Of a DNA stretch of 64,000 bases, positions 1 through 64,000 are shown one piece after another; position 1 is the first letter of the stretch; each line of letters starts with the position of its first letter. The position numbers were made by a program, and so were the translations under genes. The notes under the pieces are model-generated. The model was not told where the DNA came from. It worked only from the letters and a program-made list of their open reading frames with translations, and did no database searches. This DNA comes from a virus. The DNA is taken from IMG/VR virus record IMGVR_UViG_3300000553_000005, positions 75,817 to 139,816 of that record. The stretch is one strand, 5' to 3'.

Positions 1-2
1 GG

Positions 3-854
3 TTGGTGGGAGATGAAGATTTAAATATAGACGGTCTTATTTCGGCAGTTGAAGTTATGATTGTTCACCTAAAAGAAATGAAGAAGATCGCTAACGAAAA
101 ATATAAGCTTGGGGCGGATCAAGCTAATGCCTCTATTACTAATCTTCCGTTTAATGGGGTATCCGAAGGTAGTCAATTCTCCCTTCTTAAGCAACGTTGG
201 GATATGAAATCAGAAATTAAATCAGATCCGGAATATGATGATATTATAACCGAAGAAGAACCAGCATATATTCAAAAACAGGAACGCCAACATACGGAAA
301 TTCCAGAAGGTATTCACAAGATTATCAGTTCTCCTTCAGTGTTATTTGATGATGAAGTAACTGCTGAAGACCTAGAAACCAAAGCTCAAGAATGGCGCGA
401 ACAAGTAGAAAGAACTGCTGAAGGTGCCTATAGTAAGGCTGAGGATATGTTTCGTAGTTTATCCGAAGAAGAGTTAGCTAAGGTTAAGCCTATCACAGAG
501 GAACAAGTTCATCAAGCTTTAGAAGAAGGAGCTAGGGATGTTGCTATAGCGACAGGAAAGACAGTGATTATAGAAGATTCTTTTGCAGGAACTGTCAAAA
601 TTACTGATACTAAAGCTGAATTAGTCCCATTAAAGAAGCGCACCATTAGTTTTGATGATGAAGATGACATGGAAGTTATTTCTGAATCAAAGCCAGCGAA
701 AAAACCAGTAATAGAAGAAGTAATCTCTCCCAAAAAGAAGAAAGTAATTTCTTTTGATGATGAGGATATAGATTTTGGAATGGCTATTCCTGAACCAAAG
801 TCGCCAGTAAGTAGGAAGAAAATTGATTTTGATGCGGAAGAATCCCCTTTTTAA
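3..854 (+). CDS. Acidic hypothetical protein, probably 5'-truncated by the window
   Basis: Open frame from the window edge; D/E-rich, with repeated (I/V)xFD(D/A)E motifs near the C-terminus. Confidence 0.6.
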   Translation: MVGDEDLNIDGLISAVEVMIVHLKEMKKIANEKYKLGADQANASITNLPFNGVSEGSQFSLLKQRWDMKSEIKSDPEYDDIITEEEPAYIQKQERQHTEIPEGIHKIISSPSVLFDDEVTAEDLETKAQEWREQVERTAEGAYSKAEDMFRSLSEEELAKVKPITEEQVHQALEEGARDVAIATGKTVIIEDSFAGTVKITDTKAELVPLKKRTISFDDEDDMEVISESKPAKKPVIEEVISPKKKKVISFDDEDIDFGMAIPEPKSPVSRKKIDFDAEESPF

Positions 855-882
855 TTAGTAATAACCTAACAGGAGGCCACTA

Positions 883-1644
883 ATGGCAAAGCATTTTGAA
901 GATGAGGATGAACTACCTAAGAAGTCCAGCAAGAAGGCGGCTGTGATGGATGATGAGGATGAAGTTACAGATAAGAAGACATCGACTCCTGCTATTGTAG
1001 TTTCAGAAGACGATGATTGCGAGTTCGGTGATCAGAAGTTGATGCGCCGTGGGGACGGTCTTGATCGTGTTCGTCCTGCTAAGGGAGATGCGGTTCGTTT
1101 CGCCATCTATCCTGGAATCAAACCTAAGAAGGCCATGAACCATTACATTGACAAGAAGGGCACCTATCGTTGCCTCACTACTGAAGAAGCAGAGGGTATT
1201 TGTTGTAAACAACTTGGTCAACCCAACCTTCAAATCGTGGCTATCGTGGTGCATTATACTAATGCTAATACCAAGACCGGAAAGTACGCTCCAGACAATC
1301 ACGATACAGAGTTTGAAATCAAATATGTGAACCTTTCCAGAACCAACTTTGCAGACATTTCTGCTTTGGTTCAGGAAGATGAGAAAGCCGATGATTTTGA
1401 TATCGTCATGACTCATCGTGAGAACGGTATTGGTTATAAGATGGCGAGAGTAAGTAAGGAAGCTCGTTGGAAGAAAGATAAGACCGTGACTAAAGCGGTT
1501 ATTGAAGCTGTGGCTAAGTTTGAAGATGGGGCCTTGCTCACTAAGAAGCTTGGTAAGTACCTTAATCCTATTGAATGGAAGCAATTCCTCTCTACTCTGG
1601 ATACCACCTCTGAAGATGAGGATGGTGATAACAGCGATCTGTAA
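883..1644 (+). CDS. Probable phage single-stranded DNA-binding protein
   Basis: AGGAGG RBS; acidic C-tail (SEDEDGDNSDL); His/Cys cluster; next to resolvase and RecA. Function inferred from context. Confidence 0.5.
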   Translation: MAKHFEDEDELPKKSSKKAAVMDDEDEVTDKKTSTPAIVVSEDDDCEFGDQKLMRRGDGLDRVRPAKGDAVRFAIYPGIKPKKAMNHYIDKKGTYRCLTTEEAEGICCKQLGQPNLQIVAIVVHYTNANTKTGKYAPDNHDTEFEIKYVNLSRTNFADISALVQEDEKADDFDIVMTHRENGIGYKMARVSKEARWKKDKTVTKAVIEAVAKFEDGALLTKKLGKYLNPIEWKQFLSTLDTTSEDEDGDNSDL

Positions 1645-1714
1645 AAATTTAAAAAGACGCAATCAGCAATCTACCTCCTTAATAATGGTAAAAGCGTCTT
1701 GAATTATCTAAACC

Positions 1715-2332
1715 GTGTCATCTGAGAAGGCCAGCCCGGTTTCTTCATTTGGAGTCAAAGTGGATTGGCAAGATCGAATTGAAAATTATAAGAAGGAAAC
1801 TGGTTTTCCTGAAGCTCTTTTTATTGGAGCAGATGGCCGTGTTGTTGGAACGTGGATAATGGGCAATAATTACGCTGTTAAATCCACTTTTTATGGTGGA
1901 TATCCCCACGGTTATTTAAAACGTATTAAGTCCTTATTTCCTGATAAACAAAATGTTCTCCATCTGTTTTCAGGTAAAGTGGACACTGTTCTTTTCCCAG
2001 GTAAAACTGTGGACATAAACGCTGAAAATAAACCTGACTATGTGGATGACGCTCAAACTTTAGTTAATGTTCCATTGGAGGAATTTGATTTAGTTCTGGC
2101 TGATCCTCCTTATAGTATAGAAGACTGTGACCACTACCAGACTTCCATGGTAAAAAGAACAGTAGTTATGAGAACTCTTGGAAAAAGATTGACTTCAGGA
2201 ACTCATGTAATTTGGCTCGACCAAGTACTTCCTCAATATCGTAAAGACCAATTTTCTATGGAAGCGGTTATTGGTATGGTTAAATCGACTAATCATCGTT
2301 TTAGAGTTATTACCATTTTTAGAAAGTTATAA
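1715..2332 (+). CDS. Small amino (N6A/N4C) methyltransferase-like protein
   Basis: Motif I-like VLHLFSG and catalytic DPPY. Confidence 0.7.
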   Translation: MSSEKASPVSSFGVKVDWQDRIENYKKETGFPEALFIGADGRVVGTWIMGNNYAVKSTFYGGYPHGYLKRIKSLFPDKQNVLHLFSGKVDTVLFPGKTVDINAENKPDYVDDAQTLVNVPLEEFDLVLADPPYSIEDCDHYQTSMVKRTVVMRTLGKRLTSGTHVIWLDQVLPQYRKDQFSMEAVIGMVKSTNHRFRVITIFRKL

Positions 2333-2333
2333 T

Positions 2334-3161
2334 ATGGTTAGAGCAAAGAAAATTAAACCAACTTTGGCAGAATTAATTAAAATCCCCCCTATTCATGATA
2401 TAGAGGAATGGGTAGTGGTGGGGATTGATCCTTCATTATCCCGCACTGGCCTTTGTCTTCTTAATAATTTAGGGGATCATTGGCGTTGGAGCCACATTGC
2501 ATCTCTGAAACCTTTTGATGCCTCCTATCCGACTTGGGTTCGTGCAATCATGATGGCAGAGTATATTCTTGCTTCAGTAAATAAACTAGATGGCTGTATT
2601 CCTGATATTCTTGGGGATTTTACTCCAACTAAAGGTTTAATTATAACTCTGGAAGCTCCAACCCCCATGAATGACCATCTCAATATTGTGAATAAAATCC
2701 TTCATACTATTATTGTTCCTGGTTTGAATATACATTTTAAAGAGGTGTATATTCAACACGTTAATGCCATGACTATGAGATCTTGTTTTGGCCTTAAAGC
2801 TACCGGCAATAACAAATATGAGAACATTCAGAAGGCTCAAGAATTTGCCCCTGCTGCTATCTATCCTGGCATTGATTCTGATTCCTGTGATGCTATTCTT
2901 TTATCTCAGTTTGGGCGTTATACGGCTGACTTCTTTTTGGGTAAAGAGTTATCAGAAATCCCCGATAGGATAGCCTTAGCCCTTTGCGACTTCACTGATG
3001 TAGAGAAAGGTAAGGGGAGAAATGCTTATGTAGTCAAAAAAGGAATTCTTTATAACCCTGCTTACTGGTTTAAATATGAACCCACAGAATACAGTATTAG
3101 TATAAAGGACGCACGAATCCCGCCTAAGAAAAGGCTGGAAGTTATCAAGACCATCATATAG
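2334..3161 (+). CDS. RuvC-like Holliday junction resolvase
   Basis: VVGIDPSLSRTG, LEAP and DSCDA motifs; ATG at 2334 directly follows the previous stop. Confidence 0.75.
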   Translation: MVRAKKIKPTLAELIKIPPIHDIEEWVVVGIDPSLSRTGLCLLNNLGDHWRWSHIASLKPFDASYPTWVRAIMMAEYILASVNKLDGCIPDILGDFTPTKGLIITLEAPTPMNDHLNIVNKILHTIIVPGLNIHFKEVYIQHVNAMTMRSCFGLKATGNNKYENIQKAQEFAPAAIYPGIDSDSCDAILLSQFGRYTADFFLGKELSEIPDRIALALCDFTDVEKGKGRNAYVVKKGILYNPAYWFKYEPTEYSISIKDARIPPKKRLEVIKTII

Positions 3162-3169
3162 GAGAAAAA

Positions 3170-4417
3170 ATGGCAAGGAAGACACTAAAGACAGCGACAT
3201 TCAGTTCTGGGGATAAAAAGGCCGCATTTCTTGAAGCTATGGGAATGATGGATGATTCTGATGCGACTACCTTAAAGATGGATATTGAAGAGAAATTCAC
3301 CCCCACTCGTTCCATTGTCCTGGATAACGTCTTACGCCTTAGAGGACTTCCTCGCGGTGGAAGAATGATTCATATTCATGGTAAAGAGCATGGTGGTAAG
3401 TCCACCCTCTGCTACTCTATGGTCAAGGCTTATCAGCAACAAGAAGACGAGCCTGTTGTTATCTTTGATTTTGAAGGTACTGCAACTCCCGGCTATCTCC
3501 GTGGTCTAGGTGTAGATTGTTCCCGCGATGCTTTGGCTGTCATGAAGCCAACTTGCGTAGAAGATGCTATCAAGCAGACCATTACTTTCATGAAGGCAGG
3601 AGTTAAACTGTTTATTTATGACTCTATTCCTCGTATGAAATCCATGGTTGACGAAAAAGAAATTTTCAATGGTGGAGCCTTCAAGCAATCTATTGGTGAT
3701 CATCCTAAGGTCATGCAAAAATTTTTTGATATCTTACTTCCTTACGCCATTAAGTACGATTGCTTATTTATTATGGTTAATCAGATTCGTGCAAGAATTG
3801 AAATGACCCAAGAGGCATTACAGGCTCAAAAATATGCTTCAATCACCAATGTGAATTACTCCCTTCCTGGTGGTTACTCAGTTCGTTTCACTTCTTCGCT
3901 TTCTATTGAAGTTAACGTAGCTAAAGCTTTTCGTGCGGGAGGTTACGCTAATGACCCATTTGTTCTTGAACCAGGAGATAACAAGGGGGACTATGTAGCC
4001 ACCAAAATTAAAATTCGTATCATCAAGAACAAAGCCACCACCGGAGGTTATCGTGAATTCCATCTCTGGCTTCGTCCTGGTTTGGGTCTTGATGATTGGA
4101 TTTCAGTCCGTGAGTTGGCCCGTAATTATGGCCTTATCACCAATAAGGGGAAGAAATATATTGTTGGGAACGAAGATAATCCAATCAAGGTATACGATTC
4201 AAAAGACGATGCTATTGAAGGTCTAGTTGTTAACCCTGATTATGAAGTTCTAAGCCGTTTGAAAGTAATTGTCGCTGCCGCGATTGAAAGCGACCATGGC
4301 GCGTATACTACTGAACTTACTGATGGAGATAAATATGCCGCTGGTGAGAAGGATATTGAAACTTCTACAGTTACAGTAGCCTCTTTTGAAGAGGATGATG
4401 ATGACTCATTTAGCTAA
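3170..4417 (+). CDS. recA: RecA/UvsX-like recombinase
   Basis: GLPRGG..IHGKEHGGKST Walker A, FDFEGT, IYDS, NQIR, PGG and IKNK motifs. Confidence 0.9.
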   Translation: MARKTLKTATFSSGDKKAAFLEAMGMMDDSDATTLKMDIEEKFTPTRSIVLDNVLRLRGLPRGGRMIHIHGKEHGGKSTLCYSMVKAYQQQEDEPVVIFDFEGTATPGYLRGLGVDCSRDALAVMKPTCVEDAIKQTITFMKAGVKLFIYDSIPRMKSMVDEKEIFNGGAFKQSIGDHPKVMQKFFDILLPYAIKYDCLFIMVNQIRARIEMTQEALQAQKYASITNVNYSLPGGYSVRFTSSLSIEVNVAKAFRAGGYANDPFVLEPGDNKGDYVATKIKIRIIKNKATTGGYREFHLWLRPGLGLDDWISVRELARNYGLITNKGKKYIVGNEDNPIKVYDSKDDAIEGLVVNPDYEVLSRLKVIVAAAIESDHGAYTTELTDGDKYAAGEKDIETSTVTVASFEEDDDDSFS

Positions 4418-4580
4418 TAGCACTCATATTTATTACGATCCAAAGTTCAAGCCCCAAGATGATCAAGGCTGTATGCACAAGGCTTGTCCTGAGTGTCATG
4501 GAACAGGTAGAAAAACGGACGGTTCTATGTGTATCCACTTTATCTCTTGTCCGTGTCCCAAATGCACCCCATATTGTTAA
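4386..4580 (+). CDS. Small Cys-rich zinc-finger protein
   Basis: CPECHGTG and CPCPKC; start uncertain. Confidence 0.55.
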   Translation: MKRMMMTHLANSTHIYYDPKFKPQDDQGCMHKACPECHGTGRKTDGSMCIHFISCPCPKCTPYC

Positions 4581-4589
4581 GGAGAACAG

Positions 4590-5225
4590 ATGAAAGATGC
4601 AACTGATATCGCAGTAGTACTAGACCGTTCCGGCTCCATGCAAAATATTCAACATGATACGGAAGGGGGATTTAACACTTTTGTTAAAGAACAGAAGGAG
4701 CAACCGGGTGAGGCTAAATTAAGTCTTTACCAATTTGATGATAAGTATGAGGTAGTTTACGAGAATATGGATCTGAATAATGTTCCTGCTCTTTCTCTTA
4801 TTCCTCGCGGCTACACCGCCCTTCTGGATGCTGTTGGTAAAACCATTCAGAGCCGTGGAGAGTATTATGCTTCTCTGGCTGAAGAAGATCGCCCTGAACG
4901 AATTGTTTTCGTTATCATCACTGATGGAGAAGAGAATCATTCAACTGAGTATACTCTGGATGCCGTTAAGAGCCTGATTACACTCCAGAAAGAGACTTAC
5001 AAATGGCAATTTGTGTTCCTTGGGGCCGATATCAATTCTGTCGCTGTCGGAAGCTCCATGGGTATTTCCAAAGGATCTACAATGGATTTTGCTAAATCTC
5101 CTGTTGGAGTGGCTAACACTTACTCCAATCTATCGAAGAATATTTCCAGCTATCGTTCTTGTGCTAGTAGAGAGGTGTCCTTCTCTGATGCTGATCGTAT
5201 TGATTCCATGAAGACTGATAATTAA
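4590..5225 (+). CDS. vWA domain protein
   Basis: MIDAS DRSGSM, TALLDA, IITDGEEN. Confidence 0.9.
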   Translation: MKDATDIAVVLDRSGSMQNIQHDTEGGFNTFVKEQKEQPGEAKLSLYQFDDKYEVVYENMDLNNVPALSLIPRGYTALLDAVGKTIQSRGEYYASLAEEDRPERIVFVIITDGEENHSTEYTLDAVKSLITLQKETYKWQFVFLGADINSVAVGSSMGISKGSTMDFAKSPVGVANTYSNLSKNISSYRSCASREVSFSDADRIDSMKTDN

Positions 5226-5236
5226 GGTGCCTTTGA

Positions 5237-6388
5237 ATGGCTAAGATTTACACGTTGTCAGCAAGAAATTTCCAGTCATGGCGAGAATTTAATCTCCCCA
5301 TGACTGGATTTACGGTTATTATTGGTCCCTCTGATCGGGGTAAATCAGCTATCATTCGTTCCTTGCGTGGAATTTTACGTAATCAAGTAGGGGCCAACCA
5401 TATTACCTACGGAGAAAAAGAAGTATCTGTAAAGTTGTCTTCGATTGATGGAGATGTAAAACTTTCTCGTAATGCTAAAACCACTGCTTATACTGTAAAC
5501 GATGAAGAATATAGTAAGCTAGCGGGTGCGGTCCCCCCTATTGTAGAGGCAATGAAGTTTAATGAGGTAGAAGTTAATGGAGTTAAGCTTGATCCTATTT
5601 TTGCTGGGCAGTTTGATTCTCAATTTATGCTTGATCTTAGTCCAGCCGAGTTAAACTCCATTTTTGGGTTATTTTCTTCTACAGAGAAATTGAATTCCGG
5701 AAAGAAAAATGCCGCTTCTAAGAATCTAGAATTTAATGCTACGGCTAAATTTCTAGCTTCTGAAATCCAAGAAGCTGAAGCTAAGAGTGGCCTACTAGAA
5801 ACCTTAAATGATGAAATGGAACAGCAGAGCCAAGAAATTTTTAAATTAGAAGATTCTTACAACTCTGCATTGACCTCTCTAAATCTTTTAGATCTGTTAA
5901 ACGCTGGTCAAAAGAGAAAAAGACTCTTGAAAAAGGCAGTCGGCTTTCCCCTACCATTTACTGAAGTATTAGTTAACACTTTAAATTCTGGTAGAAAATT
6001 GGTTCAATATACTAGAAGGAAGCAAAATCTCGAAACGATCAAAAAAGCTGCTTTAATAGACATTCCTTTTGGAAAAATTTTAGAACAGCAGTTTTTGATC
6101 ATCACTAAATTAATAAAAACTAAAAAACTTATCCAAAGAGTAGCGGCTTACAAACAGCTACCTATGGATCCAATTCAGAACGAACTTAATCCTCTTTTCT
6201 CTCTTGTCAGCAAATTGACTACTTTTTCCAAATTGAATAAAAGTGTCATCAATAGGAAATTGGAATTGGATCTAAGTATTAAACAAATAACCGAAATCAC
6301 CAAACAGCTTGATGATTTACAAGGTAAGAGTATTCAGTGTCCTAAGTGTGGGCACTTTTTCACTGGAGTCACCCATGGGCATGAATGA
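5237..6388 (+). CDS. SbcC/Rad50-like ATPase, N-terminal half only, ending at the zinc hook
   Basis: NFQS, Walker A GPSDRGKS, Q-loop, coiled coil, terminal CPKC; no ABC signature or Walker B. Confidence 0.8.
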   Translation: MAKIYTLSARNFQSWREFNLPMTGFTVIIGPSDRGKSAIIRSLRGILRNQVGANHITYGEKEVSVKLSSIDGDVKLSRNAKTTAYTVNDEEYSKLAGAVPPIVEAMKFNEVEVNGVKLDPIFAGQFDSQFMLDLSPAELNSIFGLFSSTEKLNSGKKNAASKNLEFNATAKFLASEIQEAEAKSGLLETLNDEMEQQSQEIFKLEDSYNSALTSLNLLDLLNAGQKRKRLLKKAVGFPLPFTEVLVNTLNSGRKLVQYTRRKQNLETIKKAALIDIPFGKILEQQFLIITKLIKTKKLIQRVAAYKQLPMDPIQNELNPLFSLVSKLTTFSKLNKSVINRKLELDLSIKQITEITKQLDDLQGKSIQCPKCGHFFTGVTHGHE

Positions 6389-6665
6389 AGATATTGCTGA
6401 ATTGAATAAGAGGCTTTCCTCCTTGGCTAAGACCCAAGATGAAGCTAAGAAAATGTTAGCCGTAGAGGAACACAAGCTTGGAGAGCTTACTACCTCTTTG
6501 GAAGCTGAGGGTTATGATGTGGCAAATATGACAGAGGAACAGATCGCTGCCTTGGTTGTAGAATTAACTGATAAGTTTCATTCAACTAAGGAAACGATTG
6601 AAGATAAACTTTCTGAAGTGGAAAAGCTATTCGCCAAGTTAGAAGAAATTAATCAGAAATCCTAA
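6375..6665 (+). CDS. Small coiled-coil protein within the Rad50/Mre11 locus
   Basis: GGAG RBS before ATG 6375; heptad-like composition. Confidence 0.6.
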   Translation: MGMNEDIAELNKRLSSLAKTQDEAKKMLAVEEHKLGELTTSLEAEGYDVANMTEEQIAALVVELTDKFHSTKETIEDKLSEVEKLFAKLEEINQKS

Positions 6666-7675
6666 TGAAACCGAAAATTGTCAAACTACCTTGGGAGAAA
6701 GTGACCTTTACTTGGATCACTGATATCCATCTATCTGCCATTCCTCCTGGTAAGCGTTCCCCTGATTACGAAGATCAGATGTTCAGCAAACTAGAATTTG
6801 TTAAAAATTTAACCACCAGTAGAGAAGCGGTGTGTTTGTGCGGTGGAGATATTTTTCATGTAAAGGGACCAAAAAGTTCTGCGAATCCTCTTCGTATGAT
6901 CAATCGACTCATTGGCTTAATTAAAACTTATCCTCTAGGCAAATGGTTTTCTTGTATTGGTAACCACGATATTCAATATGATCGAATGGACACAGTGACA
7001 AATCAACCTATCGGAGTGCTAATTGAATCTAATGTTCTCCATCCGATTAATTGGGAGCCTGTAATTTTTACCAATAAAAATGAATCAGTTAAAGTTCTAG
7101 TGGAATCTTTTGACTATGCGGAGGGAGCAGAAACTTGTGCCGCTATTAAGGCGGCTGGGATGCGCCCAGAGGGTATCGATTATCGTATTGCTATAGTTCA
7201 TGCCAGTGGAAGTCCAGGCGACTCTAGGGACAGTTTTGGTTCATGGATGATCGGCTACAATCAATTGAAGAACGAGGATTTTGATCTCATCCTGTGGGGT
7301 CATGACCATTCTAGATTGGAAACTATGAGAGTCGGCAACGTCACCCATATTCATCTAGGAGCTTTGTCTAGAGCCGCTCTGACTGAAACTGAAATTACTC
7401 GTAAGATCACCGTCCCGATCTTAACCTTTACTCCAGAAAAAGCCAGTATCAAAGAGATAGATGTTCCTGTTCTCCCTGCTGAACAAATTTTTAGGAAAGA
7501 GGATAAAGTCATTGAGAAAATTGATGAAGATAATGCCGAAGTTAAGAAATTTTTCAACGCTATGAACGATTCTGTGGATGGCATTACCAGCGAGAATCCG
7601 ATTGAAATCATTGAAGTTTTGTGTGAAAAAGACAGTAAGCTGTCTTCTCTTATAAAGGATTTGTGTGAATACTGA
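6665..7675 (+). CDS. Mre11/SbcD-like nuclease
   Basis: TDIH, GGDIF, GNHD, GHDH motifs; adjacent to Rad50-like gene. Confidence 0.85.
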   Translation: MKPKIVKLPWEKVTFTWITDIHLSAIPPGKRSPDYEDQMFSKLEFVKNLTTSREAVCLCGGDIFHVKGPKSSANPLRMINRLIGLIKTYPLGKWFSCIGNHDIQYDRMDTVTNQPIGVLIESNVLHPINWEPVIFTNKNESVKVLVESFDYAEGAETCAAIKAAGMRPEGIDYRIAIVHASGSPGDSRDSFGSWMIGYNQLKNEDFDLILWGHDHSRLETMRVGNVTHIHLGALSRAALTETEITRKITVPILTFTPEKASIKEIDVPVLPAEQIFRKEDKVIEKIDEDNAEVKKFFNAMNDSVDGITSENPIEIIEVLCEKDSKLSSLIKDLCEY

Positions 7676-8549
7676 TTCCGTTTATTCCAGGGCGAGTAGC
7701 AATCTATTGACTTTGATCAATCATGTATGGATTTCTGAAGAAGCTATGGTAGATTGGACTAAATCTCATATTTTTATTGAGTTGGATCGAACTACTAGAG
7801 CTTTTCTTATGGTTGGTAAATTGATAGATACTTCTCTTGTTGACTCAGGAATGAATAGTGGGTCAATTATGCCTCACGATAGACTTATGACAGTTCTGGC
7901 TCTTGCTCCCAAGCTTAATGATTTTAATATTATAACTCAATTGCTTTTAAATTTAAAGACAGGAACTCCAGGAGTTGATGATGCTAAAATGTATTCGGAT
8001 TTAACAGCGGCGGAAGAAAAATATAAAGATTCTGAGGATTCTCCATTTTCTAAAAAAGCAAAATTCAAAACTGGAGAGAATGTAACTGATTACAATAACA
8101 CTCTTGCTCTCGCCAAGAACTACAAAATTCTTTCAAATATACAAAAAGGAGTTAATTCGTACCGCATAACCCCTATTGGAAAAACTCCAGCTTTAGCCGA
8201 CCTCAATAATTTATCCAACTTATCTATTAATTCTCTTCTCCCTTACTTGAAAGGTTCTGAGCTTTATTTATTTGATACAACGGCTGTGTTGTTACATATT
8301 AGAGCAAAAGAGACAACCGATGGGATAATCGCTGATGGTCTTCAGTATTATATTAAGAGTGAGAGTGGAGGGGATATTGTAAAAAAGGCAATTGCCTCTA
8401 GATATTTAACTTGGGAGATTTTAAAGGAAAAAGGTGTTATGAATATTGTTCCTCGTTATGAATCATTATTAGTAACTGGAATGTCAGATGGGCTAAAAAA
8501 TCTTTTGGATATCGGATTATTGGTGAAACTAAATGGACCTGAAAAATGA
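7665..8549 (+). CDS. Hypothetical protein
   Basis: 294-aa ORF overlapping its neighbours in the operon. Confidence 0.6.
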   Translation: MNTDSVYSRASSNLLTLINHVWISEEAMVDWTKSHIFIELDRTTRAFLMVGKLIDTSLVDSGMNSGSIMPHDRLMTVLALAPKLNDFNIITQLLLNLKTGTPGVDDAKMYSDLTAAEEKYKDSEDSPFSKKAKFKTGENVTDYNNTLALAKNYKILSNIQKGVNSYRITPIGKTPALADLNNLSNLSINSLLPYLKGSELYLFDTTAVLLHIRAKETTDGIIADGLQYYIKSESGGDIVKKAIASRYLTWEILKEKGVMNIVPRYESLLVTGMSDGLKNLLDIGLLVKLNGPEK

Positions 8550-8757
8550 AGTTAAGGCTAAAATTCTTGCCAGAGATAACTCCTGGAAAGAATTTGTCAA
8601 AGAAAATGGCTCTGAGAAAATTAAAGACGCTTTCGTTGAATTAGTCGTTTCCTCCTTGAGAGAGGGTAAGTCCCCTATTTCTAAAGAAGTTCTAAAATCC
8701 ATTATATTCGATGGAGCGACTATTACGGAAGCTGATATATTTATGAGATTAAAATAA
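8533..8757 (+). CDS. Hypothetical protein
   Basis: Short ORF in the operon. Confidence 0.5.
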   Translation: MDLKNEVKAKILARDNSWKEFVKENGSEKIKDAFVELVVSSLREGKSPISKEVLKSIIFDGATITEADIFMRLK

Positions 8758-8758
8758 T

Positions 8759-8789
8759 TCACCTCACTTCTGCCAATATCCGGTATAAT
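8759..8789 (+). promoter_or_regulatory. Putative early promoter (hexamer-N19-TATAAT family)
   Basis: TCACCT-19nt-TATAAT; the same spacing recurs at about ten intergenic sites. Confidence 0.6.
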
Positions 8790-8805
8790 ATAGACAGAGG
8801 TGTAT

Positions 8806-9525
8806 ATGAACGAACTGATCAAACTCGCCAACGCCAAGCTTGATTCTGAAGAGAAGGCTTGTGCTAGGGAGCGAGAAGAAGTGCTTAAGGAACAAAGTAT
8901 TATGGCCGAAGCCATGTATACAGATTACCAATCTACCTTAAGTTCTATTCTGACTGCTACTTTGAAAAATGAGCTTCAGTTAAACAGAGTGTATCGTTCT
9001 GACCAAGCTCCAGATGAATGTCCTTATATGGATTGGAGATTGAAAAATGAAATTATCCCAGGTTCTTTAGTTTGTTTTGGAGAATTTAAGTATGAAAGAG
9101 AAGCCGATGGGAAGATTTATGTATTTCCAGTGAGGCTTATTCTGACTAAAGAATATGGGGACTTTAAAATTCTTTTCTGGCTCTACAATTCCTATACAGG
9201 TGTGCGAAGAGAAGAATTAAATATAAAAAATAATTTGGAAGAGCAAATCGGTCTGATTCTTTTGGAACGGGCGGGGTGTGTTAATAATCAATTTATTAAA
9301 AATCCTGGAACTCCTTTTAGAACAACTGTTGAGTTCCTTGCTTGGGCTTGTTGGACCGCTATGTTGGTTGGTGCAAGCATGGCTTTCTACGCTGTTTGGG
9401 GAAGGAATATAATAGAGAATACGTTGAATACCGGGAAGATTATCGCTGAGTACGGATTTTTTGGGAATTTGGTAGTCCTCCCTCTCAGTGTCATTGCATC
9501 TCTCATTGAACGAAAAAAGGAGTAA
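8806..9525 (+). CDS. Hypothetical membrane protein
   Basis: Two C-terminal hydrophobic segments; GAGG RBS. Confidence 0.6.
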   Translation: MNELIKLANAKLDSEEKACAREREEVLKEQSIMAEAMYTDYQSTLSSILTATLKNELQLNRVYRSDQAPDECPYMDWRLKNEIIPGSLVCFGEFKYEREADGKIYVFPVRLILTKEYGDFKILFWLYNSYTGVRREELNIKNNLEEQIGLILLERAGCVNNQFIKNPGTPFRTTVEFLAWACWTAMLVGASMAFYAVWGRNIIENTLNTGKIIAEYGFFGNLVVLPLSVIASLIERKKE

Positions 9526-9529
9526 ATAT

Positions 9530-9775
9530 ATGAAAAGCTGCCTGTTGTCTATCCTTTATACTTTTCTAGCTATGTTCCTGCTAGTTGATTTGGCCCTAGC
9601 TATTAAGATAGGTCTGACTGAAGGATGGAAGGCTGGTATTCTAATCGGTATACCAGCCTATATTGGACTCAGCCTCACTGCCCCTTTTATTCTTTTGTTT
9701 GCCATTCTTATTCCATTGATGCTTTTAAACAAAATAGAAGAAAAGATCAAACGAAGTAAGAAATATCAATACTAG
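9530..9775 (+). CDS. Small membrane protein
   Basis: AAGGAG RBS; two hydrophobic helices. Confidence 0.55.
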   Translation: MKSCLLSILYTFLAMFLLVDLALAIKIGLTEGWKAGILIGIPAYIGLSLTAPFILLFAILIPLMLLNKIEEKIKRSKKYQY

Positions 9776-9782
9776 GAGTCTC

Positions 9783-10214
9783 ATGAAAAAATTTAAGAAG
9801 CCTAAGCCAGTAAAGAAAATCCGTAGGTCAGGACGTTGGATCAAGTGGAATAATAAACTTGATCAGTATGGCATTTTGATTGAATTGGCTGATGTGTCTC
9901 ACCTCAGTAAGAGAGCTTTTTCCACAGGCTATCTCTCTCCAAAAGTCCTTAAAAAATGGCGGAATAAGAGCAAGAAAAGGCTGGATTCTGGCTATTGTAA
10001 ACGTCCCAATAAATGTGTTTGGTTACCCGCGACTATTTTTAAGAAAGAGATTTTTAGTAAATATTCCCCTCCTAAATTTTGGTGGAGATGTCTGAAATGT
10101 GGTTGTGTTACTAATTATGTATGGGAACACGAACTATCTGAGCCTATGCTCAATGCTTATCGAAAACACACTAGAGTTTTTGGTGAAGAGGCAGAGGAAC
10201 TCATTGAGGAATGA
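9783..10214 (+). CDS. Basic Cys-containing hypothetical protein
   Basis: AGGAG RBS; CxxC. Confidence 0.55.
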   Translation: MKKFKKPKPVKKIRRSGRWIKWNNKLDQYGILIELADVSHLSKRAFSTGYLSPKVLKKWRNKSKKRLDSGYCKRPNKCVWLPATIFKKEIFSKYSPPKFWWRCLKCGCVTNYVWEHELSEPMLNAYRKHTRVFGEEAEELIEE

Positions 10215-10361
10215 GTATTAGATATATAGGTTCTAAGGAGATTACATGAAGGCGATTTGGGAGTTTGTTATCAGTGGGTTGACTCTCATTGGGGGCGCAA
10301 TCTTAGCTGGTGCTATTGTTCATACAGTAGTTAAATGTTTTATGCTCGGATGGGGTATTTT

Positions 10362-12515
10362 ATGAAAACTACAGAGAAAGTTGGAAAAGAATTAATCATT
10401 CAAATTAATAATGAGTTAATTGCAGCAAGACATAGCTATTATGCTGACGCTAACCCGATCATGGCCGATGTGGAATATGATTCTTTAGAGAAGCAGCTTC
10501 GCGGGATGGTTACTGCTATGCCTGAGTTTGTCACTCTAGCTACAGTGCTGACCTCTGTAGGATCTGATTTAACTAATGAGTCCGGTCGCATGAAGCACAT
10601 CTCCCCAATGCTATCTTTGGAAAATCTTTACTCATTTGATGATGTTAAACTATGGTGCGCTCAGTTTCCAGAAGGGACAGCTTTTGTTGTAGAGCCAAAG
10701 ATTGATGGTGCCTCCCTGTCTTGCCATTACATTAATCGCCAATTGGTTAAGGCAGTTACTCGCGGTGATGGTCAATATGGAGAAGATGTTACTAAAGTTA
10801 TGTTGGCCTCTGGAGCCATCCCCGCTACCCTCCCCCAAGAATTCTATCCTGAATCTTTAGTGGAAGTTAGAGGGGAGGTCTTTATGTCTCAAGCTCAATT
10901 TGAAAAGATTAATGCTTCGTCAGAAAAGAAATTTGCCTCCCCTCGTAATTTGGCCGCTGGTACTATGAAACTCCAAGATCTTGAACTAGTTAAGTCTAGA
11001 GGGTTACAATTTTATCCTTGGCAAGTGGAGGGTATTTCCGATGAATTTTTGACCAAGAAAAATTTATCGGGAGATTTTGCACACCATTCTATTGAGTATT
11101 TTTGTCTAACTTCAGGGACTTTCCCTAAACCTTTTGACGCTACTTTCTATACTGCTGACACTTTGATTACAGCGATTGATGGCTATCTTAAAACTTATCG
11201 GGATACAGTTCTTCACAAAGGTTGCGGAATTGGGACAGATGGTTATGTGATTAAGCTAGCTTCCGTAAAACTTCGTAAGGAAGCTGGTCTAAAGACAACT
11301 ACCCCTCGTTGGGCCTTTGCTTGGAAATATCCTTCTCAATTAGTGGAAACTACTTTGGAGGCGGTGACTTGGTATGTTGGTCGCTCTGGAGGGTTAACCC
11401 CTGTTGCTTCGGTAACTCCCGTTAATGTTTCGGGAGCTACGGTTAGTAAGATTAATTTGAATAATTTTTCATGGATTACTCAAAAGGGGGTAAAGATTGG
11501 AGATAAGGTTGCCATCTCGCGTGGTGGTGAGGTTATTCCTTATCTTAATGAAGTTGTAGCTACTTATCAAACTTCAATTCCTATTTTAGAGCCGACTTCT
11601 TGCCCTGCTTGTGGGGAAAACATTACAGTGGAAGCAGATGTTAAATCGGGTATTCTAACTCATTCTTGCACTAATGATAAATGTCCAGGTCGCCTCGCTG
11701 CTTACTTAGAATATGTAGCGGGTAGAGATATGTTGGAGATAGACGAACTTGGTCCTGAAACTATCACCCAATTGATTAAAGATGGTTACATTACCAGTCT
11801 TCCTGATTTATTCGATTTTTCTAATAGGACTTTAGAAGGAATTCAAGCTAAGGGCGAAGAAATAATTTTGAATAGACTTACAAGAATGGGTTACTCAGGA
11901 GTCCTACTTATTAAAATGTGCAAATCTCTAGAAAAAGTTAAGACTAGAGATTGGGATCGTTGGCTAGCTGCATTAGGTATTCCAGGAATTGCTAAATCTC
12001 TCTCTAAGTTGCTCTCTACCCACTTCAGACTCGGAGAGAAGGACATGGATATTCTTCCTTCCATTCTTTCAAAAGGAGATTACTCTTTGATTGAAGGAAT
12101 TGGAGATAAGAAAGAAGCTGAGATTCGTAAAGCACTTCCTCGTATTACAGAAACTTGCAAAGCTCTTTATGAATATGGAGTTCGTCCTAAATCTATTTTA
12201 GCACCACAGGCTGATCCATCTAAGTTGCTCCCTCTTGCTGGCTATGCTATATGCATTACAGGAGAGTTCCCTACTGAACGAGATCCTCTTTCCAAGATGC
12301 TCACTTCTTTAGGCGCACAGATGAAGAGTGGGGTTAGTAAAAAACTTACTCATTTGTTAGTTGGAGAGGGAGCGGGGCAATCAAAATTAGCTAAGGCCAG
12401 AGAGTTGAATATACCACTTCTTCATCAAGATTGGCTGGAAAAAATATTGACTGCTAATGGTATGGTTATGGAAAAAACCGAAGGGAAGTTTGAAACAGAA
12501 TGGGATGATTTATAA
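10362..12515 (+). CDS. ligA: NAD-dependent DNA ligase
   Basis: EPKIDG adenylation motif, TRGDG, EVRGE, PRNLAAG, Zn finger, C-terminal BRCT. Confidence 0.97.
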   Translation: MKTTEKVGKELIIQINNELIAARHSYYADANPIMADVEYDSLEKQLRGMVTAMPEFVTLATVLTSVGSDLTNESGRMKHISPMLSLENLYSFDDVKLWCAQFPEGTAFVVEPKIDGASLSCHYINRQLVKAVTRGDGQYGEDVTKVMLASGAIPATLPQEFYPESLVEVRGEVFMSQAQFEKINASSEKKFASPRNLAAGTMKLQDLELVKSRGLQFYPWQVEGISDEFLTKKNLSGDFAHHSIEYFCLTSGTFPKPFDATFYTADTLITAIDGYLKTYRDTVLHKGCGIGTDGYVIKLASVKLRKEAGLKTTTPRWAFAWKYPSQLVETTLEAVTWYVGRSGGLTPVASVTPVNVSGATVSKINLNNFSWITQKGVKIGDKVAISRGGEVIPYLNEVVATYQTSIPILEPTSCPACGENITVEADVKSGILTHSCTNDKCPGRLAAYLEYVAGRDMLEIDELGPETITQLIKDGYITSLPDLFDFSNRTLEGIQAKGEEIILNRLTRMGYSGVLLIKMCKSLEKVKTRDWDRWLAALGIPGIAKSLSKLLSTHFRLGEKDMDILPSILSKGDYSLIEGIGDKKEAEIRKALPRITETCKALYEYGVRPKSILAPQADPSKLLPLAGYAICITGEFPTERDPLSKMLTSLGAQMKSGVSKKLTHLLVGEGAGQSKLAKARELNIPLLHQDWLEKILTANGMVMEKTEGKFETEWDDL

Positions 12516-12546
12516 TTTTAACAGTAATAACATTTATAGGAGGCCA

Positions 12547-12714
12547 ATGATGGCACTTACGGAAGAAATGAAGCAACGCCTTAAAAATAACATTCTTTTT
12601 AGGGATGACAAGGAAGCGGTGGGGGCCATTACGCTACTTGTCAAAAATGAGCCAAATAAAGAAGCCGCAGAGGAATTAGTTTTGGCTCTTGAAGATTTAC
12701 TTAAGGAATTATAA
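12547..12714 (+). CDS. Small hypothetical protein
   Basis: AGGAGG RBS before ATGATG. Confidence 0.55.
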   Translation: MMALTEEMKQRLKNNILFRDDKEAVGAITLLVKNEPNKEAAEELVLALEDLLKEL

Positions 12715-12715
12715 T

Positions 12716-12955
12716 ATGGCGACATTACATTTAGCTCAATCTGCCTCGACTTCTCTCAGAGGATGGTTCTGCCCAAAAGGCACTGTGGGTGTTAGAGCCG
12801 AACATATTACTTCTGTAAAGGTTGCTCCAACTTCTGCTCATTTTATTCTTACGGTTGAATCATTAGGAGGAAAACAAGAATTTCGTTTTACGACTTTAGA
12901 ACTCTTGAATGAAGCCCTTTCCCTTCTTCACCTAGAAATGACGGATTTGGATTAA
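12716..12955 (+). CDS. Hypothetical protein
   Basis: AAGGA RBS; directly follows the previous stop. Confidence 0.5.
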   Translation: MATLHLAQSASTSLRGWFCPKGTVGVRAEHITSVKVAPTSAHFILTVESLGGKQEFRFTTLELLNEALSLLHLEMTDLD

Positions 12956-12976
12956 GGATAACTCAGGAGTCTACAA

Positions 12977-13507
12977 ATGGCTGTTACTATTACGTCTTTT
13001 ACTGCTGGCTCATCTAGCATATCTATTGGTTCTTCTACCACTATTACTCCAGTTTTTTCAGGCGGTGTTGGTTGTATTTTGATTGGAGTCACTGGATCTC
13101 GTCAAGTTCAGCAAACTCTACCTGTTTCCAGCGGGGAAGTTATCTCTATTACTCCAACAATTTCAACCACTTATGTCTTGACTGTCACAGATCCTGATGG
13201 GTCAGGAACTCTAACTGCTTCCCTTCCTATAACTGTAGTGATCCCAACTGCTAGGAAATTAAGTGTAACTACTGGCTCTGGCGTTGTTGATTCAGGCTCC
13301 AGCACTTATTTCTGTAATGGCCCTGTTTTCTCAATTAATGTTTCAGTTGATCCAGCGTCCTTAGCTAATAATATTGCTCAAGTTAATGAGAGTACAATTA
13401 GATACCAAATAATTTTTAACAATAATTTAGCCGATGGCCCTATATACATTGTAGGTATAACTAATTTGAACTTGGTTCTCGCTACTTTTGGGTTAACTTG
13501 GTCCTAA
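12977..13507 (+). CDS. Ser/Thr-rich Ig-like beta protein, possibly a virion component
   Basis: TTYVLTVT-type Ig/PKD strand pattern. Confidence 0.5.
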   Translation: MAVTITSFTAGSSSISIGSSTTITPVFSGGVGCILIGVTGSRQVQQTLPVSSGEVISITPTISTTYVLTVTDPDGSGTLTASLPITVVIPTARKLSVTTGSGVVDSGSSTYFCNGPVFSINVSVDPASLANNIAQVNESTIRYQIIFNNNLADGPIYIVGITNLNLVLATFGLTWS

Positions 13508-13614
13508 GTTCTTTCTTTTCATACTCCTTAAAATTAATAAATTTAAGGTAGGAGTAATTCTAGTTTAAATTTGTCCATTTTACGAGTAATAAAGATTAAA
13601 GGAGTTAAATTAAG

Positions 13615-14841
13615 ATGAGTTCTATCGAAATTAGAAATTTTTTAGGCTTACACGATAGCGAAAAACGTATTTATTATATTGATAGCACCCACGTTTCTCA
13701 AGAAGAATTTGAGTTTTGTGTGGTGCTTCATAATATTCTATGGGGTGATAAGGGAATGGTTCAAACTCTTGGTCCCACATGGAATATGATTATGGACCCA
13801 CGTTTTGAAACTCTTGAAAATTATTTTATTGAAAATAGGCAAGCAGTTTTTGGAGGGGATGCCAGATTAGGCAAACAATACATTGACGGATCTTCTATTC
13901 TTAGTTCCTCTATGTCAGAACTAGAGACTTATTCTGAAATTTTAGGGGAAGGTCGCTATTTTCATGGAATTGTCTCTGATGCTGGATTAGACCCAAAAAG
14001 CTTTAAAGACCAATCGGAAGAAGTTATTTGGAAGTTCATTCGTCAAGAATGTCCTAATTATTTTGATAATAAAGAAGGGCTACCTAATAAGAGAGCGCAA
14101 CGACTGTTTTATCTTTTCAAAGCAGATCTTCTTGGATTAATCGATGATTTTGCCGAAATAGCTTTGGTTCAAGAGTGGATACACCTTGAAACAGGGGAAA
14201 AAGCCGATCCTACTAATATGACAAATATTGAAACTGCCCCTATTGTTTATGCTGAAGTTGATATGCTAGAAAGAGCCTTAACTTTCCGCTCTTCATTGAA
14301 AGTGACTGCGGCTAAAATTTTAGAAAAGACTGGATTAAAAGATCAATTAGAAAGAAATTATCAATTGACTGATTGGGAGGTTGACCATATCCTTAAACTC
14401 CTTTATTCAACACCTTTTGATAAACTCTATACCGCAACAACAAGTATAATGAATTATGCGAGACAGCAATGTCAGATTCCTTTTGAAAAGAGATTAGAGA
14501 AAGAGCTTAATATTCTCTCTACAGCATCTAAGGCTACTATTTCACTTTTAAAAGATGGCTCTCTATTACCCTTAACAGTAACAGAAGAAGAAGAAGTTGA
14601 CAGAGAACTCACCATAGAAGAAAAACAAATTGTAGCTTTAAAGCGCAACCCATTTCGTCTAGAATTATTTACTATCTATGTGGAAGCTGAACAGCATAAC
14701 GATCAAGCCACCATGGAACTTATCCAACCTTATTTGGATGATCTTGACAATGAAATAACCGAAGAAATAGTAGTTCGTATAAAAAATGCTACTCGTTTTA
14801 ATCGCACCGGCTCTATTGCTAGAGATATCCTGAATACCTGA
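13615..14841 (+). CDS. Hypothetical protein
   Basis: 408-aa ORF with AAGGAG RBS. Confidence 0.65.
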   Translation: MSSIEIRNFLGLHDSEKRIYYIDSTHVSQEEFEFCVVLHNILWGDKGMVQTLGPTWNMIMDPRFETLENYFIENRQAVFGGDARLGKQYIDGSSILSSSMSELETYSEILGEGRYFHGIVSDAGLDPKSFKDQSEEVIWKFIRQECPNYFDNKEGLPNKRAQRLFYLFKADLLGLIDDFAEIALVQEWIHLETGEKADPTNMTNIETAPIVYAEVDMLERALTFRSSLKVTAAKILEKTGLKDQLERNYQLTDWEVDHILKLLYSTPFDKLYTATTSIMNYARQQCQIPFEKRLEKELNILSTASKATISLLKDGSLLPLTVTEEEEVDRELTIEEKQIVALKRNPFRLELFTIYVEAEQHNDQATMELIQPYLDDLDNEITEEIVVRIKNATRFNRTGSIARDILNT

Positions 14842-14871
14842 AATTTTTTTTAAAAAAGGAAGGAATGCCTT

Positions 14872-15255
14872 ATGACAAATATATTTACTTTTGGATCTAA
14901 CGAGATAGGACGCCACGGAGCGGGTGCCGCTAAGTATGCTGTGGACCATCATGGTGCTATTTTTGGGAAGGGAAACGGGATGCAAGGCTCTAGTTATGGT
15001 ATCCCAACTAAAGATGGGAATCTAAAACCCCTTCCTCTCAATTCTATTAAAGAGTATGTTAGGCAGTTTATTCAATTTGCCCGAAGAAGTCAAAATCTTA
15101 CATTTGATGTAACTAGAATCGGGTGTGGACTTGCGGGTTACACTGATGAACAAATAGCCCCGATGTTCCTCAATGCACCTAAAAATTGCCACTTTCCCCT
15201 GGAGTGGAAGTCAATTTTGGGTGAGGATTTTCAGTATCATGAATTAAGAGGGTAA
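14872..15255 (+). CDS. A1S_2505-family (macrodomain-like) phage protein
   Basis: IFTFGSN..GRHGAGAA, SYGIPTK and TRIGCGLAG motifs. Confidence 0.8.
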   Translation: MTNIFTFGSNEIGRHGAGAAKYAVDHHGAIFGKGNGMQGSSYGIPTKDGNLKPLPLNSIKEYVRQFIQFARRSQNLTFDVTRIGCGLAGYTDEQIAPMFLNAPKNCHFPLEWKSILGEDFQYHELRG

Positions 15256-15328
15256 AGTCATATCTTCACTTTTTGACTTTTAAGTTCTTATGTGGGCGTA
15301 GGTGTGCCCACTTTCACCGGGAGTGTAG

Positions 15329-16474
15329 ATGACAGATCCTAAGGAAAAGAAGTTAGCCATGAGCGAAGTGGCGTTATTATCAGAAAAAGCCAAGAAGTAT
15401 GACCCCTTGGCTACGGAAGCAGAGGTAGTAGCAGATATTCGCAGAGTGCAGGAAGATTACCCGACTAAGCATATTACTCGTAATTTCTATCGTATTTATG
15501 GTAAGTACTCTGATGGCACTTGGAACAAATATTTTGGTACATGGTTAGAGGCGAGAAGGCAAGCAGGGCTGGAACTCAATCGCTTCCAGCATGGAGTTGA
15601 ACGTGATGTGGCTAAACATGCCCATCTAGATTTATATCGTCAATTTCAAAAAGATGAAATTGATCCTTGGGTTGGTAACTATACGCTTCCCCCCGAAAAC
15701 GGGGAGCGTTTTAAGAAAATCTTAATTTGCTCAGACCTTCATGATAAGCAGCTAGATCCCTTCTGTTGGTCAGTTTTTCTTGATACCGCCGCCAGAGTCC
15801 AGCCAGATGTTATTGTTTTAGCAGGGGATGTTTATGATGAGGCAGAGTTCTCCAGATTTGATCAAGATCCTCGTCAATATAGCATCAAGGAAGCCTCTGA
15901 TTTTGTTAAAGAAAAGATTTTTAAGCCCTTGAGAGAAGTTTGCCCAACTACTCAAATTGACTTTATTATTGGCAACCATGATCTCCGCATCCTTAAATAT
16001 CTAGCTAATAAATGTGCTAATATGAGGGTATTGCTATCTGATGTTATGGATCTTACTCTAGAAGATCTCCTTGGGTTGAAGGAATTCAACATCAAGCTAG
16101 TTTCTAGATTTGATCTAAGTGCCTTTACCCCTGCTGAAAAGAGGTCTGAGATCAAGACCAACTATAAAATTTACTACAATTCACTAGTAGTAGACCACCA
16201 TGGCCTCCAAACTTTTGGCCTCTCAGTTTGCTACGGGCATACTCACAGGACTAAGATGGACTCCAGTGCCAATCTAATCGTTGGCCCCATTCATGCGGTG
16301 AATATGGGTTGCATGGCAAAGATTGACTTTGAGTATCAAGAACGTATGAACAAGTCTCACCAATCTTTCTGTCTTTGGCATATTGATACTAAAACCAAAC
16401 AATGCCAACCCGAACATTTCATTTTCACTGATGAAATGATCTGTGTGGCAGGTAAATTCTATACTAGAGGCTGA
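15329..16474 (+). CDS. Metallophosphoesterase with N-terminal homing-endonuclease-associated repeat
   Basis: SDLH, AGD, GNHD, GHTH; N-terminal FGTWLEARRQAGL. Confidence 0.8.
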   Translation: MTDPKEKKLAMSEVALLSEKAKKYDPLATEAEVVADIRRVQEDYPTKHITRNFYRIYGKYSDGTWNKYFGTWLEARRQAGLELNRFQHGVERDVAKHAHLDLYRQFQKDEIDPWVGNYTLPPENGERFKKILICSDLHDKQLDPFCWSVFLDTAARVQPDVIVLAGDVYDEAEFSRFDQDPRQYSIKEASDFVKEKIFKPLREVCPTTQIDFIIGNHDLRILKYLANKCANMRVLLSDVMDLTLEDLLGLKEFNIKLVSRFDLSAFTPAEKRSEIKTNYKIYYNSLVVDHHGLQTFGLSVCYGHTHRTKMDSSANLIVGPIHAVNMGCMAKIDFEYQERMNKSHQSFCLWHIDTKTKQCQPEHFIFTDEMICVAGKFYTRG

Positions 16475-16475
16475 C

Positions 16476-17024
16476 ATGACTTGCGTTGTAGGAATAGCTC
16501 TTAATGGTAAAATATATATGGGGGCAGATTCTTGCTCCTCTGATGTGTCTGAAAAATATGGAAGAAAAGATGCTAAAGTGTTTGAATCCCATGATATGCT
16601 TTTAGGGTATAGCGGCTCATGGAGATTTGGTAACCTTTTTCGTTTTAAATTTGATCCTCCCGCTCAAAGATCTGACAAAGAAGATTTTGAGTTTTTAGTC
16701 ACAGATTGGGTGGATGCTCTCAGAACTGTATGTAAGAGTGAGGGGTACACTAAAATAGAAGATAATGAAGAATCTTTCGATGGAAGTGCTTTAATCGGCT
16801 ATAAAGGTAAGCTGTACGTTTTAGAGGGCGATTGGAATATTGGAGAACCCAATATGGACTACGCTGCTATTGGTTCCGGTTCCGCTGTGGCATTAGGGGC
16901 CTTATATGCTTCTGTTAAAGCATCAAAGTCTATGACTCCCAAGGCTAGAATCGAAGCCGCTCTTGAAGCCGCCTCAGAATATGCTGTAGGAGTAGCCCCT
17001 CCTTTTGTTTTTTTAAGCAAGTGA
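16476..17024 (+). CDS. HslV/proteasome-beta-like Ntn peptidase
   Basis: Begins MTCVVG (Thr nucleophile); GADS, K and AIGSGS motifs. Confidence 0.8.
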   Translation: MTCVVGIALNGKIYMGADSCSSDVSEKYGRKDAKVFESHDMLLGYSGSWRFGNLFRFKFDPPAQRSDKEDFEFLVTDWVDALRTVCKSEGYTKIEDNEESFDGSALIGYKGKLYVLEGDWNIGEPNMDYAAIGSGSAVALGALYASVKASKSMTPKARIEAALEAASEYAVGVAPPFVFLSK

Positions 17025-17082
17025 AAATAGTTTACTACAAACTCCTTCATTTTCGGTATAATACCTATGAGGGAGTTTATAT

Positions 17083-17706
17083 ATGAGTGTTTTTCTAACA
17101 TCAGATCTCCATTTCGGCCATGAACGCATAATTGAGATGTGTGATCGTCCTTTTGGCTCCGTGGATGAAATGAACGAAGCTCTGATTGCCAATCATAATA
17201 ATCTCGTTAATCCTATGGATACCGTATATTTCCTGGGTGATGTAGCTATGGGTAAGATTGCTGATTCCCTTCCTTTAGTTGATAGGATGAATGGGGTTAA
17301 GATCCTTATCGCTGGTAATCATGATCGCTGCTCTCCTTACTATAAGCATAAGCGAGAGGATATTCGGGAGACTTGGTATCAAGAGTACCGTAAGTATTTC
17401 TCTCTAATTATACCTAGTATTGAGCTTATGCTTGGTCCTCATGGGCAATCGATTCTTTTACACCATTTCCCTTATGCCGATCCTTCCTACAAAGATCATT
17501 CTTATGAAGGGCGTTATCAAGAGTTTCAGCCTGAGAACAATAATCTTTGGTTACTTCATGGTCATGTTCATACTGGTTGGAAGATTAAGGGAAAACAAAT
17601 CAATTGTGGAGTTGATGTTTGGAACTTCTGTCCGGTAGAGATTGCAGCCGTTCAGCAGCTTATGCTAGAGCAATCACAGGAGGTTCAAAATGAGCAAGAA
17701 AGCTAA
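17083..17706 (+). CDS. Calcineurin-like metallophosphoesterase
   Basis: SDLHFGH, LGD, GNHD, HGHVH. Confidence 0.9.
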   Translation: MSVFLTSDLHFGHERIIEMCDRPFGSVDEMNEALIANHNNLVNPMDTVYFLGDVAMGKIADSLPLVDRMNGVKILIAGNHDRCSPYYKHKREDIRETWYQEYRKYFSLIIPSIELMLGPHGQSILLHHFPYADPSYKDHSYEGRYQEFQPENNNLWLLHGHVHTGWKIKGKQINCGVDVWNFCPVEIAAVQQLMLEQSQEVQNEQES

Positions 17707-18337
17707 GAAGGAAGTCAAACCAGTTGAAACATTTGTTAAGCCAGATGCGCGAGATGAGTATGATGATTCTGGCAGTAAGCGAAAGAAGTCAGAGTATCGT
17801 TCAGGTTGCGTGAATTTCCCAGTAGAAGGTGAAGTCTTTCTTGGTGGGATTGATTACAAGAATGAAGCCACAGGTGGAATGTATGTCCAGCTTGTAGCGA
17901 TTGAGAAACGTTCTTCCATTGAAAATTGGTGGGAAGACATGTTTGTAGTTTGTTTTGGTGGTGGTAATACTTCTCTTGAATATCAGGAGGGAATGGCTGG
18001 AACAGATACTTTGAAGGATGAATGGGTTCCCTATTACCCCCAACTTGATGCTGAATGGGAAGAGATGACCGCTGATAAGGCTTTTGCCACCAAGTATTTT
18101 TTCCCAAATTTTTATGACAAGGGGAAGCCTCGTAATGTGCGAGAACGTAGCGTTCCTCTGCTGGCTTCTGTGATTTTAGGCTCATCTGGTGGGACATGGT
18201 GTAAGGGTGAACGAGATTACTTCCGTTGCACTTATGATGACCTCACAGATGAAGGTAAGGCCATTTATGACTCTTTCAAAAAGTTATATGGTGAGAAGGC
18301 TGAACTTCATCTAATTACTTGGATCGATGAGGGTTAA
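17690..18337 (+). CDS. Hypothetical protein
   Basis: AGGAGG RBS; 215 aa. Confidence 0.6.
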   Translation: MSKKAKKEVKPVETFVKPDARDEYDDSGSKRKKSEYRSGCVNFPVEGEVFLGGIDYKNEATGGMYVQLVAIEKRSSIENWWEDMFVVCFGGGNTSLEYQEGMAGTDTLKDEWVPYYPQLDAEWEEMTADKAFATKYFFPNFYDKGKPRNVRERSVPLLASVILGSSGGTWCKGERDYFRCTYDDLTDEGKAIYDSFKKLYGEKAELHLITWIDEG

Positions 18338-18978
18338 TGATGAATGTCTGTTTTAAGCTTATTGAAGTTGGGGGTTTCATTGCCTCTATTGAAGGAATGA
18401 GATTTCCCACTAAATCTATTGGTGATTCTCAACTTTCGCATGAACGACTTCCTAAAGAGCCGGGTATTTTTCTTGGACCTAAGGATATTAAGCTGGCTAC
18501 TAGTCTGATTAAGCAAGGACCAGTTCATGCCAAGTTTCAACGTGGTATTACAGCTTGGTTCAACATCAATATGCCAAGAAGTATATGGTCTGAATTAGAC
18601 ACTTATTCAGTGGGTGTTGATATGATTTCATCCGAATCCACTATGTATACTTTAGTTAAAGAATGCAAACAAATTAAGTCCACTATGTTCGTGGACTATA
18701 CTCCTAGTTTTGTGGTGGATCAGTTTGAGGATGCTGTGAATTCTTTAACGACTGAGTATGGTTCTCGACAGGCCATTCCAATTGAAGTTCTTAAATCTTG
18801 CCTTCCTGAAGGTTGGCTCCAGGCTCGTAATCGCGGATTCAGCTATCAAGCTTTAGCCTCAATGTACAATTATCGAAAAGATCATAGAATGCCTGAGTGG
18901 CGAGAAGTCATTTGCCCCGCCATTGAAAAACTTCCTTATTTTAAAGAATTAATTCTTGGTATTTATCCAGAAAATTAG
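18337..18978 (+). CDS. ThyX-like (flavin-dependent thymidylate synthase fold) phage protein
   Basis: H-x-KF-x-R, PRSIWSELDTY, SSESTM and RKDHRMPEW pattern; lacks canonical RHRxxS. Confidence 0.5.
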   Translation: MMNVCFKLIEVGGFIASIEGMRFPTKSIGDSQLSHERLPKEPGIFLGPKDIKLATSLIKQGPVHAKFQRGITAWFNINMPRSIWSELDTYSVGVDMISSESTMYTLVKECKQIKSTMFVDYTPSFVVDQFEDAVNSLTTEYGSRQAIPIEVLKSCLPEGWLQARNRGFSYQALASMYNYRKDHRMPEWREVICPAIEKLPYFKELILGIYPEN

Positions 18979-18984
18979 TATAAT

Positions 18985-19305
18985 ATGAATAGAGTGATAC
19001 TCTCATCTGCTAAAGGAGCAACAACGATGTCACACCCCTTTCTGGTTTCTTCTCAATCATGGGGGACCAGATACCAAACCGCCCTTAATAATTTACTGGC
19101 AACCTGGGCCGAAGCTTTAAAGTCTTTTGAGGGGAATAGAATTGATATGGATCTATTCACTCAGGAGTTCATGAAGAAACCGTGTAACCGTCCCCTCATT
19201 AGAACCTTCATCTATAACATCAAAAATGATATGGAAGAGGTGGATGTGGAGGATATGCTAATTGAAATTGGCAAAAAGGAAAAGGGAGTGAAGGATCATG
19301 ACTAA
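18985..19305 (+). CDS. Hypothetical protein
   Basis: ORF in operon; start may be 19027. Confidence 0.5.
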   Translation: MNRVILSSAKGATTMSHPFLVSSQSWGTRYQTALNNLLATWAEALKSFEGNRIDMDLFTQEFMKKPCNRPLIRTFIYNIKNDMEEVDVEDMLIEIGKKEKGVKDHD

Positions 19306-19807
19306 AACCGTAGTCATCTCTGCCTTCCCCGGCATTGGAAAAACTTATTACCAGCAACATTCTGATTTAAAAGTCCTGGATTCTGACTCAAGTGGCTATT
19401 CTTGGGCTATTATTGATGGAGTAAAATCTAGGAACCCCGATTTTCCAATGAATTATGTTGAACATATCAAGGAAAATATCGGGAAAGTAGATGTGATTTT
19501 GGTGTCTTCTCACAAGGAAGTCCGTAAGGCTCTGGTGAAAGCCAATATTCCTTATGTTATAGTATATCCAGCATCCTCATTAAAAAATGAATATCTCAAT
19601 CGCTATAAGAAACGTGGTAATGACGAAGGCTTCATTGATATGATGAAGAAAAATTACAGTTCCTTTATCTCTGAAATTGAAAAAGAAAATGGATATAGCA
19701 AGGTCAGGCTTCATGATGATGAAGCTTATCTTACGGATATTATTGATACTATCTTCGCTAAAGAAACAGAGGCGACTAAACCTTACTCTCTTGCTATTTT
19801 AGCTTAA
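19298..19807 (+). CDS. P-loop nucleotide kinase-like protein
   Basis: ISAFPGIGKT and LDSDSS. Confidence 0.7.
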   Translation: MTKTVVISAFPGIGKTYYQQHSDLKVLDSDSSGYSWAIIDGVKSRNPDFPMNYVEHIKENIGKVDVILVSSHKEVRKALVKANIPYVIVYPASSLKNEYLNRYKKRGNDEGFIDMMKKNYSSFISEIEKENGYSKVRLHDDEAYLTDIIDTIFAKETEATKPYSLAILA

Positions 19808-20178
19808 GCTTTGATGATTCTGTATTTGGAAATGTGGATTTCCCCAACGGCTGACCCTTTGGGTTTAGACAGATCCCCAGCCTTTCCTAAGACAACTTTA
19901 ACTCCTGCCTGTCCCTTTGCCTTGGAGTTTTCTACAGCGGCTCTTACGGCCTCCTGTAGCACTTCAGAGGGTATTTCAGATAAGTTCTCAGGGTTCCTAA
20001 TGACAATATGGCTACCTGGGCAATCTGCGGTATGAAGCCACCAATCATTTGGTTGTGCAATCTCCATAGACAAAATATCATTATCAGCGGCTGATCTTCC
20101 AATTAGGATAGTGAAGCCGTTGAATTCTTTAGTTTTGTATGGGGCTTTAGCTGTGAGAAAGTGGGAATGAAAATTCAT
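19804..20178 (-). CDS. Stand-alone NFACT-R (DUF814) RNA-binding domain protein
   Basis: IGRSAADND, DWWLH and PGSHIVI signature. Confidence 0.88.
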   Translation of the reverse strand: MNFHSHFLTAKAPYKTKEFNGFTILIGRSAADNDILSMEIAQPNDWWLHTADCPGSHIVIRNPENLSEIPSEVLQEAVRAAVENSKAKGQAGVKVVLGKAGDLSKPKGSAVGEIHISKYRIIKA

Positions 20179-20264
20179 ATAACCCTCAATAGAATAGTTA
20201 GAAAGTCAAAATAAAGTTGCCTCAAATTGTGACCATATTGGTATAATAGTATAGGAGGTTAGAA

Positions 20265-21287
20265 ATGAACAAGACAATTTCTATCCATCCGGTGCCAGAG
20301 CTTATTTCTCAACCCGATGGATATTCGTGCGGAGCAACAGCCGCTAAGATGATGCTTAATGTATATGCTCCAGCTAATGACCTTACGTTAGAAGAGGTCA
20401 AGCAGCTTTTCCTTACTAATCCTGCCACTGGGACAACCCATGAGGGTATGATTAACGGTTTGACTGCTTTGGAGATTCCTTACACCCGTACCTTCCAGGC
20501 TGAAAAGCCGTTTGAACTGGTGGATGAAGCCCTTAAGCAAAACAAGCTCTTTCTCATGAGAACAGCTATTCATGGATGTAAGCATTGGCTCCTAGTCTAT
20601 GGTAAGGACAAGGAGAACTATCTTATTGCTGACCCCATGGGCCGCTATTGGGTTTGTTCCAAAGCTTTCATGGATGAGATTTGGGGCTGTCGAGAATATG
20701 ATGGTTTCATCATTGAAAAGTCTTTTAACGATGAAACCGTTGAAATTCGCAAGATTGAACCCCATGAAGTTGATGAAGCTCTCCTTGATGCTGGTTTTGG
20801 TAGTTTCAAGGACAAGATTGGTGGCACTGCAAATGGGTTTTATAACTCTGTTATGTGGGCCATGGAAAGCCTTGATAATGCTTATGTGGCTGTTTACAGG
20901 AACAGAATCATCGGTGGCTACTTCCTTGAATTCAACAAGATTGGTAGTTTCTATTTGAATGATTCAGGAGAAAACTACAAGGATAAGGTTGGCATTCAAG
21001 GTGTCGCTCTTTTCCTTCTTCCAGAGTTTAGGGGCCAGGGAATCGGGGCGGCTCTAAGAGCTATTCCGGTTGAAATGGAGGGGGTGGATTATGTTTGGGG
21101 TATGCATCTCGCCAGTCTCAAGAATGTCAAGAATTGGGTCAAGTATGGCCGAAAGGTAATTTCCGGTAGTGAAGATGGGTTTGCTGTTACCCTGATGGAC
21201 TTGAATGAACAAAGGAGAAAGAATGGCACCAAGACTGAAGAAAAATTGGAAAATAGTTTGCATAGCGGATACTCACACACAGCATAA
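20265..21287 (+). CDS. C39-like cysteine peptidase fused to a GNAT acetyltransferase
   Basis: QPDGYSCG, HW, ADP catalytic pattern; PEFRGQGIG acetyl-CoA motif. Confidence 0.8.
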   Translation: MNKTISIHPVPELISQPDGYSCGATAAKMMLNVYAPANDLTLEEVKQLFLTNPATGTTHEGMINGLTALEIPYTRTFQAEKPFELVDEALKQNKLFLMRTAIHGCKHWLLVYGKDKENYLIADPMGRYWVCSKAFMDEIWGCREYDGFIIEKSFNDETVEIRKIEPHEVDEALLDAGFGSFKDKIGGTANGFYNSVMWAMESLDNAYVAVYRNRIIGGYFLEFNKIGSFYLNDSGENYKDKVGIQGVALFLLPEFRGQGIGAALRAIPVEMEGVDYVWGMHLASLKNVKNWVKYGRKVISGSEDGFAVTLMDLNEQRRKNGTKTEEKLENSLHSGYSHTA

Positions 21288-21897
21288 TACCATTAAGCTT
21301 CCCAAGGGAGATATGATTATCCATGCAGGGGATGCCACCTATCGTGGAAGCATTGTAGAAATTGAAAATTTTGCTAAGTGGTTTGGTAAAACCCCATATC
21401 GTCATAGGATTTTTTGCGCCGGAAACCACGATTTTCTATTCCAAGATCAACCACATTTGGCTAGAACCATCATGCAAGATAACGGAATCATCTATCTTCA
21501 AGATGAGGCTAGAATTTTTTATGATCCTAAAATTGCCAAAACTATCACTATCTATGCGACACCCCACACTCCGTTTTTTCATGCGTGGGCGTTCAACGAA
21601 TACGAGGACAAGCTCAAAGATATTTATGGCATGATTCCTGAGGGTCTGGATGTCTTGGTTACTCATGGCCCTCCACTTGGTATTCTGGATGAAGTCTGTC
21701 AAGATTTTAAGCAGAAGTGGCTGGGGAGCGCAGCACTGAGAGACAGGATTCACGAAGTCAAACCCCGCTTCCATGTCTTCGGTCATATTCATGAAGGCTA
21801 CGGTCAGAAGTTTCAGGGAGAGACTCAATTTGTGAACGCTGCTACTTGCAATCGGCAGTATCGTCCTGTGAATCCCCCGATTGTAATCAAAGTTTAA
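21223..21897 (+). CDS. Metallophosphoesterase (MPPED/239FB-like)
   Basis: ADTH, HAGD, AGNHD, THGPP, FGHIHE. Confidence 0.9.
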   Translation: MAPRLKKNWKIVCIADTHTQHNTIKLPKGDMIIHAGDATYRGSIVEIENFAKWFGKTPYRHRIFCAGNHDFLFQDQPHLARTIMQDNGIIYLQDEARIFYDPKIAKTITIYATPHTPFFHAWAFNEYEDKLKDIYGMIPEGLDVLVTHGPPLGILDEVCQDFKQKWLGSAALRDRIHEVKPRFHVFGHIHEGYGQKFQGETQFVNAATCNRQYRPVNPPIVIKV

Positions 21898-21939
21898 AAA
21901 ACTTGACTTAACGCTTCTTCTATTAGGAGCCTTCGTAAC

Positions 21940-22521
21940 ATGTGTTATCCCGTAAGGAAGTATAAGAAGAAAGTAAAATTTCTCAGAAAGACTTTCTATA
22001 GCTGTGTTCAGAAATGGTTAGAAGACCATGACCCCATACAATTTGTGGTTAATCATGACCCCAAATCGTGTGGGGTCAACCCTGTTTGGAGAGAGAACGG
22101 AGGTATTATTAATGTCTCTAAATTTAAGGCTAGATTTACCGAAGAACAAATAGCTAAAAATGGACGATACTCATATTTTTATGCTCGTTTAACAGGTAGA
22201 CACTTTGAGCTTGGGGAACCTATGATAGCCACAGACGTAGAGAGTTCCTATCTTTATGCTCGTTATATCCTACGTCACCCCTTTCCTCAGGCTGAAGAAA
22301 GAATCTCTCGTTTTGCAGATTGGAGCTACTATTACGCTAGAGATGTCATTAGAGGTCCATTTGAATTAGGAGAGTATGCGATAGCTAAAGAGCATCGTTG
22401 GGCTTTCTTATATGCTTTAAATGTCCTTTTATTATCATATGCTGAAGCATTGGTATGGGGCAAAGAGCATTTAAAGAAGTATGGTATTGAACTTGATGAA
22501 GATAATGAAGTTATTTTATGA
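21940..22521 (+). CDS. Helical repeat protein
   Basis: ~24-aa repeats of the form GExxIA...YxYA. Confidence 0.65.
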   Translation: MCYPVRKYKKKVKFLRKTFYSCVQKWLEDHDPIQFVVNHDPKSCGVNPVWRENGGIINVSKFKARFTEEQIAKNGRYSYFYARLTGRHFELGEPMIATDVESSYLYARYILRHPFPQAEERISRFADWSYYYARDVIRGPFELGEYAIAKEHRWAFLYALNVLLLSYAEALVWGKEHLKKYGIELDEDNEVIL

Positions 22522-23654
22522 AAATTGTAGATAGGAACATATTTCGCTCCTTACAGCAATATAAATTCCTAAAAGGGGAATTCAAGAAGCGTTTATCTGA
22601 AAAGAACCCTATTGGCTTCATTGGTTACACCGTTCCTTATGAAGAATTGGCAGAATACGGGATGCAGAATTATAGTTTTGCTGAGTATGACCCTGTTACA
22701 AGACAAAGGATTATGCCAGTCATTCTCACTCCTTCTGGACCCTTGAAAAAATTTTTAGAACATTTCTCTGAGGAGGACATTATTAAATCTCCTCAATGGG
22801 CTTATTCCTACGCTTATAATAGACCTGAACGTTGTTACACCCCAGGAAAAGGGTTTGATAGAGATGCTTGTGGCTGGCCCCCTGGTGAACCTATCATAGC
22901 TAGTGACCCTAGAATTGCTTACGCTTACGCATTTAATTGTTTAGGAGGAAGACCGTTTCCACTAGGGGAACCCGCTATAGCAAAAGCAGGGGGAGAGCTA
23001 GCTGAAAGATATGCCTCAAAGATACTAAAACTTCCTCATCCTCTTTGTGATGAATGGGCTGAAAAATACCTTAAAGGAGATTTCATGGAGAAACAAGCAT
23101 CAGGGGAAATGAGCCGTGGTAAGCTCATGGAAGCCCTTCAAGCTTTGAATGATGCCTTAGGTGAATGTGATATGAAGGCGCAGGTAACGGCTCTTGGTGG
23201 GGCCGCTATTCTTTTATCTTATGACGATTTCTCCCGCCCTGTAAAGGATGTGGATGTGTTCTATGATTATAAATCTTCAAGTCCAGATTTGGATGAGGAG
23301 ATTATGAATGAGTTGATTAAGGAAGTTGGAGATAGAGTTCATGTTCATCACGAATGGATGAATAATGGAGTTCAACCTTACATCTGGCTTCCTAGCAATG
23401 TGACATATGATACCCCTGTAACCCTTCCAAATTTAACAGTTAGAGTTCCAAATCCTGAATATTTATTTGCTAATAAGTTAGATTCAGGTCGGAAAGAGGA
23501 GAAGGGAAACGACACTAAGGATGTTCGGTTCTTAATGTCTAAGCTAGGCTTTAAATCTCCAAAAGAAATTTTAGCAATGTATAAACAATACTACCCGGAT
23601 AAAAATCCTGGAACTTTTACCTTTGAAGAAGCGTGTCAGGCTATCCGTCAGTAA
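22518..23654 (+). CDS. Helical-repeat protein fused to a Pol-beta/AbiEii-like nucleotidyltransferase
   Basis: Same repeats as the upstream gene; LGGAA..RPVKDVD, K and KD motifs in the C-terminal half. Confidence 0.7.
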   Translation: MKIVDRNIFRSLQQYKFLKGEFKKRLSEKNPIGFIGYTVPYEELAEYGMQNYSFAEYDPVTRQRIMPVILTPSGPLKKFLEHFSEEDIIKSPQWAYSYAYNRPERCYTPGKGFDRDACGWPPGEPIIASDPRIAYAYAFNCLGGRPFPLGEPAIAKAGGELAERYASKILKLPHPLCDEWAEKYLKGDFMEKQASGEMSRGKLMEALQALNDALGECDMKAQVTALGGAAILLSYDDFSRPVKDVDVFYDYKSSSPDLDEEIMNELIKEVGDRVHVHHEWMNNGVQPYIWLPSNVTYDTPVTLPNLTVRVPNPEYLFANKLDSGRKEEKGNDTKDVRFLMSKLGFKSPKEILAMYKQYYPDKNPGTFTFEEACQAIRQ

Positions 23655-23791
23655 TATAGTGGTATGGAGCCTAAAATGAACAATATTGAAGAAGAACGTG
23701 ATCGCTATAAACTAGCTCTGGAATATATCATTAGACATATGAATATGACTCAGCCAGGGGCCAGTGCTTTCTCCACCGTTTGTCATATTGC

Positions 23792-24100
23792 TCACAAAGC
23801 ATTAGAACCAGATTGGGATCCTTCTAAACCGGTTCGACTCTGATTACAAATATGATCACCAATTTGAACCACTCTACAAATTGTGGGGCGATTAGGATAA
23901 ATAGAGCATCTCACTTCGGCTCCAAGAATTCCTTCAAGAGCGCAACAAATTCCATCAGTCATCTTCATAGCATAAGGAAGAATATCTCCTTGTTGAAGCA
24001 TATCTGGAGATATATGTTCGGCATCACTATTGGTAACTTCTACCCATTTAGGGTCAGGATTGGTGCAGCAAGCTCCACAGGAAGTACATGATAATGACAT
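23792..24100 (-). CDS. YkgJ-family (CxxCxxCC) Fe-S/Zn cluster protein
   Basis: CTSCGACC and CSIYPNRPTICR. Confidence 0.85.
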   Translation of the reverse strand: MSLSCTSCGACCTNPDPKWVEVTNSDAEHISPDMLQQGDILPYAMKMTDGICCALEGILGAEVRCSIYPNRPTICRVVQIGDHICNQSRTGLEGSQSGSNAL

Positions 24101-24103
24101 TTC

Positions 24104-25117
24104 TTATCCTAAAATAACGGTTTTATATGATACCCCGGCATTCATACACATTATGAGTCCCGCAGCTTCTAAATAATTTTCTACAAAGACGACTTTCTTG
24201 TTCCCTCTGATCCCTTCAGGATAAGAGAAATTACTCTGACAAGTAGTGTTCTCCATTACGACTATGATAGGGATACCGTGATTTAGACAAGAGATATGAG
24301 GACTTCCCCAACAGTTATGGGGGGTTAGGAGGAAATCTATATCTTCATTAGATATATTCTTGGGATTTTTAATCAGATCAATCAGAGGACTTTGATGTAA
24401 TCCCTTTAAAACACAAAAAAGATAAGTATTGGATATAATCTCTGGAGATTGAGAGGGTTTAACCACTACCTTGTTATAAAGATTATCTTGAAGAAAATCC
24501 ATTGGAGCATGAGCGACTGGTTTATCAATGGCTGAAGCAATATATTTACTAATTTGAGCTTCAATCGCTCCCCAAGGATTAACTGTAATATCTCCCTCCC
24601 AATAACTATTAGCAAGTTCTTCGTCACAATCAATAGTGGTGTGAATAGCCAAAGCATCAAAATCTTTATCTTTAATTTGTTCAATAAGGGCTATTAAACC
24701 ACTGGCAGATCCCCCCGCAGTTCCATCGTCATTTAGATGAGCTTTCATGATCAGGGGGGTAGTTAGTTCTAAAAGTTCAATCTCAGCCCCAAGGCCCCAT
24801 ATACCGGCATTAACCGCATTGATGCTACCTGGAGTAATAGGGGAATTTACTACACAGAGAATTTTGTTATGAGTTTTTACTGGTTTCAGATTGATTGAAC
24901 CAGCTAAGAACCTATCAATGATGGAACCTTCGACATAAAGGCAATTGGGAGTTTGTTCGTTAATGTCCGAAGCATTACATAAATTTGGATTCACCACTAA
25001 TTTTTTACAGCATCCAGCTATAAGTTTCAATCCTGGATTAAAGGCTGCGTCACCACCTAAAGAACAGCCAAGGCCAGTGGGGATAATCATCACACCGTTG
25101 ATACTAGGTATAGGCAT
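24104..25117 (-). CDS. DUF3326-family protein
   Basis: IIPTGLGCSLGG, PNLCNASD, LYVEG, NPWGAIEA, AHAP, CVLKGL and NYLEAAG. Confidence 0.75.
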   Translation of the reverse strand: MPIPSINGVMIIPTGLGCSLGGDAAFNPGLKLIAGCCKKLVVNPNLCNASDINEQTPNCLYVEGSIIDRFLAGSINLKPVKTHNKILCVVNSPITPGSINAVNAGIWGLGAEIELLELTTPLIMKAHLNDDGTAGGSASGLIALIEQIKDKDFDALAIHTTIDCDEELANSYWEGDITVNPWGAIEAQISKYIASAIDKPVAHAPMDFLQDNLYNKVVVKPSQSPEIISNTYLFCVLKGLHQSPLIDLIKNPKNISNEDIDFLLTPHNCWGSPHISCLNHGIPIIVVMENTTCQSNFSYPEGIRGNKKVVFVENYLEAAGLIMCMNAGVSYKTVILG

Positions 25118-25119
25118 TG

Positions 25120-28100
25120 TTAATTTCTCACTATGTTATGTTCTGTTACTAAATTTCCACCCAAAGTTTTCAAAGCAAATGCCTTGGCTTTTTCTGGATC
25201 AAAATCCTTGCAAGAGAAGACGTTAATGAAAATTTTCTGAAGTTCATCCAAGGCATGAATAGTTATAGAAGATTCGTAAAGGAACTGAACTACGCTGATT
25301 CCATCTTTCTTGGGATGGGTTTTGTAAGTTCCTTCAAACTTATCCTGGCCCCAACTGTAAATTGGTCCTCGCTGCATATCAATTTCATCACAGAGGTCTT
25401 CGGCAAACTTTTTCAAGATGTGGGTCTGGAATTTATCTGGGTCAACATCATGAAGATCCATAATAACCTCTTGGCCGTAATGCTCTTTCTTAGTTTCTTC
25501 AATAATTTCATCGCTATCATCGGCTACCTTTTTAATATAAGTAATGTAGCCCTGCTTGACACTGGCGGCTTTTGAATAGGGAGTGATGGCCGTAACCACT
25601 TCTACTTGCTTCTTACTACGAAGGCCCTGCATAGCCTTATCCCACAAATCTTTGTCCAGTTTGAAAGTTGTGCCTAAGTGGTAAACTTGACCAAATTGGT
25701 CTTCTATATGTTTCTTAAAGCTTCTTAGTGGAGTCATCCCTGAGAGATTTTCTAAGATAAACTCTTGAAGTTCTTCGATGAACTGCTCTCTCGGATAGTA
25801 TTTTTCCATGCCACCATAGGCTTGTTTGATTAGCAGACTCGCTTTTTTAACTGATAATTCTCTCAATTGTTGCTCCGTAATTTGCCTCGTGTCTAAAAGA
25901 ACTTGAAGTGTTGCCTGATAGAATCCAGAGTCAATTCCCATAGTTTCATTTCTTATGGCTCTCTCGGCTATCTTTTCATCGTACATCTGGAAATGAGAAT
26001 CTTCATCCATTCCTAATTTTTTCTGAATATAAGCCATGGTATCATCCATATCCTGCATATAGTAGGAAATGAAGCAGGATACAGCACAAAAAGAGCCTTT
26101 TTTATAATTAATTTCATTTCCCGCTGGTATAGCTTCATGGCAATCTTCACATTTTTGACAGAACCCACCCCTTACCAAAATTTTCTCACGTTCTGCCTCA
26201 AGATCATCATAACCATTGATGTTTAGTTGTTCCTCAATATAGGTTCTAGCTCTCCTCTTTTTATTTTCATCAGCATTCGGCAGAAACTTATCTATTAAAC
26301 GATTTATCGCTGGTCGGAAATACTCCCTTACACAATAACTGCAACAATAGGGATTGCCAGATAAATAGATGGCATCTTCTTCTGCCACAGGCTCATCACA
26401 ATTAGCACAATTGGTTAGCTCCTGATCTTCATGATCTTCATAGAGATCATTATCATTGTTAATATCCCAAGCACCAGGGAAGATAATTTTTTGCTCCATC
26501 GATTCTTTAATCTTCGGATCAAATTCTGCAAGTGTTTCAAAAATCCACCAGTAATTTGAATCTACATCATATTTTTGCCCAACATCAGCACTATCACTAA
26601 ACGGATCCCTACTAAATATCTGATCTCCAATATTTCTACCATCTACATCTTGGCATTCAATAGCACCAACTCCTTGACCTTGAATATTTTTGGTCGGGAC
26701 TCGGATGAGTGCATAGCGATCAGAACCATAATGCTCATTGGTGCCACTGTCCTGAGTAATAACATAGAGAGGACCACGTTCCAGATAGGCTTCAGCGGTC
26801 CCCTCCCCCTGTGTACACCAATGGGAACCTGTTGACATAAGCACCAAGGCTTCTGGAGTGGTACAACGATAGAAGGAGTAACCTCTGGTCTTAGCTAAAG
26901 GCTCACAACCATCTCTGAGATACTTATCCTTCTCTCTAATTAATTCTCTACCCTGCTCATTTTTGGATAGGTCGGCTCTAGTAGCCGTGTCATATATTTC
27001 TTTAAGATCTGAAAGACCTAACTTCATGATATCTTTTTCACCAGTAAAATTAGCACTACGTTTTAGCATAGCATAACGTTCAAGCATAATTTTAATATCA
27101 TCTCGTTTCATTGTTCCGGCTAGCGAAGATCTACCTTCTGGATCATCCATAGCTTTTCTAGTCTCTCTACATAACCATTCTAAATATTCTCCATTTTGAG
27201 AAGGGTCAACTAAAGATAGAGTATCTACCCCATGAGGAGGGAGATGATATTTAGAAGCAAGAGCTTTTTTCTTAGCTTCCGAAGCGGCGGCAAATTTCAA
27301 TAGAGCAGATTTAAAGTTAGAAAGTGAAGATTTCTTCAGTTTTTCAGAAGGTTCAGAGGTAGGTTCCAGTTCATCTGTTGCTATTTCACCCTCTATTTCT
27401 GGTGCTGATTCCTCTTGCACTTTGCCCATTCCACTATTTTCAATAATATCATCAATATCTGTACTCGTAGGGGTGAATTGGTCCTTAACATATTCTAGTA
27501 TGTCATCGTAAAGCGTATCATAAGTCATCAGTTCATCATAAACCGGCTGAAGGACTTTCAAGGCCCATTTATAATCCCCTAGAGTTAATCCGGGGGTCAC
27601 TTTTTCTACTCTGTCACTCTGCCCATTTTCAAAAGCTCTAATACCTGATGTCAGATTAGCTAAATACCAATCAAGAGCATAGTGATGGTTAACAGTATTG
27701 GGGAGACCCATTCGGATAGCTGCTTCATGCATTGCTCTAAATACTTTGGTGGCCTTTGGATCCCAGCCTGTCCCATAAATGAGTTCCTCGGCATCATCCA
27801 TAGCTTTTTGATTTCTTTCTTCTTTTCCTGGAATAGTTGCAACAAATGCCTTTACTTTTTTCTCAATTATATCATTATAAAACTCTTTAAAACATCCCTC
27901 GCAACAAAAATTATGGCTTTCTTTATCAGGGGAGTCATCATTATTCACATAAATAGTATCGTAGCTGTCTGTTTCCATATATGCATCACATTGATCACAT
28001 TTTTCAAAATGAGCCATATCATTAATATCATTAAAAATAAATCCTTCTCGGATATATCTTTCCAAATCCCTATCATAATTAGACAACCATTGAACTATTC

Positions 28101-28830
28101 CCCACCATTCATCATTGACTTGATAACATTTATCTTCAATTTCCCAGTTTCCTATATCCTCACCATCTGCATCTTGAGCTTCAAATCCTGTGACAGAATC
28201 ATCCGGAACATGAATCTGAAGATAGCGATCTGATTCATAAGAACTTTCTTTTTCTTCTGTAGTAAAGACATAAATGGCTCCCCTACTTAAATAACGTTGG
28301 GCATAGCCTGGGTTCTTAGTACACCAATGAGAACCTTCCCCCATCAATTGCACGGCTCTTACAGTAGTCGGCTCATAACATACGACACCTTCACCTGGAC
28401 TGCCGATCTCTTCACAGCCTTCTGCTAAATATTGTTTCCTTCTTCTCTGTAAATCTCTCTCTCGCTCTTTCTTAGAATAGTCATCAGGAGAAGATTCTTG
28501 TATAACACTGATAAGATCGTTAAAATTGGCATAGGAAAGAATATTATTTTTGGGTTTACCATTAATCAAACCTGTAGCCCAGGCAGCACTATTTTTTAAA
28601 CGTCCAAACTCCTCCAGAGCATCTTTTAATTCATCTTGAAGTGCTGGCCCCACATTTTCGTCATGTCTCAAGACTTTTACTAGCCATTCGGTATATTGAC
28701 CGTTTGGAGTTGGATCTATATTCGCACAGATCTCTACGAATCCTTGGGAAACCAAATATTTTTTCTCCAGTGCCTCCTTCTTTGCCTGTGAAGCTGCGGC
28801 TAGAAGACTCAATAAAGTTGACTTGAACAT
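25120..28830 (-). CDS. Multidomain protein: two tandem DP..G.Y..WL/GSHWCT modules, Cys-rich fingers and a C-terminal AdoMet decarboxylase (SpeD-like) domain
   Basis: Internal duplication; the last ~120 aa have YGQEVIMDLH, GIS..LYESSITIH and VFSCK. Confidence 0.75.
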   Translation of the reverse strand: MFKSTLLSLLAAASQAKKEALEKKYLVSQGFVEICANIDPTPNGQYTEWLVKVLRHDENVGPALQDELKDALEEFGRLKNSAAWATGLINGKPKNNILSYANFNDLISVIQESSPDDYSKKERERDLQRRRKQYLAEGCEEIGSPGEGVVCYEPTTVRAVQLMGEGSHWCTKNPGYAQRYLSRGAIYVFTTEEKESSYESDRYLQIHVPDDSVTGFEAQDADGEDIGNWEIEDKCYQVNDEWWGIVQWLSNYDRDLERYIREGFIFNDINDMAHFEKCDQCDAYMETDSYDTIYVNNDDSPDKESHNFCCEGCFKEFYNDIIEKKVKAFVATIPGKEERNQKAMDDAEELIYGTGWDPKATKVFRAMHEAAIRMGLPNTVNHHYALDWYLANLTSGIRAFENGQSDRVEKVTPGLTLGDYKWALKVLQPVYDELMTYDTLYDDILEYVKDQFTPTSTDIDDIIENSGMGKVQEESAPEIEGEIATDELEPTSEPSEKLKKSSLSNFKSALLKFAAASEAKKKALASKYHLPPHGVDTLSLVDPSQNGEYLEWLCRETRKAMDDPEGRSSLAGTMKRDDIKIMLERYAMLKRSANFTGEKDIMKLGLSDLKEIYDTATRADLSKNEQGRELIREKDKYLRDGCEPLAKTRGYSFYRCTTPEALVLMSTGSHWCTQGEGTAEAYLERGPLYVITQDSGTNEHYGSDRYALIRVPTKNIQGQGVGAIECQDVDGRNIGDQIFSRDPFSDSADVGQKYDVDSNYWWIFETLAEFDPKIKESMEQKIIFPGAWDINNDNDLYEDHEDQELTNCANCDEPVAEEDAIYLSGNPYCCSYCVREYFRPAINRLIDKFLPNADENKKRRARTYIEEQLNINGYDDLEAEREKILVRGGFCQKCEDCHEAIPAGNEINYKKGSFCAVSCFISYYMQDMDDTMAYIQKKLGMDEDSHFQMYDEKIAERAIRNETMGIDSGFYQATLQVLLDTRQITEQQLRELSVKKASLLIKQAYGGMEKYYPREQFIEELQEFILENLSGMTPLRSFKKHIEDQFGQVYHLGTTFKLDKDLWDKAMQGLRSKKQVEVVTAITPYSKAASVKQGYITYIKKVADDSDEIIEETKKEHYGQEVIMDLHDVDPDKFQTHILKKFAEDLCDEIDMQRGPIYSWGQDKFEGTYKTHPKKDGISVVQFLYESSITIHALDELQKIFINVFSCKDFDPEKAKAFALKTLGGNLVTEHNIVRN

Positions 28831-28933
28831 GGCTACCTCTACTCAAGGATCAGAAAATTAAAAAGTTGCCATACTTTTGTCCTTTTTAGGTATAATAGGA
28901 TTGTGAGTATTAGTCATACAAGGGAGTAACTGA

Positions 28934-29167
28934 ATGTCATCTATCAATTCATTGCTGTACACCTATGGAGTCATTTCATTAGCCACTACTTTATTTTTTT
29001 GGGGATTTACTATTTTAGGATTTCTTTCCCAGGATTTACGAGAAGAGGCTAGAAAACAAGGTTTAGGCTTGATCCCAGCCTTGTTCATGGGGATTCTTCT
29101 TGGTGTAACATGGCCCAAATCAATGTTTAATCTATTTAAATTTATCCACAATGGAGGAAAAGTATGA
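28934..29167 (+). CDS. Small membrane protein
   Basis: GGGAG RBS; two hydrophobic segments. Confidence 0.55.
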   Translation: MSSINSLLYTYGVISLATTLFFWGFTILGFLSQDLREEARKQGLGLIPALFMGILLGVTWPKSMFNLFKFIHNGGKV

Positions 29168-29214
29168 CCGATACTAAGAAAGTTATTCTCATGGTGGGGC
29201 CTTCGGGCTGTGGT
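29164..29214 (+). pseudogene. Orphaned 5' end of the AAA_33 kinase gene
   Basis: GGAGG RBS; MTDTKKVILMVGPSGCG matches MQMIIAVGPSGCG at 30648. Confidence 0.65.
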
Positions 29215-29487
29215 GATCCTGCTCCCACTCAGCATCTACGTCTACGGGTTCACCTGTGTGACCCTGATGCGGTGGTTCCTGCTCCCCGTCTTCCCCGCCT
29301 TTCACATCCCCTCCTATCCGGTGGTCGTTGGCCTGGGGCTGCTGATCCGCTACGCCACCTACTCCCCCACCGACTGTGAACCGGCTGTGGAGTCGAAGAT
29401 AAAGAAGGCGGTTATGGGCCTCCTCAATCCGTTCTTTATTTCCGAGCGGCCCTGCTGTTCGGCTGGATCCTTCTGAAGTTCATGTAA
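29210..29487 (+). pseudogene. GC-rich membrane-protein fragment, 5'-truncated and frameshifted
   Basis: Hydrophobic frame shifts near 29444 into AALLFGWILLKFM* ending at 29487. Confidence 0.5.
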
Positions 29488-29496
29488 GGAGTTCCG

Positions 29497-29685
29497 ATGT
29501 CTCGTCTGATCAATGATGGCCCCGACCCTAGTGTGGTAAAGCGGGTAATCTGTAAGAACTGTGGGGCCACAATGGAGTACGTCCCCGCTGATGTGATGTC
29601 CAAGACAGTTCACGATTACGGTGGGGGCTCTGATGACTACCGCTACATCATCTGTCTGAAGTGCCTCGACCCAATTTACCTATAA
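29497..29685 (+). CDS. Small zinc-ribbon protein (GC-rich insert)
   Basis: AAGGAG RBS; CKNC and CLKC. Confidence 0.65.
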   Translation: MSRLINDGPDPSVVKRVICKNCGATMEYVPADVMSKTVHDYGGGSDDYRYIICLKCLDPIYL

Positions 29686-30625
29686 TTTTCTGAAGCTGGA
29701 GTTCTAAAAACTCTTCAGCATTTTTTTCATCAAATTTCACTTCTATCACAGAATAGTTTGATCGTAACCAAATGTCCCTCGCTATTTGGGATTCAAAATG
29801 CTTTTTTGTCTTATGGAAATAGTTTGGAAATATATAGTGCTGCACTCCATTATACTCAACAACCACCCTTAATTCCGGCAACCAATAGTCAACCCTCACC
29901 CTCCCACTCTTACTTACGTCTTTTGGGCATACTAGAGGAAACTGAGGGATAGCTTCAATCCCCAGTTCACTAATTACCTTTCCTAGGCGTTTCTCATTCT
30001 TCCCCTTCGCACACTCTGGACAGCCCTTACCTCTAGAAAAATTTGCCCAAGAAATCCTCCACAAAAACCCGCAAGAAACACACTTTACCCTAAGCAATGA
30101 ATGAGCAGTTTGATAATCGTCAACACATCTTATTTCAATCCCCATCTCCCTCATTTTGTCGGCAACACTGATTTTCGTTTTCCATGACTTCTCCTCATTC
30201 CTTTTTCGCAACCTCTCTGCTAGTAGTAGTTGATTGCATTTTGGACATGTTTTAGCACGAAATAGGGTTTCATACCTTGCTTGAAAGATATGTCCACACC
30301 CCAGTCCTAACCAGTTATGTTTGTATTTTTGCCCAAGAAATTGTGAATCAAGAAGTTTGTATTTCGATTCGTTGCACACTCGTTTACCTTTATTATATCT
30401 AACTAGTCTCGTCGTGTGCCCATTTCTACTACAAATAGGGCAGGGATTCCCAGGGCTATCCATTACGAATCCCCAAGCCGTGGTCCAGATATGTCCGCAC
30501 TCCCCCATCCAGGTCAGATTTTTGTCTCTGATGCCAGAATATACCCCATCAACCAGCTTAACATTTTTCTTGTTTTCTTCCAGCCAATCGAGTATCATTT
30601 CATTAGTCCATTTTGTTCCTTTCAC
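29648..30625 (-). mobile_element. Free-standing homing endonuclease-like gene (zinc-ribbon repeats plus PD-(D/E)xK/Vsr-like nuclease)
   Basis: Three CGH/CxxC..W..CPxC repeats; RVDYWLPE..VEYNGVQHY; antisense to its neighbours. Confidence 0.75.
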
Positions 30626-30647
30626 TCTTCACCCCCTAGGAGTAGCC

Positions 30648-31061
30648 ATGCAGATGATAATTGCCGTTGGACCATCAGGCTGTGGGAAATCTCACTTCTT
30701 TATTAATTACTTGAAGCCCCAAGGATTTATAGAGGCCAGTGCGGATCATTTCTTTGAAAAATCTGGAGCTTACCAATTTAATCCTCGTGAACTTGACAAA
30801 GCCCATGAATTTTCTCAGGAAGAAGCCCGAGAGGCCATATCTAAGGGTTTGAAAGTTTATATTTCAAACACCAACACCCGCGAATGGGAACGCAAGCCAT
30901 ATGTAGATTTGGCGAATAAGGTAGGTTACGAGGTTTGGTTGAAGGTGTTTGATGTGGATGCTGAAACTTGTGCCGCTCGTAATACCCATGGTGTTCCTCT
31001 GGAAGCCGTGAAGAAGATGAAGGAAAGGATTGACGTTCCGGCAGGTTTTTTCAAGGTGTAG
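30648..31061 (+). CDS. AAA_33 / polynucleotide kinase-like P-loop protein
   Basis: GPSGCGKS, SADHFF, SNTNT and RNTHGVP; AGGAG RBS. Confidence 0.85.
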   Translation: MQMIIAVGPSGCGKSHFFINYLKPQGFIEASADHFFEKSGAYQFNPRELDKAHEFSQEEAREAISKGLKVYISNTNTREWERKPYVDLANKVGYEVWLKVFDVDAETCAARNTHGVPLEAVKKMKERIDVPAGFFKV

Positions 31062-31063
31062 TA

Positions 31064-31426
31064 ATGACCAGAATTTTATTTGTAGATGATGAGGAAGTGC
31101 GTTTCACCCTCCTCAAAATGAGGGATTTCTTCCCCGAAGAGGCAGAAGTCTGTTCTGTCAATAATGCCATAGATGCCATCACGGCTGTCAGAGATGAGCT
31201 TTGGGACACCATTTTTCTGGACCATGACCTCAATACTTTTGTTGATGGTCAGGAGATTACCGGATTGGATGTCGCTAAATCCATTATTCAATTTGCCGTT
31301 GGTGCCCCCGATTGTATTATCCATAGTATGAATCAGTCGGCGGCGTGGCGAATGGAGAAAACTCTCCAAGAAGAAGGGTTTTTCACTCAAGTCATTCCTT
31401 TCCACAAACTTCCGGAAAGGATGTAA
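31064..31426 (+). CDS. Cyclic-phosphate-processing receiver domain protein
   Basis: LFVDDE.R, FLDHDL, TG.DV and IHSMN. Confidence 0.8.
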   Translation: MTRILFVDDEEVRFTLLKMRDFFPEEAEVCSVNNAIDAITAVRDELWDTIFLDHDLNTFVDGQEITGLDVAKSIIQFAVGAPDCIIHSMNQSAAWRMEKTLQEEGFFTQVIPFHKLPERM

Positions 31427-31525
31427 CCGGGTGTAGAAATGGGTAGGATTAATAGTATTAATTATAGGAGCCGTGTCTCTTTCAGGGATGTGGCTCCTTT
31501 TAAAAGACGAAAAAGGAGTCTAAAT

Positions 31526-31906
31526 ATGCCACTTGTTCTTAGCTATACGGATACCAGGGAGACAGATAATGAGATCCTATGTGAAATAACGACAATCGGG
31601 AATACTTCTGGATTACAATTTACATTTCCCGATAGAACTCAATTTTATCCTTATCCTTTATCTACTACATATCCAAGTGGGATTTTAAGTTTTGCTGTGA
31701 ATAAAATGGGGCAATTGAAAATGGATACGGTTTCTTTGGTCATTCCTCCCGAATGGTGCAACGATCATCTAACTGACGTTCTAGGCCATCTTTTTAGAGA
31801 AACTCATTGGGATTCTCATCCAACTCATGTAATCACACTTGTATGTGAACCTCCTGAATTATTTGATCTCATTAATAAATATTTTCAGGGAACTTGGCAT
31901 TTATAG
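31526..31906 (+). CDS. Hypothetical protein
   Basis: AAGGAG RBS before ATG at about 31526. Confidence 0.5.
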   Translation: MPLVLSYTDTRETDNEILCEITTIGNTSGLQFTFPDRTQFYPYPLSTTYPSGILSFAVNKMGQLKMDTVSLVIPPEWCNDHLTDVLGHLFRETHWDSHPTHVITLVCEPPELFDLINKYFQGTWHL

Positions 31907-31916
31907 GAGTTTATTA

Positions 31917-32549
31917 ATGAACTACTCCCCCTTTTACTCCCTTCTTCGTCAATTAAAGGAGGGAGATAAAAAATTTGATTCTAAGCAACTTAAGAAATTG
32001 GAATATGGTGATTTAGATTTAGCTGCGATGGGGAATGCCGGATCTTGCCGCTGTCCAGTCGAAATGGTCATTGAAGAGAAAAGAAAACGAAGAGTTAAAT
32101 ATGTTTCATCCAAATCGTTAAACCGAGAACTTCTGAATGAATTGGGTATGTTGGACGATGTGTTAGCTGATCGTATAAAACTTAGTGAATTTCCAACATG
32201 GGACAGTCTCTCTATTGTTGCAAAACTCTGGTTTAAACTTTCCTGCCTGGAAATGCACACAGATTATCCAGGCCCCCGTATTGAAGAAGTCATTTTTCTT
32301 TTCCAGGAATGTTTAAAAGAAGTTCATCCTCCATTACCTTTTCAGATCGCCAAAAATTTTCAAACTGAATTTCAATCCATTTATCTTCGATTAGGAAAGT
32401 TACCGGATGAAGTGATCAGAGATTGTTGTACCCAATGTGCCAATGTCATTTACGGTTTTATTGACGGTGACGAACTAGAAATTTGTGATAATATGGCATT
32501 GAAAGATTATTCTTGTAGTGGTGGGTGTTTCTTTCCGATTGGAGCTTAA
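31917..32549 (+). CDS. Hypothetical protein
   Basis: AGGAG RBS before ATG 31917. Confidence 0.55.
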   Translation: MNYSPFYSLLRQLKEGDKKFDSKQLKKLEYGDLDLAAMGNAGSCRCPVEMVIEEKRKRRVKYVSSKSLNRELLNELGMLDDVLADRIKLSEFPTWDSLSIVAKLWFKLSCLEMHTDYPGPRIEEVIFLFQECLKEVHPPLPFQIAKNFQTEFQSIYLRLGKLPDEVIRDCCTQCANVIYGFIDGDELEICDNMALKDYSCSGGCFFPIGA

Positions 32550-35141
32550 GTGGATTTGGCACAGTTGAAATCACATTTCCCTTTTCCTGAGATTCGACCA
32601 TCTCAGGAAAAAGCTCTGGAAAAATTTGTAGTGGATGAAGAGAAGGGTAAGAAGTTTTCTATTTTTGAACTACCTACTGGTATTGGAAAGTGTTTCGCAA
32701 AAGGCACTCCCATCCTTATGTTTGATGGGGTAATCAAACCTGTAGAAGAAATTAAGGAAGGAGAGCTTGTAATGGGGCCTGACTCCACTCCTCGTAAGGT
32801 GATCAGTTTATCTCAAGGCAGAGATGAATTATTTAGGGTGACTCCAGTGAAAGGCGACTCTTTTGTAGTCAATTCCTCCCACATTCTTTCTGTAAAAATG
32901 ACCGAAAACCATAAACAAATTATTAACCTAACTTTGTCGGATTATTTGGCTAGAAGCAACAATTTTAAGCATCATGCTAAACTTTATCGAACTGGCGTAG
33001 ATTTTGAGAGTGTATTAACACACGATTTAAAAGAACTTGCTTATTATATTGGATTATGGTTGGGGGATGGTTCTTCAAAAAGGTTGACTGAAGTTACTAC
33101 TGCGGATAAAGAAATTCAAACCTATTTAAGCAATCTAGCTTCAAATTTTGGCCTTAGTTTGACTGCATATAACAATGGATCTAAGGCTACTTCTTGGAAT
33201 ATAACTACACAGGCTATGGGAGGTAGAAAAGATAGAAATATTTTATTAAACGAATTAAAGAAACTAGATATTTCTTCTAACAAGTCCATCCCTTTGTCTT
33301 TCAAAACCGCATCTAGAATTTCCAGACTTAAGTTACTCGCAGGTTATTTAGATGCTGATGGGAGTTTAGCCTCTAATACATTTGAATTTTCATCAGTTAA
33401 TAAAAATTTAGCAGATGATATTTCATTTATAGCCCGTTCTCTTGGGTTCAGTGTGTATGTTAAACCTTGCCATAAAACTTGTCAAACAGGAAATGGGGGG
33501 GTTTACTATCGCGGGAATATAAGTGGGGATATCCATTTGATCCCAACTCTCCTCCCAAGAAAACAAGCAAAAATGAGACAGCAAAAAAAGAGTGTGCTTG
33601 TTACTGGTTTTAAAGTGGAACCTGTTGGACTAGGGGATTATTATGGTTTTGGTGTTGATGGGGACCACTTATTTCTTTTGGGGGATTTTACAGTAGTTCA
33701 CAATTCCGGTCTTTCTATTGCAGCTTTAGGGTGGGCTGCGGATTGTCCTGTTGAACCCCCCTTGAAACCTGGAGGAACGATCCTCACTTCTCAAAAGATT
33801 CTACAGGATCAATATGCGTCTGAATTTGGAAGTATTGGTCTAGCTGATCTTCGTGGTGCCTCTAACTACCGATGTGGGGAGCAGGAATCTAACTGTGAAA
33901 TCGGCAGTGTTATGAATAAACTGGCTGGAACTATCTGTGAACATTGCCCTTACAGAAGTGCCAAGGCAGCTTTTATGGCTTCTCCCAGGGGTATTACTAA
34001 TTTTGCCTATTATCTTACAGACTCAATGTTCAAGCGGCAACTACCGAAGCGTAAGCTCATAATTATTGATGAAGCGCATAATACTGAAAATGTTTTGATC
34101 GCTTTTTCTGAAATTGGTATTTCAGCTAATCGTCTAGAAGAATTTGATATTAAACTTCCCACTAAACCACTTACTACTATTCCTGAAACTAAATATTGGG
34201 TAGAGCATACAGTTATTCAAGCCGCTGACATTTATGGAATTAAGTTAAAGGAAGAAATCGCTGCGGCTCTACAAGGACATGGAAGTTTGATGGCTTTGCT
34301 TAAGAAGGAAATGAATCTCTCCTCTTTCAAGAGTAACCTTGGTAAATTTCTAGAATCAGAGTCAGAGATGTGGTTTATTCATCAGACTGACGGTTTGGGT
34401 ATCAAGCCGCTTCGTGGGGATGTTTTCTCTGAGGAACTTCTTTTTAGTCGGGCTGAAAAAATCATGTTCATGTCTGCTACCATTCTGGACCCTCGCACTT
34501 TTGTTCGCAATCTAGGAATTTCAGTCAAGGATTGTGGCTACATGAGTCTGCCTTCAGAATTTGCTCAAGATAACAGGAAAATCATTTTCACCCCCGCTGG
34601 CTCTATGTCTTACAAAAATTATGACACCACTCTACCCAAGCTCCTCAACAAGATTGAGCGTATTTTGGAGAAGCATAAGAATGAAAAGGGAATTATTCAT
34701 TGCCAATCGTTCAAGTTGATGAATCATATTCAACAGGGTTTAAGGAGAAGTCCTCATTACTCCAGATTGGTCGCACATGACTCCCAATCTCGCGCCTATG
34801 CAGTGGATAGGCACTTGACCTCAACAGAGCCTACGGTGCTTCTCAGCCCCTCTATGACCGAAGGTTTGGACCTTCGTGGGGATCTATCCAGGTTTCAGGT
34901 GGTAGCGAAAATGCCTTTCAATAACTTGGCAGACCCTTATGTAAAAAGAAGAATGGAGTTAGATAAAGCGTGGTATTCTTGGACAACAGCCCTTACTCTC
35001 ATTCAGGGTTTAGGTCGTTCCATCCGTTCTAAGGAAGACTATGCCAGGAGCTATATTATAGATCAGGATTTTAATATGTTTTTGAAAACCTGTAATGATA
35101 TACTACCTGAATGGTGGCTAGAGTCAATTGAATTTCGCTAA
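32550..35141 (+). CDS. DinG/XPD-family Fe-S helicase containing an intein
   Basis: Q motif RPSQ, PTGIGK/S, four Cys, DEAH, MSAT, EGLD, QGLGRSIR. Confidence 0.92.
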   Translation: MDLAQLKSHFPFPEIRPSQEKALEKFVVDEEKGKKFSIFELPTGIGKCFAKGTPILMFDGVIKPVEEIKEGELVMGPDSTPRKVISLSQGRDELFRVTPVKGDSFVVNSSHILSVKMTENHKQIINLTLSDYLARSNNFKHHAKLYRTGVDFESVLTHDLKELAYYIGLWLGDGSSKRLTEVTTADKEIQTYLSNLASNFGLSLTAYNNGSKATSWNITTQAMGGRKDRNILLNELKKLDISSNKSIPLSFKTASRISRLKLLAGYLDADGSLASNTFEFSSVNKNLADDISFIARSLGFSVYVKPCHKTCQTGNGGVYYRGNISGDIHLIPTLLPRKQAKMRQQKKSVLVTGFKVEPVGLGDYYGFGVDGDHLFLLGDFTVVHNSGLSIAALGWAADCPVEPPLKPGGTILTSQKILQDQYASEFGSIGLADLRGASNYRCGEQESNCEIGSVMNKLAGTICEHCPYRSAKAAFMASPRGITNFAYYLTDSMFKRQLPKRKLIIIDEAHNTENVLIAFSEIGISANRLEEFDIKLPTKPLTTIPETKYWVEHTVIQAADIYGIKLKEEIAAALQGHGSLMALLKKEMNLSSFKSNLGKFLESESEMWFIHQTDGLGIKPLRGDVFSEELLFSRAEKIMFMSATILDPRTFVRNLGISVKDCGYMSLPSEFAQDNRKIIFTPAGSMSYKNYDTTLPKLLNKIERILEKHKNEKGIIHCQSFKLMNHIQQGLRRSPHYSRLVAHDSQSRAYAVDRHLTSTEPTVLLSPSMTEGLDLRGDLSRFQVVAKMPFNNLADPYVKRRMELDKAWYSWTTALTLIQGLGRSIRSKEDYARSYIIDQDFNMFLKTCNDILPEWWLESIEFR
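32691..33704 (+). mobile_element. Intein (338 aa) with LAGLIDADG endonuclease, inserted in Walker A
   Basis: CFAKGT...VVHN followed by Ser; IGLWLGDG and LAGYLDADG. Confidence 0.93.
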
Positions 35142-35153
35142 AGGAGTAATATA

Positions 35154-35420
35154 ATGGATGTAATTTTAATTGAAGATTATAAATTGGATAATATTCCAGA
35201 AAATTCTGTTATCCTGGATGTAATTCAAGATGGACGATTTTATATCGGAATGTGGTGTAAGGGGAACGGTTCTTATAAGGTTGCAGTTCCAGTTAGTCTA
35301 TGTCAAGAAATCATTGTTCCTCGACTCTCCTTCTCCCTTGAGAAATTTCTAGAATCCTATACCTCTGATGCTTTTGCGGATATGGATAAGATTTCAAAAA
35401 GAATGGACGAAGGGGAGTAA
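35154..35420 (+). CDS. Hypothetical protein
   Basis: AAGGAG RBS. Confidence 0.55.
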   Translation: MDVILIEDYKLDNIPENSVILDVIQDGRFYIGMWCKGNGSYKVAVPVSLCQEIIVPRLSFSLEKFLESYTSDAFADMDKISKRMDEGE

Positions 35421-35451
35421 ACTCAAGTATTAACATCTAAGAGGACTTGTA

Positions 35452-36909
35452 GTGAGCAATTTCGATAGACTGTTTTTCAATCTTATTCGACAGGGAGACA
35501 CACCGGGAGAGATCAAACGCTCCACCGATGCTTGTACTTGGTTTGTCGAAAATATGACAACAGTACGTAGAGTGAGTTCTCCCACCGATCTTGAGCTTTA
35601 TGGTTATATTTATACCTATTGGTCGGATCACCGTAAGGCTCCGAGTCTCACTATTCTCAAAGAAATTATTGAAAAGAAAGCTACTTCTCCAGGGGTTTCT
35701 GAGCAATTTACTCAATTTGAAGAAAATGAAGATCTAACAATTTACAGTGTGGAGGATCTTCCCCAAGTTTTAGCTGATTTGGTAAAAGAGTTTGAAACAG
35801 AACGTCTAAATGACATTCTGAAGGTAGCGAGAGGTATCAATACTACCCAATTTACAGATCCAAAAACCAAAGAAATATTAAGTGGCCCAACCGATGCCAT
35901 TAAATATTTCTTTAGAACTATGGAGCATGGAGGGATTCAAACCAATCGTCTGAATTCCTCAGGGTCATTGAATGAAGATGCTGGTGATATTGAAGAAATT
36001 TATTTGAAATCAAAGGCTGATCACTTAGCGGGAAGACTTCGGTTCTTTACAAAAATTAAAGGCATTGATGACAATCTAACCATTAAGAGGGGGGATTTCG
36101 TTGGTATTTTAGGCTACACTGGCAATTGTAAATCCACCCTCTGCCGCTCTATTTGTTATAATGCTGCACTCCAGGGGTTCAACGTTCTTCATGTGACTCT
36201 GGAACAAACGTATGATGAGGAAATGACTATTTATGCTCTCATGCATTCGGCTCATCCCAAATTTGGTAGGACTACTGCCATTTGTAAAAAAGAATTTGAT
36301 GAGGGTCGATTGACAGAAGAAGATGAGCATTTTCTTTTTAAGGTGGTTCTTCCTGATCTTAATAAACTCCCCGGTAAACTCATTATTCGTCAGCCGCAAG
36401 AAAGTTCAAGTTGGGGAGCTATCAAGACGATTGCAGAAATTACGCATCAAGTCACTCCTGGGGGATTAGATTTGTTCTTTCTAGATTATCTGGCTCTTTG
36501 CCAAACCTCTTCTAAAAATGTTAAAGAAGAGATCGAAGCCAACATTAAAGATATGAAACAATTCGCCCTTCACTTTAATGATAATAAGGGAATTGTGGCG
36601 ATGACCCCAGTACAAGGTAAGCGAGAGGGGTGGACCGATGCTGGAGAAAACGATGGAAAATGGGAAGCTACAGGGGTCTACATGTATTCGGAATTTGAAC
36701 GTTCTTTAGATAGTTTGATTTCAGTCTATTTGGGTGAGATTGTCCCTAAGAATCAGCTTATTATTTCTTCAGCCAAGCTCAGACGTTCCGGCGGTATTCC
36801 CCCATTTTTTGCCGGGGTTAATTTCGATGTCGGATTGGTGACCAATCTAGTTAATATTAATGTAAAGGATGAGGAAGTATTCAAGAAACTTGTGGAAGAT
36901 GCATTCTGA
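35452..36909 (+). CDS. dnaB: DnaB-like replicative helicase
   Basis: GYTGNCKS, TLEQ, FLDYL, PVQ, EFERSLD and KLR. Confidence 0.8.
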   Translation: MSNFDRLFFNLIRQGDTPGEIKRSTDACTWFVENMTTVRRVSSPTDLELYGYIYTYWSDHRKAPSLTILKEIIEKKATSPGVSEQFTQFEENEDLTIYSVEDLPQVLADLVKEFETERLNDILKVARGINTTQFTDPKTKEILSGPTDAIKYFFRTMEHGGIQTNRLNSSGSLNEDAGDIEEIYLKSKADHLAGRLRFFTKIKGIDDNLTIKRGDFVGILGYTGNCKSTLCRSICYNAALQGFNVLHVTLEQTYDEEMTIYALMHSAHPKFGRTTAICKKEFDEGRLTEEDEHFLFKVVLPDLNKLPGKLIIRQPQESSSWGAIKTIAEITHQVTPGGLDLFFLDYLALCQTSSKNVKEEIEANIKDMKQFALHFNDNKGIVAMTPVQGKREGWTDAGENDGKWEATGVYMYSEFERSLDSLISVYLGEIVPKNQLIISSAKLRRSGGIPPFFAGVNFDVGLVTNLVNINVKDEEVFKKLVEDAF

Positions 36910-37205
36910 TGTTGAATGAACGTGATGCCTTCTACCTATTTTCCACACTGGAGCTTTTTATCCCATTAGATGCTCCAGCAAAGGTTTCTCTTCGTAGCAA
37001 TATGAGAGGTAAAAAATGTTTTAGATATGAGGCATATACTAATGGAAGACAATGGACAGTGGACTTTTATAATTTAACATTTTTATACTGTCTGGTTCCA
37101 CCATATTCACATCAAGTAAATAATTCAGTATTATCACTTATATCGTATCTCTATAAGAGTCTGGGGTTAAATTATGAGCAACTTGCTAAAACTAAACGCA
37201 TTTGA
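36909..37205 (+). CDS. Hypothetical protein
   Basis: Translationally coupled ORF. Confidence 0.45.
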   Translation: MLNERDAFYLFSTLELFIPLDAPAKVSLRSNMRGKKCFRYEAYTNGRQWTVDFYNLTFLYCLVPPYSHQVNNSVLSLISYLYKSLGLNYEQLAKTKRI

Positions 37206-37914
37206 AGATTTGCAGAAAATTCTCATTCGTCAACGAGAATGCTCTGATAAGGCGCGAAGAGAATTAAACCGTGTAACTGATTCAACTATTATATTGTATG
37301 CTCCGGATGGGTCATTTGCTGAAACTACCACAAAAGAAATTACTAGAAAAGTGGTTAATCTTCTCACAGCCTATGCAACCCTACCGACCCTATCCGAATT
37401 TTCAGAAAAACCTTCTCTTTTAAAATCTGCGGCCTGGGGTGGTTCATTTGGAGTCGCCACTGTAGTAGGGACAGTAATTCTGAAAAGTCTTGCCGAATTT
37501 TCTCAATTTCCCCCCAGCGTGGTTAAGCCCGTATTCATTAAAGTTCTTGGAGAATTACATGATGTGGCGAATGGGGCTGGTAATGAAATATCAATTATGG
37601 AACGAGTTATGGAGAATCTAAATTTCTCTATTAAAGATGCTCAAGGTAACGAGATTCTAGGAGACAAACGAGAGAGGATAATTAGAGGAAAGGTTTCGCT
37701 TCTCTTAGAATTAATGGCAAAATTGATGAGCGATTATCAGATGATTGAAACAGAGATTGATAATGGAGAGGATGCTAGTGCTATCACAAATCTTGGGAGT
37801 CGCGTTTATTTTCATCTGAGGGATATTGAACTATATATATTAGAGATTGAAGTTTCCTATAAAGAATTATCCGAGAAGAAAAAAGCAGAACCTCTAATTA
37901 CCAGTATTAAGTAA
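37174..37914 (+). CDS. Hypothetical protein
   Basis: 246-aa ORF. Confidence 0.6.
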   Translation: MSNLLKLNAFEDLQKILIRQRECSDKARRELNRVTDSTIILYAPDGSFAETTTKEITRKVVNLLTAYATLPTLSEFSEKPSLLKSAAWGGSFGVATVVGTVILKSLAEFSQFPPSVVKPVFIKVLGELHDVANGAGNEISIMERVMENLNFSIKDAQGNEILGDKRERIIRGKVSLLLELMAKLMSDYQMIETEIDNGEDASAITNLGSRVYFHLRDIELYILEIEVSYKELSEKKKAEPLITSIK

Positions 37915-37934
37915 TAGAGAGTAAAGGAGATTGA

Positions 37935-38816
37935 ATGTTTCGATCAACAAAGGTAGCGGCAATTTTTGATTTTGATAAAACCCTATCACCTCAATATATG
38001 CAGAAAGTTATCTTTGATGCCTATCAAGTAGATGAAGATTCATTCTGGGTTGATTGCCGTAAACGCTCAAAAGAAAATGAAATGTTATTTGGTGGCACTC
38101 ACCATGAAGTAGATTATATGGCTACTATGCTTTCCTATGTTAAAAATGGCAAATTTTTGGGTTTGACTAATGAGAAGTTAAAAAGTTTGGGAGAAACCAT
38201 TCCACTCTATCCAGGTGTAGCTTGGATGTTTAATGAGATTTGGAAAACCGGAGCAGAAATTTATATTATCTCTTCTGGTATTAAAACTATGTTGGGAACT
38301 CTGGAAGGGCGTATTCAAAGGGAAATAAATAATGCAGATTTCCGCATTTCTGGAATTTATGGTGGAGATTTCAGAGAAGATGAGAATGGCCTCTGTAGTA
38401 TTGCCAACTGTATTAGTGCTATGGATAAGACTCGCTTCATTTACGAGATCAGTAAAGGCTGCAATATTTATAATTTTGATGTAACCACTTCTGTCCCTAT
38501 CGGTGGAAGGCGTGTTCCCTTAGAAAACATTATCTATGTCGGAGATGGTCCCTCAGACGTTTGGGTATGGAACCTTATTAAAGACTCTGGAGGATATACT
38601 ATGGGAGTTTTTAATCCAGAATTCCCCTCTCAATTTGAATTGGTAGAAAATATCCGCAAGGGTAACAGGCTAGATACAGTAGCCGTAGCCGATTATCGTG
38701 AAGGATCGACAGCCGCTTCCTGGATTCTTGGTAAAATCAAAGAAATGATAAAATTAAGTTCAGAAGAATATATGATTAAACAAAGGGTTACAACCATTAA
38801 ACGCCCTGGATACTGA
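37935..38816 (+). CDS. HAD-superfamily hydrolase
   Basis: FDFDKTL, ISSG, K and YVGDGPSD. Confidence 0.9.
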   Translation: MFRSTKVAAIFDFDKTLSPQYMQKVIFDAYQVDEDSFWVDCRKRSKENEMLFGGTHHEVDYMATMLSYVKNGKFLGLTNEKLKSLGETIPLYPGVAWMFNEIWKTGAEIYIISSGIKTMLGTLEGRIQREINNADFRISGIYGGDFREDENGLCSIANCISAMDKTRFIYEISKGCNIYNFDVTTSVPIGGRRVPLENIIYVGDGPSDVWVWNLIKDSGGYTMGVFNPEFPSQFELVENIRKGNRLDTVAVADYREGSTAASWILGKIKEMIKLSSEEYMIKQRVTTIKRPGY

Positions 38817-38839
38817 GTAATAACATTCATAGGAGGCCA

Positions 38840-39073
38840 ATGATGGCACTTTCAAAGCACCGTAAGACCCACTCTGCAAAGGTGGCTGAACGTTACAAGG
38901 AACTGGTGGAGATGCGCCTAGCCGCTGGAATGACCAGTAATGGGAACAGTCCTAAATCTAAGAACAAGGTTAAGAATACCCCTATCCGAAATCCCAATCG
39001 TGTGAATATGACTAAAGGACAGAAGAGAGTAGCTAAGGCTATTCGCCATATGGCTAAGGCCAACGAGATTTAA
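38840..39073 (+). CDS. Small basic protein
   Basis: AGGAGG RBS; K/R-rich. Confidence 0.6.
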   Translation: MMALSKHRKTHSAKVAERYKELVEMRLAAGMTSNGNSPKSKNKVKNTPIRNPNRVNMTKGQKRVAKAIRHMAKANEI

Positions 39074-39075
39074 TA

Positions 39076-39768
39076 GTGAAACGAATTCCCTTCGCCGTTG
39101 CTCTTCTCTTAGAAAAGAGAAAGCCTAAAGGCACCAATATTGTTATTGGGAGCGATAGCGTAGTTATTAAGGCTTTGGAGAAGAAATTTCAGACTGCTAT
39201 AGCACCTTTTGACAAAGACAATCCAACTTTGTTTTCTTATTTGGAATCTGAGTTGGATGTCCCTGCTGCATTAAGGGACAGTGTTTCCATTTGGTTGAAT
39301 CCACCATTATCTAAAAATCCAGATGTTCTACGTTACTTAGTATCCTCTCTTCATCCAGAATTTAAAAAAGAACAATGTGATAGTTTTGTTAAATGTTTAA
39401 GCTATGATTCTAATGGGTTTCGTAATTTTAATACCTTATATTGGGTAATTCTTTCAGGTAGATATGAAGAAATTCCTTGGGTAAAAGATCCTTGGGAAAA
39501 TCCTAATAACTGGCTTGGGCAAATGAACATAGGTTTAAGACTGAATTGGTTGCATACTAATGTTGTTGGTTACGTTTATGCCAAGGATGATAACAAGCAG
39601 GGATTAGAGAAATTAGGTATATCTTTTAAAAAGGCTAATCACTTAAAAGGTCTAAATCTCAGTAATAATAAAATGTTCCGTACTTTATTGGAATTGTCCA
39701 AATGGCGCAGCAACCGTCAAAATGAGTTGCAAACAGCATTGCTTATTACAAACATATGGGAGTCATAA
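39076..39768 (+). CDS. Hypothetical protein
   Basis: 230-aa ORF in operon. Confidence 0.6.
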   Translation: MKRIPFAVALLLEKRKPKGTNIVIGSDSVVIKALEKKFQTAIAPFDKDNPTLFSYLESELDVPAALRDSVSIWLNPPLSKNPDVLRYLVSSLHPEFKKEQCDSFVKCLSYDSNGFRNFNTLYWVILSGRYEEIPWVKDPWENPNNWLGQMNIGLRLNWLHTNVVGYVYAKDDNKQGLEKLGISFKKANHLKGLNLSNNKMFRTLLELSKWRSNRQNELQTALLITNIWES

Positions 39769-40491
39769 ATGGTAAAAACTAATATTAAACGTCTAACAGA
39801 TGGAGCAGAGCCTACAATTAAGACCAGTCCTTTTGTAGAAAATATTTTGGGAGATGTCCAGGAAGAGCCAGCGGCCATCCCTTCTGGTATAGGAAAAGGT
39901 CGAGGGGGAAAGATGCCAGTCAGAAATAAGAAGGTTAAGGTGGTTGAAACTCCTATTGAGATTCAAGGTTCTCATGGAGAACCTTTTGGAGAACCCATCC
40001 TACCTGCAACAGTACAAGGTCCACCACCCCCTCAAACTATAGTCGGAGGTAACGGTCCTTCTGCTCCTCCGATGACTACTCCCCCTACTTTAGTCACTCC
40101 TTCCTCCTCCTCTGTCTCTAAAGTAACAATTCCCAAGATTGATGTATCTTCTAAAGTCTATCCCTGCCCTCTTTTTGCTTCCAGTAGAATTTCAAAGATG
40201 CAGACTATTAAGTTAGGAAATGCTGTAGGAGATGTTAGTGCTGCGTGGGGTTCTCGTTTTGACCCTAAACAGTGTAGCATTTTCCTTCACAGAGTATCTG
40301 TTACTAGTAATCCTACAGGTCATCTTTCCGCTCCAATTTTTGAGAGTTCTGGACCTCAAAATGTGAAATTTCGTATCATTCGTGATAATAATTTAACTCC
40401 TCTTCCGGAAGGGAGTATTTATCTTGGATCATACTCTGATGTTCATGTGGGGCCAGCCATGCAAACCCTTCATGTATTTTTACTTCCATGA
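39769..40491 (+). CDS. Hypothetical protein with Pro-rich linker
   Basis: 240-aa ORF. Confidence 0.6.
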   Translation: MVKTNIKRLTDGAEPTIKTSPFVENILGDVQEEPAAIPSGIGKGRGGKMPVRNKKVKVVETPIEIQGSHGEPFGEPILPATVQGPPPPQTIVGGNGPSAPPMTTPPTLVTPSSSSVSKVTIPKIDVSSKVYPCPLFASSRISKMQTIKLGNAVGDVSAAWGSRFDPKQCSIFLHRVSVTSNPTGHLSAPIFESSGPQNVKFRIIRDNNLTPLPEGSIYLGSYSDVHVGPAMQTLHVFLLP

Positions 40492-40700
40492 AAGGGCACA
40501 ACATGCAGCAAGAACGACCCGTAGACATCACCAAGATCCTTCAAGAAATTCAAGGACCAAGCAACGAAGAAAAAACTTTCCGTAAAGAAAATTTAGAAAA
40601 AGCTGATGAAAAATATTTTGACGAGCAGAATAAAAAGAAATACCCAGCTATTTCCTCTTTAACTGAAGGAGTAGTCAGTAAGAAGAAAAAGAAGAAGTAA
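40488..40700 (+). CDS. Small charged protein
   Basis: Overlapping start; poly-K tail. Confidence 0.45.
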   Translation: MKGHNMQQERPVDITKILQEIQGPSNEEKTFRKENLEKADEKYFDEQNKKKYPAISSLTEGVVSKKKKKK

Positions 40701-40859
40701 AATGTGGCGATTCTGCTTAAAGGTGTTGAACCCATTCATCTTCATTTTTAATATTGCTAGGTATCTAGGTTATGTTCAACAATATAGATATCGTGATCCA
40801 GAAGATTGGCCTCCTTATTATACTAAGGATGATGTGAAATATTTTTAAAGGAGTGAAGT

Positions 40860-41431
40860 GTGAATAGAGCGGAGACAATTGCTAATTTGACCGTTGCTAA
40901 GAAGAGATTTGTAAAACTTCAAGAAGAGCAAGAGGATATTTATCAAACCCTATTGAAGAATCTGAACAGAACTGATGAACCTCATATGTGGATATGGGAT
41001 TTTATTGCTAATGATGGTTCTAGTATAGAAAATGTTATGAGACATTTAGATGGATGAATTTATAAATCCTCAAATGTTAATAGCCAGAGCCATCAGAGAC
41101 AAAGATATTCCCATGTTGGGTATAATAGAGCAGTATCTAAAGAATGCTGTGTTCCATGATTCTTTTGATGAAGAAGCTGAACGTGTTCAAAAAATTTTAT
41201 TGGAAGTTATTGACGATTTCAGAAATGCTATGGAGAAATGAAATGGTTGCAAATATCATAACAGAGACAGTTACTAATAAAGATGGGGACGTTCTTTGGT
41301 TCTCTAATTATCCGTTTACTCGTTTAAATAAAAAAGGAGAGTGCTTTATTCACGATAGCCATCGCTATGAAGTGATTTCATCCATTCTTGATGGAAGAAA
41401 TATCAGAACTGTGGTTATTAAACTCTCATAA
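40860..41431 (+). CDS. Run of three small hypothetical ORFs (40860-41057, 41050-41241, ~41243-41431)
   Basis: Coupled short ORFs with RBSs. Confidence 0.45.
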
Positions 41432-41499
41432 CTGTAGTGACCTAAAATAAATTTACCAGAATTCTTCTCATCCCTGGTATAATATGAAGAGGGGTTCTT

Positions 41500-41898
41500 A
41501 TGGTTCACAGAGGAAAGCGTTGGATTCGTGGTTTTGAAGCTGCTCAAGCTGCCTCTGCTCATTCTGATGGTAAAATTATCGGCTCTCGTCTGGGGGCCGC
41601 TCTCTATTCTGGAAATAATCTCCTTGCTGTGGGGTTCAGTATCTATACAAAAACCCATCCTGAAGGTAAGCAGAGAACTTATGATATTACTATTCACGCA
41701 GAACAAATGGCCTTGCTGCGTAGAAGGCATTACGAAAACGATTCCAATCTCATAATGTATGTATGGAGAGAGACTGTAGGAGGAATTCCTGCATTGAGTA
41801 AACCATGTGTCAATTGCCAGGAGAGAATGCGCTTGGCTGGAGTTCGCAAGGTTCGCTATATTAACGTCAAGGGGGAGACAGAAGAGATGCGTTTCTGA
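41500..41898 (+). CDS. Zinc-dependent cytidine/dCMP deaminase-like protein
   Basis: IHAEQ and SKPCVNC. Confidence 0.85.
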   Translation: MVHRGKRWIRGFEAAQAASAHSDGKIIGSRLGAALYSGNNLLAVGFSIYTKTHPEGKQRTYDITIHAEQMALLRRRHYENDSNLIMYVWRETVGGIPALSKPCVNCQERMRLAGVRKVRYINVKGETEEMRF

Positions 41899-42142
41899 AA
41901 CGTTAAAAAATCAGAATTTCTATTCCTTTGTTAGAGGTGGCTATGCTTCCAATGATGAAGTCTTTGAAATGAACTGTTTAATTTGTGATCAAAAAATAGA
42001 ATGCCAATCTACTTTTGCTAAATCCTTATGTAGTAAATGTCAAGGAAAAATAACTGAAGAAGGGATGCTGAGTTACCGATTACTTTTACAAATTGAACGA
42101 GAATCCCTTCTTTCCGAGTAATTAATTAATAAGGAGGGGATC

Positions 42143-42508
42143 TTGCTAGCATGGATTAAAGGAATTTTTAAGGGTAAACTTGTCTTAGATGAGAATGACA
42201 TAGTAATCTCCCCATCTTTAGCGAGGGCTATCCTTTTAAATAGAACTGTTTTAAATAGTGAATTGGATGTGTGGGGGAAAAAGAACTTCCCTCGTTGGGC
42301 TGACTTCTTTGATCCTAACAACAAGAACTATTCTGTGCCACTATACAGAACAGAAACTAGTGTTTGGCAAGCTAAAGAAGAAACTCTAAAAATTCTTATG
42401 GGGTATTTAATTAGATATTCGGATCATGATGTATGGGTAATCCGATCAAGAACTCGCAATGCCCAACCCATATGGGACACATTTCAGAAATTAGGAATGA
42501 CATGGTAG
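42143..42508 (+). CDS. Hypothetical protein
   Basis: AAGGAGG RBS. Confidence 0.55.
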   Translation: MLAWIKGIFKGKLVLDENDIVISPSLARAILLNRTVLNSELDVWGKKNFPRWADFFDPNNKNYSVPLYRTETSVWQAKEETLKILMGYLIRYSDHDVWVIRSRTRNAQPIWDTFQKLGMTW

Positions 42509-42975
42509 ATAAAATATACATAGATCTGGATGGAGTACTTGCCGATTTTGACAAGTGGAAGAACGAAGCAGCGAAATATCACCCCCAAATTTTAACTGAT
42601 AAAAGTGAACTATGGATAGATGCCGCTGCGACCGACAGACTCTATTACCATTTAGATTTGATGCCGGATGCTGCCACTCTCATGCTCTACTTGGAATCAT
42701 TGGGAATACCTTTAGCCATCCTGACTGCTATTCCTCGCCGCAAAACCGTCCCAACGGCTGAAGCGGATAAAAGAGAATGGGTAAAAGAGAATATAGGGGA
42801 TATTGAATTCCATATCGGCCCCTTCTCTCAAGATAAGCAACGATTCTCTGGTCCTGGAAAAGTTCTGATTGATGATAAAAAGTTGAACATAGATCAATGG
42901 AATGCCAAGGGTGGTGATGGTATTTTGTTTACCAGCGCAAATCAGGCTATTCGGGCCGTTGAGAGGTTATTGTGA
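42502..42975 (+). CDS. HAD 5'(3')-deoxyribonucleotidase-like protein
   Basis: IDLDGVLADF, ILTA, K..W and LIDD. Confidence 0.85.
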   Translation: MVDKIYIDLDGVLADFDKWKNEAAKYHPQILTDKSELWIDAAATDRLYYHLDLMPDAATLMLYLESLGIPLAILTAIPRRKTVPTAEADKREWVKENIGDIEFHIGPFSQDKQRFSGPGKVLIDDKKLNIDQWNAKGGDGILFTSANQAIRAVERLL

Positions 42976-43471
42976 AAGATGAAGATAAGTGTTGGAAACC
43001 TAAGATCTTATGCTCTAAATGTAATTCCGAAAAAATAGTAGTCATGAAGCACAATTTAAAATTTATAGAAAAATGTGCCAATTGTGGGCATACTTTCATC
43101 CTGGATTTTTTGGACCGTGAAATAAAATAATCTACTTCATTTTTTAGATTTTCCAGTATAATGAGGTATGGAGAATCTTATGGAACGGCTACAGGTCAAA
43201 GCTATCAAGAAGGCTGGTCGAGAACTGACCCGAAGCTTTGCTATGGCTCCAAAGGTCATTCAGCATAAGCATAGGATTGAGGTTAAGAAGACCACGAAAC
43301 AGTGGTTAAAGGAGATTTAATGATGAATTTTGGATGGTTCAACCCTAATTCAGATGGACTTCCAGGTTTGGGAATTACTAATGAAGGAGAGAATATCTTC
43401 AATGATATCCCCGACCAGATTGTATTTCTAGAGCATGAGGATCTTGAATTCCTCGCCACCGTAGGGATGAA

Positions 43472-44392
43472 GTGGTGAAAAACATCTTCACAACTTTGTA
43501 TGGGAGTCATTTGTTCGGCTGTAATGTGGCCGGTTCAGATGAGGACTATAAATCGGTTCATCTGGAAGATCTATCTGATCTTCTCTTTAAGGACACCCAC
43601 GCACTCAATAGCAAGGATGAAACTGGCCCAACCAAAATTGAAACCGAAACCTTCAGTCTTCGCTTCTACCTGAAGATGCTTGCTGGGGGACAGGTTATTG
43701 CCACTGATATGTTCTTTGCTCCCCCACAGTTCTGGAGGGGAGAAGTGTCTCCTCTCTGGAAGGAGATTCAAGCACTAAAGCCTTACGCTATTACTAGAAG
43801 GCTTCATGCCTTCGCTTCCTATGCCAAGAATCAAGCATTTAAGTATGGGAACAAAGGGCTTAAGATCCTGACTGTGCAGAAGGCTATCAAACTTTTGGAG
43901 TCTAACACTAGCTTTGAGAAACTGTGTGAAGAGCTAAAGGGTATGGAAGGTATCAAGTACACCACTGAACATGCGGCTGTGCAGGATATCCGTCACATTG
44001 AAATTTGTGGTAAGGATTGGGGTGAGACTACGGCTTATCATCTGTGGCTCCCGGTTCTCAAAGACCTAGAGGCCCAGTATGGTGAAAGGGCACGTTTGAG
44101 TACCAGGGGTGTTGACCTCAAGGCCCAGTATCAGACCGTCCGTATCACTTCTGAAGCCATTGAGCTACTCTCTACTGGTCATCTGACTTTCCCCAGGGGC
44201 GAGGCCCCTTTGCTGCTCTCTATCCGCAATAATGAGCTTGGGGAAGAGGCTTTGCGTGATTTGGTGGAAAACAAGCTGGCTGAACTTAAGGAGACTGTTC
44301 CCACTGATTCCCTCCCTGAAAAGGCTGATTGGGACAAGCTAAACGATTTTATTTTGTCTGCTGAAAAAGATTTTCTGAAGAAAACTCTGTAA
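43472..44392 (+). CDS. Pol-beta superfamily nucleotidyltransferase (RlaP/T4 NrdC.11-like)
   Basis: GSHLFG...SDED; C-terminal LLSIRN and LPEKAD. Confidence 0.8.
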   Translation: MVKNIFTTLYGSHLFGCNVAGSDEDYKSVHLEDLSDLLFKDTHALNSKDETGPTKIETETFSLRFYLKMLAGGQVIATDMFFAPPQFWRGEVSPLWKEIQALKPYAITRRLHAFASYAKNQAFKYGNKGLKILTVQKAIKLLESNTSFEKLCEELKGMEGIKYTTEHAAVQDIRHIEICGKDWGETTAYHLWLPVLKDLEAQYGERARLSTRGVDLKAQYQTVRITSEAIELLSTGHLTFPRGEAPLLLSIRNNELGEEALRDLVENKLAELKETVPTDSLPEKADWDKLNDFILSAEKDFLKKTL

Positions 44393-44440
44393 ATTAGGTA
44401 TAATACCACTAGGGCCACACGGATAAAAGGAGAATTACTG

Positions 44441-45103
44441 ATGGCGAGAACTACTGTAGAGAAGCGTACAGCGGAGCGAATGTCCACAGAGAAGCAGTTC
44501 AAGAAGGTGAAGATCCGTCTTACAGAAAGGCGCAAGCGAGAACGAGAGGCTATTAAGAACCAGGACAACGCTTTGTCATGGCTACCTGCGTTTACTCAAG
44601 CTACTTTTCCAGATGGGATTCTCCCTCGTATTCGTGCCTTTGAACATATTTGTCGCTCTGCTAAATACCTCTCTTCCGATTTTTCTCAGACAGATGTGAA
44701 GCAGTGGCTCAAAATGAGTGGCTATGTCCCTGATGGCCCTGGGTTTATTCTGAAGAGTGTAAAGTCTGCTGGAATTAGTAAGATTAACCCCAGCAAACCT
44801 AAAAAGGATGTTGCCAGTTCTCGCAAAAAGAAGGAAACAATCGCCAAAATTAATTATGATGAGCATGAATTGATGTTCAGCTATGATTGCATTGCCAATC
44901 TCAATTTGGGGAAAAAGATTACTAGGCGAAAAAGTACCATGGTAGAAGGACGAGCCATTTTTGGTAAAGCTGATGACGAAAGGACCACTCCCACTTTTGG
45001 AGGTAATGGTAACCAGTATCATCATACCTACAGCAACCATCTTCAGCCCTTTATCATCACTTACAATAATGATGGTATCTATATTAGTCACCGATTGCTT
45101 TAA
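44441..45103 (+). CDS. Basic hypothetical protein
   Basis: Promoter plus AAGGAG RBS. Confidence 0.6.
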   Translation: MARTTVEKRTAERMSTEKQFKKVKIRLTERRKREREAIKNQDNALSWLPAFTQATFPDGILPRIRAFEHICRSAKYLSSDFSQTDVKQWLKMSGYVPDGPGFILKSVKSAGISKINPSKPKKDVASSRKKKETIAKINYDEHELMFSYDCIANLNLGKKITRRKSTMVEGRAIFGKADDERTTPTFGGNGNQYHHTYSNHLQPFIITYNNDGIYISHRLL

Positions 45104-45278
45104 AGGAGAACCAAATGAGTAGTTTTGAAACCAAGATTGTCATGACCCTGAAGAAGTCCACTAAGGGGACTCATGTGTATGCTAACGAGGACAAGGGGGT
45201 TAGTGGAGTTTACATCCCTAAGGAATTTCTTCCCGATGAAGCCCCTAAGACTATTCTCCTCACTCTTTCGGAGGACAA

Positions 45279-45488
45279 ATGAGCAGCAAAGGTGTTTGTA
45301 TAAATTGTAGATTCTGTTATGTATTAGATAGTACCCCCTACTCTTCAACTGCTGTTTGCCATAGGTTACATGAGTCTACTGGTCTTCCCCTTAACCGAAA
45401 ATGTGAGGAAGAACGTCTAATTTCAATTCTTGGTAGCCCTTCTTGTGGGCCTGATGGGTACTTCTTTGAATCTAAGAGTTTTAAATAA
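45279..45488 (+). CDS. Small Cys-rich protein
   Basis: GGAGG RBS; CINCRFC and CGPDGYFFE. Confidence 0.55.
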   Translation: MSSKGVCINCRFCYVLDSTPYSSTAVCHRLHESTGLPLNRKCEEERLISILGSPSCGPDGYFFESKSFK

Positions 45489-45750
45489 TACACCAAAAAT
45501 AGTCTAGAATTAGGTATAATAGGGTAAGGAGGACTACAGCTAGCGCAATCGGATGTTTTATGGTTTACAAAGGAATTTTCGGGAGGTAAACATGCTAGAT
45601 CAAGAATGGCTGGTAATCCCCTGTATGATGGTGTCGTTTCTTATTCGCGTTCCAATCTTTATCATAACCTTTATGATTGGGAGTGTGGTGGATGCGGTTC
45701 GCTACGGTTGGGATTTGTCGAACTTTCATCAATGTGAATAGAGGTTAAAA

Positions 45751-46332
45751 ATGGAGCAAGGGAGTATCTTGAGAAAAATTAAAAGTCTAGCTGTTTCCAA
45801 GTTCTTCAGGGAGAGTCGTAAACCTGTGGGCTATGATGAGAGCTACAATGAAAAGACCCTTATTGAGATGGTTAGCAATAACTCCATCCTCTCCACTCCT
45901 GGGTATCGGGATGGCGTGGTTCTGGTTCCTGTGCTGCCCCGTTTCATGCGTTGCCCCGTTGTTCCTCTGACCCCTAATCTAGAGTTCAAGACCACCTACG
46001 AGAGCCGTATTCCGGGTGAAACGCCTCGTAAGCGCACGGTGGCTGTCGTTGATCAACTTCCCATCGCTGGTTATGTCTCTGCTGTTCTCTACCGCCATGA
46101 TGTGCTGGTAGAGGATGGGGATGCCTCTGGTGATTCGGAATGGGAAGTGGTGGCTCTCCTGGCGCATCCTGAGTCCAAACCGGAACCTATGAATGTGGGT
46201 ACGTTAATGGCTAACCACTTCAAGGCAGCAGGGGGAACCGCTACCAACATGACCCCTGAGGAGTTTGAAAAGGCTCTGCGTGAAAGCTACAATTTCTGGA
46301 AGAATCATACCATGGCAGAGGTACGTTCATGA
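45751..46332 (+). CDS. Hypothetical protein
   Basis: GAGG RBS; PGYRDGV and GGTAT motifs. Confidence 0.65.
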   Translation: MEQGSILRKIKSLAVSKFFRESRKPVGYDESYNEKTLIEMVSNNSILSTPGYRDGVVLVPVLPRFMRCPVVPLTPNLEFKTTYESRIPGETPRKRTVAVVDQLPIAGYVSAVLYRHDVLVEDGDASGDSEWEVVALLAHPESKPEPMNVGTLMANHFKAAGGTATNMTPEEFEKALRESYNFWKNHTMAEVRS

Positions 46333-46446
46333 AATATATTAAATTCACCATCCTATATCCTATCCTAGCTATTTCTTACTGCTTAGGATGTCCTGGTATT
46401 TTCCTGGCTACTTCTGAAACTCTCAATCGTATTAAGGGAATTCACA

Positions 46447-47933
46447 ATGAACAACGATGAACTAGGTAAATATCTTCAAGCTTACAGGGCGGGGCATAGT
46501 TGGGAAGACCGTTTCCTAGCCCAGCAGATTGAGTTATTTCAAAAAGATCTCAAACATGGAGTTGGAGTTCTTGGCTTGGAATCCTCCACTTCTGAGGATG
46601 TTTACTTCGCTTCTCTTATGGGAATTAAACTCTAATGGATAATCGTATTATGGATATCAAACAATCCAGACCTTACGAACACTCTATTCTTAGTATTTCA
46701 CTAGATACTTCAGGCTTTGACAATGAAGAGGTCGAAGCCGTTCTTTTTTATAAAGAGTATGAGGATCATCCAGATCATCATCATATTTGCCTAAACCGTG
46801 TCGAGGCTTACAAACTATTTGTATGGTTAGAGGATAATATGGATAAATTGACATAAAATAAACTAACAAAATGTTATAATGGAGGAACGTTATGCGTAAA
46901 TTCATTATAACTTGCTTGGCAGTTCCATTTATTATATTTAAAGTAGCTTTTTTATATAAAGATGACTCTCATATTAAACATACTATTGCTATATCACAGG
47001 CAGTTGAACCTACCTATCGAATTTCAGCGCAACTTAATCCTGATTTACGAATTAAAATTTCCGCTGCTCTTTCAGAAATAAACAGAGATGGAACTGTCAC
47101 TCCCATATTTATTTTAAAGACCCCAACTTTTTGAGTATTGATTGTTTTAAAGGAGGGTATCAAATGACTGTCTGGAAATATTGTGAATGTGGTTGTCATG
47201 GCTACGAATGCGGCAAGTATTGGGCCTTTCATGATCTAAGAGGAGATAATCTTTTTCATCTCCATAGAGGACACGGCTGGATTAGTCCAAAATTGGGGGT
47301 TTTTCAAACTGTGGAAGATTGCACAAGACAAATCAGGATTATGGAAGGTCATGATGAAATTGATTTTGAATTGGCAACGATTGAATATGACTATGCAATC
47401 CATCCCGAGGCCATGAAACGTATTCGCTTAATTGTCGATCAACTTAAGGAGAGGTCTATTGCATCCTGAAACCACTCATATCCAGCAAAATCTGAACTTA
47501 GAAGTGGCTCATGGGACTCTCACTAAGACTTATAATCTATGGATCAAGAATCGTTTTTTTCAACTAACTCAACGTGAACTTGACACGTTACACGATGTTC
47601 TTGATAAACATCGAACAAATGAGTCAATTGGCTAAATAAAACGCCTCAAAAATAATTTGCCCAACTTTTGAAAAAGTCCGGTATACTACAGTATCGGAGG
47701 CGTCACCCATGCTTTTCACCTATTCAAGCGTTGAACGGATGAATGAACTGGTCGAGAAGGCCAATAAATCGCTTCGCAAGATTGGAATTTCTGAAATCGT
47801 GATTGATAGTGTAAAGACTCGTAAGGTGCAGGTTGGCGAGAACGCTTTTCTGGAACCCATCTACAAGGGTGAAGGCTTCAGTGAGGCTGAACTTCGTGAT
47901 CTTAGAAATTATTTTGATTTAGTCATCCAATGA
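46447..47933 (+). CDS. Cluster of small hypothetical ORFs (46447-46635, 46635-46856, 46892-47134, ~47164-47469, 47709-47933)
   Basis: Short co-oriented ORFs with RBSs. Confidence 0.45.
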
Positions 47934-47950
47934 ATCAGTATTATCCAAAG

Positions 47951-48236
47951 AAGGCGGTTCTTAAGTCCTGAGAACCTGGAATCGCCAGTTGTGTGTGGGC
48001 CTCAGGAGTCCTATCACGAAAGAGCTTGGACAGGCAATGCTCTTGCACTACTGGCCCCGAAAGGGGCCTTTGGTGGTGATGACAGGTAGGCCAACAACTT
48101 CGGTTGTGAAATCCTGACAGTGGCGAAGAATTGACTGTCCAGAGCCAGTTCAGTCTTCCGGTGGTGGGAGGGTGCGCAACCGACTGCCATTTACGAGCCG
48201 GGAGGGGGAAGGCGAAAGCTCTCCCCCTTCTTTTTT
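47951..48236 (+). ncRNA. Unassigned highly structured RNA with pseudoknots and its own terminator
   Basis: GC-rich and ORF-free; many nested and crossing pairings; GAAA and UUCG tetraloops. Confidence 0.7.
48201..48236 (+). terminator. Rho-independent terminator
   Basis: GAGGGGGA..GCGAAAGC..TCCCCCTTC followed by T6. Confidence 0.8.
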
Positions 48237-48266
48237 AACTTTCTAACCCTATCTTTGAGGGATGCT

Positions 48267-48962
48267 ATGTTTGAATTTGAGGCTGGGTTATTAAAACAAG
48301 GCTACACCATTTGGGGTAAGAGAATATCTCAAAATATTCATTTTCTTCAGCCTGTAATCGACAAGATTGAAGGAAGATTAATTAAACATGGAGTCCCTTA
48401 TCATCATAGTCACGGAGATCTCCCTATAAGTGTAGTAACAGGAAGTTTAGATGGAACCATAACTATCATCCCGTCTGAGGCAACGTCAGATATTAATATT
48501 CTTTCCATTGGAAAGGCTATACCAGGAATGAAAGATGGCCCTCCCAATGACCCGAAAGCTAGATCTATACCGGAAGGGAGTGACGTATATATTCTTACGG
48601 GGGTTAAAATGCTCACGGCCAAAGAATTTGTTGCCACTACTTCCTACGCTATTCTTTGGGGTAAATATAATGATTTGAAGCTTGGAGAACTATCTTTAGA
48701 GGATTGGTCAAAATTGTACAAGACCAAAACTAAGCTTGATTGGGAATTGAGTGAGAAGGAACTAAAAAAACAAACAAAATCTAAAAATTCTTGCTTCAAA
48801 AATTCAAAAATTGGGTATAATAGTGTATCGGAGGAAGACATGGAATGCATTCTTGGTGGGACTTACGAGGATTTGGCCGAAAAGCTTCGGGAAGATGGAA
48901 TGGAAGAAGTTGAAATCAGCAAGCTCATCGCTGAATTGGAAATGGCTGTTGAAGCTGCATAA
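48267..48962 (+). CDS. Hypothetical protein; its 3' part probably overlaps a separate small gene (48840-48962)
   Basis: ATG 48267 after GAGG; internal promoter and GGAGG RBS before 48840. Confidence 0.55.
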   Translation: MFEFEAGLLKQGYTIWGKRISQNIHFLQPVIDKIEGRLIKHGVPYHHSHGDLPISVVTGSLDGTITIIPSEATSDINILSIGKAIPGMKDGPPNDPKARSIPEGSDVYILTGVKMLTAKEFVATTSYAILWGKYNDLKLGELSLEDWSKLYKTKTKLDWELSEKELKKQTKSKNSCFKNSKIGYNSVSEEDMECILGGTYEDLAEKLREDGMEEVEISKLIAELEMAVEAA

Positions 48963-48989
48963 CAAGAATTAATTTTAAAGGAATTAGAC

Positions 48990-49202
48990 ATGATGGATAA
49001 GGCTCTAAAGACGTTTTTCGTTGCGGCTACGCTTCCTGGGGCCTTGCTGCTCCCCTATATGAATGGTCTGGTGAATGGGATAGCTGCTGCGGCTGGCTTC
49101 ATCCTGTATCATCATGGTCATCCTGCTATTGGTATAGGTTTGATGGTATACGCTGCTGTCTCCAGTACCTTTACAGTGGCTTTGGCTAACCGAAGAGGAT
49201 GA
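48990..49202 (+). CDS. Small membrane protein
   Basis: AAGGA RBS; hydrophobic. Confidence 0.5.
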   Translation: MMDKALKTFFVAATLPGALLLPYMNGLVNGIAAAAGFILYHHGHPAIGIGLMVYAAVSSTFTVALANRRG

Positions 49203-49567
49203 TATTTAAAATGAGTCTTTTTGATAAGAAATCCTGCTTGGCTATTGGCGGTGGGGCTTTCCTTCTAGGTTATTTAGGATTGGGGTTATTTCAGTGTGGC
49301 ATCTTACTCATCCCTGGCCTTGCTATTCTGGCAGTCATTAAGGACTATTCAGAAAAAAATTAAAGGAGTTAGTTGTGTTTCTCGCAGTGAGAAGCCCATA
49401 GAAGAGGAGGAGTGAGATGAGCCTGGAAAAAGACTTGAAGAGTGTTAAGCAGATATGGTGGGAAGGTGAGGATCTATTTATTTCTACTGAAGATGGAGCC
49501 ACTATTCGTCTAGAGAAAGCCTACTTTATGTCTCACAGTGTTAAGCCCATAGAAGAAGAGAAGTAAC

Positions 49568-49774
49568 ATGCCTTGCCCTTGCCTCCTTGCTGATGAACCT
49601 TGCAGACCTGACTGCTCTTGTGTTAACCCTCTTATGTCTTGCGGCTGTCTTTGTTGCTGCACTTATGGTAGTCCTGAACAACAGAAACGTCAGGCTAATA
49701 GACTGGTCACTAACCAAAAAAGAACTCATGTCTTATGTGTGGGAAAACATGGAGAAGATAATTACTGGGGTTGA
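49568..49774 (+). CDS. Small Cys-rich (metal-binding) protein
   Basis: Ten Cys within the first ~31 residues. Confidence 0.5.
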   Translation: MPCPCLLADEPCRPDCSCVNPLMSCGCLCCCTYGSPEQQKRQANRLVTNQKRTHVLCVGKHGEDNYWG

Positions 49775-50015
49775 GATTTAGCCTTTTTAGTTTCAGATAT
49801 TTTCTTCTTGGTTTCTTCAGAACAACTTACCCCTTTATTCCAAGATGGTTTACCCATTTTAGCCTCAGATATTTTCCTTTTGGTTTCTTCAGTCATTACA
49901 TGCCCTTGAAGACTGTCACTGATATGTTTCTTTTGCTCATCAGTTCTTTTCTTTCCTGTGTTAGCTTTTCCAACTTTCTCTGCATGTTCTTTGGTAATTA
50001 TTTGTTTACTCCTGA
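49762..50015 (-). pseudogene. NUMOD3-repeat relic of a homing endonuclease
   Basis: Minus frame reads ..TDEQKKHISDS..TEETKRKISEAKMGKPSWNKG..SEETKKKISE..*; in-frame stop upstream and no nuclease domain. Confidence 0.75.
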
Positions 50016-50028
50016 AAGGTAGGTTGCT

Positions 50029-51144
50029 ATGCTAGAGGTACAGAAATTTCTTTTGTCCAATACTTTATCGGACCTTAAGGAAAAGTATGCCATCAATTAT
50101 AGGGTGGGTGATATAGAAAGTTTGGTTAGTTTAAATTACAACCAGATTGAGTCTCCTATGGGAGAGAAGATTGTGCAGGAATGCCGACAGCTAATTCTGG
50201 AACTTGATACTTGGAGGGTAGTGTCTATAGCCCTAGACAAATTTTTCAATTACGCAGAACAGAAGTCCCCTGAGTTTGATTGGTCTAGCTTTAAGACTTA
50301 TGAAAAGATTGATGGTTCTCTGATCTCGTTTTTTCACTATAATGGTCAGTGGTATTGTGCTACTCGCTCTGTCCCTGGAGCTAACACTCCAGTTGATGAG
50401 ACTGGTATGACTTTTAAGGATCTGGTCCTTCTTACTTTGAAGGACATGGGGACTTCCTGGGAGGGATTAACCTCTTACATGGAGCCTGGATACACTTATA
50501 TTTGTGAGCTTACTTCTGAAGAGAATAGAGTTGTTTGCCAGTATAATGAGCGTAAATTAACTCTCCTAGCTATTCGTTCTATTCATGAACCTTTTTTCAA
50601 AGAAAATAATTTGGAAATTTGGGAAGGCTATAATCAAGATTTTCCTCTGCCTCTTGTTACTCGTTATGATGGGTTTTCCAAGGAAGCTATCCTGGCTGAA
50701 GTGCAGGAGCGTAACCCCACTGAGCATGAAGGTTATGTGCTGGTGGATAAGAACTTCAATCGGGTTAAGATAAAGAGTAATGCTTACTGCTTAATGAGTT
50801 ATCAACGTGACGGTTTGGGTAAGTCTAACCGTGCCCGACTGGAACTGATCTTCTCTGACAAGGTGGATGACGTTATTGGTCTTCTGCCTAAGTTCGTGCA
50901 GGAGAAGATTCTTTCTCTCCAGACCGCTCTAAATAACCTCGTTCAGAGTATTAATCAGACGTACGCTGAAATAAAGAATATTGAATCACAGAAGGGCTTC
51001 GCTGCCGAAGCTATCAAGTATCGCTATTCGGCTGCACTATTCGCTCTCAGAGGTGGTCGTATCACGGACGCTCTGGAGTGGCTCAAGAGGGCTTCGGTCA
51101 AGAGTGTGCTGGGTTGGTTGCAGGTTGATGAGGAGGAAGAATAA
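50029..51144 (+). CDS. T4 Rnl1-like RNA ligase
   Basis: KFFN, EKIDGS, ATRS, ELTS..NRVV, EGYV and RVKIKS..Y. Confidence 0.92.
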   Translation: MLEVQKFLLSNTLSDLKEKYAINYRVGDIESLVSLNYNQIESPMGEKIVQECRQLILELDTWRVVSIALDKFFNYAEQKSPEFDWSSFKTYEKIDGSLISFFHYNGQWYCATRSVPGANTPVDETGMTFKDLVLLTLKDMGTSWEGLTSYMEPGYTYICELTSEENRVVCQYNERKLTLLAIRSIHEPFFKENNLEIWEGYNQDFPLPLVTRYDGFSKEAILAEVQERNPTEHEGYVLVDKNFNRVKIKSNAYCLMSYQRDGLGKSNRARLELIFSDKVDDVIGLLPKFVQEKILSLQTALNNLVQSINQTYAEIKNIESQKGFAAEAIKYRYSAALFALRGGRITDALEWLKRASVKSVLGWLQVDEEEE

Positions 51145-51407
51145 TGAGTAATCGTGAAGCTGAACTTGAAGGCCAAGTCTACCGAATGGGTAATCAAATC
51201 AAAGAACTGACTGAAGATTTGTTAGCGGCTCACAATGCTCATGAAGGTACTATGCGTGACTTGATTGAAGCCTATGAGAGAATAGCTGTGCTGGAGCAGG
51301 GTCTAAAGGAAATCACTGAGGGTTATCGCTTCGGTCGTTATCCTGATGGCGTGGGTATGGCTGAAAAGTTGCTGGCCGGGGAAAAACTAGAATACAAGGG
51401 AGAATAA
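51144..51407 (+). CDS. Small coiled-coil protein
   Basis: Coupled ORF. Confidence 0.55.
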   Translation: MSNREAELEGQVYRMGNQIKELTEDLLAAHNAHEGTMRDLIEAYERIAVLEQGLKEITEGYRFGRYPDGVGMAEKLLAGEKLEYKGE

Positions 51408-51408
51408 G

Positions 51409-51741
51409 ATGTATGCTGGCATGGAAAGTCATCAGAAGGGTTTTAATTTCTGGCTCCCCCTCGCTCTTCTTGGGGCAATCTTTGCCATCATGATTGGTGC
51501 TGCTGCTTGTGGGATAGCTTCAGCTTCAACAGAACAACGTTCTGATCGTGTCTGGAAGGCCCAGCAAGACCTTATGCCCCATGAGAGTTTCTATGTCTGC
51601 CCTAAGTGTGGGAGCCACGACACCAAAATCCAGTATCATCGTAAGGATCAGGTTTGCAGTTGTCTTGGTCGTCCCTGTGATATAGACCATCTTGCTGTTG
51701 AATGCAAACGTTGTGGTTTTGAAGGCTACGATCCTAAGTAA
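51409..51741 (+). CDS. Membrane-anchored zinc-ribbon protein
   Basis: Hydrophobic segment; CPKC and CKRC. Confidence 0.6.
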   Translation: MYAGMESHQKGFNFWLPLALLGAIFAIMIGAAACGIASASTEQRSDRVWKAQQDLMPHESFYVCPKCGSHDTKIQYHRKDQVCSCLGRPCDIDHLAVECKRCGFEGYDPK

Positions 51742-51772
51742 AGCTCAGTATTGAACAAGAGGAGAACGAAAC

Positions 51773-52021
51773 ATGAAATACTTCCTAGCTATCGCCGCTG
51801 TTCTAGCTCTTACAGCTTGCACAGACGCTCAACGTGCCAAGATTACTTCCGTTGGTTCAGCCCATCATGTCCAGCTTTACTCAGGTGGTAAGCTAATTGG
51901 CGAATGGGATTCTACTGGTGCTGTGACCAATGAAGAACATTCTGATGGTTTTGTCTTTGTGGACGCGAAGACCCATAAGAATATTGAGGTTGCGGGTCAG
52001 ATTATCATCACTCAAGAATAA
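51773..52021 (+). CDS. Phage lipoprotein
   Basis: Signal peptide with lipobox LTAC; AGGAG RBS. Confidence 0.75.
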   Translation: MKYFLAIAAVLALTACTDAQRAKITSVGSAHHVQLYSGGKLIGEWDSTGAVTNEEHSDGFVFVDAKTHKNIEVAGQIIITQE

Positions 52022-52070
52022 ATTTTTTGCAAGTGAACAAATTTTTGAAATTTCAGTATTAAGATAGAGT

Positions 52071-52181
52071 AGGGCCAAGGATAACAAAAGAACACGCAGT
52101 TGTTGTTACCTCCTTAAAGCAGTACGAAGTTGCAGTTGTCATTTTCAAGCGAAGCACATTAAGATTAAACTTCTTGGCCCT
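52071..52181 (+). ncRNA. Stem-closed RNA unit A (possible Y-like RNA)
   Basis: AGGGCCAAGGA/TTCTTGGCCCT 11-bp closing stem just after the AGTATTA motif. Confidence 0.55.
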
Positions 52182-52191
52182 TCTTTGACAG

Positions 52192-52299
52192 TAGACGCAA
52201 TTCAGCGACATTCCTATTTATGATGCTGAGAGGAGGGGTGGTCGAACCCTCAAAGATAGTTTCCCATTTCGGGTTAGTACCTTCGACCGAAAGCGTCTA
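52192..52299 (+). ncRNA. RNA unit B (divergent repeat member with pseudoknot)
   Basis: TAGACGC/GCGTCTA stem; GAGGG/CCCTC hairpin whose loop GGTCGAA pairs with TTCGACC. Confidence 0.65.
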
Positions 52300-52312
52300 G
52301 TTTTTGTTTTAC

Positions 52313-52385
52313 CCTCTAATTCACGGCAGTCCGTAGAGAGTACGGTGAGAGAAGTCGCCCAAAAAAGGCGAAGCGACATTAGAGG
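52313..52385 (+). ncRNA. RNA unit C
   Basis: CCTCTAAT/ATTAGAGG stem enclosing CCGTA/TACGG and TCGCC/GGCGA hairpins. Confidence 0.55.
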
Positions 52386-52395
52386 TTATTGACAG

Positions 52396-52748
52396 AAGGC
52401 ACACACCAGCAACCCAACCCTTTGACAGTGAGTTAGAGCCCACTCACACTAATAAAAAGCTCAAAAGGTGCCTTGTATTTTTTGTTTTACAGGTTTGTGT
52501 GATCCTGTTCAAATCACATTCACTATTCTTGAGACACACACCAGCAACCCAATCGTAGGGGAAACTCTACATCGTATAGTTAAGCCGCAGTGAGACTTAA
52601 CAAACAGGTTTGTGCGATCCTGTTCAAATCGCTCAAAGGTGTCTCGCCTTTTGTCGATAAGACACACACCAGCAACCCAAAATCTTACAAGGTTACTTGT
52701 ACCGAGTGGTTGGATACGCCACGTTAACTTGTGTCCAAAAGGTGTCTT
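52396..52748 (+). repeat. Three repeat RNA units D (52396-52474), E (52531-52645) and F (52659-52748)
   Basis: Invariant CACACACCAGCAACCCAA; covarying 7-bp closing stems; variable pseudoknot interiors. Confidence 0.85.
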
Positions 52749-52789
52749 GCTTTTTGTCCCATCGTGGGACCATTCATAGGAGAACGACA

Positions 52790-54253
52790 ATGACCAACCA
52801 GCTAATCGCCGCCCTCAAGACTTCACAGAACGTGACCTTCACTGAAAATGGTGCTGTGTCTAATGAAACTACGTTTAGTGATATTCTCGATCTGTTTTAT
52901 CACGCCCCTGCTCGTAGGGGTCAGGATAACACCGACCTCTTCAAGAAGGCGATGGCCGAAGATCATCAGACTGCGGTTCGTGCGTTGTTCTACATTCGTG
53001 ACATTCGTGGTGGACAGGGTGAGCGTGAAACGTTCCGCCAGGGACTTCGTTTCCTCCATGCCAACTACCCCGCTATTTTCAATGCGGTTATCTCTCTGGT
53101 GCCTGAGTATGGCCGTTGGGATGACGTTATTGAATACGTGCATGACAAGGGTGTACAGCAGCTTGTGGCTACCCAGCTATCGGCTGACTCCATTTCTGAC
53201 AAGTCTGTCTCTCTTTTGGCTAAGTGGATGCCTTCGGTGAACACTTCCAGCAAGAAGACCAAGGCTCTGGCCCACAAGTGGCTCAAGGTGCTTGGCCTGA
53301 CTGAGCGTGAGTATCGTAAGGTACTGTCTCGTCTTCGCGCTAGGACCGATGTTACTGAGGTCAAAATGTCTGCTCGTACCTGGTCTGCCATTAACTACTC
53401 TAGGGTAGCTTCTAAGGCCAGCTTGCGCTATCGCACTGCTTTCCACAAGCACGATGGCTCCCGCTACACCAGCTTCCTTGAGGCTGCTGTCAAGGGCGAG
53501 GTGAAGATCAACTCTGCCACTCTCTACCCTTACGATCTGACTGGGAAGTATCTTGGTTTCGGTATTTTCGGCTCCAATGGTACCCTGGACATGACCGTTG
53601 AGGCTCAGTGGAAGCAGCTTCCTAACTATTGCGCTACTGACACTAACGCTCTAGTGGTCTGCGATACCTCTGGCTCCATGTATGGTGGACTTCCCGGTGC
53701 CCCCTCTCCTATCTCTGTAGCTGTGTCTCTGGCACTCTACATCTCCGAAAGGAACCAGGGTGCTTTCAAGGATCACTTCATCACTTTCTCCGACCAGCCC
53801 AAGCTCCAGCGCATCAAGGGTACCACTCTGTTCGATAGGTGCAACTCCCTGAAGCAAGCCAATTGGGGTATGAACACCAATCTTCAGGGTGTGTTCGATA
53901 CCATTCTGTCCACTGCTGTTCGTGGTCGCATCCCCCAGGCTGAGATGCCTTCGGCTCTCTTCATCGTGTCGGATATGGAGTTTGACTCCTGCTGCGATAC
54001 TCATACTAACTTTGATCACATCAAAGCTAAGTATGCTGCGGCTGGCTACACCATGCCCAAGCTGGTGTTCTGGAACGTGAACTCGCGCAATATGCAGACT
54101 CCCGTTACCATGGACGAGAAGGGAACCTATCTAGTTTCGGGTTGCTCCCCCACCATCTTTGCCAAGGCCATCAATACTCAGGCTACTACACCCATACAGA
54201 TGATGCTGGAAACATTAAATGGCCCTCGCTACGAGAAGATTGTAGTTGCTTAA
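52790..54253 (+). CDS. DUF2828-family protein (TROVE/Ro60-like helical domain plus vWA)
   Basis: TENGA, RDIRGGQGER, YGRWDD, LAKWMPS, LYPYD, DTSGSM, SDMEFD and VFWNV; AGGAG RBS. Confidence 0.88.
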   Translation: MTNQLIAALKTSQNVTFTENGAVSNETTFSDILDLFYHAPARRGQDNTDLFKKAMAEDHQTAVRALFYIRDIRGGQGERETFRQGLRFLHANYPAIFNAVISLVPEYGRWDDVIEYVHDKGVQQLVATQLSADSISDKSVSLLAKWMPSVNTSSKKTKALAHKWLKVLGLTEREYRKVLSRLRARTDVTEVKMSARTWSAINYSRVASKASLRYRTAFHKHDGSRYTSFLEAAVKGEVKINSATLYPYDLTGKYLGFGIFGSNGTLDMTVEAQWKQLPNYCATDTNALVVCDTSGSMYGGLPGAPSPISVAVSLALYISERNQGAFKDHFITFSDQPKLQRIKGTTLFDRCNSLKQANWGMNTNLQGVFDTILSTAVRGRIPQAEMPSALFIVSDMEFDSCCDTHTNFDHIKAKYAAAGYTMPKLVFWNVNSRNMQTPVTMDEKGTYLVSGCSPTIFAKAINTQATTPIQMMLETLNGPRYEKIVVA

Positions 54254-54272
54254 CGGCACTATAGTAGCGAGT

Positions 54273-54306
54273 AAAGGTGAGAATCGTAGTAGATTCTCAC
54301 CTTTTT
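54273..54306 (+). terminator. Rho-independent terminator
   Basis: AAAGGTGAGAATC/GATTCTCACCTTT followed by Ts. Confidence 0.85.
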
Positions 54307-54332
54307 ATTTGTCCGATCAGAGAGGAGAAGAA

Positions 54333-54596
54333 ATGAACGGTTTAGACCCTTGTGCTTATATCAGAGAGACTTATGGTATTCCAATTTTCATTGGGCAGAG
54401 AGTCAAATTTCATTTTCATGTTCCATCTCATATCTTGGGCGCAACTTCTCAAGGAGGATGGATAACCGGAGCTAGCAATCATATTCATGTCATTCTGGAT
54501 GGAGAACATCATGCTAGAGCCTTTCATCCAGCTTGGCTCGTAACTTATTATAATCCAGATGGTACGGAAATGGTATCTTTTGGGGATACGTATTGA
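54333..54596 (+). CDS. Hypothetical protein
   Basis: AGGAG RBS; YIRETYG..G.RV and FHP.W. Confidence 0.6.
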   Translation: MNGLDPCAYIRETYGIPIFIGQRVKFHFHVPSHILGATSQGGWITGASNHIHVILDGEHHARAFHPAWLVTYYNPDGTEMVSFGDTY

Positions 54597-54725
54597 ACCA
54601 GAAGATACTCCAGTTTTTATTTATCAAAAAATATAAGTAATCAACAATCATATAATTTTAGTATATAATATGTAGAGTGTAATCTTAGGGGGTTACACTC
54701 ACATCTCAGACATATAGGAGGATAT

Positions 54726-55151
54726 ATGCTAATCAAGAAACAAACCCCTGCCTCAGTAAATCTTTTTGGAGGTGGCTCTCCTTTCTCCTGGAACCCTTTT
54801 GGTTCATGGGATCAGTCTTTTGGGAATTTCTTTTCCGAATTGGAGCCAACTTGTTGGGATCAAGCCGAATCAGAAGACAGCGTGACTGTATCTTTAGTAG
54901 TTCCTGGGTTTAAACAAGAAGAACTAGATATCGAAGTTCATCATCGTGGTTTTTCTGTCAAGGGCAAATCAACAGTCTATTCTCGTAGTTATGCTATTGA
55001 TAGGACTTTGGGCTGTAAGATTGTTCCTGATAGCACTCAAGCAATTTTAGAGAATGGAATTTTAACTTTAACTTTTAAGAAGGAATCGGCTAGAAAAACT
55101 GAAGCGGTTATTAAAGTTAAGGCTCACTCTCCTAATGAGTTAGCCGGTTAA
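54726..55151 (+). CDS. Small heat-shock protein (Hsp20/alpha-crystallin)
   Basis: VPGFKQEELDIEV and AILENGILTL. Confidence 0.85.
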   Translation: MLIKKQTPASVNLFGGGSPFSWNPFGSWDQSFGNFFSELEPTCWDQAESEDSVTVSLVVPGFKQEELDIEVHHRGFSVKGKSTVYSRSYAIDRTLGCKIVPDSTQAILENGILTLTFKKESARKTEAVIKVKAHSPNELAG

Positions 55152-55171
55152 TAACCTTTTATACTATATAA

Positions 55172-60409
<5,238 letters not shown>

Positions 60410-60410
60410 T

Positions 60411-61538
60411 ATGCGAATGCTTGTTCCAAAATCTCCGACAGTTGCATCTTCAACATATCTTTCTTATGTCAATGCAGATCTTGTTACGTATGGTAGTAGT
60501 ATAGCTACGGAAGTTGCTAGTGGGGATCCAGCGACTTATGCTGGAACTTGTTATTATATTACTGGATTAACAAGTATGGTTGAATCAACAGGAGACTTAC
60601 CTACAATGGATACTGTTGTTGGTTATGTAATGTCAATGATAGCTACCGCTCAACCTTTAGTTAGAAATAGTATTACTTACCAAGTTTGGTACCCATTGGA
60701 TACGAATGGGAATCCCCAACAAGCTGATCATTTTAAAGCCATTGCTCCTATGGCTAGATTAGCTGCGTTAATTCATAGCACTTTTGCTTCTCGTTATCCA
60801 ACTCAATTAACAACAATTTTAGCATTTATTAATAGTGCTATTTTTGGTTATTGGTTTGATAAAAATACTGGTGTTTATAATGACCCAAGCGGCCCTTATC
60901 TTGGTGGCACAATTCCATGGTTATCCGCTACTTATGGTGGTTGGGGAACATATGCAGTATGGCAATCTGAAGCTACTCATTTAGCTATCATTGCAGCTTA
61001 TATGTATCAAGCAACTGGATTACCTATCTACTCAGAATATGCTACTAGAATCGGTTCAGATTTTAAAAACCATATTCAAAAACAGGTTGGTGGTGCAACA
61101 ATGTGGGATAGTGGAATTGAGTTAAGTGGCGCTGGGGGTGATCCAGATGCTACCGCAGGTTATGAAGATACTAGTCATGCAAATCGGGAACCGTGGATGA
61201 TAATCGCTCTTTACGAGACTGGTATTGTGTACACATTAGCTGATATAGCTGGTATGTCCTACATATTTTTGGATTTTATTTGGAATCAGGACATCGCCAA
61301 TCCAATGTTTTATAACTACATAAATGGATCTAATGTAGCGTATCGAACAGCTACTGCGTATCAAAATGGGATCATTTATGCCGGTTGGAGTATGCTAGCG
61401 AAATATTCTGATGCGGTCAGATACGTGGTTGATAAATCAAATTCCCTCATAAGAATTGGAAGTGGATTAAACACATCATTATCAGAAAACAATAGTAGTT
61501 ACGGACGTATTTGTTTATCCGGTAACCTATCCCACTGA
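60411..61538 (+). CDS. Aromatic-rich alpha-helical protein, possibly a glycosidase-like toroid associated with the fibre
   Basis: YQATGLPIYSEYA-type helix and EDTSHAN motif; coupled to the fibre gene. Confidence 0.5.
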   Translation: MRMLVPKSPTVASSTYLSYVNADLVTYGSSIATEVASGDPATYAGTCYYITGLTSMVESTGDLPTMDTVVGYVMSMIATAQPLVRNSITYQVWYPLDTNGNPQQADHFKAIAPMARLAALIHSTFASRYPTQLTTILAFINSAIFGYWFDKNTGVYNDPSGPYLGGTIPWLSATYGGWGTYAVWQSEATHLAIIAAYMYQATGLPIYSEYATRIGSDFKNHIQKQVGGATMWDSGIELSGAGGDPDATAGYEDTSHANREPWMIIALYETGIVYTLADIAGMSYIFLDFIWNQDIANPMFYNYINGSNVAYRTATAYQNGIIYAGWSMLAKYSDAVRYVVDKSNSLIRIGSGLNTSLSENNSSYGRICLSGNLSH

Positions 61539-61605
61539 TCCCTGTCCAAAAATAAAATGCTTCTTTTCCTTTAGAACCTAGTATAATAAAGAGAAGGGGA
61601 AACGT

Positions 61606-62718
61606 GTGATTAGTTTTGATATTAAATCCTTGCCACTCTGTATTCTGGAGGAATTAGAACAAATGGCGAAGCCTCATGATTCAAATGCTACGTTTCGTTT
61701 CGTAGGGGGTTGTGTACGTGACACTATTCTGGGCCGTAAGCCTAAGGATTTTGATATCGTCACCAATACTACGGCTGATACGTTAGAGAAAATGGGTTTG
61801 GAGAATGTGGGTAAATTTTTCCCCGTCTACTTGCATAATACCAATTATGGTCACATTGAAGTTGCTGTGGCTCGTTCCGAAGAGAAAGTGGGAGCAGGGC
61901 ATAAAGGATTTGTCACTACCCCTACTGGCAACTATGAAGATGATCGTGTTCGCCGTGATTTGACCATGAACGCGATGATGGTGGATGCGGCTGGAACTTT
62001 GTACGGCTGGGAAGTTGGCTACGAGGCCATTGCTGCTAAAACCATGGAGCAAGTTTCCAATAAGTTTGCAGAGGACCCCCTGCGCGTTCTCAGAGTGGCT
62101 CGTTTCGCTGCTCAACTAGGTGCTGATTGGACGGTTAGCCCTCGACTGGTTAAGACTATGTGGCAAATGCAACCTGAACTAGCTACACTCCCTCCTGATA
62201 GGGTGCGAGAGGAGTTGAAGAAGGTCTTTGCATCGATGGCCCCTCATCGTTTCTTTGAGGTTCTGAAGGCTTCCGATTGTCTGTCCCCCTGGTTCCCCGG
62301 ATTGACACAGAACTTTCATGTTGTAACTTCTATGATCTCTTATGGTGCAACTAATAATTGGACTTTTGAGCAATTCATGATTGGTATTGGTGCTGTTACC
62401 GATCCAGATTTCCTAATTCACTTGGGAGTTGGCAAAGCTGAAAGAAAAGCTGTTCATTATCTTCAAATTTATAAAGAGAAGATGAAGAAGGCTAGACAGT
62501 GTGATTCCTTCACTCTGGTTCAAATAGTCAAGTGTAGTTGCGGAATTCTGTCTTTGGAACAACTCTTGGATTGTGTTCTTATGGATAATTATGCTGATTC
62601 TAAGGATTACATCCTGAAGTGCCAGGATGCTATAAAGGCTGTTGATATGAATGGGGTGACAGGAGTTGATGACGCTATGGCGCGTATGGATATGGCCGTA
62701 ACGAAAGTAAGCAAGTAG
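61606..62718 (+). CDS. cca: tRNA nucleotidyltransferase (CCA-adding, class II)
   Basis: VGGCVRD..LG..PKDFD, RRDLTMNA and EDPLRVLRVARF. Confidence 0.92.
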   Translation: MISFDIKSLPLCILEELEQMAKPHDSNATFRFVGGCVRDTILGRKPKDFDIVTNTTADTLEKMGLENVGKFFPVYLHNTNYGHIEVAVARSEEKVGAGHKGFVTTPTGNYEDDRVRRDLTMNAMMVDAAGTLYGWEVGYEAIAAKTMEQVSNKFAEDPLRVLRVARFAAQLGADWTVSPRLVKTMWQMQPELATLPPDRVREELKKVFASMAPHRFFEVLKASDCLSPWFPGLTQNFHVVTSMISYGATNNWTFEQFMIGIGAVTDPDFLIHLGVGKAERKAVHYLQIYKEKMKKARQCDSFTLVQIVKCSCGILSLEQLLDCVLMDNYADSKDYILKCQDAIKAVDMNGVTGVDDAMARMDMAVTKVSK

Positions 62719-62755
62719 CAATTTGGATTTCCTGCCTCTTGTAATAGAGGCTGTT

Positions 62756-63454
62756 ATGCAGATTGTTCCTAATTTATCACAAACACCAATCTTGGGGATC
62801 AATCCACTTTGGTCCCCAGATTTATTTAGTATTATTGATGGCACATATGATATCTCTAATGTTGTACCGACCAATACTTCTCCTACGACTTTGATAAATT
62901 CTACTACCGGATTACCTTGGTTTACAACTGTGCCTACTTACGGGAAAATTCGTTACCCCCCAATTTCTCCAACTAATCATTCTTATTCATATTTTACAGG
63001 TTTTACCACATTTGTCAATCTCACTCTTACTGGAACAATCACTAGATATGTTGTAAATTCTGGTGGAGTTGGAGTTTCAGAAGATCCCACTACTGCCAGT
63101 GTTGTTAGCACTCATGGTAGCTATTATCCTTCAGATTCAGACGGTGGGCCGACTACTGTAACCATTACGAGTAGTCTGCTTTCTTCCCCGATTGTCTACA
63201 CTGTTGTTTCTGGAGATTTAACCGCAACAAATTCTTTTACCCACACTTTTGATAATCTTGTCACCGGACTTTATAATATAACCATTGAATCAGAATGGAG
63301 TGCCTCCAGATATGTTGATCACTCTGTCTATAATTATGACAATGAGATTTTAGTATTCCCTCCACCCAATCCTGCCCCCATTACTTTATCTCTCGATACC
63401 TTCATGACTATTAGCCTATCAAGATCAGACTCCTTAACAGTAGACGGTGGGTAA
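62756..63454 (+). CDS. Thr/Ser-rich probable virion protein
   Basis: AGAGG RBS; beta-rich composition. Confidence 0.55.
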   Translation: MQIVPNLSQTPILGINPLWSPDLFSIIDGTYDISNVVPTNTSPTTLINSTTGLPWFTTVPTYGKIRYPPISPTNHSYSYFTGFTTFVNLTLTGTITRYVVNSGGVGVSEDPTTASVVSTHGSYYPSDSDGGPTTVTITSSLLSSPIVYTVVSGDLTATNSFTHTFDNLVTGLYNITIESEWSASRYVDHSVYNYDNEILVFPPPNPAPITLSLDTFMTISLSRSDSLTVDGG

Positions 63455-63499
63455 TCCGATTGAATTTTAAATTCCTATTTCTATATTGAGGTAAGATTT

Positions 63500-64000
63500 A
63501 TGGCTATGTTTTTATCCAGATTGCTTATTGCAGAACTCCGTGTTGATCAAATTAATGCATTCAAGAAGCAATTCCAATTAACAGACGAACAGATTAAGGT
63601 TTGTAATGATGCTGACCCATCACCTAAAGGCACTTATTCCAGATGGTTATGTCAGGTCTACACTCAAACTAAAGGAAAAGACCCAGTTAAACTAAAAGCG
63701 GTTCAAGATCTAACTGAACCTCTAAAGAAGTATATGAAGTTGTGTAATAATCCAGATTTCCCTAAAGATAAAAAAGATATTGGACAGTTTACTCCGGATA
63801 CTCTACTAAAATTAGTTGGTAACGAAAGACGTTATTTAAGAAATCTCTCCCCTTCTGCCATTGAAAAACTTCTTAAATCTGAAGGTCTTCCTGGAGCTAA
63901 AATCATCTGGAATGGAGGCGGCTTCAAAATGTACTATGTCACTAATGCTGATTACGCCATGATTCTAGGATCTAATACGGGTTGGTGTACTGCGGCTAAT
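63500..64000 (+). CDS. Partial paralogue of the repeated module in 25120-28830 (runs off the window)
   Basis: Manual translation MAMFLSRLLIAE..ADPSPKGTYSRWLCQ..GSNTGWCTAAN; GAGG RBS; absent from the ORF track. Confidence 0.8.
   Translation, partial: MAMFLSRLLIAELRVDQINAFKKQFQLTDEQIKVCNDADPSPKGTYSRWLCQVYTQTKGKDPVKLKAVQDLTEPLKKYMKLCNNPDFPKDKKDIGQFTPDTLLKLVGNERRYLRNLSPSAIEKLLKSEGLPGAKIIWNGGGFKMYYVTNADYAMILGSNTGWCTAAN

Follow-up and report, generated by a model that had tools for sequence, protein, structure and literature searches.

What does a GC-rich stretch of about 285 nt, free of open reading frames (ORFs), do between two genes of a phage sampled from freshwater lakes? The stretch, hereafter the element, occupies positions 47935-48236 on the plus strand of the window analysed here, which is the final 64 kb (64,000 nt) of a 139.8-kb IMG/VR virus record (IMGVR_UViG_3300000553_000005); at that length the record is estimated to be 49% complete, and the phage is therefore taken to be a jumbo phage. 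The element is flanked upstream by a 74-aa ORF with its end at 47933 and downstream by a 231-aa ORF, here called gene X, whose ATG lies at 48267. Ten further contigs of this phage, which are identical across the element and thus uninformative on variation, have no gene called across these 334 nt. An earlier note on this DNA had described a GC-rich island, and this is borne out by a GC content of 0.555 at 48000-48199 compared with 0.40 for the genome, in the rest of which no second copy was found. As set out below, the element is very probably a genuine, conserved and structured non-coding unit that represents a new small family, and the more difficult question is what such a unit would be for.

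The evidence for an RNA begins with folding. The plus strand has a minimum free energy (MFE) of -123.1 kcal/mol (z -3.49), which beats 200 of 200 dinucleotide shuffles, whereas the minus strand reaches a z of only -1.32, such that the strong fold is confined to the plus strand; in a GC-corrected fold scan of the whole genome, the 300-nt segment starting at 47985 ranks fourth among 1396. Hairpins capped by a stable tetraloop (at least 5 pairs, GNRA or UNCG loop) occur 33 times in 140 kb, with two of them inside the element. Short complementarities taken one at a time carry little information: the element holds 15 complementary perfect 6-mer pairs where shuffles hold 8.4 +/- 3.6 (28 of 500 reach 15), and three 7-mer pairs where 2.3 are expected, and individual pairings of 6-7 bp are no more than chance.

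Contigs from three of four lake metatranscriptomes cover the element (47982-48197, 48051-48243 and 47983-48154) at a depth of 3-6, which is no higher than that of the adjoining genes and may include DNA carry-over, so that they show presence in RNA libraries and neither ends nor abundance. In the same vein, positions 48314-48715 are without RNA contig cover in all four runs, a gap that we do not take as evidence of termination. One low-depth RNA contig carries a G>T change at 48076, which is probably an error or a strain variant.

Comparative evidence comes from L067, an ENA lake contig that is syntenic with the window and was reached via the DUF3228 gene upstream of the element, whose relative on L067 is 81% identical. 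The homologue of the element (L067:12710-12956) is recognised by a single-sequence covariance model, R1, with 82.8 bits (E 7e-27), folds by itself with a z of -4.26 and has nothing relevant in Rfam. Seven indels separate the two cores (7, 1, 3, 1, 3, 2 and 1 nt), and no ORF common to both was found. The upstream side differs more grossly, in that the 393-aa and 125-aa genes, which are intact and 1.9 kb apart in L067 (10532-12690), are represented in this phage by the 74-aa ORF, which seems to have arisen through a 1.9-kb deletion that joined the start of the former to the end of the latter. On the downstream side, the gene X proteins of the two lineages share 29% identity and their genes 46%; set against identities of 68% for the core and 93% for the leader in front of gene X, these values lead us to take the core to be under selection.

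It could be argued that the element has no RNA function at all, being a GC-rich spacer or the relic of a decayed gene or mobile element whose likeness to L067 reflects recent common descent. The core is indeed no more similar than the adjoining conserved genes (66-73% identical), the long form of the RNA is known from two sequences only (this phage and L067), and single pairings are at chance level, as noted above. However, gene X immediately next to it has drifted much further than the core, the 11 double changes described below leave no pair broken, both sequences beat their shuffles, a GNRA loop has been kept as a GNRA loop, and the flanking motif and terminator are conserved, and we consider an element without function quite unlikely.

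The structure that the two sequences have in common was derived with RNAalifold (Table 1). Its consensus energy of -84.9 compares with -48.2 +/- 4.6 in column shuffles, none of 200 being as low. Covariation, counted on the same two sequences from which the fold was built, amounts to 10 compensatory pairs (5.6 +/- 2.2 in shuffles, 8 of 200 reaching 10) when a candidate contact between the loops of P1 and P2a is left out; with that contact included there are 11 double-changed pairs (5.6 +/- 1.7 in shuffles, 0 of 500 reaching 11; 0-3 with slid partners), and 148 of 148 cells are paired (100%) with none broken. The double changes are spread over P1 and P6 (three each) and P2a, P4, P5, the terminator and the loop-loop contact (one each), and the contact itself keeps all five pairs in L067, one of them by a change from A-U to G-C. 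P1 and P6 also appear in the MFE fold of the L067 homologue by itself, and the P4 loop reads GAAA in this phage and GUAA in L067. The consensus fold does lie far above the MFE of either sequence (-96.6 vs -123.1 for the element and -89.7 vs -116.0 for L067), and covariation is no test of P2, P3 and P7 because these helices never vary.

Table 1. Features of the element and its surroundings (window coordinates).
Feature	Position	Strand	Remarks
RlaP-like nucleotidyltransferase	43472-44392		marginal Pfam score
DUF3228 protein	1.6 kb upstream of element
Upstream 74-aa ORF	47709-47933	+	fusion of 5' end of 393-aa gene and 3' end of 125-aa gene
Promoter-like motif TCAGTATTA	47935-47943	+	TCAGTAATA in L067, TCAGTATTA in L081
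Structured RNA core	47950-48199	+	fold z, L067 homologue, non-triplet indels, no common ORF
P1 hairpin	47953-47986 (47953-61 with 47978-86)	+	16-nt loop; 3 double and 3 single changes, 0 broken
Candidate loop-loop contact	47967-48006	+	CCUGA 47967-71 (P1 loop) with UCAGG 48002-06 (P2a loop)
P2 and P2a	47989-48019	+	P2 47989-93 with 48015-19, invariant; P2a 47997-48000 with 48008-11, 7-nt loop, 1 double and 2 single changes
P3, possible domain-closing helix	48024-48198	+	GCUUG 48024-28 with CGAGC 48194-98; RNAalifold prediction, invariant, unproven
P4 hairpin, GNRA loop	48046-48075	+	11 pairs kept, 1 double change
P5 variable arm	48090-48124	+	UUCG hairpin of this phage lost in L067
P6 hairpin	48128-48158	+	conserved loop motif AGAGCC; 3 double changes
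P7 hairpin	48160-48188	+	GGUGGU.GG with CC.ACUGCC; invariant in both sequences
Intrinsic terminator	48200-48236	+	13-pair G/C-rich stem, GAAA loop, U-tract; -23.0 kcal/mol
Leader with Shine-Dalgarno GAGGGA	48237-48266	+	28/30 identical (93%) in L067
Gene X, 231 aa	48267-48962	+	no Pfam or PHROG family
T4 Rnl1-like ligase	50029-51144
DUF2828/DUF7788 protein	52790-54253		phrog_850, 'RNA-binding protein'
CCA-adding enzyme	61606-62718

This fold departs from the multi-pseudoknot architecture drawn in the earlier note, whose quoted motifs are all where it had placed them (AGTATTA 47937, CGGTTC 47955, TCCTGAG 47966, GAACCTGG 47972, TCGCCA 47982, CTCAGGA 48001, AAGAGC 48020, TGGACAG 48027, GCTCTT 48039, GGCCCC-GAAA-GGGGCC 48053, TTCG 48099, TGGCGA 48121, CTGTCCA 48135, CCAGTTC 48145 and GAGCCG 48195). 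The idea of a strand-specific structured non-coding RNA stands, given the z confined to the plus strand and the pair-preserving substitutions in L067. The three proposed long-range helices do not: CGGTTC/GAGCCG loses two of six pairs in L067, GAAC(C)TGG/CCAGTTC four of seven and TCGCCA/TGGCGA three of six, and their strands pair locally in P1 and P6 instead. The UUCG hairpin (three of five pairs lost) and the second pseudoknot, TGGACAG/CTGTCCA (two of seven lost), go the same way, while the GGCCCC hairpin is kept with its loop still of the GNRA type. Two further pairings survive in part. The AAGAGC/GCTCTT hairpin retains five of six pairs in L067, with one double change, but competes with P3, the two being mutually exclusive; the first crossing pairing, TCCTGAG/CTCAGGA, is retained in its central five pairs, as the P1-P2a contact, but not in its outer ones. 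With these helix losses the architecture as drawn is not confirmed, and the complexity that had been offered as a sign of a ribozyme is accompanied by neither a ribozyme family match nor any catalytic feature that we could find.

Is the element, then, a diverged member of a class already described, such as a group I intron, tmRNA, RNase P RNA, Y RNA/YrlA, GOLLD/ROOL or riboswitch? The region is rich in RNA-metabolism genes, relatives of a Ro60-like protein encoded downstream are found beside tRNA arrays and in one case a tmRNA, and the GNRA loops and the multi-helix junction would suit several of these classes. Searches with known families speak against it. Rfam 15 gave no match on the window at gathering scores, and at E up to 10 only Histone3 (minus strand, 21.3 of 34 bits) and mir-1249 were reported, the wrong-strand match being a 42-nt hairpin; ARAGORN called no tRNA or tmRNA gene in the window. 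The description of the element as an orphan thus holds in so far as the Infernal/Rfam-type check assigns it to no known RNA family, but not in the sense of having no relative, since the L067 lineage is homologous.

Individual classes were also considered and set aside. For a group I intron, there is no Intron_gpI match and no spliced joint in the RNA contigs, and gene X is furnished with a conserved Shine-Dalgarno sequence and an ATG of its own, as are those of its relatives that lack the RNA. Y RNAs and YrlA RNAs are described as 80-130 nt long, encoded within 4 kb of a Ro60 orthologue on the same strand and equipped with a tRNA-like domain (PMC4201824). The element is on the same strand as the Ro60-like gene, but its length and the absence of a tRNA-like part do not fit, no Y_RNA match was obtained, and its end at 48236 lies 4.55 kb before the start of that gene at 52790. 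Look-alikes of the hammerhead, the T-loop, group II domain 5 and conserved regions of RNase P RNA, as well as a K-turn look-alike (box C/D-like GUGAUGA with CUGA), were judged by eye either to misfit or not to be kept in L067. Overall, a diverged known class is very improbable indeed.

Further copies of the RNA were sought widely. No match was obtained by blastn of the element against 50,697 phage records, nor by blastn, nhmmer and the covariance models R1 and R2 against 31 loci around DUF2828 genes; the element was likewise not found in five portal relatives (two of them complete genomes) or around the genes for more distant DUF3228 relatives and for relatives of gene X. Among viral contigs, no relatives of the two flanking proteins and Rnl1 were found, and in a word-indexed protein search the 231-aa and 101-aa neighbours each matched only themselves. 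Six matches in a hairpin DNA-pattern scan were unrelated terminator-like hairpins, a DNA-pattern match in a high-GC phage was a Gly-rich coding region, and the other DNA-pattern scans of viral, metagenome and genome contigs came back empty. A weak R1 match in L065, with matching ends, lies inside a 235-aa ORF and is ascribed to chance.

If the element is transcribed as a unit, where would its transcript begin and end? At its 5' side lies AGTATTA, and the earlier note's picture of an element flanked by a promoter-like motif and an intrinsic terminator is upheld, with the motif also recurring before other genes. Across the genome AGTATTA occurs 35 times on the plus and 20 times on the minus strand, the expectation being 21 for each; its enrichment in intergenic DNA is 3.4-fold, and in at least 13 genes it precedes the Shine-Dalgarno sequence by 13-21 nt. 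L067 and L081, a more distant contig, retain the motif as TCAGTA(T/A)TA immediately behind the stop codons of upstream genes that differ, such that it has been kept behind three different upstream gene ends. This recurrence and conservation argue that the motif is a functional signal, most simply a promoter element, although it may alternatively be a processing site; a simple sigma-70 scan listed no promoter at the element. A genome-wide survey of -10-like motif classes found intergenic enrichments of about 6-fold for GGTATAAT and of 3.4 to 4.8-fold for AGTATTA/GTATTAA.

At the 3' side, the terminator is one of 11 strong plus-strand terminators in 140 kb and was missed by a simple terminator scan because its stem contains a 1x1 internal loop. 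It is kept in L067 (-17.3), with one double and two single changes, and in L081. The leader that follows is recognisable in L081 and L080 as well as in L067; within it, CCCU and AGGG could pair into a small hairpin that covers the Shine-Dalgarno sequence. Gene X itself has eight relatives besides itself among 1.84 billion representatives, a profile of both gene X proteins found seven further representatives, and the ESM Atlas returned nothing usable.

What lies upstream of the gene varies among these relatives. The gene X relative of L081 is preceded by the same motif, then by a G-rich terminator and a leader resembling that of this phage, but the hairpin that separates motif from terminator there is only about 45 nt long (the short unit lies at L081 2375-2500); an 88-nt stretch of L081, running from just after the motif through the U-tract, has a z of -3.83. 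At least 24 contigs carry the L081 relative of gene X (P0128), and L081's gene neighbourhood recurs in 10 other places. In L080 and the P0125 contig the gene X relative starts about 30 nt after the end of an upstream ORF, leaving no unit at all. The long form of the unit is thus found in two lineages, the short form in one and none in two. Because these three distant relatives of gene X have a short RNA or no unit, the RNA is separable from gene X, and the 250-nt core is best regarded as an accessory of one lineage and not as an obligatory leader.

The arrangement nevertheless invites a cis-acting interpretation, not raised in the earlier note, in which the structured RNA is a 5' leader that sets the balance between stopping at the terminator and reading through into gene X. 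It would do so by attenuation that depends on a factor or ligand, or else by modifying the polymerase in the manner of put/EAR antitermination RNAs. The order expected of an attenuator, a folded leader followed by an intrinsic terminator and then a gene, is present at the element, and the full series of motif, RNA, terminator, 30-nt leader, Shine-Dalgarno sequence and gene X recurs in this phage (G000), in L067 and, with the short RNA, in L081. There is no other promoter-like motif between the terminator and gene X, the leader is far better conserved than the gene it serves, and the link to gene X has been retained in L067 despite the 1.9-kb indel on the upstream side. On the other hand, no pairing was found that competes with the -23 kcal/mol terminator: with the 3' strand of the terminator blocked, its 5' strand has no stable partner, and the anti-terminator candidates are limited to 4-5 bp. 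Complementarity between core and leader is no greater than with shuffled leaders, no riboswitch, T-box or leader family matches, the core is replaced by the short hairpin in L081 and missing with the rest of the unit in L080 and the P0125 contig, and the genome has other terminators whose following gene lacks a promoter motif. A cis-acting attenuator of gene X is a serious possibility, held at roughly one chance in three in our judgement, and nearly as likely as the alternative that we favour.

That alternative is a discrete, terminated RNA acting in trans within a phage RNA-repair island, a reading that we prefer while giving it somewhat less than an even chance. Transcription would start a few bases after TCAGTATTA, near 47950; the RNA would fold into two 5' hairpins whose loops probably touch, with a 3' domain of several hairpins (P4 to P7) behind them; and the terminator would end the transcript to give a discrete RNA of about 285 nt, with a minority of read-through continuing into gene X. 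The released RNA may then act as a protein-binding or scaffold RNA of the RNA-repair or RNA-quality-control island. The discrete ends of this RNA, its action in trans and its link to the repair proteins are, like the promoter role of the motif, inferred. Two observations weigh against action in trans: the Ro60-like gene is several kilobases away on the downstream side and is itself immediately preceded by another ORF-free stretch, and the motif, RNA, terminator, leader and gene X occur together in three lineages, which fits a cis-acting leader equally well.

The island comprises the RlaP-like nucleotidyltransferase, the Rnl1-like ligase, the DUF2828/DUF7788 protein and the CCA-adding enzyme of Table 1, and jumbo-phage RNA-repair sets of a comparable kind have been described (PMC7824862). 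The AlphaFold model of the DUF2828 protein (pLDDT 84, pTM 0.82) has the full-length Ro60 fold (TROVE plus vWA), in that the top 12 Foldseek matches are all full-length Ro60/TROVE proteins (TM up to 0.62, E 3e-8). Of 31 viral loci with a relative of this protein, 25 have tRNA genes no more than about 10 kb away from it, the relative frequently being embedded in a tRNA array or adjacent to one; in L031 a relative immediately precedes a tmRNA. In the window, the 735 nt directly upstream of the Ro60-like gene (52055-52790) are without a called gene and open with AGTATTA; model R2 found no similarity there to the element RNA, and this stretch is a better candidate for a Y-RNA-like molecule than the element.

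Other features of the surroundings are recorded here for completeness. In the region 6-13 kb before the window (G000 C1 63047-69679), ARAGORN and Rfam make five tRNA calls each, four of which coincide to give six loci; many short GC-rich, ORF-free gaps are present, and Rfam finds tRNAs only. A 44-aa ORF with a NUMOD3 motif on the minus strand (about 49760-49896), called in sister contigs, is possibly the remnant of a homing endonuclease. Farther away, the last ~120 residues of a 1236-aa protein (25120-28830, minus strand) match S-adenosylmethionine decarboxylase (phrog_3125).

What emerges is a folded, conserved and well-delimited RNA of about 285 nt that belongs to no known family and sits in an island of RNA-repair genes, a modest claim in that the evidence rests on two sequences. 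To our knowledge, the RNA partners of jumbo-phage RNA-repair genes are largely unknown. If the RNA acts in trans, it would be a new RNA for the biology of phage RNA quality control or counter-defence; a role in cis would make it a new, large leader with control over a promoter-proximal terminator. More speculatively, and with a chance that we put as low though not negligible, it could be a new phage ribonucleoprotein component that works with the Ro60-like, ligase and nucleotidyltransferase set or with the rapidly evolving gene X protein, as a scaffold or as a decoy against host defences that target RNA, and so a counterpart in function to the Y RNAs, built on an unrelated architecture.

Several known systems offer points of comparison. 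With riboswitches, T-box RNAs, HK022 put and EAR the element has in common a promoter-proximal folded RNA that leads into an intrinsic terminator and a gene; unlike terminator-based leaders, it comes with no anti-terminator that we could find and no Rfam leader or riboswitch match, and its core is dispensable in relatives of the gene. The put RNAs are about 70 nt long and consist of two stem-loops. GOLLD and ROOL are large, ornate, phage-borne RNAs with many helices that constitute Rfam families and occur in genomes with tRNA clusters; the element resembles them in being phage-encoded, in its many helices and in the tRNA clusters of its genome, but they are two to three times longer and their Rfam models give no match here. 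Phage T4 makes small stable RNAs (species 1 and 2, also RNA C and D) that are processed from a tRNA cluster transcript. Compared by description, these share with the element the character of a discrete phage-encoded RNA, a discreteness that is presumed in the case of the element, yet they are shorter and are cut from the tRNA cluster transcript. Finally, the bacterial and phage Y RNAs (YrlA/Yrn1; partners of Ro60/Rsr) differ from the element, which is longer, farther from the Ro60-like gene and without a tRNA-like domain, but both are structured RNAs encoded on the same strand as a Ro60-fold protein, in a repair cluster that contains an RNA ligase.

What the first reader, a model, noticed from the sequence alone, without database searches (positions are those of the whole stretch)
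52055..54306. Candidate new RNP system: modular ncRNA array co-transcribed with a DUF2828 (TROVE/Ro60-like) protein
Seen: about 700 nt without a convincing ORF, starting just after an AGTATTA motif and split by U-rich linkers into stem-closed units of 73-115 nt. Units D, E and F share an exact 18-mer, CACACACCAGCAACCCAA. The closing stems differ only compensatorily: AAGGCAC/GTGCCTT, GAGACAC/GTGTCTC, AAGACAC/GTGTCTT, and TAGACGC/GCGTCTA in unit B. Interiors are unrelated, and each ends in a pseudoknot. The DUF2828 gene and a strong terminator follow. Known: Ro60/TROVE-vWA proteins bind the conserved end-stem of neighbouring Y RNAs, whose other part is a variable effector module. Inference: this DUF2828 protein binds the stem plus CAGCAAC handle and displays interchangeable RNA cargos, close to an RNA ligase gene.
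Basis: partly seen in the sequence, partly recalled or inferred. Interest (0 to 1): 0.95.

Follow-up and report, generated by a model that had tools for sequence, protein, structure and literature searches.

The report
Phage Ro60-like protein with handle RNAs
A large phage carries, just in front of a gene for a ring protein predicted to fold like the RNA-binding protein Ro60, four small structured RNAs that share one conserved "handle"; the same RNA-protein pairing recurs in most phages that have this gene, and I found it in no paper or RNA catalogue, so it is probably an undescribed relative of the Ro60/Y-RNA particle.

Summary
Window 52022-52789 has no convincing ORF. It contains four end-paired RNA units: B, D, E and F. 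Each has a covarying 7-bp closing stem, a 4-nt linker, CAGCRAC, a variable interior, an A-rich 3' side, the 3' strand and then G. A fifth unit lies at 1654-1700. Units A and C lack the handle and have no comparative support.

The downstream protein (DUF2828+DUF7788) has a confident AlphaFold model. Its best 13 PDB matches are all Ro60/TROVE proteins, and its MIDAS motif is intact.

The handle RNA is a large family:
- 71 of 80 IMG/VR DUF2828 loci carry it on the gene strand (176 units against 1 on the opposite strand).
- All 154 covariance-model hits are on the gene strand, and all 7 stem pairs covary.
- It is absent from four tRNA-rich phages that lack DUF2828.

No Rfam family matches the window units. 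Only Listeria-phage members give sub-threshold matches, to Dictyostelium Class I RNA.

Best reading (0.7): these are Y-RNA-like partner RNAs of a Ro60-like protein. Binding and expression are untested. The RNA-ligase linkage is not conserved. Earlier reports in this scan found the same pairing on other DNA many times.

The parts
52045..52072 (+). Possible promoter or transcript start; unverified.
   Evidence: Partly conserved with the 65%-identity relative L030: TGAAA...CAGTAT...TAGAGTA. The sigma-70 consensus scan finds no good match here.
52068..52184 (+). Unit A: closed by a 12-bp stem, no CAGCAAY handle. Not a family member.
   Evidence: Inverted repeat I1, 92% complementary. Fold z-score -1.43. 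No covariance-model or regex hit.
52192..52299 (+). Unit B: TAGACGC-AATT-CAGCGAC ... GAAA-GCGTCTA, then G and a U-tract.
   Evidence: Regex score 11.5. Aligned with the other units in A4. Fold z-score -1.87.
52310..52388 (+). Unit C: closed by an 11-bp stem, no handle. Not a family member.
   Evidence: Inverted repeat I3. Fold z-score -2.58. No model hit.
52396..52474 (+). Unit D: AAGGCAC-ACAC-CAGCAAC ... AAAAG-GTGCCTT, then G and a U-tract.
   Evidence: Covariance model R1 scores 16.3 bits, E 0.027, with filters off.
52489..52520 (+). Spacer copy of a 27-nt element that can form a compact H-type pseudoknot (S1 ACAGG:CCTGT; S2 GTGAT:ATCAC).
   Evidence: Direct repeat D3. Its one difference from the copy inside E is compensated in the S2 partner (A6).
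52531..52645 (+). Unit E: GAGACAC-ACAC-CAGCAAC ... CAAAG-GTGTCTC, then G. Encloses the second pseudoknot-element copy at 52604-52635.
   Evidence: Fold z-score -2.43.
52659..52748 (+). Unit F: AAGACAC-ACAC-CAGCAAC ... AAAAG-GTGTCTT, then G. Orthologue of L030 unit 1.
   Evidence: R1 scores 17.2 bits.. Aligned with L030 unit 1.
52790..54253 (+). DUF2828+DUF7788 protein, 487 aa. Ro60-like HEAT-repeat ring plus vWA domain with a MIDAS motif. AGGAG ribosome-binding site at 52778-52782.
   Evidence: Pfam E 2e-35 and 2e-51. PHROG 850 'RNA-binding protein'. AlphaFold2 pLDDT 82.8, pTM 0.74. Foldseek top 13 hits are all Ro60. D292/S294/S296/T363/D395 invariant.
54273..54304 (+). Intrinsic terminator after the gene.
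   Evidence: 13-bp stem with 5 G-C pairs and a T-run.
1654..1700 (+). Isolated fifth family member, 50 kb upstream: AAGACGC-AAT-CAGCAAT ... AAAA-GCGTCTT, then G.
   Evidence: R1 scores 40.4 bits, E 4e-6. It is the best hit in the window and in the whole 139.8-kb record.
50029..51144 (+). T4 Rnl1-type RNA ligase. Context only; the linkage is not conserved.
   Evidence: Pfam RNA_lig_T4_1, E 1e-20. PHROG 562. No homologue within 3 kb of DUF2828 in 84 other loci.

Best explanation
The array encodes small non-coding RNAs that are the partner RNAs of the Ro60-like DUF2828 protein encoded just downstream. This would be a Y-RNA-like ribonucleoprotein built from a different protein family and a different RNA family.

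Proposed mechanism:
- Each RNA pairs its 5' and 3' ends into a 7-bp helix whose sequence is free to vary.
- That helix is followed by an asymmetric internal loop: an invariant CAGCAAY on the 5' side and an A-rich run on the 3' side. A conserved G follows the helix.
- This 'handle' is the inferred protein-binding module. It is analogous to the conserved terminal stem through which Y RNAs bind the outer face of the Ro60 ring.
- The interior is a swappable effector module. In this phage it holds hairpins and possible pseudoknots. In other phages it holds a whole tRNA-like core.
- Array and gene are probably one transcript, cut in the U-rich linkers.
- The likely role is RNA surveillance, repair or anti-defence during infection.

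Shown here: the motif, its covariation, its genomic coupling to the gene, and the protein's predicted fold. Inferred: binding, processing and function.
For: 1. The protein is predicted to have the Ro60 fold. The AlphaFold2 model has pLDDT 82.8 and pTM 0.74. Its 13 best PDB matches are all Ro60/TROVE structures aligned over the whole length, with probability 1.0. The MIDAS residues are invariant.
2. The RNA and the gene are coupled.
   - 71 of 80 IMG/VR DUF2828 loci (40-58% protein identity) carry at least one unit on the gene strand.
   - That is 176 units, against 1 on the opposite strand and 0.33 in shuffles.
   - The median distance is 149 nt upstream or 222 nt downstream, and none lies inside the gene.
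   - All 154 covariance-model hits at E<=0.01 in 600 kb are on the gene strand.
3. In five genomes of 180-365 kb, 19 of 24 model hits lie within 4.5 kb of the single DUF2828 gene.
4. T4, T5, SPO1 and Syn9 have tRNA arrays but no DUF2828. They give no hits.
5. The reverse test also holds. A handle pattern scanned over IMG/VR gave 59 stem-closed units.
   - 22 of them have DUF2828 75-1850 nt away on the same strand.
   - One of the 62 unclosed matches does.
   - Among units far from any DUF2828, 6 of 7 near-complete genomes carry the gene elsewhere.
6. The stem is an RNA helix. Over 146 distinct sequences, 99.6% of cells pair and all 7 pairs covary.
7. The closest relative, L030 (65% protein identity), has two units in the same place.
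8. The pairing spans distant phage groups.
   - Listeria phage CKA15: three units between a promoter-like site and CKA15_055.
   - Synechococcus phage B3.
   - An E. coli Felixounavirus.
9. Published hints fit.
   - CKA15_055 is Rsr-like by HHpred and is found in virions (PMC12282133).
   - Ro60-like gp130 of Bas63 counters the ppl defence (PMC11482910).
Against: - There is no direct evidence of binding, and no expression data for this phage.
- The window units score weakly with the covariance model (16-17 bits) because their interiors are long. B and E are recognised only by the regex.
- Some units lie far from the gene: window 1654-1700, and a second cluster in a 365-kb genome.
- One complete 58-kb genome has a unit but no DUF2828.
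- The stem statistics come from sets selected for, or fitted to, the stem.
- The RNA ligase neighbour is not conserved, so the repair link rests on analogy.
- Ro60 similarity is structural only. Sequence identity is 12-14%, with no Pfam TROVE hit and no PDB sequence hit.
Confidence: 0.7

Rival explanations
1. The handle RNAs are real small RNAs, but they work independently of DUF2828. They might be bound by a host or another phage factor, or serve as processing or stability modules of tRNA-type operons. They would lie near DUF2828 only because both belong to the same early, tRNA-rich genome region.
For: - In most phages both the units and DUF2828 sit inside large tRNA arrays.
- Some units are tens of kb from the gene.
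- One complete genome has a unit without DUF2828.
- The similar Dictyostelium Class I RNA is reported to bind an RRM protein, Rnp1A (PMC7919456).
Against: - This window has four units beside the gene and no tRNA within 64 kb.
- tRNA-rich phages lacking DUF2828 have no units.
- Distances are tight, with a median of 149-222 nt, and strand agreement is complete.
- 6 of 7 near-complete genomes with distant units still encode DUF2828.
Confidence: 0.2
2. The units are mainly cis-acting. They would form a structured leader with partial terminators or attenuators that sets how much transcription reaches the DUF2828 gene, possibly fed back by the protein, rather than acting as trans-acting RNAs.
For: - Each window unit ends in a stem followed by a U-rich tract.
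- The last unit ends 41 nt before the start codon.
- The units are on the same strand as the gene, with no gene in between.
Against: - In a third of cases the units lie downstream of the gene: 61 of 176.
- They also occur alone.
- In other phages the 3' flank is not U-rich.
- The closing stems enclose 46-82 nt, unlike intrinsic terminators, and the terminator scan does not call them.
Confidence: 0.07
3. The repeats act at the DNA level: miniature mobile elements, recombination sites or protein-binding sites, rather than RNA genes.
For: - They have short inverted termini and occur in several copies per genome.
- D, E and F share a 22-mer, which suggests recent duplication.
Against: - The termini differ between copies yet always stay complementary, including G-U pairs, which make sense only in RNA.
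- Strand bias relative to a neighbouring gene is absolute.
- Interiors are unrelated, and no transposase or target duplications are seen.
Confidence: 0.03

Closest known systems
Ro60 (Rsr, TROVE+vWA) with Y RNAs: vertebrate Ro60-Y RNA, Deinococcus Rsr-Yrn1, Salmonella and mycobacteriophage Rsr-YrlA/YrlB (PMC4201824), and Thermus phage phiLo Ro60-Yrl1/2 (PMC12135203)
   Same: - The protein is a ring of helical repeats plus a vWA domain with a MIDAS motif.
- The partner RNAs are encoded within 2 kb of the gene.
- They are closed by a 5'/3' terminal stem that carries the conserved element, with a variable second module.
- That second module is tRNA-like in some members.
   Different: - The protein is in Pfam DUF2828/DUF7788, not TROVE, and shares 12-14% identity with Ro60.
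- The RNA handle (7-bp stem plus CAGCAAY plus an A-rich strand) is unrelated in sequence to the Ro-binding bulged helix.
- It is also unrelated to the YrlA GNCGAA motif.
- No Y_RNA or YrlA hit appears in Rfam even at E<=10.
- Where a tRNA-like core occurs, it is attached through its acceptor stem.
- The units come in arrays of up to six.
Dictyostelium Class I RNAs (Rfam RF01414; PMC7919456)
   Same: - A short covarying stem joins the 5' and 3' ends.
- A conserved motif ending in ACAGCAA follows the 5' strand directly.
- The rest of the RNA is variable.
- The Rfam consensus also shows an A-rich 3' side and a G just after the stem.
- The RF01414 model aligns end to end with two Listeria-phage units.
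   Different: - Those matches are below threshold: 22.8 and 20.1 bits against a gathering score of 41.5.
- The window units give no RF01414 hit at all.
- They are longer (79-115 nt against 42-65) and have ACAC or AATT before CAGCAAC instead of CCUUA.
- Class I RNAs are reported only from dictyostelids.
- Class I RNAs are reported with an RRM-protein partner.
- Homology is not established.
Stable small RNAs of unknown function in phage tRNA clusters, such as T4 species 1 and 2 RNAs (from my own knowledge)
   Same: They are small structured RNAs co-encoded with tRNAs in large lytic phages.
   Different: T4 has neither DUF2828 nor any hit to the handle model.

Membership tests
Ro60/TROVE protein family | Ring of HEAT-like helical repeats followed by a vWA domain | tested here: met
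   AlphaFold2 model with pLDDT 82.8. The Foldseek top 13 PDB hits are all Ro60, aligned over the whole length, with TM 0.40-0.59.
Ro60/TROVE protein family | Sequence match to the Pfam TROVE domain or to solved Ro60 chains | tested here: not met
   Pfam gives only DUF2828 and DUF7788. A profile search against PDB sequences finds nothing at E<=1.
Ro60/TROVE protein family | MIDAS motif (DxSxS...T...D) in the vWA domain | tested here: met
   VVCDTSGSM, with D292, S294, S296, T363 and D395 invariant across 36 homologues.
Ro60/TROVE protein family | Binds Y RNA by its terminal stem and misfolded RNA in the central cavity | not testable with these tools
   Needs EMSA, RIP-seq or a solved structure.
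Y RNA / YrlA (Rfam) | Match to the Rfam Y_RNA or YrlA covariance models, including the Ro-binding helix and the GNCGAA T-loop-like motif | tested here: not met
   No hit at gathering score or at E<=10 over 51950-52850.
Y RNA / YrlA (Rfam) | Encoded within about 2 kb of the Ro-type gene; 5' and 3' ends paired; variable second module | tested here: met
   Units B to F lie 41-598 nt upstream of the gene and have covarying terminal stems.
Dictyostelium Class I RNA (RF01414) | Reaches the Rfam gathering score of 41.5 bits | tested here: not met
   The window units give no hit at E<=10. The Listeria phage units score 22.8 and 20.1 bits.
Dictyostelium Class I RNA (RF01414) | Short terminal stem, plus a conserved motif ending in CAGCAA next to the 5' strand, plus a variable remainder | tested here: met
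   (A4) for the window units. The architecture is as described in PMC7919456.
DUF2828-associated handle RNA (undescribed family, defined here by model R1) | A 7-bp covarying terminal stem, 2-4 nt linker, CAGCAAY, A-rich 3' side, and G after the stem | tested here: met
   Met by B, D, E, F and 1654-1700. Not met by A and C.
DUF2828-associated handle RNA (undescribed family, defined here by model R1) | Same strand as a DUF2828 gene and next to it | tested here: met
   The four array units lie directly upstream of the gene. The pattern is general.
Type III toxin-antitoxin RNA arrays (ToxI-like) | Tandem near-identical repeats of about 36 nt followed by an endoribonuclease toxin gene | tested here: not met
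   The units are 79-115 nt with unrelated interiors. The downstream protein has the Ro60 fold, not that of a ToxN-type nuclease.

The most novel reading that the evidence does not exclude
The phage handle RNAs and the Dictyostelium Class I RNAs are one ancient RNA family. Their general partner would be the DUF2828 Ro60-like protein, which also occurs in bacteria and eukaryotes. That would give a molecular partner and a function to an orphan RNA class known for 20 years. It would also define a second Ro/Y-type particle spanning viruses and cells, which phages use with swappable cargo (tRNA mimics, pseudoknots) against host RNA-targeting defences.
Probability: 0.12. Interest if true: 0.9.

Novelty: new variant of a known kind. 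Interest (0 to 1): 0.74.

Why it matters
- Ro60/Y-RNA particles are a classic but still poorly understood RNA-surveillance system.
- This finding links a distinct protein family (DUF2828, in about 700 sequenced phages) to a sharply defined, easily searchable RNA handle.
- That turns 'hypothetical protein next to tRNAs' into a testable ribonucleoprotein.
- It gives exact RNA candidates for two published guesses (Listeria phage CKA15 and E. coli phage Bas63).
- It ties in a reported anti-defence phenotype (ppl) and virion packaging of the protein.
- The modular design, a constant handle with swappable cargo, suggests that phages use the ring as a platform for presenting RNA decoys or adaptors.
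- It also explains many unannotated gaps in phage tRNA arrays.

Tried and rejected
- **Known RNA classes.** ARAGORN and Rfam found nothing over the window at any threshold, so the units are not tRNAs, Y RNA, YrlA or any other catalogued family.
- **DNA-level relatives.** blastn against 50,697 phage records found none for the array.
- **Exact 16-mer scan of IMG/VR.** It gave only single matches per contig, about as many as I estimated chance would give.
- **Single-protein locus search in IMG/VR.** It found nothing. The metagenome scan gave the key relative L030.
- **The look-up of encoding contigs.** I could not fetch the contexts of the closest homologues (86%, 77% and 74% identity).
- **Sigma-70 promoters at the TTGACAG boxes before B and D.** There is no -10 box at the right spacing (my reading).
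- **tRNA-like cargo in the window units.** None was detected, unlike in relatives.
- **K-turn reading of the handle.** Rejected, because there are no tandem G-A pairs.
- **Conserved linkage to Rnl1 or to the small neighbouring ORFs.** None was found in 84 loci.
- **Expression evidence from the CKA15 paper.** It gives coordinates for only one of its three highly transcribed regions (26,236-26,727). That region does not overlap the handle units (record 25,288-25,552). I could not use its RNA-seq as evidence of expression.
Full report
**What is in the window**

The window is the last 64 kb of a 139.8-kb IMG/VR phage record, estimated about half complete, with 40% G+C. Between a small ORF ending at 52021 and the ATG at 52790 lie 768 nt with only short ORFs. 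ARAGORN finds no tRNA in the whole window. Rfam 15 gives nothing at gathering score. It also gives nothing relevant at E<=10 over 51950-52850.

- There are six stem-closed segments, A to F.
- The exact 18-mer occurs three times, against a chance expectation of 0.01.
- The closing stems of B, D, E and F differ only by compensatory changes.
- U-rich tracts follow each unit.
- A 487-aa DUF2828+DUF7788 gene follows.
- A strong terminator lies at 54273-54304.

Single-unit folding energies are only modestly better than shuffles, with z from -1.4 to -2.6. Thermodynamics alone would not carry the case.

**The key comparative result**

A metagenome contig (L030) encodes a DUF2828 protein 65% identical to this one. 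In the same place, just upstream, it has two units with the same plan: GAGACAC-AGGC-CAGCAAC...AAAG-GTGTCTC-G and AAGGCGC-AAC-CAGCAAT...AAAAG-GCGTCTT-G.

I then fetched 80 IMG/VR loci whose DUF2828 proteins are only 40-58% identical to the window's. I scanned them with a simple rule: a 7-bp stem with at most one G-U pair, a 1-5 nt linker, CAGC[AG]A[ACT], and a score that favours a following G and an A-rich 3' side.
- 71 of the 80 loci carry at least one unit on the gene strand.
- That is 176 units, against 1 on the opposite strand and 0.33 per shuffle replicate.
- The median distance is 149 nt upstream or 222 nt downstream of the gene, and none lies inside it.

A covariance model (R1) built from 56 short units gave 154 hits at E<=0.01 in 600 kb searched on both strands. 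Every hit is on the gene strand. On the resulting alignment of 146 distinct sequences, 99.6% of stem cells pair and all seven pairs covary. That is 275 two-sided changes, against about 82 in shuffles. These sets were selected for, or fitted to, the stem. The independent evidence is therefore the strand and position bias.

The family consensus is WAGAYRC, then 2-4 nt, then CAGCAAY, a G-poor stretch, a variable interior, an A-rich run, GYRUCUW, and G. Lengths run from 39 to 126 nt, with a median of 58.

**Specificity for DUF2828 rather than for tRNA arrays**

In most phages the gene sits inside large tRNA arrays, so this control matters.
- In five genomes of 180-365 kb, 19 of 24 R1 hits lie within 4.5 kb of the single DUF2828 gene.
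- T4, T5, SPO1 and Syn9 are tRNA-bearing and lack DUF2828. They give no hits.
- KVP40 has the gene and gives one weak hit.
- In the reverse direction, the pattern AGAYRCTAACAGCAAT gave 121 matches in IMG/VR, of which 59 are closed by a stem.
- Of those 59, 22 have DUF2828 75-1850 nt away on the same strand. Only 1 of the 62 unclosed matches does.
- Among units far from any DUF2828, 15 of 30 records encode the gene elsewhere.
- Among the near-complete genomes in that set, the figure is 6 of 7.
- By comparison, about 1.4% of sequenced phages carry the gene: 705 of 50,697 records.
- The window itself has four units beside the gene and no tRNA at all.

**The protein**

- The AlphaFold2 model is confident: pLDDT 82.8, pTM 0.74.
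- Its 13 best Foldseek matches in the PDB are all Ro60/TROVE proteins, aligned over the full length. They are Thermus phage phiLo Ro60, Xenopus and human Ro60, and Deinococcus Rsr, with probability 1.0 and TM 0.40-0.59.
- Sequence identity to these is only 12-14%. Neither Pfam TROVE nor a PDB profile search detects the relationship.
- The vWA domain keeps a complete MIDAS motif, invariant in 36 homologues.
- The protein is therefore a Ro60-like ring by predicted structure, but a separate sequence family.

**Cargo**

In relatives, some units enclose a complete tRNA cloverleaf core. In L097, D, anticodon and T arms plus 3 bp of acceptor stem sit inside the handle (tRNA model positions 5-66, 48 bits). 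In this window no tRNA-like signal is detectable.

- The two copies of a 27-nt element (52489-52520 and 52604-52635) differ at one loop position. That change is compensated in the proposed S2 partner, T:A becoming C:G.
- Unit F and its orthologue in L030 differ in the proposed S1 by a compensatory U:A to A:U change (my reading).

This is thin, and I rate the claim as partly supported.

Units A and C have long closing stems but no handle, no model hit and no relative to compare with. I do not count them as members.

**A fifth member**

R1's best hit in the whole record is at window 1654-1700, at 40.4 bits. It lies in a gap between two genes of unknown function, 50 kb from the array.

**What is known**

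- True TROVE Ro60 proteins with YrlA-type Y RNAs are described in bacteria and some phages (PMC4201824, PMC12135203).
- The jumbo-phage survey notes ROT/TROVE proteins near RNA-repair genes (PMC7824862).
- For the DUF2828 family I found only two published guesses.
  - The Listeria phage CKA15 paper notes that CKA15_055 is Rsr-like by HHpred and is present in virions. It suggests that nearby abundant RNAs might be Y RNAs (PMC12282133).
  - The PhageMaP preprint finds that Ro60-like gp130 of Bas63 counters the ppl defence. It suggests that some neighbouring 'tRNA genes' might be Y RNAs (PMC11482910).
- Neither paper defines the RNA.
- CKA15_055 is a DUF2828 homologue. Three handle units lie between a promoter-like TTGACA...TATCAT site and its start codon. 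The third has CAGCAAA as its handle.
- A full-text search for DUF2828 returned five papers, none about this RNA-protein pair. A search for the motif together with Ro60 or phage found no description either.

**Dictyostelium Class I RNAs**

This lead came from earlier reports of this scan. Class I RNAs have the same plan: a terminal stem, a conserved motif adjacent to the 5' strand, and a variable remainder (PMC7919456). The Rfam consensus shows that motif as CUUACAGCAA.

RF01414 aligns end to end with two CKA15 units, but below threshold, at 22.8 and 20.1 bits against 41.5. It does not hit the window units. I treat this as a resemblance, not as membership.

**Weak points**

- There is no binding or expression evidence.
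No homologue of it, or of the other flanking ORFs, lies within 3 kb of DUF2828 in 84 other loci. CKA15 does have RtcB and an RNA ligase a few kb downstream.
- Some units lie far from the gene.
- One complete genome has a unit without the gene.

**Earlier reports of this scan**

The same protein-RNA pairing has been reported many times on other DNA. 566 earlier notes from at least 340 genomes mention the search terms. My results were obtained independently before I read those notes, and they agree with them. One earlier report was later checked: what was seen stood, while its boldest reading was given low odds.

**Verdict**

The interpretation, a Ro60-like protein with modular handle RNAs, is supported by every computation available here.

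Noticed in passing
window 1654-1700 (+): An isolated, high-scoring handle RNA (R1 40.4 bits) lies in the gap between two genes of unknown function (883-1644 and 1715-2332). It is 50 kb from the DUF2828 gene.
   Followed up: partly
window 52183-52192 and 52420-52429; also 52389-52395: CTTTGACAGT occurs twice exactly: at the A/B junction and inside unit D. TTGACAG directly precedes the closing stems of B and D. It looks like a -35 box, but no -10 box follows at the right spacing. Its meaning is unknown; it could be a processing site.
   Followed up: partly
G000 contig positions 63047-69679 (before the window): ARAGORN calls five tRNA genes: Lys, Gln, Leu, Thr and Lys. Several have unusual lengths (85-91 nt). 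This phage's tRNA region is about 60 kb from its DUF2828 gene, unlike in most relatives.
   Followed up: no
window 3170-6388: A RecA/UvsX-like gene (3170-4417) is followed by a small vWA-domain protein (4590-5225) and an AAA ATPase (5237-6388). This may be a separate vWA-ATPase pair.
   Followed up: no
window 55244-60409: A 1721-aa protein has collagen triple-helix repeats and a Gp49-type pectate-lyase-like domain. It is probably a tail fibre or depolymerase. An Hsp20 gene lies at 54726-55151.
   Followed up: no
L097 1397-1491; L100 2615-2736; L098 924-1047: These handle units enclose a tRNA or tRNA-like core. In L097 the core has D, anticodon (CAU) and T arms, with only 3 bp of acceptor stem joined to the handle.
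   Followed up: partly
L045 4575-4686; L070 4829-4941; L058 4874-4985; L100 2200-2329; and others: Many tRNA-model hits beside the units are 110-130 nt long, so they are tRNAs with inserts of about 40-55 nt. Synechococcus phage B3 annotates one as 'tRNA-Pseudo'. I did not examine the nature of the inserts.
   Followed up: no
L070 2522-2773; L051 5205-5402; L104 1919-1980: The tRNA arrays around DUF2828 also contain a cyanobacterial-type (permuted) tmRNA, a group I intron and a 'freshwater-1' RNA motif.
   Followed up: no
G001 (365-kb genome holding L075), 267-294 kb: A second cluster of five handle-RNA hits lies 130-157 kb from the only DUF2828 gene in this complete genome.
   Followed up: no
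L114 (Listeria phage CKA15) 3010-3990: Promoter-like TTGACA sites at 3010 and 3428 precede long non-coding stretches. One of these is the published most-transcribed region (record 26,236-26,727). These stretches have no clear handle and may be other phage ncRNAs.
   Followed up: partly

What the first reader, a model, noticed from the sequence alone, without database searches (positions are those of the whole stretch)
52192..52748. Each array unit carries a different compact H-type pseudoknot: possible decoys or antitoxin mimics
Seen: unit B has GAGGG/CCCTC with loop GGTCGAA:TTCGACC. Unit D has GTGAGT/ACTCAC with GAGC:GCTC after an A-rich linker. Unit E has ACAGG/CCTGT with GCGAT:ATCGC. Unit F has GTGG/CCAC with TTGGATAC:GTGTCCAA. 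Known: type III toxin-antitoxin antitoxins (ToxI) are ~35-nt H-type pseudoknots, and some phages evade ToxIN with ToxI mimics. Inference: the array could be a library of anti-defence RNA decoys or exonuclease-blocking elements.
Basis: partly seen in the sequence, partly recalled or inferred. Interest (0 to 1): 0.8.

Follow-up and report, generated by a model that had tools for sequence, protein, structure and literature searches.

The report
Pseudoknot-bearing Y-like RNAs beside Ro-like gene
The pseudoknots are real and conserved, but they sit inside small RNAs that share one "handle" and lie next to a phage gene for a Ro60-shaped RNA-binding protein, so they look like the variable bodies of an undescribed Y-RNA-like particle, not like toxin-antitoxin RNA mimics.

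Summary
Observation confirmed. Units B, D, E and F (52192-52748), plus a handle-less copy before E, each hold a hairpin whose loop pairs with a downstream strand. All 19 instances in four related phage genomes keep this pairing (shuffle p 0.001-0.086). The paired strands differ between genomes through compensatory changes.

The ToxI reading fails every test: no tandem identical repeats, no Rfam match, no toxin gene.

B, D, E and F share a "handle": a 7-bp terminal stem, unpaired CAGCRAC, an A-rich 3' linker and a U-rich tail. They lie directly upstream of a DUF2828+DUF7788 gene whose model matches only Ro60 structures at full length. A covariance model built from handle units of other lineages recovers the four units. 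In 88 DUF2828 loci it gives 158 hits, all on the gene strand.

Best reading: Y-RNA-like partner RNAs of a Ro60-like protein in an RNA-repair gene neighbourhood, with pseudoknots as the displayed bodies. Binding and function are inferred.

This scan has reported the DUF2828-handle RNA pairing before on other DNA (notes in at least 88 genomes). None of the retrieved notes mentions pseudoknot bodies. I found no paper describing the pairing.

The parts
52057..52062 (+). Promoter-like -10 element TATTAA within a conserved CAGTATTAAG, 5-25 nt before the first RNA unit
   Evidence: The same element stands before the array in L008, L010, L097, L011 and L012. The generic sigma-70 scan did not call it. 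Promoter function is inferred.
52068..52184 (+). Unit A: a stem-closed RNA without the handle. It carries an ACCUCCUUA (anti-Shine-Dalgarno-like) stretch.
   Evidence: 12-nt inverted repeat. The closing stem covaries (GGGCC/GGCCC in the window against GGACC/GGTCC in L010). Not a pseudoknot unit.
52192..52299 (+). Unit B: handle (TAGACGC/GCGTCTA, then CAGCGAC) plus a pseudoknot. S1 is 52233-37/52247-51, S2 is 52240-46:52282-88, and a 30-nt loop 3 holds a small hairpin.
   Evidence: p 0.02; S1 in 3 versions, S2 in 4, all paired; 8.2 bits, fourth-best hit in the region.
52310..52388 (+). Unit C: a stem-closed RNA without the handle, absent from the three related genomes
   Evidence: 11-nt inverted repeat; fold z-score -2.6; not present in L008, L010 or L097.
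52396..52474 (+). Unit D: handle (AAGGCAC/GTGCCTT, then CAGCAAC) plus a pseudoknot. S1 is 52428-33/52442-47, S2 is 52436-39:52459-62, and loop 3 is 11 nt and A-rich.
   Evidence: p 0.007; both stems in 3 versions across 3 genomes; 17.9 bits.
52489..52519 (+). PK0: a handle-less pseudoknot 11 nt before unit E and a paralogue of the E pseudoknot. S1 is 52489-93/52504-08, S2 is 52497-503:52513-19.
   Evidence: Direct repeat D3; (S2 in 4 versions). It stays upstream of E in L097, which lacks D.
52531..52645 (+). Unit E: handle (GAGACAC/GTGTCTC, then CAGCAAC), a GAAA-tetraloop hairpin, a hairpin with a conserved 11-nt loop, and a pseudoknot. S1 is 52604-08/52619-23, S2 is 52614-18:52628-32.
   Evidence: p 0.014; both hairpins in 4 covarying versions; the closing stem changes A-T to C-G; 10.0 bits.
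52659..52748 (+). Unit F: handle (AAGACAC/GTGTCTT, then CAGCAAC), a hairpin, and a pseudoknot. S1 is 52706-09/52719-22, S2 is 52710-17:52731-38.
   Evidence: p 0.001; S2 in 4 versions with double changes at four positions; S1 invariant; 21.4 bits.
52790..54253 (+). Gene for a Ro60-like protein (DUF2828 + DUF7788/vWA), the presumed partner of the handle RNAs
   Evidence: Pfam E 2e-35 and 2e-51. AlphaFold model with pLDDT 79.8. The 11 best PDB matches shown are all Ro60/Rsr, aligned at full length, E 3e-7 to 6e-4.
50029..51144 (+). T4 Rnl1-type RNA ligase gene. It keeps its place upstream of the array in the closest relatives.
   Evidence: Pfam RNA_lig_T4_1, E 1e-20. The order ligase, gene-free gap of 520-680 nt, DUF2828 is seen.
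1654..1700 (+). A lone handle unit far from the array, with a 23-nt body holding the same 11-mer TACCTCCTTAA as unit A
   Evidence: Best hit of model R1 in the window and in the whole 139.8-kb record (34.9 bits, E 1.6e-5). Sequence; 11-mer.

Best explanation
The 770-nt gap is an array of small non-coding RNA genes read rightward, on the strand of the gene that follows.

Four units (B, D, E, F) belong to a widespread RNA family that accompanies DUF2828 genes. Their common part, the 'handle', has four elements:
- a 7-8-bp stem formed by the two ends of the RNA;
- an unpaired CAGCRAC 3-4 nt inside the 5' strand;
- an A-rich linker before the 3' strand;
- a G followed by a U-rich tail.

By analogy with Y RNAs, whose terminal stem holds the Ro60 site, the handle is most likely the binding site of the phage's Ro60-like ring protein. 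The rest of each RNA is a body that the particle displays. In this phage lineage each body ends in its own compact H-type pseudoknot, placed 3-6 nt before the 3' strand of the handle. S1 plus S2 add up to 10-13 bp if stacked end to end.

The locus sits among RNA-repair genes (Rnl1 ligase, RlaP, a CCA/poly(A) polymerase-type enzyme). I therefore think the particle works in the contest over RNA damage during infection. The pseudoknots would serve as rigid adapters or baits for RNA-handling enzymes, as Y RNA modules tether PNPase to Ro60.

Shown here: the family membership, the strand-specific linkage to DUF2828, the Ro60-like fold, and the conserved pseudoknots. Inferred: transcription and RNA ends, protein binding, and the role of the pseudoknots.
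For: 1. Handle. Every CAGC[ACG]A in the gaps of five genomes has a perfect 7-bp closing stem 3-4 nt upstream and a U-rich tail. The stems differ between units and lineages while staying paired.

2. Family and linkage.
- A motif scan gave 75 hits on the gene strand against 9 on the other strand.
- Model R1 was built only from 28 units of other lineages. It ranks F, D, E and B as the four best hits in 51800-53000.
- R1 gives 158 hits at E<=0.1 in 88 DUF2828 loci, all on the gene strand.
- R1 gives no hit in 50.8 kb of unrelated viral DNA.

3. Cultured phages carry the same units. Listeria phage cka15 has three just upstream of its DUF2828 gene. Escherichia phage phiSUSP1 has four among tRNA genes just downstream, one with a tRNA-like body.

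4. Protein. Pfam DUF2828+DUF7788. The 11 best structural matches shown are Ro60 proteins, including the phage phiLo Ro60 that binds two upstream Y-like RNAs (PMC12135203).

5. Pseudoknots.

6. Context. The order Rnl1, gap, DUF2828 is conserved. RlaP and a CCA/poly(A) polymerase gene lie in the window.

7. Precedent. Y RNAs lie within 4 kb of Ro60 genes on the same strand (PMC4201824).
Against: - No transcript, RNA-end or binding data exist for this phage.
- The protein does not match Pfam TROVE, and a sequence profile finds no Ro60 in the PDB. The likeness is by fold only, with TM 0.34-0.49.
- The RNAs match neither YrlA nor Y_RNA in Rfam.
- E and B score weakly against R1 (10.0 and 8.2 bits).
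- In E, PK0 and F the first stem does not covary. Nested folding prefers S2 alone as a plain hairpin.
- Only four genomes support the covariation.
- In the next clade (L011, L012, L014) the pseudoknot potential is weaker (p 0.04, 0.29, 0.05).
- No terminator-like sites were called in the array, so the units may be pieces of one long leader.
Confidence: 0.65

Rival explanations
1. ToxI-type antitoxin mimics. The units imitate type III antitoxin RNAs and neutralise host ToxN-like RNases.
For: Each unit holds a small H-type pseudoknot. Phage-borne pseudo-ToxI repeats are known from the literature (own knowledge, not checked here).
Against: - No tandem repeats were found.
- The units are 79-115 nt long and differ from one another.
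- No Rfam family matched the stretch at E<=10.
- No ToxN-type gene is adjacent.
- The constant part is the DUF2828-linked handle, which has no counterpart in ToxI.
Confidence: 0.03
2. A cis-acting leader. The array is the 5' untranslated region of the DUF2828 mRNA. The handles are operator sites for autoregulation or attenuation, not genes for free RNAs.
For: - The array abuts the ribosome-binding site of the gene.
- It is co-directional, and no terminator-like site is called within it.
- An earlier scan note reports a handle over a DUF2828 start codon in another phage (not checked here).
Against: - Handle units also occur far from the gene, at 1654-1700, which is 51 kb away.
- They also occur downstream of the gene and among tRNA genes in phiSUSP1 and several metagenome loci.
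- Each unit ends in its own stem plus U-rich tail.
- Bodies vary freely while handles stay constant.
Confidence: 0.12
3. Protein-independent stability elements. The pseudoknots block exoribonucleases, or simply stiffen a processed transcript, with no role for the Ro-like protein.
For: Compact pseudoknots with an A-rich third loop (unit D) are typically stable. PK0 stands alone just 5' of unit E.
Against: - No match to any exoribonuclease-resistant RNA family in Rfam.
- This reading does not explain the invariant CAGCRAC or the 158:0 strand-specific linkage to DUF2828 genes.
Confidence: 0.08
4. Chance complementarity. The 'pseudoknots' are plain hairpins with accidental matches nearby.
For: - S1 of F is only 4 bp and S2 of D is only 4 bp.
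- Single-sequence p-values for PK0 and some orthologues are 0.06-0.09.
- Nested folds of PK0 and F use only S2.
Against: - All 19 instances in four genomes keep the pairing.
- S2 occurs in 2-4 different, fully paired versions per unit.
- Both stems covary in B and D.
Confidence: 0.04

Closest known systems
Ro60/Rsr with Y RNAs: bacterial and mycobacteriophage YrlA (Rfam RF02553; PMC4201824), and Thermus phage phiLo Ro60 with Yrl1/Yrl2 (PMC12135203)
   Same: - Several small RNA genes lie just upstream of, and on the strand of, a ring-shaped HEAT-plus-vWA protein gene.
- The RNA ends pair in a stem next to a conserved element.
- The body is variable.
- The locus is linked to RNA-repair genes.
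   Different: - The protein is DUF2828, not Pfam TROVE, and resembles Ro60 only by fold.
- The handle sequence (CAGCRAC) is unlike the Ro-binding helix.
- There is no Rfam match and no conserved T-loop CGAA motif.
- The bodies here are pseudoknots, not tRNA-like domains.
Type III toxin-antitoxin antitoxin RNAs (ToxI, CptI, TenpI)
   Same: Small RNAs that can form pseudoknots, arranged in a row, in a phage-host conflict setting.
   Different: - ToxI-type arrays are tandem near-identical repeats of about 34-45 nt, placed directly before their toxin gene and cut by it (own knowledge).
- Here the units are 79-115 nt long and all different.
- They are closed by a handle and are followed by a Ro60-like gene.
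Dictyostelid Class I RNAs (Rfam RF01414; PMC7919456)
   Same: - A short covarying stem joins the 5' and 3' ends.
- A conserved unpaired motif lies next to the 5' strand.
- The remainder is variable.
- One phiSUSP1 handle unit gives a weak match (26.9 bits, below the 41.5 cut-off).
   Different: - No match for the window's own units.
- They are eukaryotic RNAs, and their known binder is an RRM protein (PMC7919456).
- This is a resemblance only.
Classical H-type pseudoknots with an A-rich third loop (viral frameshift signals, preQ1-I aptamers)
   Same: The order is S1, L1, S2, S1', L3, S2', with L2 of 0-2 nt. Unit D has an 11-nt A-rich L3 over a 6-bp S1.
   Different: They are not in a coding frame, and there is no Rfam riboswitch match. 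Here the pseudoknot is a module inside a larger stem-closed RNA.

Membership tests
Type III antitoxin RNA (ToxI/CptI/TenpI) | Tandem direct repeats of near-identical units of about 34-45 nt | tested here: not met
   Tandem Repeats Finder found no array in 50000-55000. The units are 79-115 nt long with different bodies.
Type III antitoxin RNA (ToxI/CptI/TenpI) | A ToxN/AbiQ-type endoribonuclease gene immediately downstream | tested here: not met
   The downstream gene is DUF2828+DUF7788 with a Ro60-like fold.
Type III antitoxin RNA (ToxI/CptI/TenpI) | Match to the curated RNA models | tested here: not met
   cmscan of 51900-52900 at E<=10 gave only two unrelated weak hits. Nothing reached gathering score in the window.
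Y RNA (Ro60 partner; Y_RNA RF00019, YrlA RF02553) | Encoded within a few kb of, and on the strand of, a Ro60 orthologue | tested here: inconclusive
   Position and strand fit. The neighbour is a fold-level relative of Ro60, not a TROVE-domain orthologue.
Y RNA (Ro60 partner; Y_RNA RF00019, YrlA RF02553) | The 5' and 3' ends pair in a stem that carries the protein-binding site | tested here: inconclusive
   A terminal stem with covariation is present. The RNA ends and the binding are not known.
Y RNA (Ro60 partner; Y_RNA RF00019, YrlA RF02553) | Match to the Rfam models; for YrlA, a tRNA-like domain with the GNCGAA T-loop motif | tested here: not met
   No Rfam match and no tRNA call. The TCGAA in the loop of unit B is not kept in L097.
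DUF2828-associated handle RNAs (defined by this scan, unpublished) | A 7-8-bp terminal stem, unpaired CAGCRAY 2-4 nt inside the 5' strand, and an A-rich linker before the 3' strand | tested here: met
   Model R1, built from other lineages, scores F 21.4, D 17.9, E 10.0 and B 8.2 bits, the top four hits in the region.
DUF2828-associated handle RNAs (defined by this scan, unpublished) | Lies beside a DUF2828 gene, on its strand | tested here: met
   The array ends 41 nt before the start codon. All 158 hits in 88 loci are on the gene strand.
H-type pseudoknot (structural class) | A hairpin loop pairs with a strand outside the hairpin, and both helices are maintained in evolution | tested here: met
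   Met in full for B and D, where both stems covary. For E, PK0 and F, S2 covaries and S1 is conserved but invariant. No probing was done.
Dictyostelid Class I RNA (RF01414) | Match to the curated model | tested here: not met
   No hit for 51900-52900 or 1620-1740 at E<=10.

The most novel reading that the evidence does not exclude
Phages carry a Ro60-like particle whose RNAs act as a plug-in library. A constant handle docks on the ring protein, and exchangeable bodies imitate the RNA targets of host RNase defences or recruit repair enzymes. In this lineage the bodies are pseudoknots plus an anti-Shine-Dalgarno-like stretch. In other phages they are pieces of tRNA. This would be a programmable RNA decoy or adapter system, undescribed so far.
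Probability: 0.2. Interest if true: 0.85.

Novelty: new variant of a known kind. Interest (0 to 1): 0.7.

Why it matters
Ro60 and its Y RNAs are a classic RNA-surveillance particle whose function in bacteria and phages is still unclear.

DUF2828 proteins occur in at least 705 deposited phage genomes, including Felix O1-like, KVP40-like and Listeria P100-like phages and mycobacteriophages. In the papers I could search, no partner RNA is described for them.

A shared handle joined to freely varying bodies gives a direct experimental route. One can pull down the protein, read the RNAs, swap the bodies, and ask what each body binds.

The pseudoknot bodies show that the cargo need not be tRNA-like. 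That widens the range of things the particle might sense or recruit. It also bears on how large phages cope with RNA-targeting defences.

Tried and rejected
- Rfam at gathering score over the whole window, and at E<=10 over the array and over the lone unit: nothing relevant.
- tRNA and tmRNA scan: none in the window.
- DNA similarity of the gap to deposited phages: no match.
- The exact 17-mer of the handle in viral contigs gave six single matches. None is a handle unit by R1, so they are chance.
- Protein-based locus search in viral contigs: no relative.
- Several close relatives (the P0004 and P0012 contigs, and part of the P0003 contigs) have no DNA on file.
- Sequence profile of the protein against the PDB: no Ro60 hit, so the likeness is by fold only.
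- A family-wide scan for pseudoknot potential in 181 handle units was uninformative. Reversed sequences keep complementarity and so are no control, and the excess over shuffles partly reflects ordinary hairpins.
- I did not use the count of structure pairs on the pseudoknots. MAFFT placed the gaps so that S2 columns were out of register. Explicit helix tables were used instead.
- The Listeria phage paper gives no coordinates for two of its three highly transcribed regions, so expression of the handle units there remains unproven.
- I considered the T-arm likeness of the S1 hairpins (GGUU... starts) and dropped it. There is no tRNA model match and no T-loop consensus.

Full report
**Setting**

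The window is the right-hand 64 kb of a 139.8-kb IMG/VR phage record judged about half complete. Positions 52022-52789 hold no credible ORF.

On the left lie a T4 Rnl1-type RNA ligase gene (50029-51144) and three small ORFs. On the right, starting at 52790, lies a 487-aa protein with Pfam DUF2828 and DUF7788. Elsewhere the window encodes an RlaP-type nucleotidyltransferase and a CCA/poly(A) polymerase-type enzyme. It has no tRNA genes.

**The observation**

A fifth pseudoknot without a handle (PK0, 52489-52519) precedes unit E and is a paralogue of the one inside E (repeat D3).

For each unit I took the hairpin loop and the strand between the hairpin and the closing stem. I computed the best duplex and compared it with 2000 shuffles of the downstream strand. 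The results were p = 0.02 (B), 0.007 (D), 0.07 (PK0), 0.014 (E) and 0.001 (F).

**Relatives**

The gap has no DNA match among deposited phages. The protein, however, has metagenomic relatives at 86, 77, 77 and 74% identity. DNA was available for three further genomes: L008/L009, L010 and L097-L100.

All three show the same layout: ligase, gene-free gap, DUF2828. They carry orthologous units in the same order. Unit C is missing in all three, and unit D is missing in L097.

- All 19 pseudoknot instances keep the loop-to-downstream duplex, at -6.3 to -12.0 kcal/mol against shuffled means of -0.6 to -6.2.
- The strands differ between genomes yet always pair.
- In F, four of the eight S2 positions show changes on both sides.
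- In D, the last S1 pair goes from T-A to G-C, and S2 is entirely different in each of the three genomes.
- In PK0, two positions switch T-A to C-G.
- In B, S1 and S2 both change.
- S1 of E, PK0 and F is invariant or nearly so. For these three the pseudoknot rests on covarying S2 plus a conserved, correctly placed S1.
- Nested folding alone picks S2 as a plain hairpin in PK0 and F.
- The geometry is that of classical H-type pseudoknots: L2 of 0-2 nt and S1+S2 of 10-13 bp. Unit D has an 11-nt A-rich third loop.

**What the units are**

- Each begins with a 7-bp strand and ends with its complement.
- CAGCRAC lies 3-4 nt inside the 5' strand.
- An A-rich linker precedes the 3' strand.
- A G plus a U-rich tail follows.

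I then fetched 80 further loci encoding DUF2828 proteins 41-65% identical to the window's. A simple scan for stem plus motif gave 75 hits on the gene strand against 9 on the other strand. A looser scan gave 274 against 55, with a clear consensus of 5' AAGRYNN(N) ... CAGCAAY ... NNRYCUU-G.

A covariance model built only from 28 short units of other lineages gave these results:

- In the whole window it finds a lone unit at 1652-1703 (E 1.6e-5), F (E 0.016) and D (E 0.09), all on the + strand.
- With filters off, it ranks F, D, E and B as the four best hits in 51800-53000.
- Across 88 DUF2828 loci it gives 158 hits at E<=0.1, every one on the gene strand.
- In 50.8 kb of unrelated viral DNA it gives none.

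Cultured phages have the same units.

- Listeria phage cka15 carries three units in the 396-nt gap before its DUF2828 gene, behind a TTGACA-17-TATCAT element.
- Escherichia phage phiSUSP1 carries four among the tRNA genes just after its DUF2828 gene.
- One of those four encloses a T arm and a D arm, and it nearly reaches the tRNA cut-off (28.8 of 29 bits).

**The partner protein**

Sequence methods do not link it to Ro60: there is no TROVE match and no Ro60 in a profile search of the PDB. The AlphaFold model (pLDDT 79.8) matches, as its 11 best PDB hits shown, only Ro60 proteins over their full length. These are phage phiLo Ro60, Deinococcus Rsr, and Xenopus and human Ro60, at E 3e-7 to 6e-4 and TM 0.34-0.49. 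After them come isolated vWA domains.

Y RNAs are encoded within about 4 kb of Ro60 genes on the same strand (PMC4201824). The phiLo Ro60 binds two Y-like RNAs encoded just upstream of its gene (PMC12135203). The authors of the cka15 study suspected that their Ro-like protein has Y RNA partners but did not identify them (PMC12282133).

**Mechanism**

Shown:
- a strand-specific RNA family tied to DUF2828 genes;
- a constant handle with variable bodies;
- a Ro60-like fold for the partner protein;
- conserved pseudoknot bodies in this lineage;
- an RNA-repair gene neighbourhood.

Inferred:
- The array is transcribed from the conserved CAGTATTAAG element at 52054-52063.
- The handle is the docking site for the ring protein.
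- The pseudoknots are displayed modules that bind or imitate something else, as the Y RNA module that tethers PNPase does.

I cannot say what they bind.

Two observations lean towards imitation of cellular RNAs. Bodies in other phages are pieces of tRNA (and earlier scan notes). The lone unit at 1654-1700 and the handle-less unit A both display the 11-mer TACCTCCTTAA, which resembles the 3' end of 16S rRNA.

**The ToxI reading**

It fails each defining feature that could be tested. There are no tandem identical repeats. No Rfam family matched the stretch, even at E<=10. There is no adjacent toxin gene. A general decoy idea survives only as one version of the displayed-body model.

**Rivals**

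- A purely cis-acting leader fits the position of the array and the lack of called terminators. It does not explain units far from the gene, downstream of it, or among tRNA genes.
- Stability elements without a protein partner do not explain the invariant CAGCRAC or the 158:0 linkage.
- Chance is excluded by the comparative data.

**Further clade**

In the next clade out (L011, L012, L014; proteins 65-67% identical by the alignment) the array has two units. The first keeps a GAGG/CCTC hairpin whose loop can pair downstream, but more weakly (p 0.04, 0.29, 0.05). More distant arrays carry plain hairpins or tRNA-like bodies. The pseudoknot bodies are therefore a trait of this lineage set on a much older handle.

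**Novelty**

This scan has already noted the DUF2828-handle RNA pairing on other DNA, in at least 88 genomes. None of the retrieved notes mentions pseudoknot bodies. In the searchable literature, 'DUF2828' occurs in five papers, none about RNA partners. I rate the finding as a new variant of the Ro/Y-RNA kind.

Noticed in passing
window 1654-1700: A lone handle unit lies between two ORFs, 51 kb from the DUF2828 gene. It is the best R1 hit in the whole 139.8-kb record. Its 23-nt body holds TACCTCCTTAA, which resembles the 3' end of 16S rRNA. The same exact 11-mer occurs only once more in the window, inside unit A (52107-52117).
   Followed up: partly
window 52068-52184 and 52310-52388: Units A and C are stem-closed RNAs without the CAGCRAC handle. 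A is conserved with a covarying stem in three relatives. C is unique to this genome. Both contain GCAGU, as does the conserved 11-nt hairpin loop of unit E.
   Followed up: partly
L094 1473-2024 (Listeria phage cka15, record about 26195-26746): The region annotated as the tiny ORFs CKA15_059-061 is reported as the most abundant phage transcript (PMC12282133). It matches the ROOL RNA model over its full length (90.1 bits, E 2e-17, just under the 99.1 cut-off). That abundant RNA is therefore probably ROOL, not a Y RNA.
   Followed up: partly
L094 2666-2930: Three handle units lie directly upstream of the cka15 DUF2828 gene CKA15_055. The paper detected that protein in purified virions. Pectobacterium phage CBB annotates its homologue as a structural protein. 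The Ro-like protein may therefore be packaged in the virion.
   Followed up: no
L095 4919-5039 (Escherichia phage phiSUSP1): This handle unit has a body containing a canonical T arm followed by a D arm, a rearranged tRNA-like domain. The tRNA model gives a partial hit of 28.8 bits at 4934-4987.
   Followed up: partly
window 52560-52600 (inside unit E): Two hairpins covary in all four genomes. One has a GAAA tetraloop. The other has a conserved 11-nt loop, CCGCAGUGAGA. Together they hint at a tertiary contact or a second binding site.
   Followed up: partly
window 43472-44392, 61606-62718; L008 2869-3324: Further RNA-repair or tRNA-care genes lie around the locus: an RlaP-family nucleotidyltransferase and a CCA/poly(A) polymerase-type enzyme. 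In the closest relative, a PTH2 peptidyl-tRNA hydrolase gene sits between the ligase and the array.
   Followed up: no
window 52757-52771: A small hairpin (GTCCCA / TGGGAC) lies between unit F and the ribosome-binding site of the DUF2828 gene. It is kept in L008 but not in L010 or L097.
   Followed up: no

What the first reader, a model, noticed from the sequence alone, without database searches (positions are those of the whole stretch)
52489..52632. Duplicated 29-nt pseudoknot with a perfect compensatory double change
Seen: ACAGGTTTGTGTGATCCTGTTCAAATCAC (52489-52517, in a linker) and ACAGGTTTGTGCGATCCTGTTCAAATCGC (52604-52632, inside unit E) differ at just two positions. These convert a U-A pair to a C-G pair in the loop-tail helix. 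This is internal evidence of selection on RNA structure, and suggests cargo modules move independently of the handle.
Basis: seen in the sequence. Interest (0 to 1): 0.7.

Follow-up and report, generated by a model that had tools for sequence, protein, structure and literature searches.

The report
Twin pseudoknot in phage Y-like RNAs
Two almost identical 29-base RNA folds lie just before and inside one unit of a six-unit small-RNA array next to a Ro60-like ring-protein gene of a freshwater jumbo phage. Their only two differences swap one base pair for another, and related phages keep the same helix through matching changes, so the fold is real but its job is untested.

Summary
52489-52517 and 52604-52632 differ only at positions 12 (U/C) and 28 (A/G), which changes a U-A pair to C-G in the helix GYGAU/AUCRC. 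For this pair of copies alone, chance gives p of about 0.01-0.04.

Three related phage lineages (Ro60-like protein 77-86% identical) carry the same two copies at the same two places. Across the 8 copies, pair 12/28 is always Watson-Crick (5 C-G, 3 U-A). Pair 10/30 also swaps U-A for C-G. A competing hairpin shows no covariation.

Stem 1 (CAGG/CCUG) is nearly invariant, so the pseudoknot is supported only indirectly. Neighbouring units D and F have the same hairpin-plus-loop-to-tail layout with heavy covariation in stem 2. Stem 1 also differs compensatorily between unit types.

The setting is a tandem array of stem-closed RNAs sharing a CAGCAA "handle", upstream of a DUF2828 protein whose model matches Ro60, and next to an Rnl1 RNA ligase. 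This scan has already reported this handle-RNA/Ro60-like pairing in other phage genomes. The 29-nt element itself is new and confined to this clade.

The duplication is ancestral and fixed in position, so recent cargo mobility is not supported. Function is inferred, not shown.

The parts
52489..52519 (+). Pseudoknot copy 1 (the 'linker' copy). Stem 1 5' strand is ACAGG 52489-52493 and L1 is UUU 52494-52496. Stem 2 5' strand is GUGUGAU 52497-52503 and stem 1 3' strand is CCUGU 52504-52508. L3 is UCAA 52509-52512 and stem 2 3' strand is AUCACAU 52513-52519.
   Evidence: Sequence. The 7-bp stem 2 is the minimum-free-energy fold of 52485-52530. Orthologues exist in L060, L142 and L162.
52604..52634 (+). 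Pseudoknot copy 2, inside unit E. Stem 1 is ACAGG 52604-52608 with CCUGU 52619-52623. Stem 2 core is GCGAU 52614-52618 with AUCGC 52628-52632, plus G52612-C52634 across a U x U mismatch. L3 is UCAA 52624-52627.
52531..52645 (+). Unit E. Closing stem is GAGACAC 52531-52537 with GUGUCUC 52639-52645. The 5' handle is ACACCAGCAACCCAA. Hairpin 1 carries a GAAA tetraloop (52555-52570). Hairpin 2 carries the conserved loop CCGCAGU (52579-52601). Then come copy 2 and the A-rich 3' handle.
   Evidence: The closing stem and both hairpins covary among the 4 lineages.
52396..52474 (+). Unit D, with the same handle. Its own pseudoknot has stem 1 GUGAGU 52428-52433 with ACUCAC 52442-52447, and stem 2 GAGC 52436-52439 with GCUC 52459-52462.
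   Evidence: Stem 2 is GAGC/GCUC here, GGCA/UGCC in L060 and UGGC/GCCA in L142.
52659..52748 (+). Unit F, with the same handle. Its own pseudoknot has stem 1 GUGG 52706-52709 with CCAC 52719-52722, and stem 2 GGAUAC 52712-52717 with GUGUCC 52731-52736.
   Evidence: Stem 2 is paired in 24/24 cells, and 4 of 6 pairs changed on both sides.
52073..52380 (+). Units A (52073-52180), B (52192-52299, closing stem UAGACGC/GCGUCUA with CAGCGAC) and C (52313-52380, present only in this phage). These are the upstream part of the same array.
52790..54253 (+). Gene for a Ro60-like protein (DUF2828 + DUF7788, the latter a vWA domain with a DxSxS MIDAS motif). It is the presumed protein partner of the array RNAs.
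   Evidence: Pfam. AlphaFold2 model with pLDDT 91.9. Foldseek top hits are Ro60 structures 1yvr, 2i91, 9l5y (phage phiLo) and 2nvo, E 1e-9 to 3e-7, over the full length. D292, S294 and S296 are invariant.
50029..51144 (+). T4 Rnl1-type RNA ligase gene. It lies upstream of the array in every close relative examined.
   Evidence: Pfam PF09511, E 1.2e-20. Synteny is shown.

Best explanation
The 29-nt element is a compact, H-type-pseudoknot-forming RNA module. Stem 1 is (A)CAGG/CCUG(U), 4-5 bp. L1 is 3-5 nt and U-rich. Stem 2 is GYGAU/AUCRC, extendable to 7 bp. No nucleotide separates stem 2's 5' strand from stem 1's 3' strand. L3 is 4-6 nt and A-rich.

It is one of a family of such modules. Each sits at the 3' side of a unit in a co-oriented tandem array of stem-closed small RNAs. 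Each unit has a closing helix, a CAGCAA motif, variable cargo, an A-rich strand and then the 3' strand of the closing helix. These units are most likely Y-RNA-like partners of the Ro60-like DUF2828 protein encoded immediately downstream.

The two copies are old paralogues that flank the 5' and 3' strands of unit E's closing helix. Purifying selection keeps almost every base, and stem 2 tolerates only pair-preserving changes.

Inferred, not shown: the fold acts as a rigid docking or recognition surface (cargo) that the Ro60-like ring presents to another factor, such as the neighbouring Rnl1 ligase or a host ribonuclease. This would parallel the way Y-RNA modules tether PNPase to Ro60.

Shown: the sequence duplication, conserved positions, covariation of stem 2, the + strand, and the Ro60-like fold of the neighbouring protein. 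Inferred: simultaneous formation of both stems, RNA-protein binding, and function.
For: (1) Duplicate and pair swap.
(2) Orthologous copies occur in three further lineages at the same two positions.
(3) Stem 2 counts: 45/49 cells paired. Pair 12/28 is C-G 5 and U-A 3 with no mispair. Pair 10/30 is C-G 2 and U-A 2. The covariation score is 0.185 against 0.132 in shuffles (1/500 reach it) and at most 0.068 for slid registers.
(4) Loops L1 and L3 vary in length and sequence while both stems stay. L060 copy 1 has L1 UUUUGGC and L3 UAUAAA.
(5) The competing hairpin GGUUUG/CAAAUC has no double changes and 3 mispairs. U8 to C is not compensated.
(6) Loop-to-tail complementarity beats shuffled loops in most copies (p 0.001-0.06). 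Among 118 chance matches to the stem-1-plus-loop pattern in viral contigs, only 5 had a full 5-bp stem 2.
(7) Units D and F share the architecture. F stem 2 is paired in 24/24 cells with 4/6 pairs changed on both sides. D stem 2 is 12/12 with 4/4 changed. D stem 1 has one U-A to G-C swap.
(8) Stem 1 differs compensatorily between unit types: CAGG/CCUG, GAGG/CCUC, GUGG/CCAC, GUGAG/CUCAC.
(9) G-U pairs in stems and closing helices fit only the + strand.
(10) Ro60-like fold of the adjacent protein.
(11) The handle motif is enriched on the gene strand around DUF2828 genes. There are 88 units on the gene strand against 8 on the opposite strand in 96 loci, about 8-fold above control loci.
(12) Loop lengths fit textbook H-type geometry (established knowledge, not a computation here).
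Against: Stem 1 shows no covariation within the element. Its outermost pair is lost or wobbled in 3 of 8 copies. The L162 lineage carries AAGG, an A x G mismatch, in copy 2 in all the assemblies of that lineage that were read.

Only four lineages (8 copies, 2-3 independent double changes) are available, so statistical power is low. The shuffle control does not correct for relatedness (tool caveat).

Gene conversion between the copies could inflate apparent conservation.

No pseudoknot-capable energy model was available. RNAfold and RNAalifold choose either stem 1 or stem 2 alone.

In copy 2 the loop can also pair further into the A-rich handle (UUUG/CAAA), which would compete with stem 1.

No expression, processing or binding data exist. 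The 65%-identity group has a recognisably related module, but its stem 2 is not significant (p 0.06-0.4).
Confidence: 0.55

Rival explanations
1. It is a plain hairpin, not a pseudoknot. Only stem 2 (5-7 bp) forms and presents a conserved 9-nt loop, CCUGUUCAA. The conserved upstream ACAGG would be a separate single-stranded recognition site or part of another contact.
For: All direct covariation is in stem 2. The stem 2 hairpin is the minimum-free-energy fold for copy 1 with flanks, at -7.1 kcal/mol against -4.4 for stem 1 alone. Stem 1 has an uncompensated A x G mismatch in L162 copy 2. The loop contains GUUCAAAUC, a T-loop-like string that could be the functional surface.
Against: ACAGG and CCUG are both nearly invariant and complementary in 7 of 8 copies, while the loops between them vary in length. 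Three other module types keep a different but still complementary stem 1 in the same place. In unit D, stem 1 is the strong hairpin and the covarying stem 2 is the loop-tail helix, which cannot be drawn without a pseudoknot.
Confidence: 0.28
2. It is a conformational switch. Stem 1, stem 2 and the hairpin GGUUUG/CAAAUC are mutually exclusive states, and a ligand or protein selects among them, as in a riboswitch.
For: Three alternative helices of 5-6 bp can be drawn in 29 nt. RNAfold picks different ones for the two copies. The size resembles the smallest pseudoknot aptamers.
Against: No Rfam riboswitch or other family matched, even at E up to 10. The third helix has no covariation and has uncompensated mismatches. 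Copy 2 is buried inside a stem-closed unit and copy 1 lies about 270 nt upstream of the next start codon, with two more RNA units in between. So there is no expression platform.
Confidence: 0.08
3. It is chance or neutral. A recent duplication, or gene conversion, left two copies that happen to differ at two pairable positions. There would be no selection on structure.
For: For the two copies alone the chance probability is 1-4%, not negligible after a reader has searched a 64-kb window.
Against: The duplication is shared by four lineages whose flanking array has diverged to 71% mean column identity and has gained or lost whole units. The pair changed again independently in L060 copy 1, and a second pair covaries.
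Confidence: 0.04
4. It is a DNA-level element: two 29-bp direct repeats 115 bp apart serving as binding sites for a phage DNA-binding protein (operator or iteron).
For: They are direct repeats at fixed spacing in an intergenic region.
Against: Compensatory changes and strand-specific G-U pairs are expected for RNA, not for a DNA site. The elements are embedded in units whose long-range closing helices covary. Spacing between the copies varies among relatives.
Confidence: 0.03

Closest known systems
Ro60 (Rsr)-Y RNA ribonucleoproteins: bacterial YrlA/YrlB and Yrn1 (Chen et al. 2014, PMC4201824), and Thermus phage phiLo Ro60 with Yrl1/Yrl2 (PMC12135203)
   Same: A Ro60-fold ring protein with a vWA/MIDAS domain is encoded next to same-strand tandem small RNAs. 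Each RNA has a 5'-3' closing stem, a short conserved motif in the adjoining internal loop, and a variable module. There is a link to RNA repair genes; here it is an Rnl1 ligase. Jumbo phages are already known to carry ROT/TROVE proteins (PMC7824862).
   Different: The protein belongs to Pfam DUF2828/DUF7788, not TROVE, and has no sequence-level match in the PDB. The RNA motif is CAGCAA rather than GNCGAA/CGAA. No Rfam family matches. No tRNA-like domain was detected. There are six units rather than one or two. The cargo in D, E and F is a small pseudoknot. One pseudoknot copy lies outside any handle.
Minimal H-type pseudoknots, such as the preQ1-I riboswitch aptamer (about 34 nt) and luteoviral frameshifting pseudoknots (about 28 nt). 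This comparison is from established knowledge.
   Same: Size is 29-31 nt. There are two short coaxially stackable stems with no junction nucleotide, a short pyrimidine-rich L1, and an A-rich L3 long enough to cross a 5-bp stem 1.
   Different: No Rfam hit. It is not in a 5' UTR next to a ribosome-binding site and not after a slippery site in an ORF. It occurs as cargo inside a stem-closed small RNA and again 10-13 nt upstream of that RNA.
The handle-RNA arrays beside DUF2828 genes reported earlier by this scan in other phage genomes (notes e1-5459882, e1-5645212, e1-5378739, e1-272486)
   Same: The handle is the same (clamp helix plus ACAGCAA-type motif), the protein partner is the same, and the layout is a tandem array.
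   Different: Those notes describe cargo resembling tRNA or rRNA pieces. Here the cargo of D, E and F ends in lineage-specific pseudoknots, and the 29-nt element was found only in this clade of four lineages.

Membership tests
H-type RNA pseudoknot | A helix between the hairpin loop and the downstream tail (stem 2), maintained in evolution | tested here: met
   8 copies. 45/49 cells paired. Pairs 12/28 and 10/30 changed on both sides. Slid registers reach at most 53% paired.
H-type RNA pseudoknot | The first helix (stem 1), maintained in evolution | tested here: inconclusive
   CAGG/CCUG is complementary in 7 of 8 copies but invariant, with one A x G mismatch. Covariation appears only when paralogous unit types are compared: CAGG/CCUG, GAGG/CCUC, GUGG/CCAC.
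H-type RNA pseudoknot | Loop lengths sterically compatible with both stems at once | tested here: met
   L1 is 3-5 nt across a 5-7-bp stem 2. L3 is 4-6 nt across a 4-5-bp stem 1. The junction has 0 nt. This was judged against textbook geometry, not modelled.
H-type RNA pseudoknot | Both stems formed simultaneously in the RNA | not testable with these tools
   No pseudoknot-capable folding or probing data. RNAfold and RNAalifold return one stem or the other.
Bacterial/phage Y RNA (YrlA-type; Chen et al. 2014) | Encoded within about 4 kb of a Ro60 orthologue and on the same strand | tested here: met
   The array ends 42 nt upstream of the Ro60-fold gene on the same strand. The protein is Ro60-like by predicted fold only.
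Bacterial/phage Y RNA (YrlA-type; Chen et al. 2014) | GNCGAAN0-1G motif near the 5' end | tested here: not met
   Units B, D, E and F carry CAGCAAC or CAGCGAC at that place. This is an analogous position but a different motif.
Bacterial/phage Y RNA (YrlA-type; Chen et al. 2014) | tRNA-like domain, or a match to the Rfam covariance model | tested here: not met
   ARAGORN found 0 genes. There were no Rfam matches at gathering score in the window, nor at E up to 10 on the + strand of 51900-52900.
Ro60/TROVE protein (for the neighbouring gene) | HEAT-repeat ring plus vWA domain with a MIDAS motif | tested here: met
   The AlphaFold2 model has pLDDT 91.9 and pTM 0.90. Full-length Foldseek matches to Ro60 structures have E 1.4e-9 to 3e-7 and TM 0.5-0.58. 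The motif D292-x-S294-x-S296 is invariant in 57 homologues.
Ro60/TROVE protein (for the neighbouring gene) | Sequence-level membership (Pfam TROVE, or a sequence match to solved Ro60) | tested here: not met
   Pfam gives DUF2828 and DUF7788 only. A profile search of PDB sequences gave no hit at E up to 1.
preQ1-I or other small pseudoknot riboswitches | Match to the family covariance model | tested here: not met
   No such match at E up to 10.

The most novel reading that the evidence does not exclude
The pseudoknots, including the twin 29-nt element, and the other cargo of this array are structural mimics of translation-machinery RNA. They would be displayed on a Ro60-like ring as decoys or repair guides. 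They would intercept host ribonuclease toxins that cut 16S rRNA or tRNA, or recruit the adjacent Rnl1 ligase to mend such cuts. The two identical pseudoknots flanking unit E's closing helix would form a bivalent docking site.
Probability: 0.12. Interest if true: 0.8.

Novelty: new variant of a known kind. Interest (0 to 1): 0.4.

Why it matters
The finding is a small piece of a larger picture. It gives internal, sequence-only evidence that the cargo of an undescribed branch of Ro60/Y-RNA-like particles in large phages is folded RNA under selection, and that at least three units end in compact pseudoknots placed next to the protein-binding handle. If the Ro60-like protein does bind these RNAs, the pseudoknots are the best candidates for the surfaces that recruit other factors. 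That makes the question "what do phage Ro60-like particles act on?" testable with 30-nt RNAs. The twin arrangement around one closing helix is unusual and suggests a bivalent site. Taken alone, the compensatory pair is ordinary evidence for an ordinary kind of RNA structure.

Tried and rejected
(1) Rfam: there was no match at gathering scores in the whole window. At E up to 10 in 51900-52900 there were only two meaningless minus-strand hits. No tRNA or tmRNA was found.

(2) Phage GenBank blastn of the array gave no match.

(3) Three pattern scans of IMG/VR gave no hits or chance hits only. These were the exact 29-mer with Y/R, the 15-nt handle core, and a stem-1-plus-loop pattern. Most hits were in coding DNA. 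L270 looked similar but lies inside a gene.

(4) A protein-guided search of IMG/VR with the single protein found nothing. With an alignment it found only relatives at 58% identity or less, without the element.

(5) The metagenome scan gave 80 loci, mostly at 30-50% identity. The handle is there but the 29-nt element is not.

(6) Further assemblies of the L162 lineage and of this phage added no new variants. Several ENA samples had no DNA file.

(7) The alternative hairpin GGUUUG/CAAAUC was rejected.

(8) The 10-bp extended stem 2 of copy 2 into the A-rich handle was rejected, because U8 to C is not compensated in L142 and L162.

(9) The AGC/GCU pairing between handle and tail proposed by RNAalifold is only 3 bp, is broken in L142 and conflicts with stem 2.

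(10) Mimicry of 16S rRNA by the 29-mer itself is not established. The resemblance is to the 5' end (GUUUG...GAUCCUG) or to the helix 24 stem (CAAACAGG...CCUG). Whole-16S local alignments are not significant, the flanking bases are not conserved in relatives, and the loop differs.

(11) A T-loop or anticodon-loop reading of CCUGUUCAAAUC fits the string in 6 of 8 copies, but no matching stem exists. It was left as a lead.

(12) Small ORFs overlapping the region are broken by non-triplet indels in relatives.

(13) No sigma-70 promoter or intrinsic terminator was found above background inside the array.

(14) A literature search for 'DUF2828' returned five unrelated papers.

Full report
OBSERVATION

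They differ only at position 12 (U in copy 1, C in copy 2) and position 28 (A in copy 1, G in copy 2). No further copy exists in the window at up to 3 mismatches, and none in the rest of the 139.8-kb virus record. That record is estimated at 49% complete, so this is a jumbo phage.

Nine of ten independent assemblies of the same phage from other samples carry an identical 774-nt intergenic region. The tenth differs only at its contig end. The sequence is therefore not an artefact.

Positions 12 and 28 face each other in GYGAU/AUCRC, so U-A becomes C-G. I enumerated all helices of 4 bp or more that the 29-mer can form. Two random substitutions would produce such a Watson-Crick-to-Watson-Crick swap with probability 0.014 (uniform) to 0.042 (transitions only). 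This is suggestive but not enough on its own.

SETTING

The element lies in a 768-nt gene-free gap (52022-52789). On one side is a small ORF downstream of a T4 Rnl1-type RNA ligase gene (50029-51144, PF09511). On the other is a 487-aa DUF2828 + DUF7788 protein gene (52790-54253).

An AlphaFold2 model of that protein has pLDDT 91.9. Over its full length it matches Ro60 structures: Xenopus 1yvr and 2i91, human 9nen, Thermus phage phiLo 9l5y, and Deinococcus Rsr 2nvo. E-values are 1.4e-9 to 3e-7 and TM-scores 0.5-0.58. Weaker hits are vWA domains only. A DxSxS MIDAS motif is invariant in 57 homologues. At sequence level it is not a TROVE-family member.

The gap is an array of stem-closed units. 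B, D, E and F share a handle. It consists of a closing helix of 7 bp or more whose sequence covaries, then 1-4 nt, then CAGCAA(Y) or CAGCGAC, then cargo, then an A-rich strand, then the 3' strand of the helix and a U-rich spacer.

The same handle flanks DUF2828 genes at only 35-45% protein identity. There are 88 units on the gene strand against 8 on the other strand in 96 loci, roughly 8-fold above unrelated viral loci. It has no Rfam family. I found no paper on it; 'DUF2828' returns five unrelated papers.

This scan's earlier notes report the same RNA-protein pairing in several other phage genomes. The published parallels are bacterial and phage Ro60 with Y RNAs. Those have a 5'-3' stem, a GNCGAA/CGAA motif in the adjoining bulge and a variable module. 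They are encoded beside the protein on the same strand (PMC4201824; PMC12135203). ROT/TROVE proteins have been noted in jumbo phages as part of RNA repair systems (PMC7824862).

RELATIVES OF THE 29-NT ELEMENT

Three further lineages carry an orthologous array:
- L060/L061, with the Ro60-like protein 86% identical.
- L142, at 77%.
- L162-L165 and L284-L287, at 77%.

A profile search finds the element only in these lineages. It is always present twice and always at the same two places. Copy 1 lies 10-13 nt upstream of unit E's closing helix. Copy 2 lies inside E, immediately before the A-rich 3' handle.

Copy 1 keeps this position even in the L162 lineage, where unit D is absent and unit B is the upstream neighbour. 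Unit C exists only in the window's phage. So units are gained and lost, but the duplication of the 29-mer is ancestral and positionally stable.

The U-A (copy 1) versus C-G (copy 2) difference is itself old. Copy 1 has U-A in three lineages and copy 2 has C-G in all four. L060 copy 1 switched independently to C-G.

STRUCTURE TESTS

On the alignment of the 8 copies (A2), the pseudoknot model gives 91.7% of cells paired.

Stem 2, drawn as 7 bp:
- Pair 12/28 is C-G 5 and U-A 3, with no mispair.
- Pair 10/30 is C-G 2, U-A 2 and mispaired 4. The mispairs are mostly the U x U of copy 2.
- Two pairs show G-C/G-U alternation, which fixes the transcribed strand as +.
- The covariation score exceeds 499 of 500 column shuffles and all slid registers. 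The shuffle control does not correct for relatedness, which is the tool's own caveat.

Loops L1 and L3 change in length and sequence. L060 copy 1 has UUUUGGC and UAUAAA, and L142 and L162 copy 1 have UCAAU, while both stems persist.

The competing hairpin GGUUUG/CAAAUC has no double changes and three uncompensated mispairs. Loop-to-tail complementarity is better than for shuffled loops in most copies (p 0.001-0.06). It is rare (5 of 118) among chance matches to the stem-1-plus-loop pattern elsewhere.

Stem 1 (CAGG/CCUG) is the weak point. It is invariant, its outer A-U pair is not conserved, and L162 copy 2 has AAGG (A x G) in every assembly of that lineage that was read.

Indirect support for stem 1 comes from the neighbouring units:
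- Unit D has a strong 5-6-bp hairpin (GUGAGU/ACUCAC here, GUGAGG/CCUCAC in L060). Its loop pairs with the tail just before the A-rich handle through 4 bp that differ completely among lineages: GAGC/GCUC, GGCA/UGCC, UGGC/GCCA.
- Unit F has GUGG/CCAC. Its loop pairs with the tail by 6 bp, paired in 24/24 cells, with four pairs changed on both sides.
- The architecture is the same as in E: stem 1, a short L1, stem 2's 5' strand abutting stem 1's 3' strand, an A-rich L3, and stem 2's 3' strand abutting the handle.
- The stem 1 sequences of the unit types differ compensatorily: CAGG/CCUG, GUGG/CCAC, GUGAG/CUCAC, and GAGG/CCUC in the E-like unit of the 65%-identity group L062/L143/L144/L145. In that distant group stem 2 is not statistically supported.

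Loop lengths fit standard H-type geometry. No pseudoknot-capable energy model was available. RNAfold and RNAalifold return stem 1 or stem 2 alone.

The rest of unit E is also a conserved fold. The closing helix covaries (A-U to C-G). Hairpin 1 carries a GAAA tetraloop on a covarying stem. Hairpin 2 carries a conserved CCGCAGU loop on a covarying stem.

WHAT IT MOST LIKELY IS AND DOES

Shown:
- An anciently duplicated, strongly conserved RNA element on the + strand, whose loop-tail helix is maintained by compensatory change.
- It is embedded in a structured-RNA array beside a Ro60-fold protein gene and an RNA ligase gene.

Inferred, with my estimated probabilities:
- Both stems form together, giving a true H-type pseudoknot: about 55-60%.
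- The array RNAs are Y-RNA-like partners of the DUF2828 protein: about 70%.
- By analogy with Y-RNA modules that tether PNPase to Ro60 (PMC4201824, PMC12135203), the pseudoknots are rigid docking surfaces presented by the particle to another factor.

Because the two copies flank the 5' and 3' strands of one closing helix, they would end up side by side. That could make a bivalent site. This last point is speculation.

CONSIDERED AND NOT ESTABLISHED

The loop-L3 string GUUCAAAUC looks like a tRNA T-loop. The element also shares short strings with 16S rRNA. These are the 5'-end GUUUG...GAUCCUG and the helix 24 stem CAAACAGG...CCUG. Whole-16S alignments are not significant, and the flanks are not conserved in relatives.

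Separately, other cargo in the array shares more 8-mers than expected with the last 50 nt of E. coli 16S rRNA. The strings are ACCUCCUUA in unit A, CGUAGGGGAA in hairpin 1 of E, and GGUUGGAU in F. L060's unit F also carries ACAAGGUAAC. The window shares 6 such 8-mers against 0.46 expected (2 of 2000 shuffles reach this) and L060 shares 5 against 0.39. The signal is weaker in L162 and absent in L142. This agrees with earlier notes of this scan that such arrays carry look-alikes of translation RNAs. It is a lead, not a result.

VERDICT

The pseudoknot is the best but unproven reading. The mobility inference is not supported.

The element is a lineage-specific cargo module of a Y-RNA-like family. 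This scan has met that family before on other DNA, and I found no published description of it. The finding itself is a modest, solid detail within that larger and more interesting system.

Noticed in passing
window 52192-52748; loci L062-L161: A 'handle' flanks DUF2828 (Ro60-like) genes in very diverse metagenomic and viral loci, often as 2-5 tandem units. It consists of a covarying closing helix, CAGCAA, cargo, an A-rich strand and the 3' strand of the helix. There are 88 units on the gene strand against 8 on the opposite strand in 96 loci. It has no Rfam family.
   Followed up: partly
window 52428-52462 (unit D) and 52706-52736 (unit F): Units D and F each end in their own H-type pseudoknot. 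The loop-tail helix is completely re-coded between related phages but always paired (12/12 and 24/24 cells).
   Followed up: yes
window 52108-52116, 52554-52563, 52708-52715; L060:2896-2905: Cargo pieces match the last 50 nt of 16S rRNA: ACCUCCUUA in unit A, CGUAGGGGAA in hairpin 1 of E, GGUUGGAU in F, and ACAAGGUAAC in L060's unit F. The window shares 6 8-mers against 0.46 expected (p about 0.001). This may be mimicry of the 16S 3' minor domain.
   Followed up: partly
L142:1439-1450; L162:1436-1446: In the L142 lineage, the unit F pseudoknot loop contains UGGUAGUCCACG, identical to E. coli 16S positions 798-809. In the L162 lineage it contains UGGUAGUCCAC, matching positions 798-808. The orthologous loop in the window resembles a different 16S segment, so the meaning is unclear.
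   Followed up: no
window 52313-52380; alignment A5: Unit C (closing stem CCUCUAAU/AUUAGAGG) exists only in this phage, and unit D is missing in the L162 lineage. Whole units are gained and lost while the order of the rest is kept.
   Followed up: partly
window 52555-52601: Unit E hairpin 1 has a GAAA tetraloop on a stem that covaries in all four lineages. Hairpin 2 has an invariant loop core, CCGCAGU. Together with the closing helix and the pseudoknot this makes a four-way, cloverleaf-like layout.
   Followed up: partly
L060:1869-2324 and 5886-7470; L162:3094-4464; window 54726-55151: Gene neighbours vary around a constant Rnl1-array-Ro60-like core. L060 has a PTH2 peptidyl-tRNA hydrolase before the array. 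L060 and L162 have a GAF-PAS-histidine kinase-receiver protein after the gene. The window has an Hsp20 instead.
   Followed up: no
window 52036-52072 and the equivalent places in L060, L142, L162, L062, L143, L145: A conserved motif, TTTTGAAA...CAGTATTAAG (AGTATWA), lies just upstream of the first unit in all relatives. It may be a phage promoter. The sigma-70 consensus scan did not call it.
   Followed up: no
L145:1418-1440: A 65%-identity relative has ACAGGTTTTGTGTGGATC, which resembles the 5' half of the 29-mer. It sits between its array and the Ro60-like gene, and the 3' half is missing. It may be a decayed copy.
   Followed up: no
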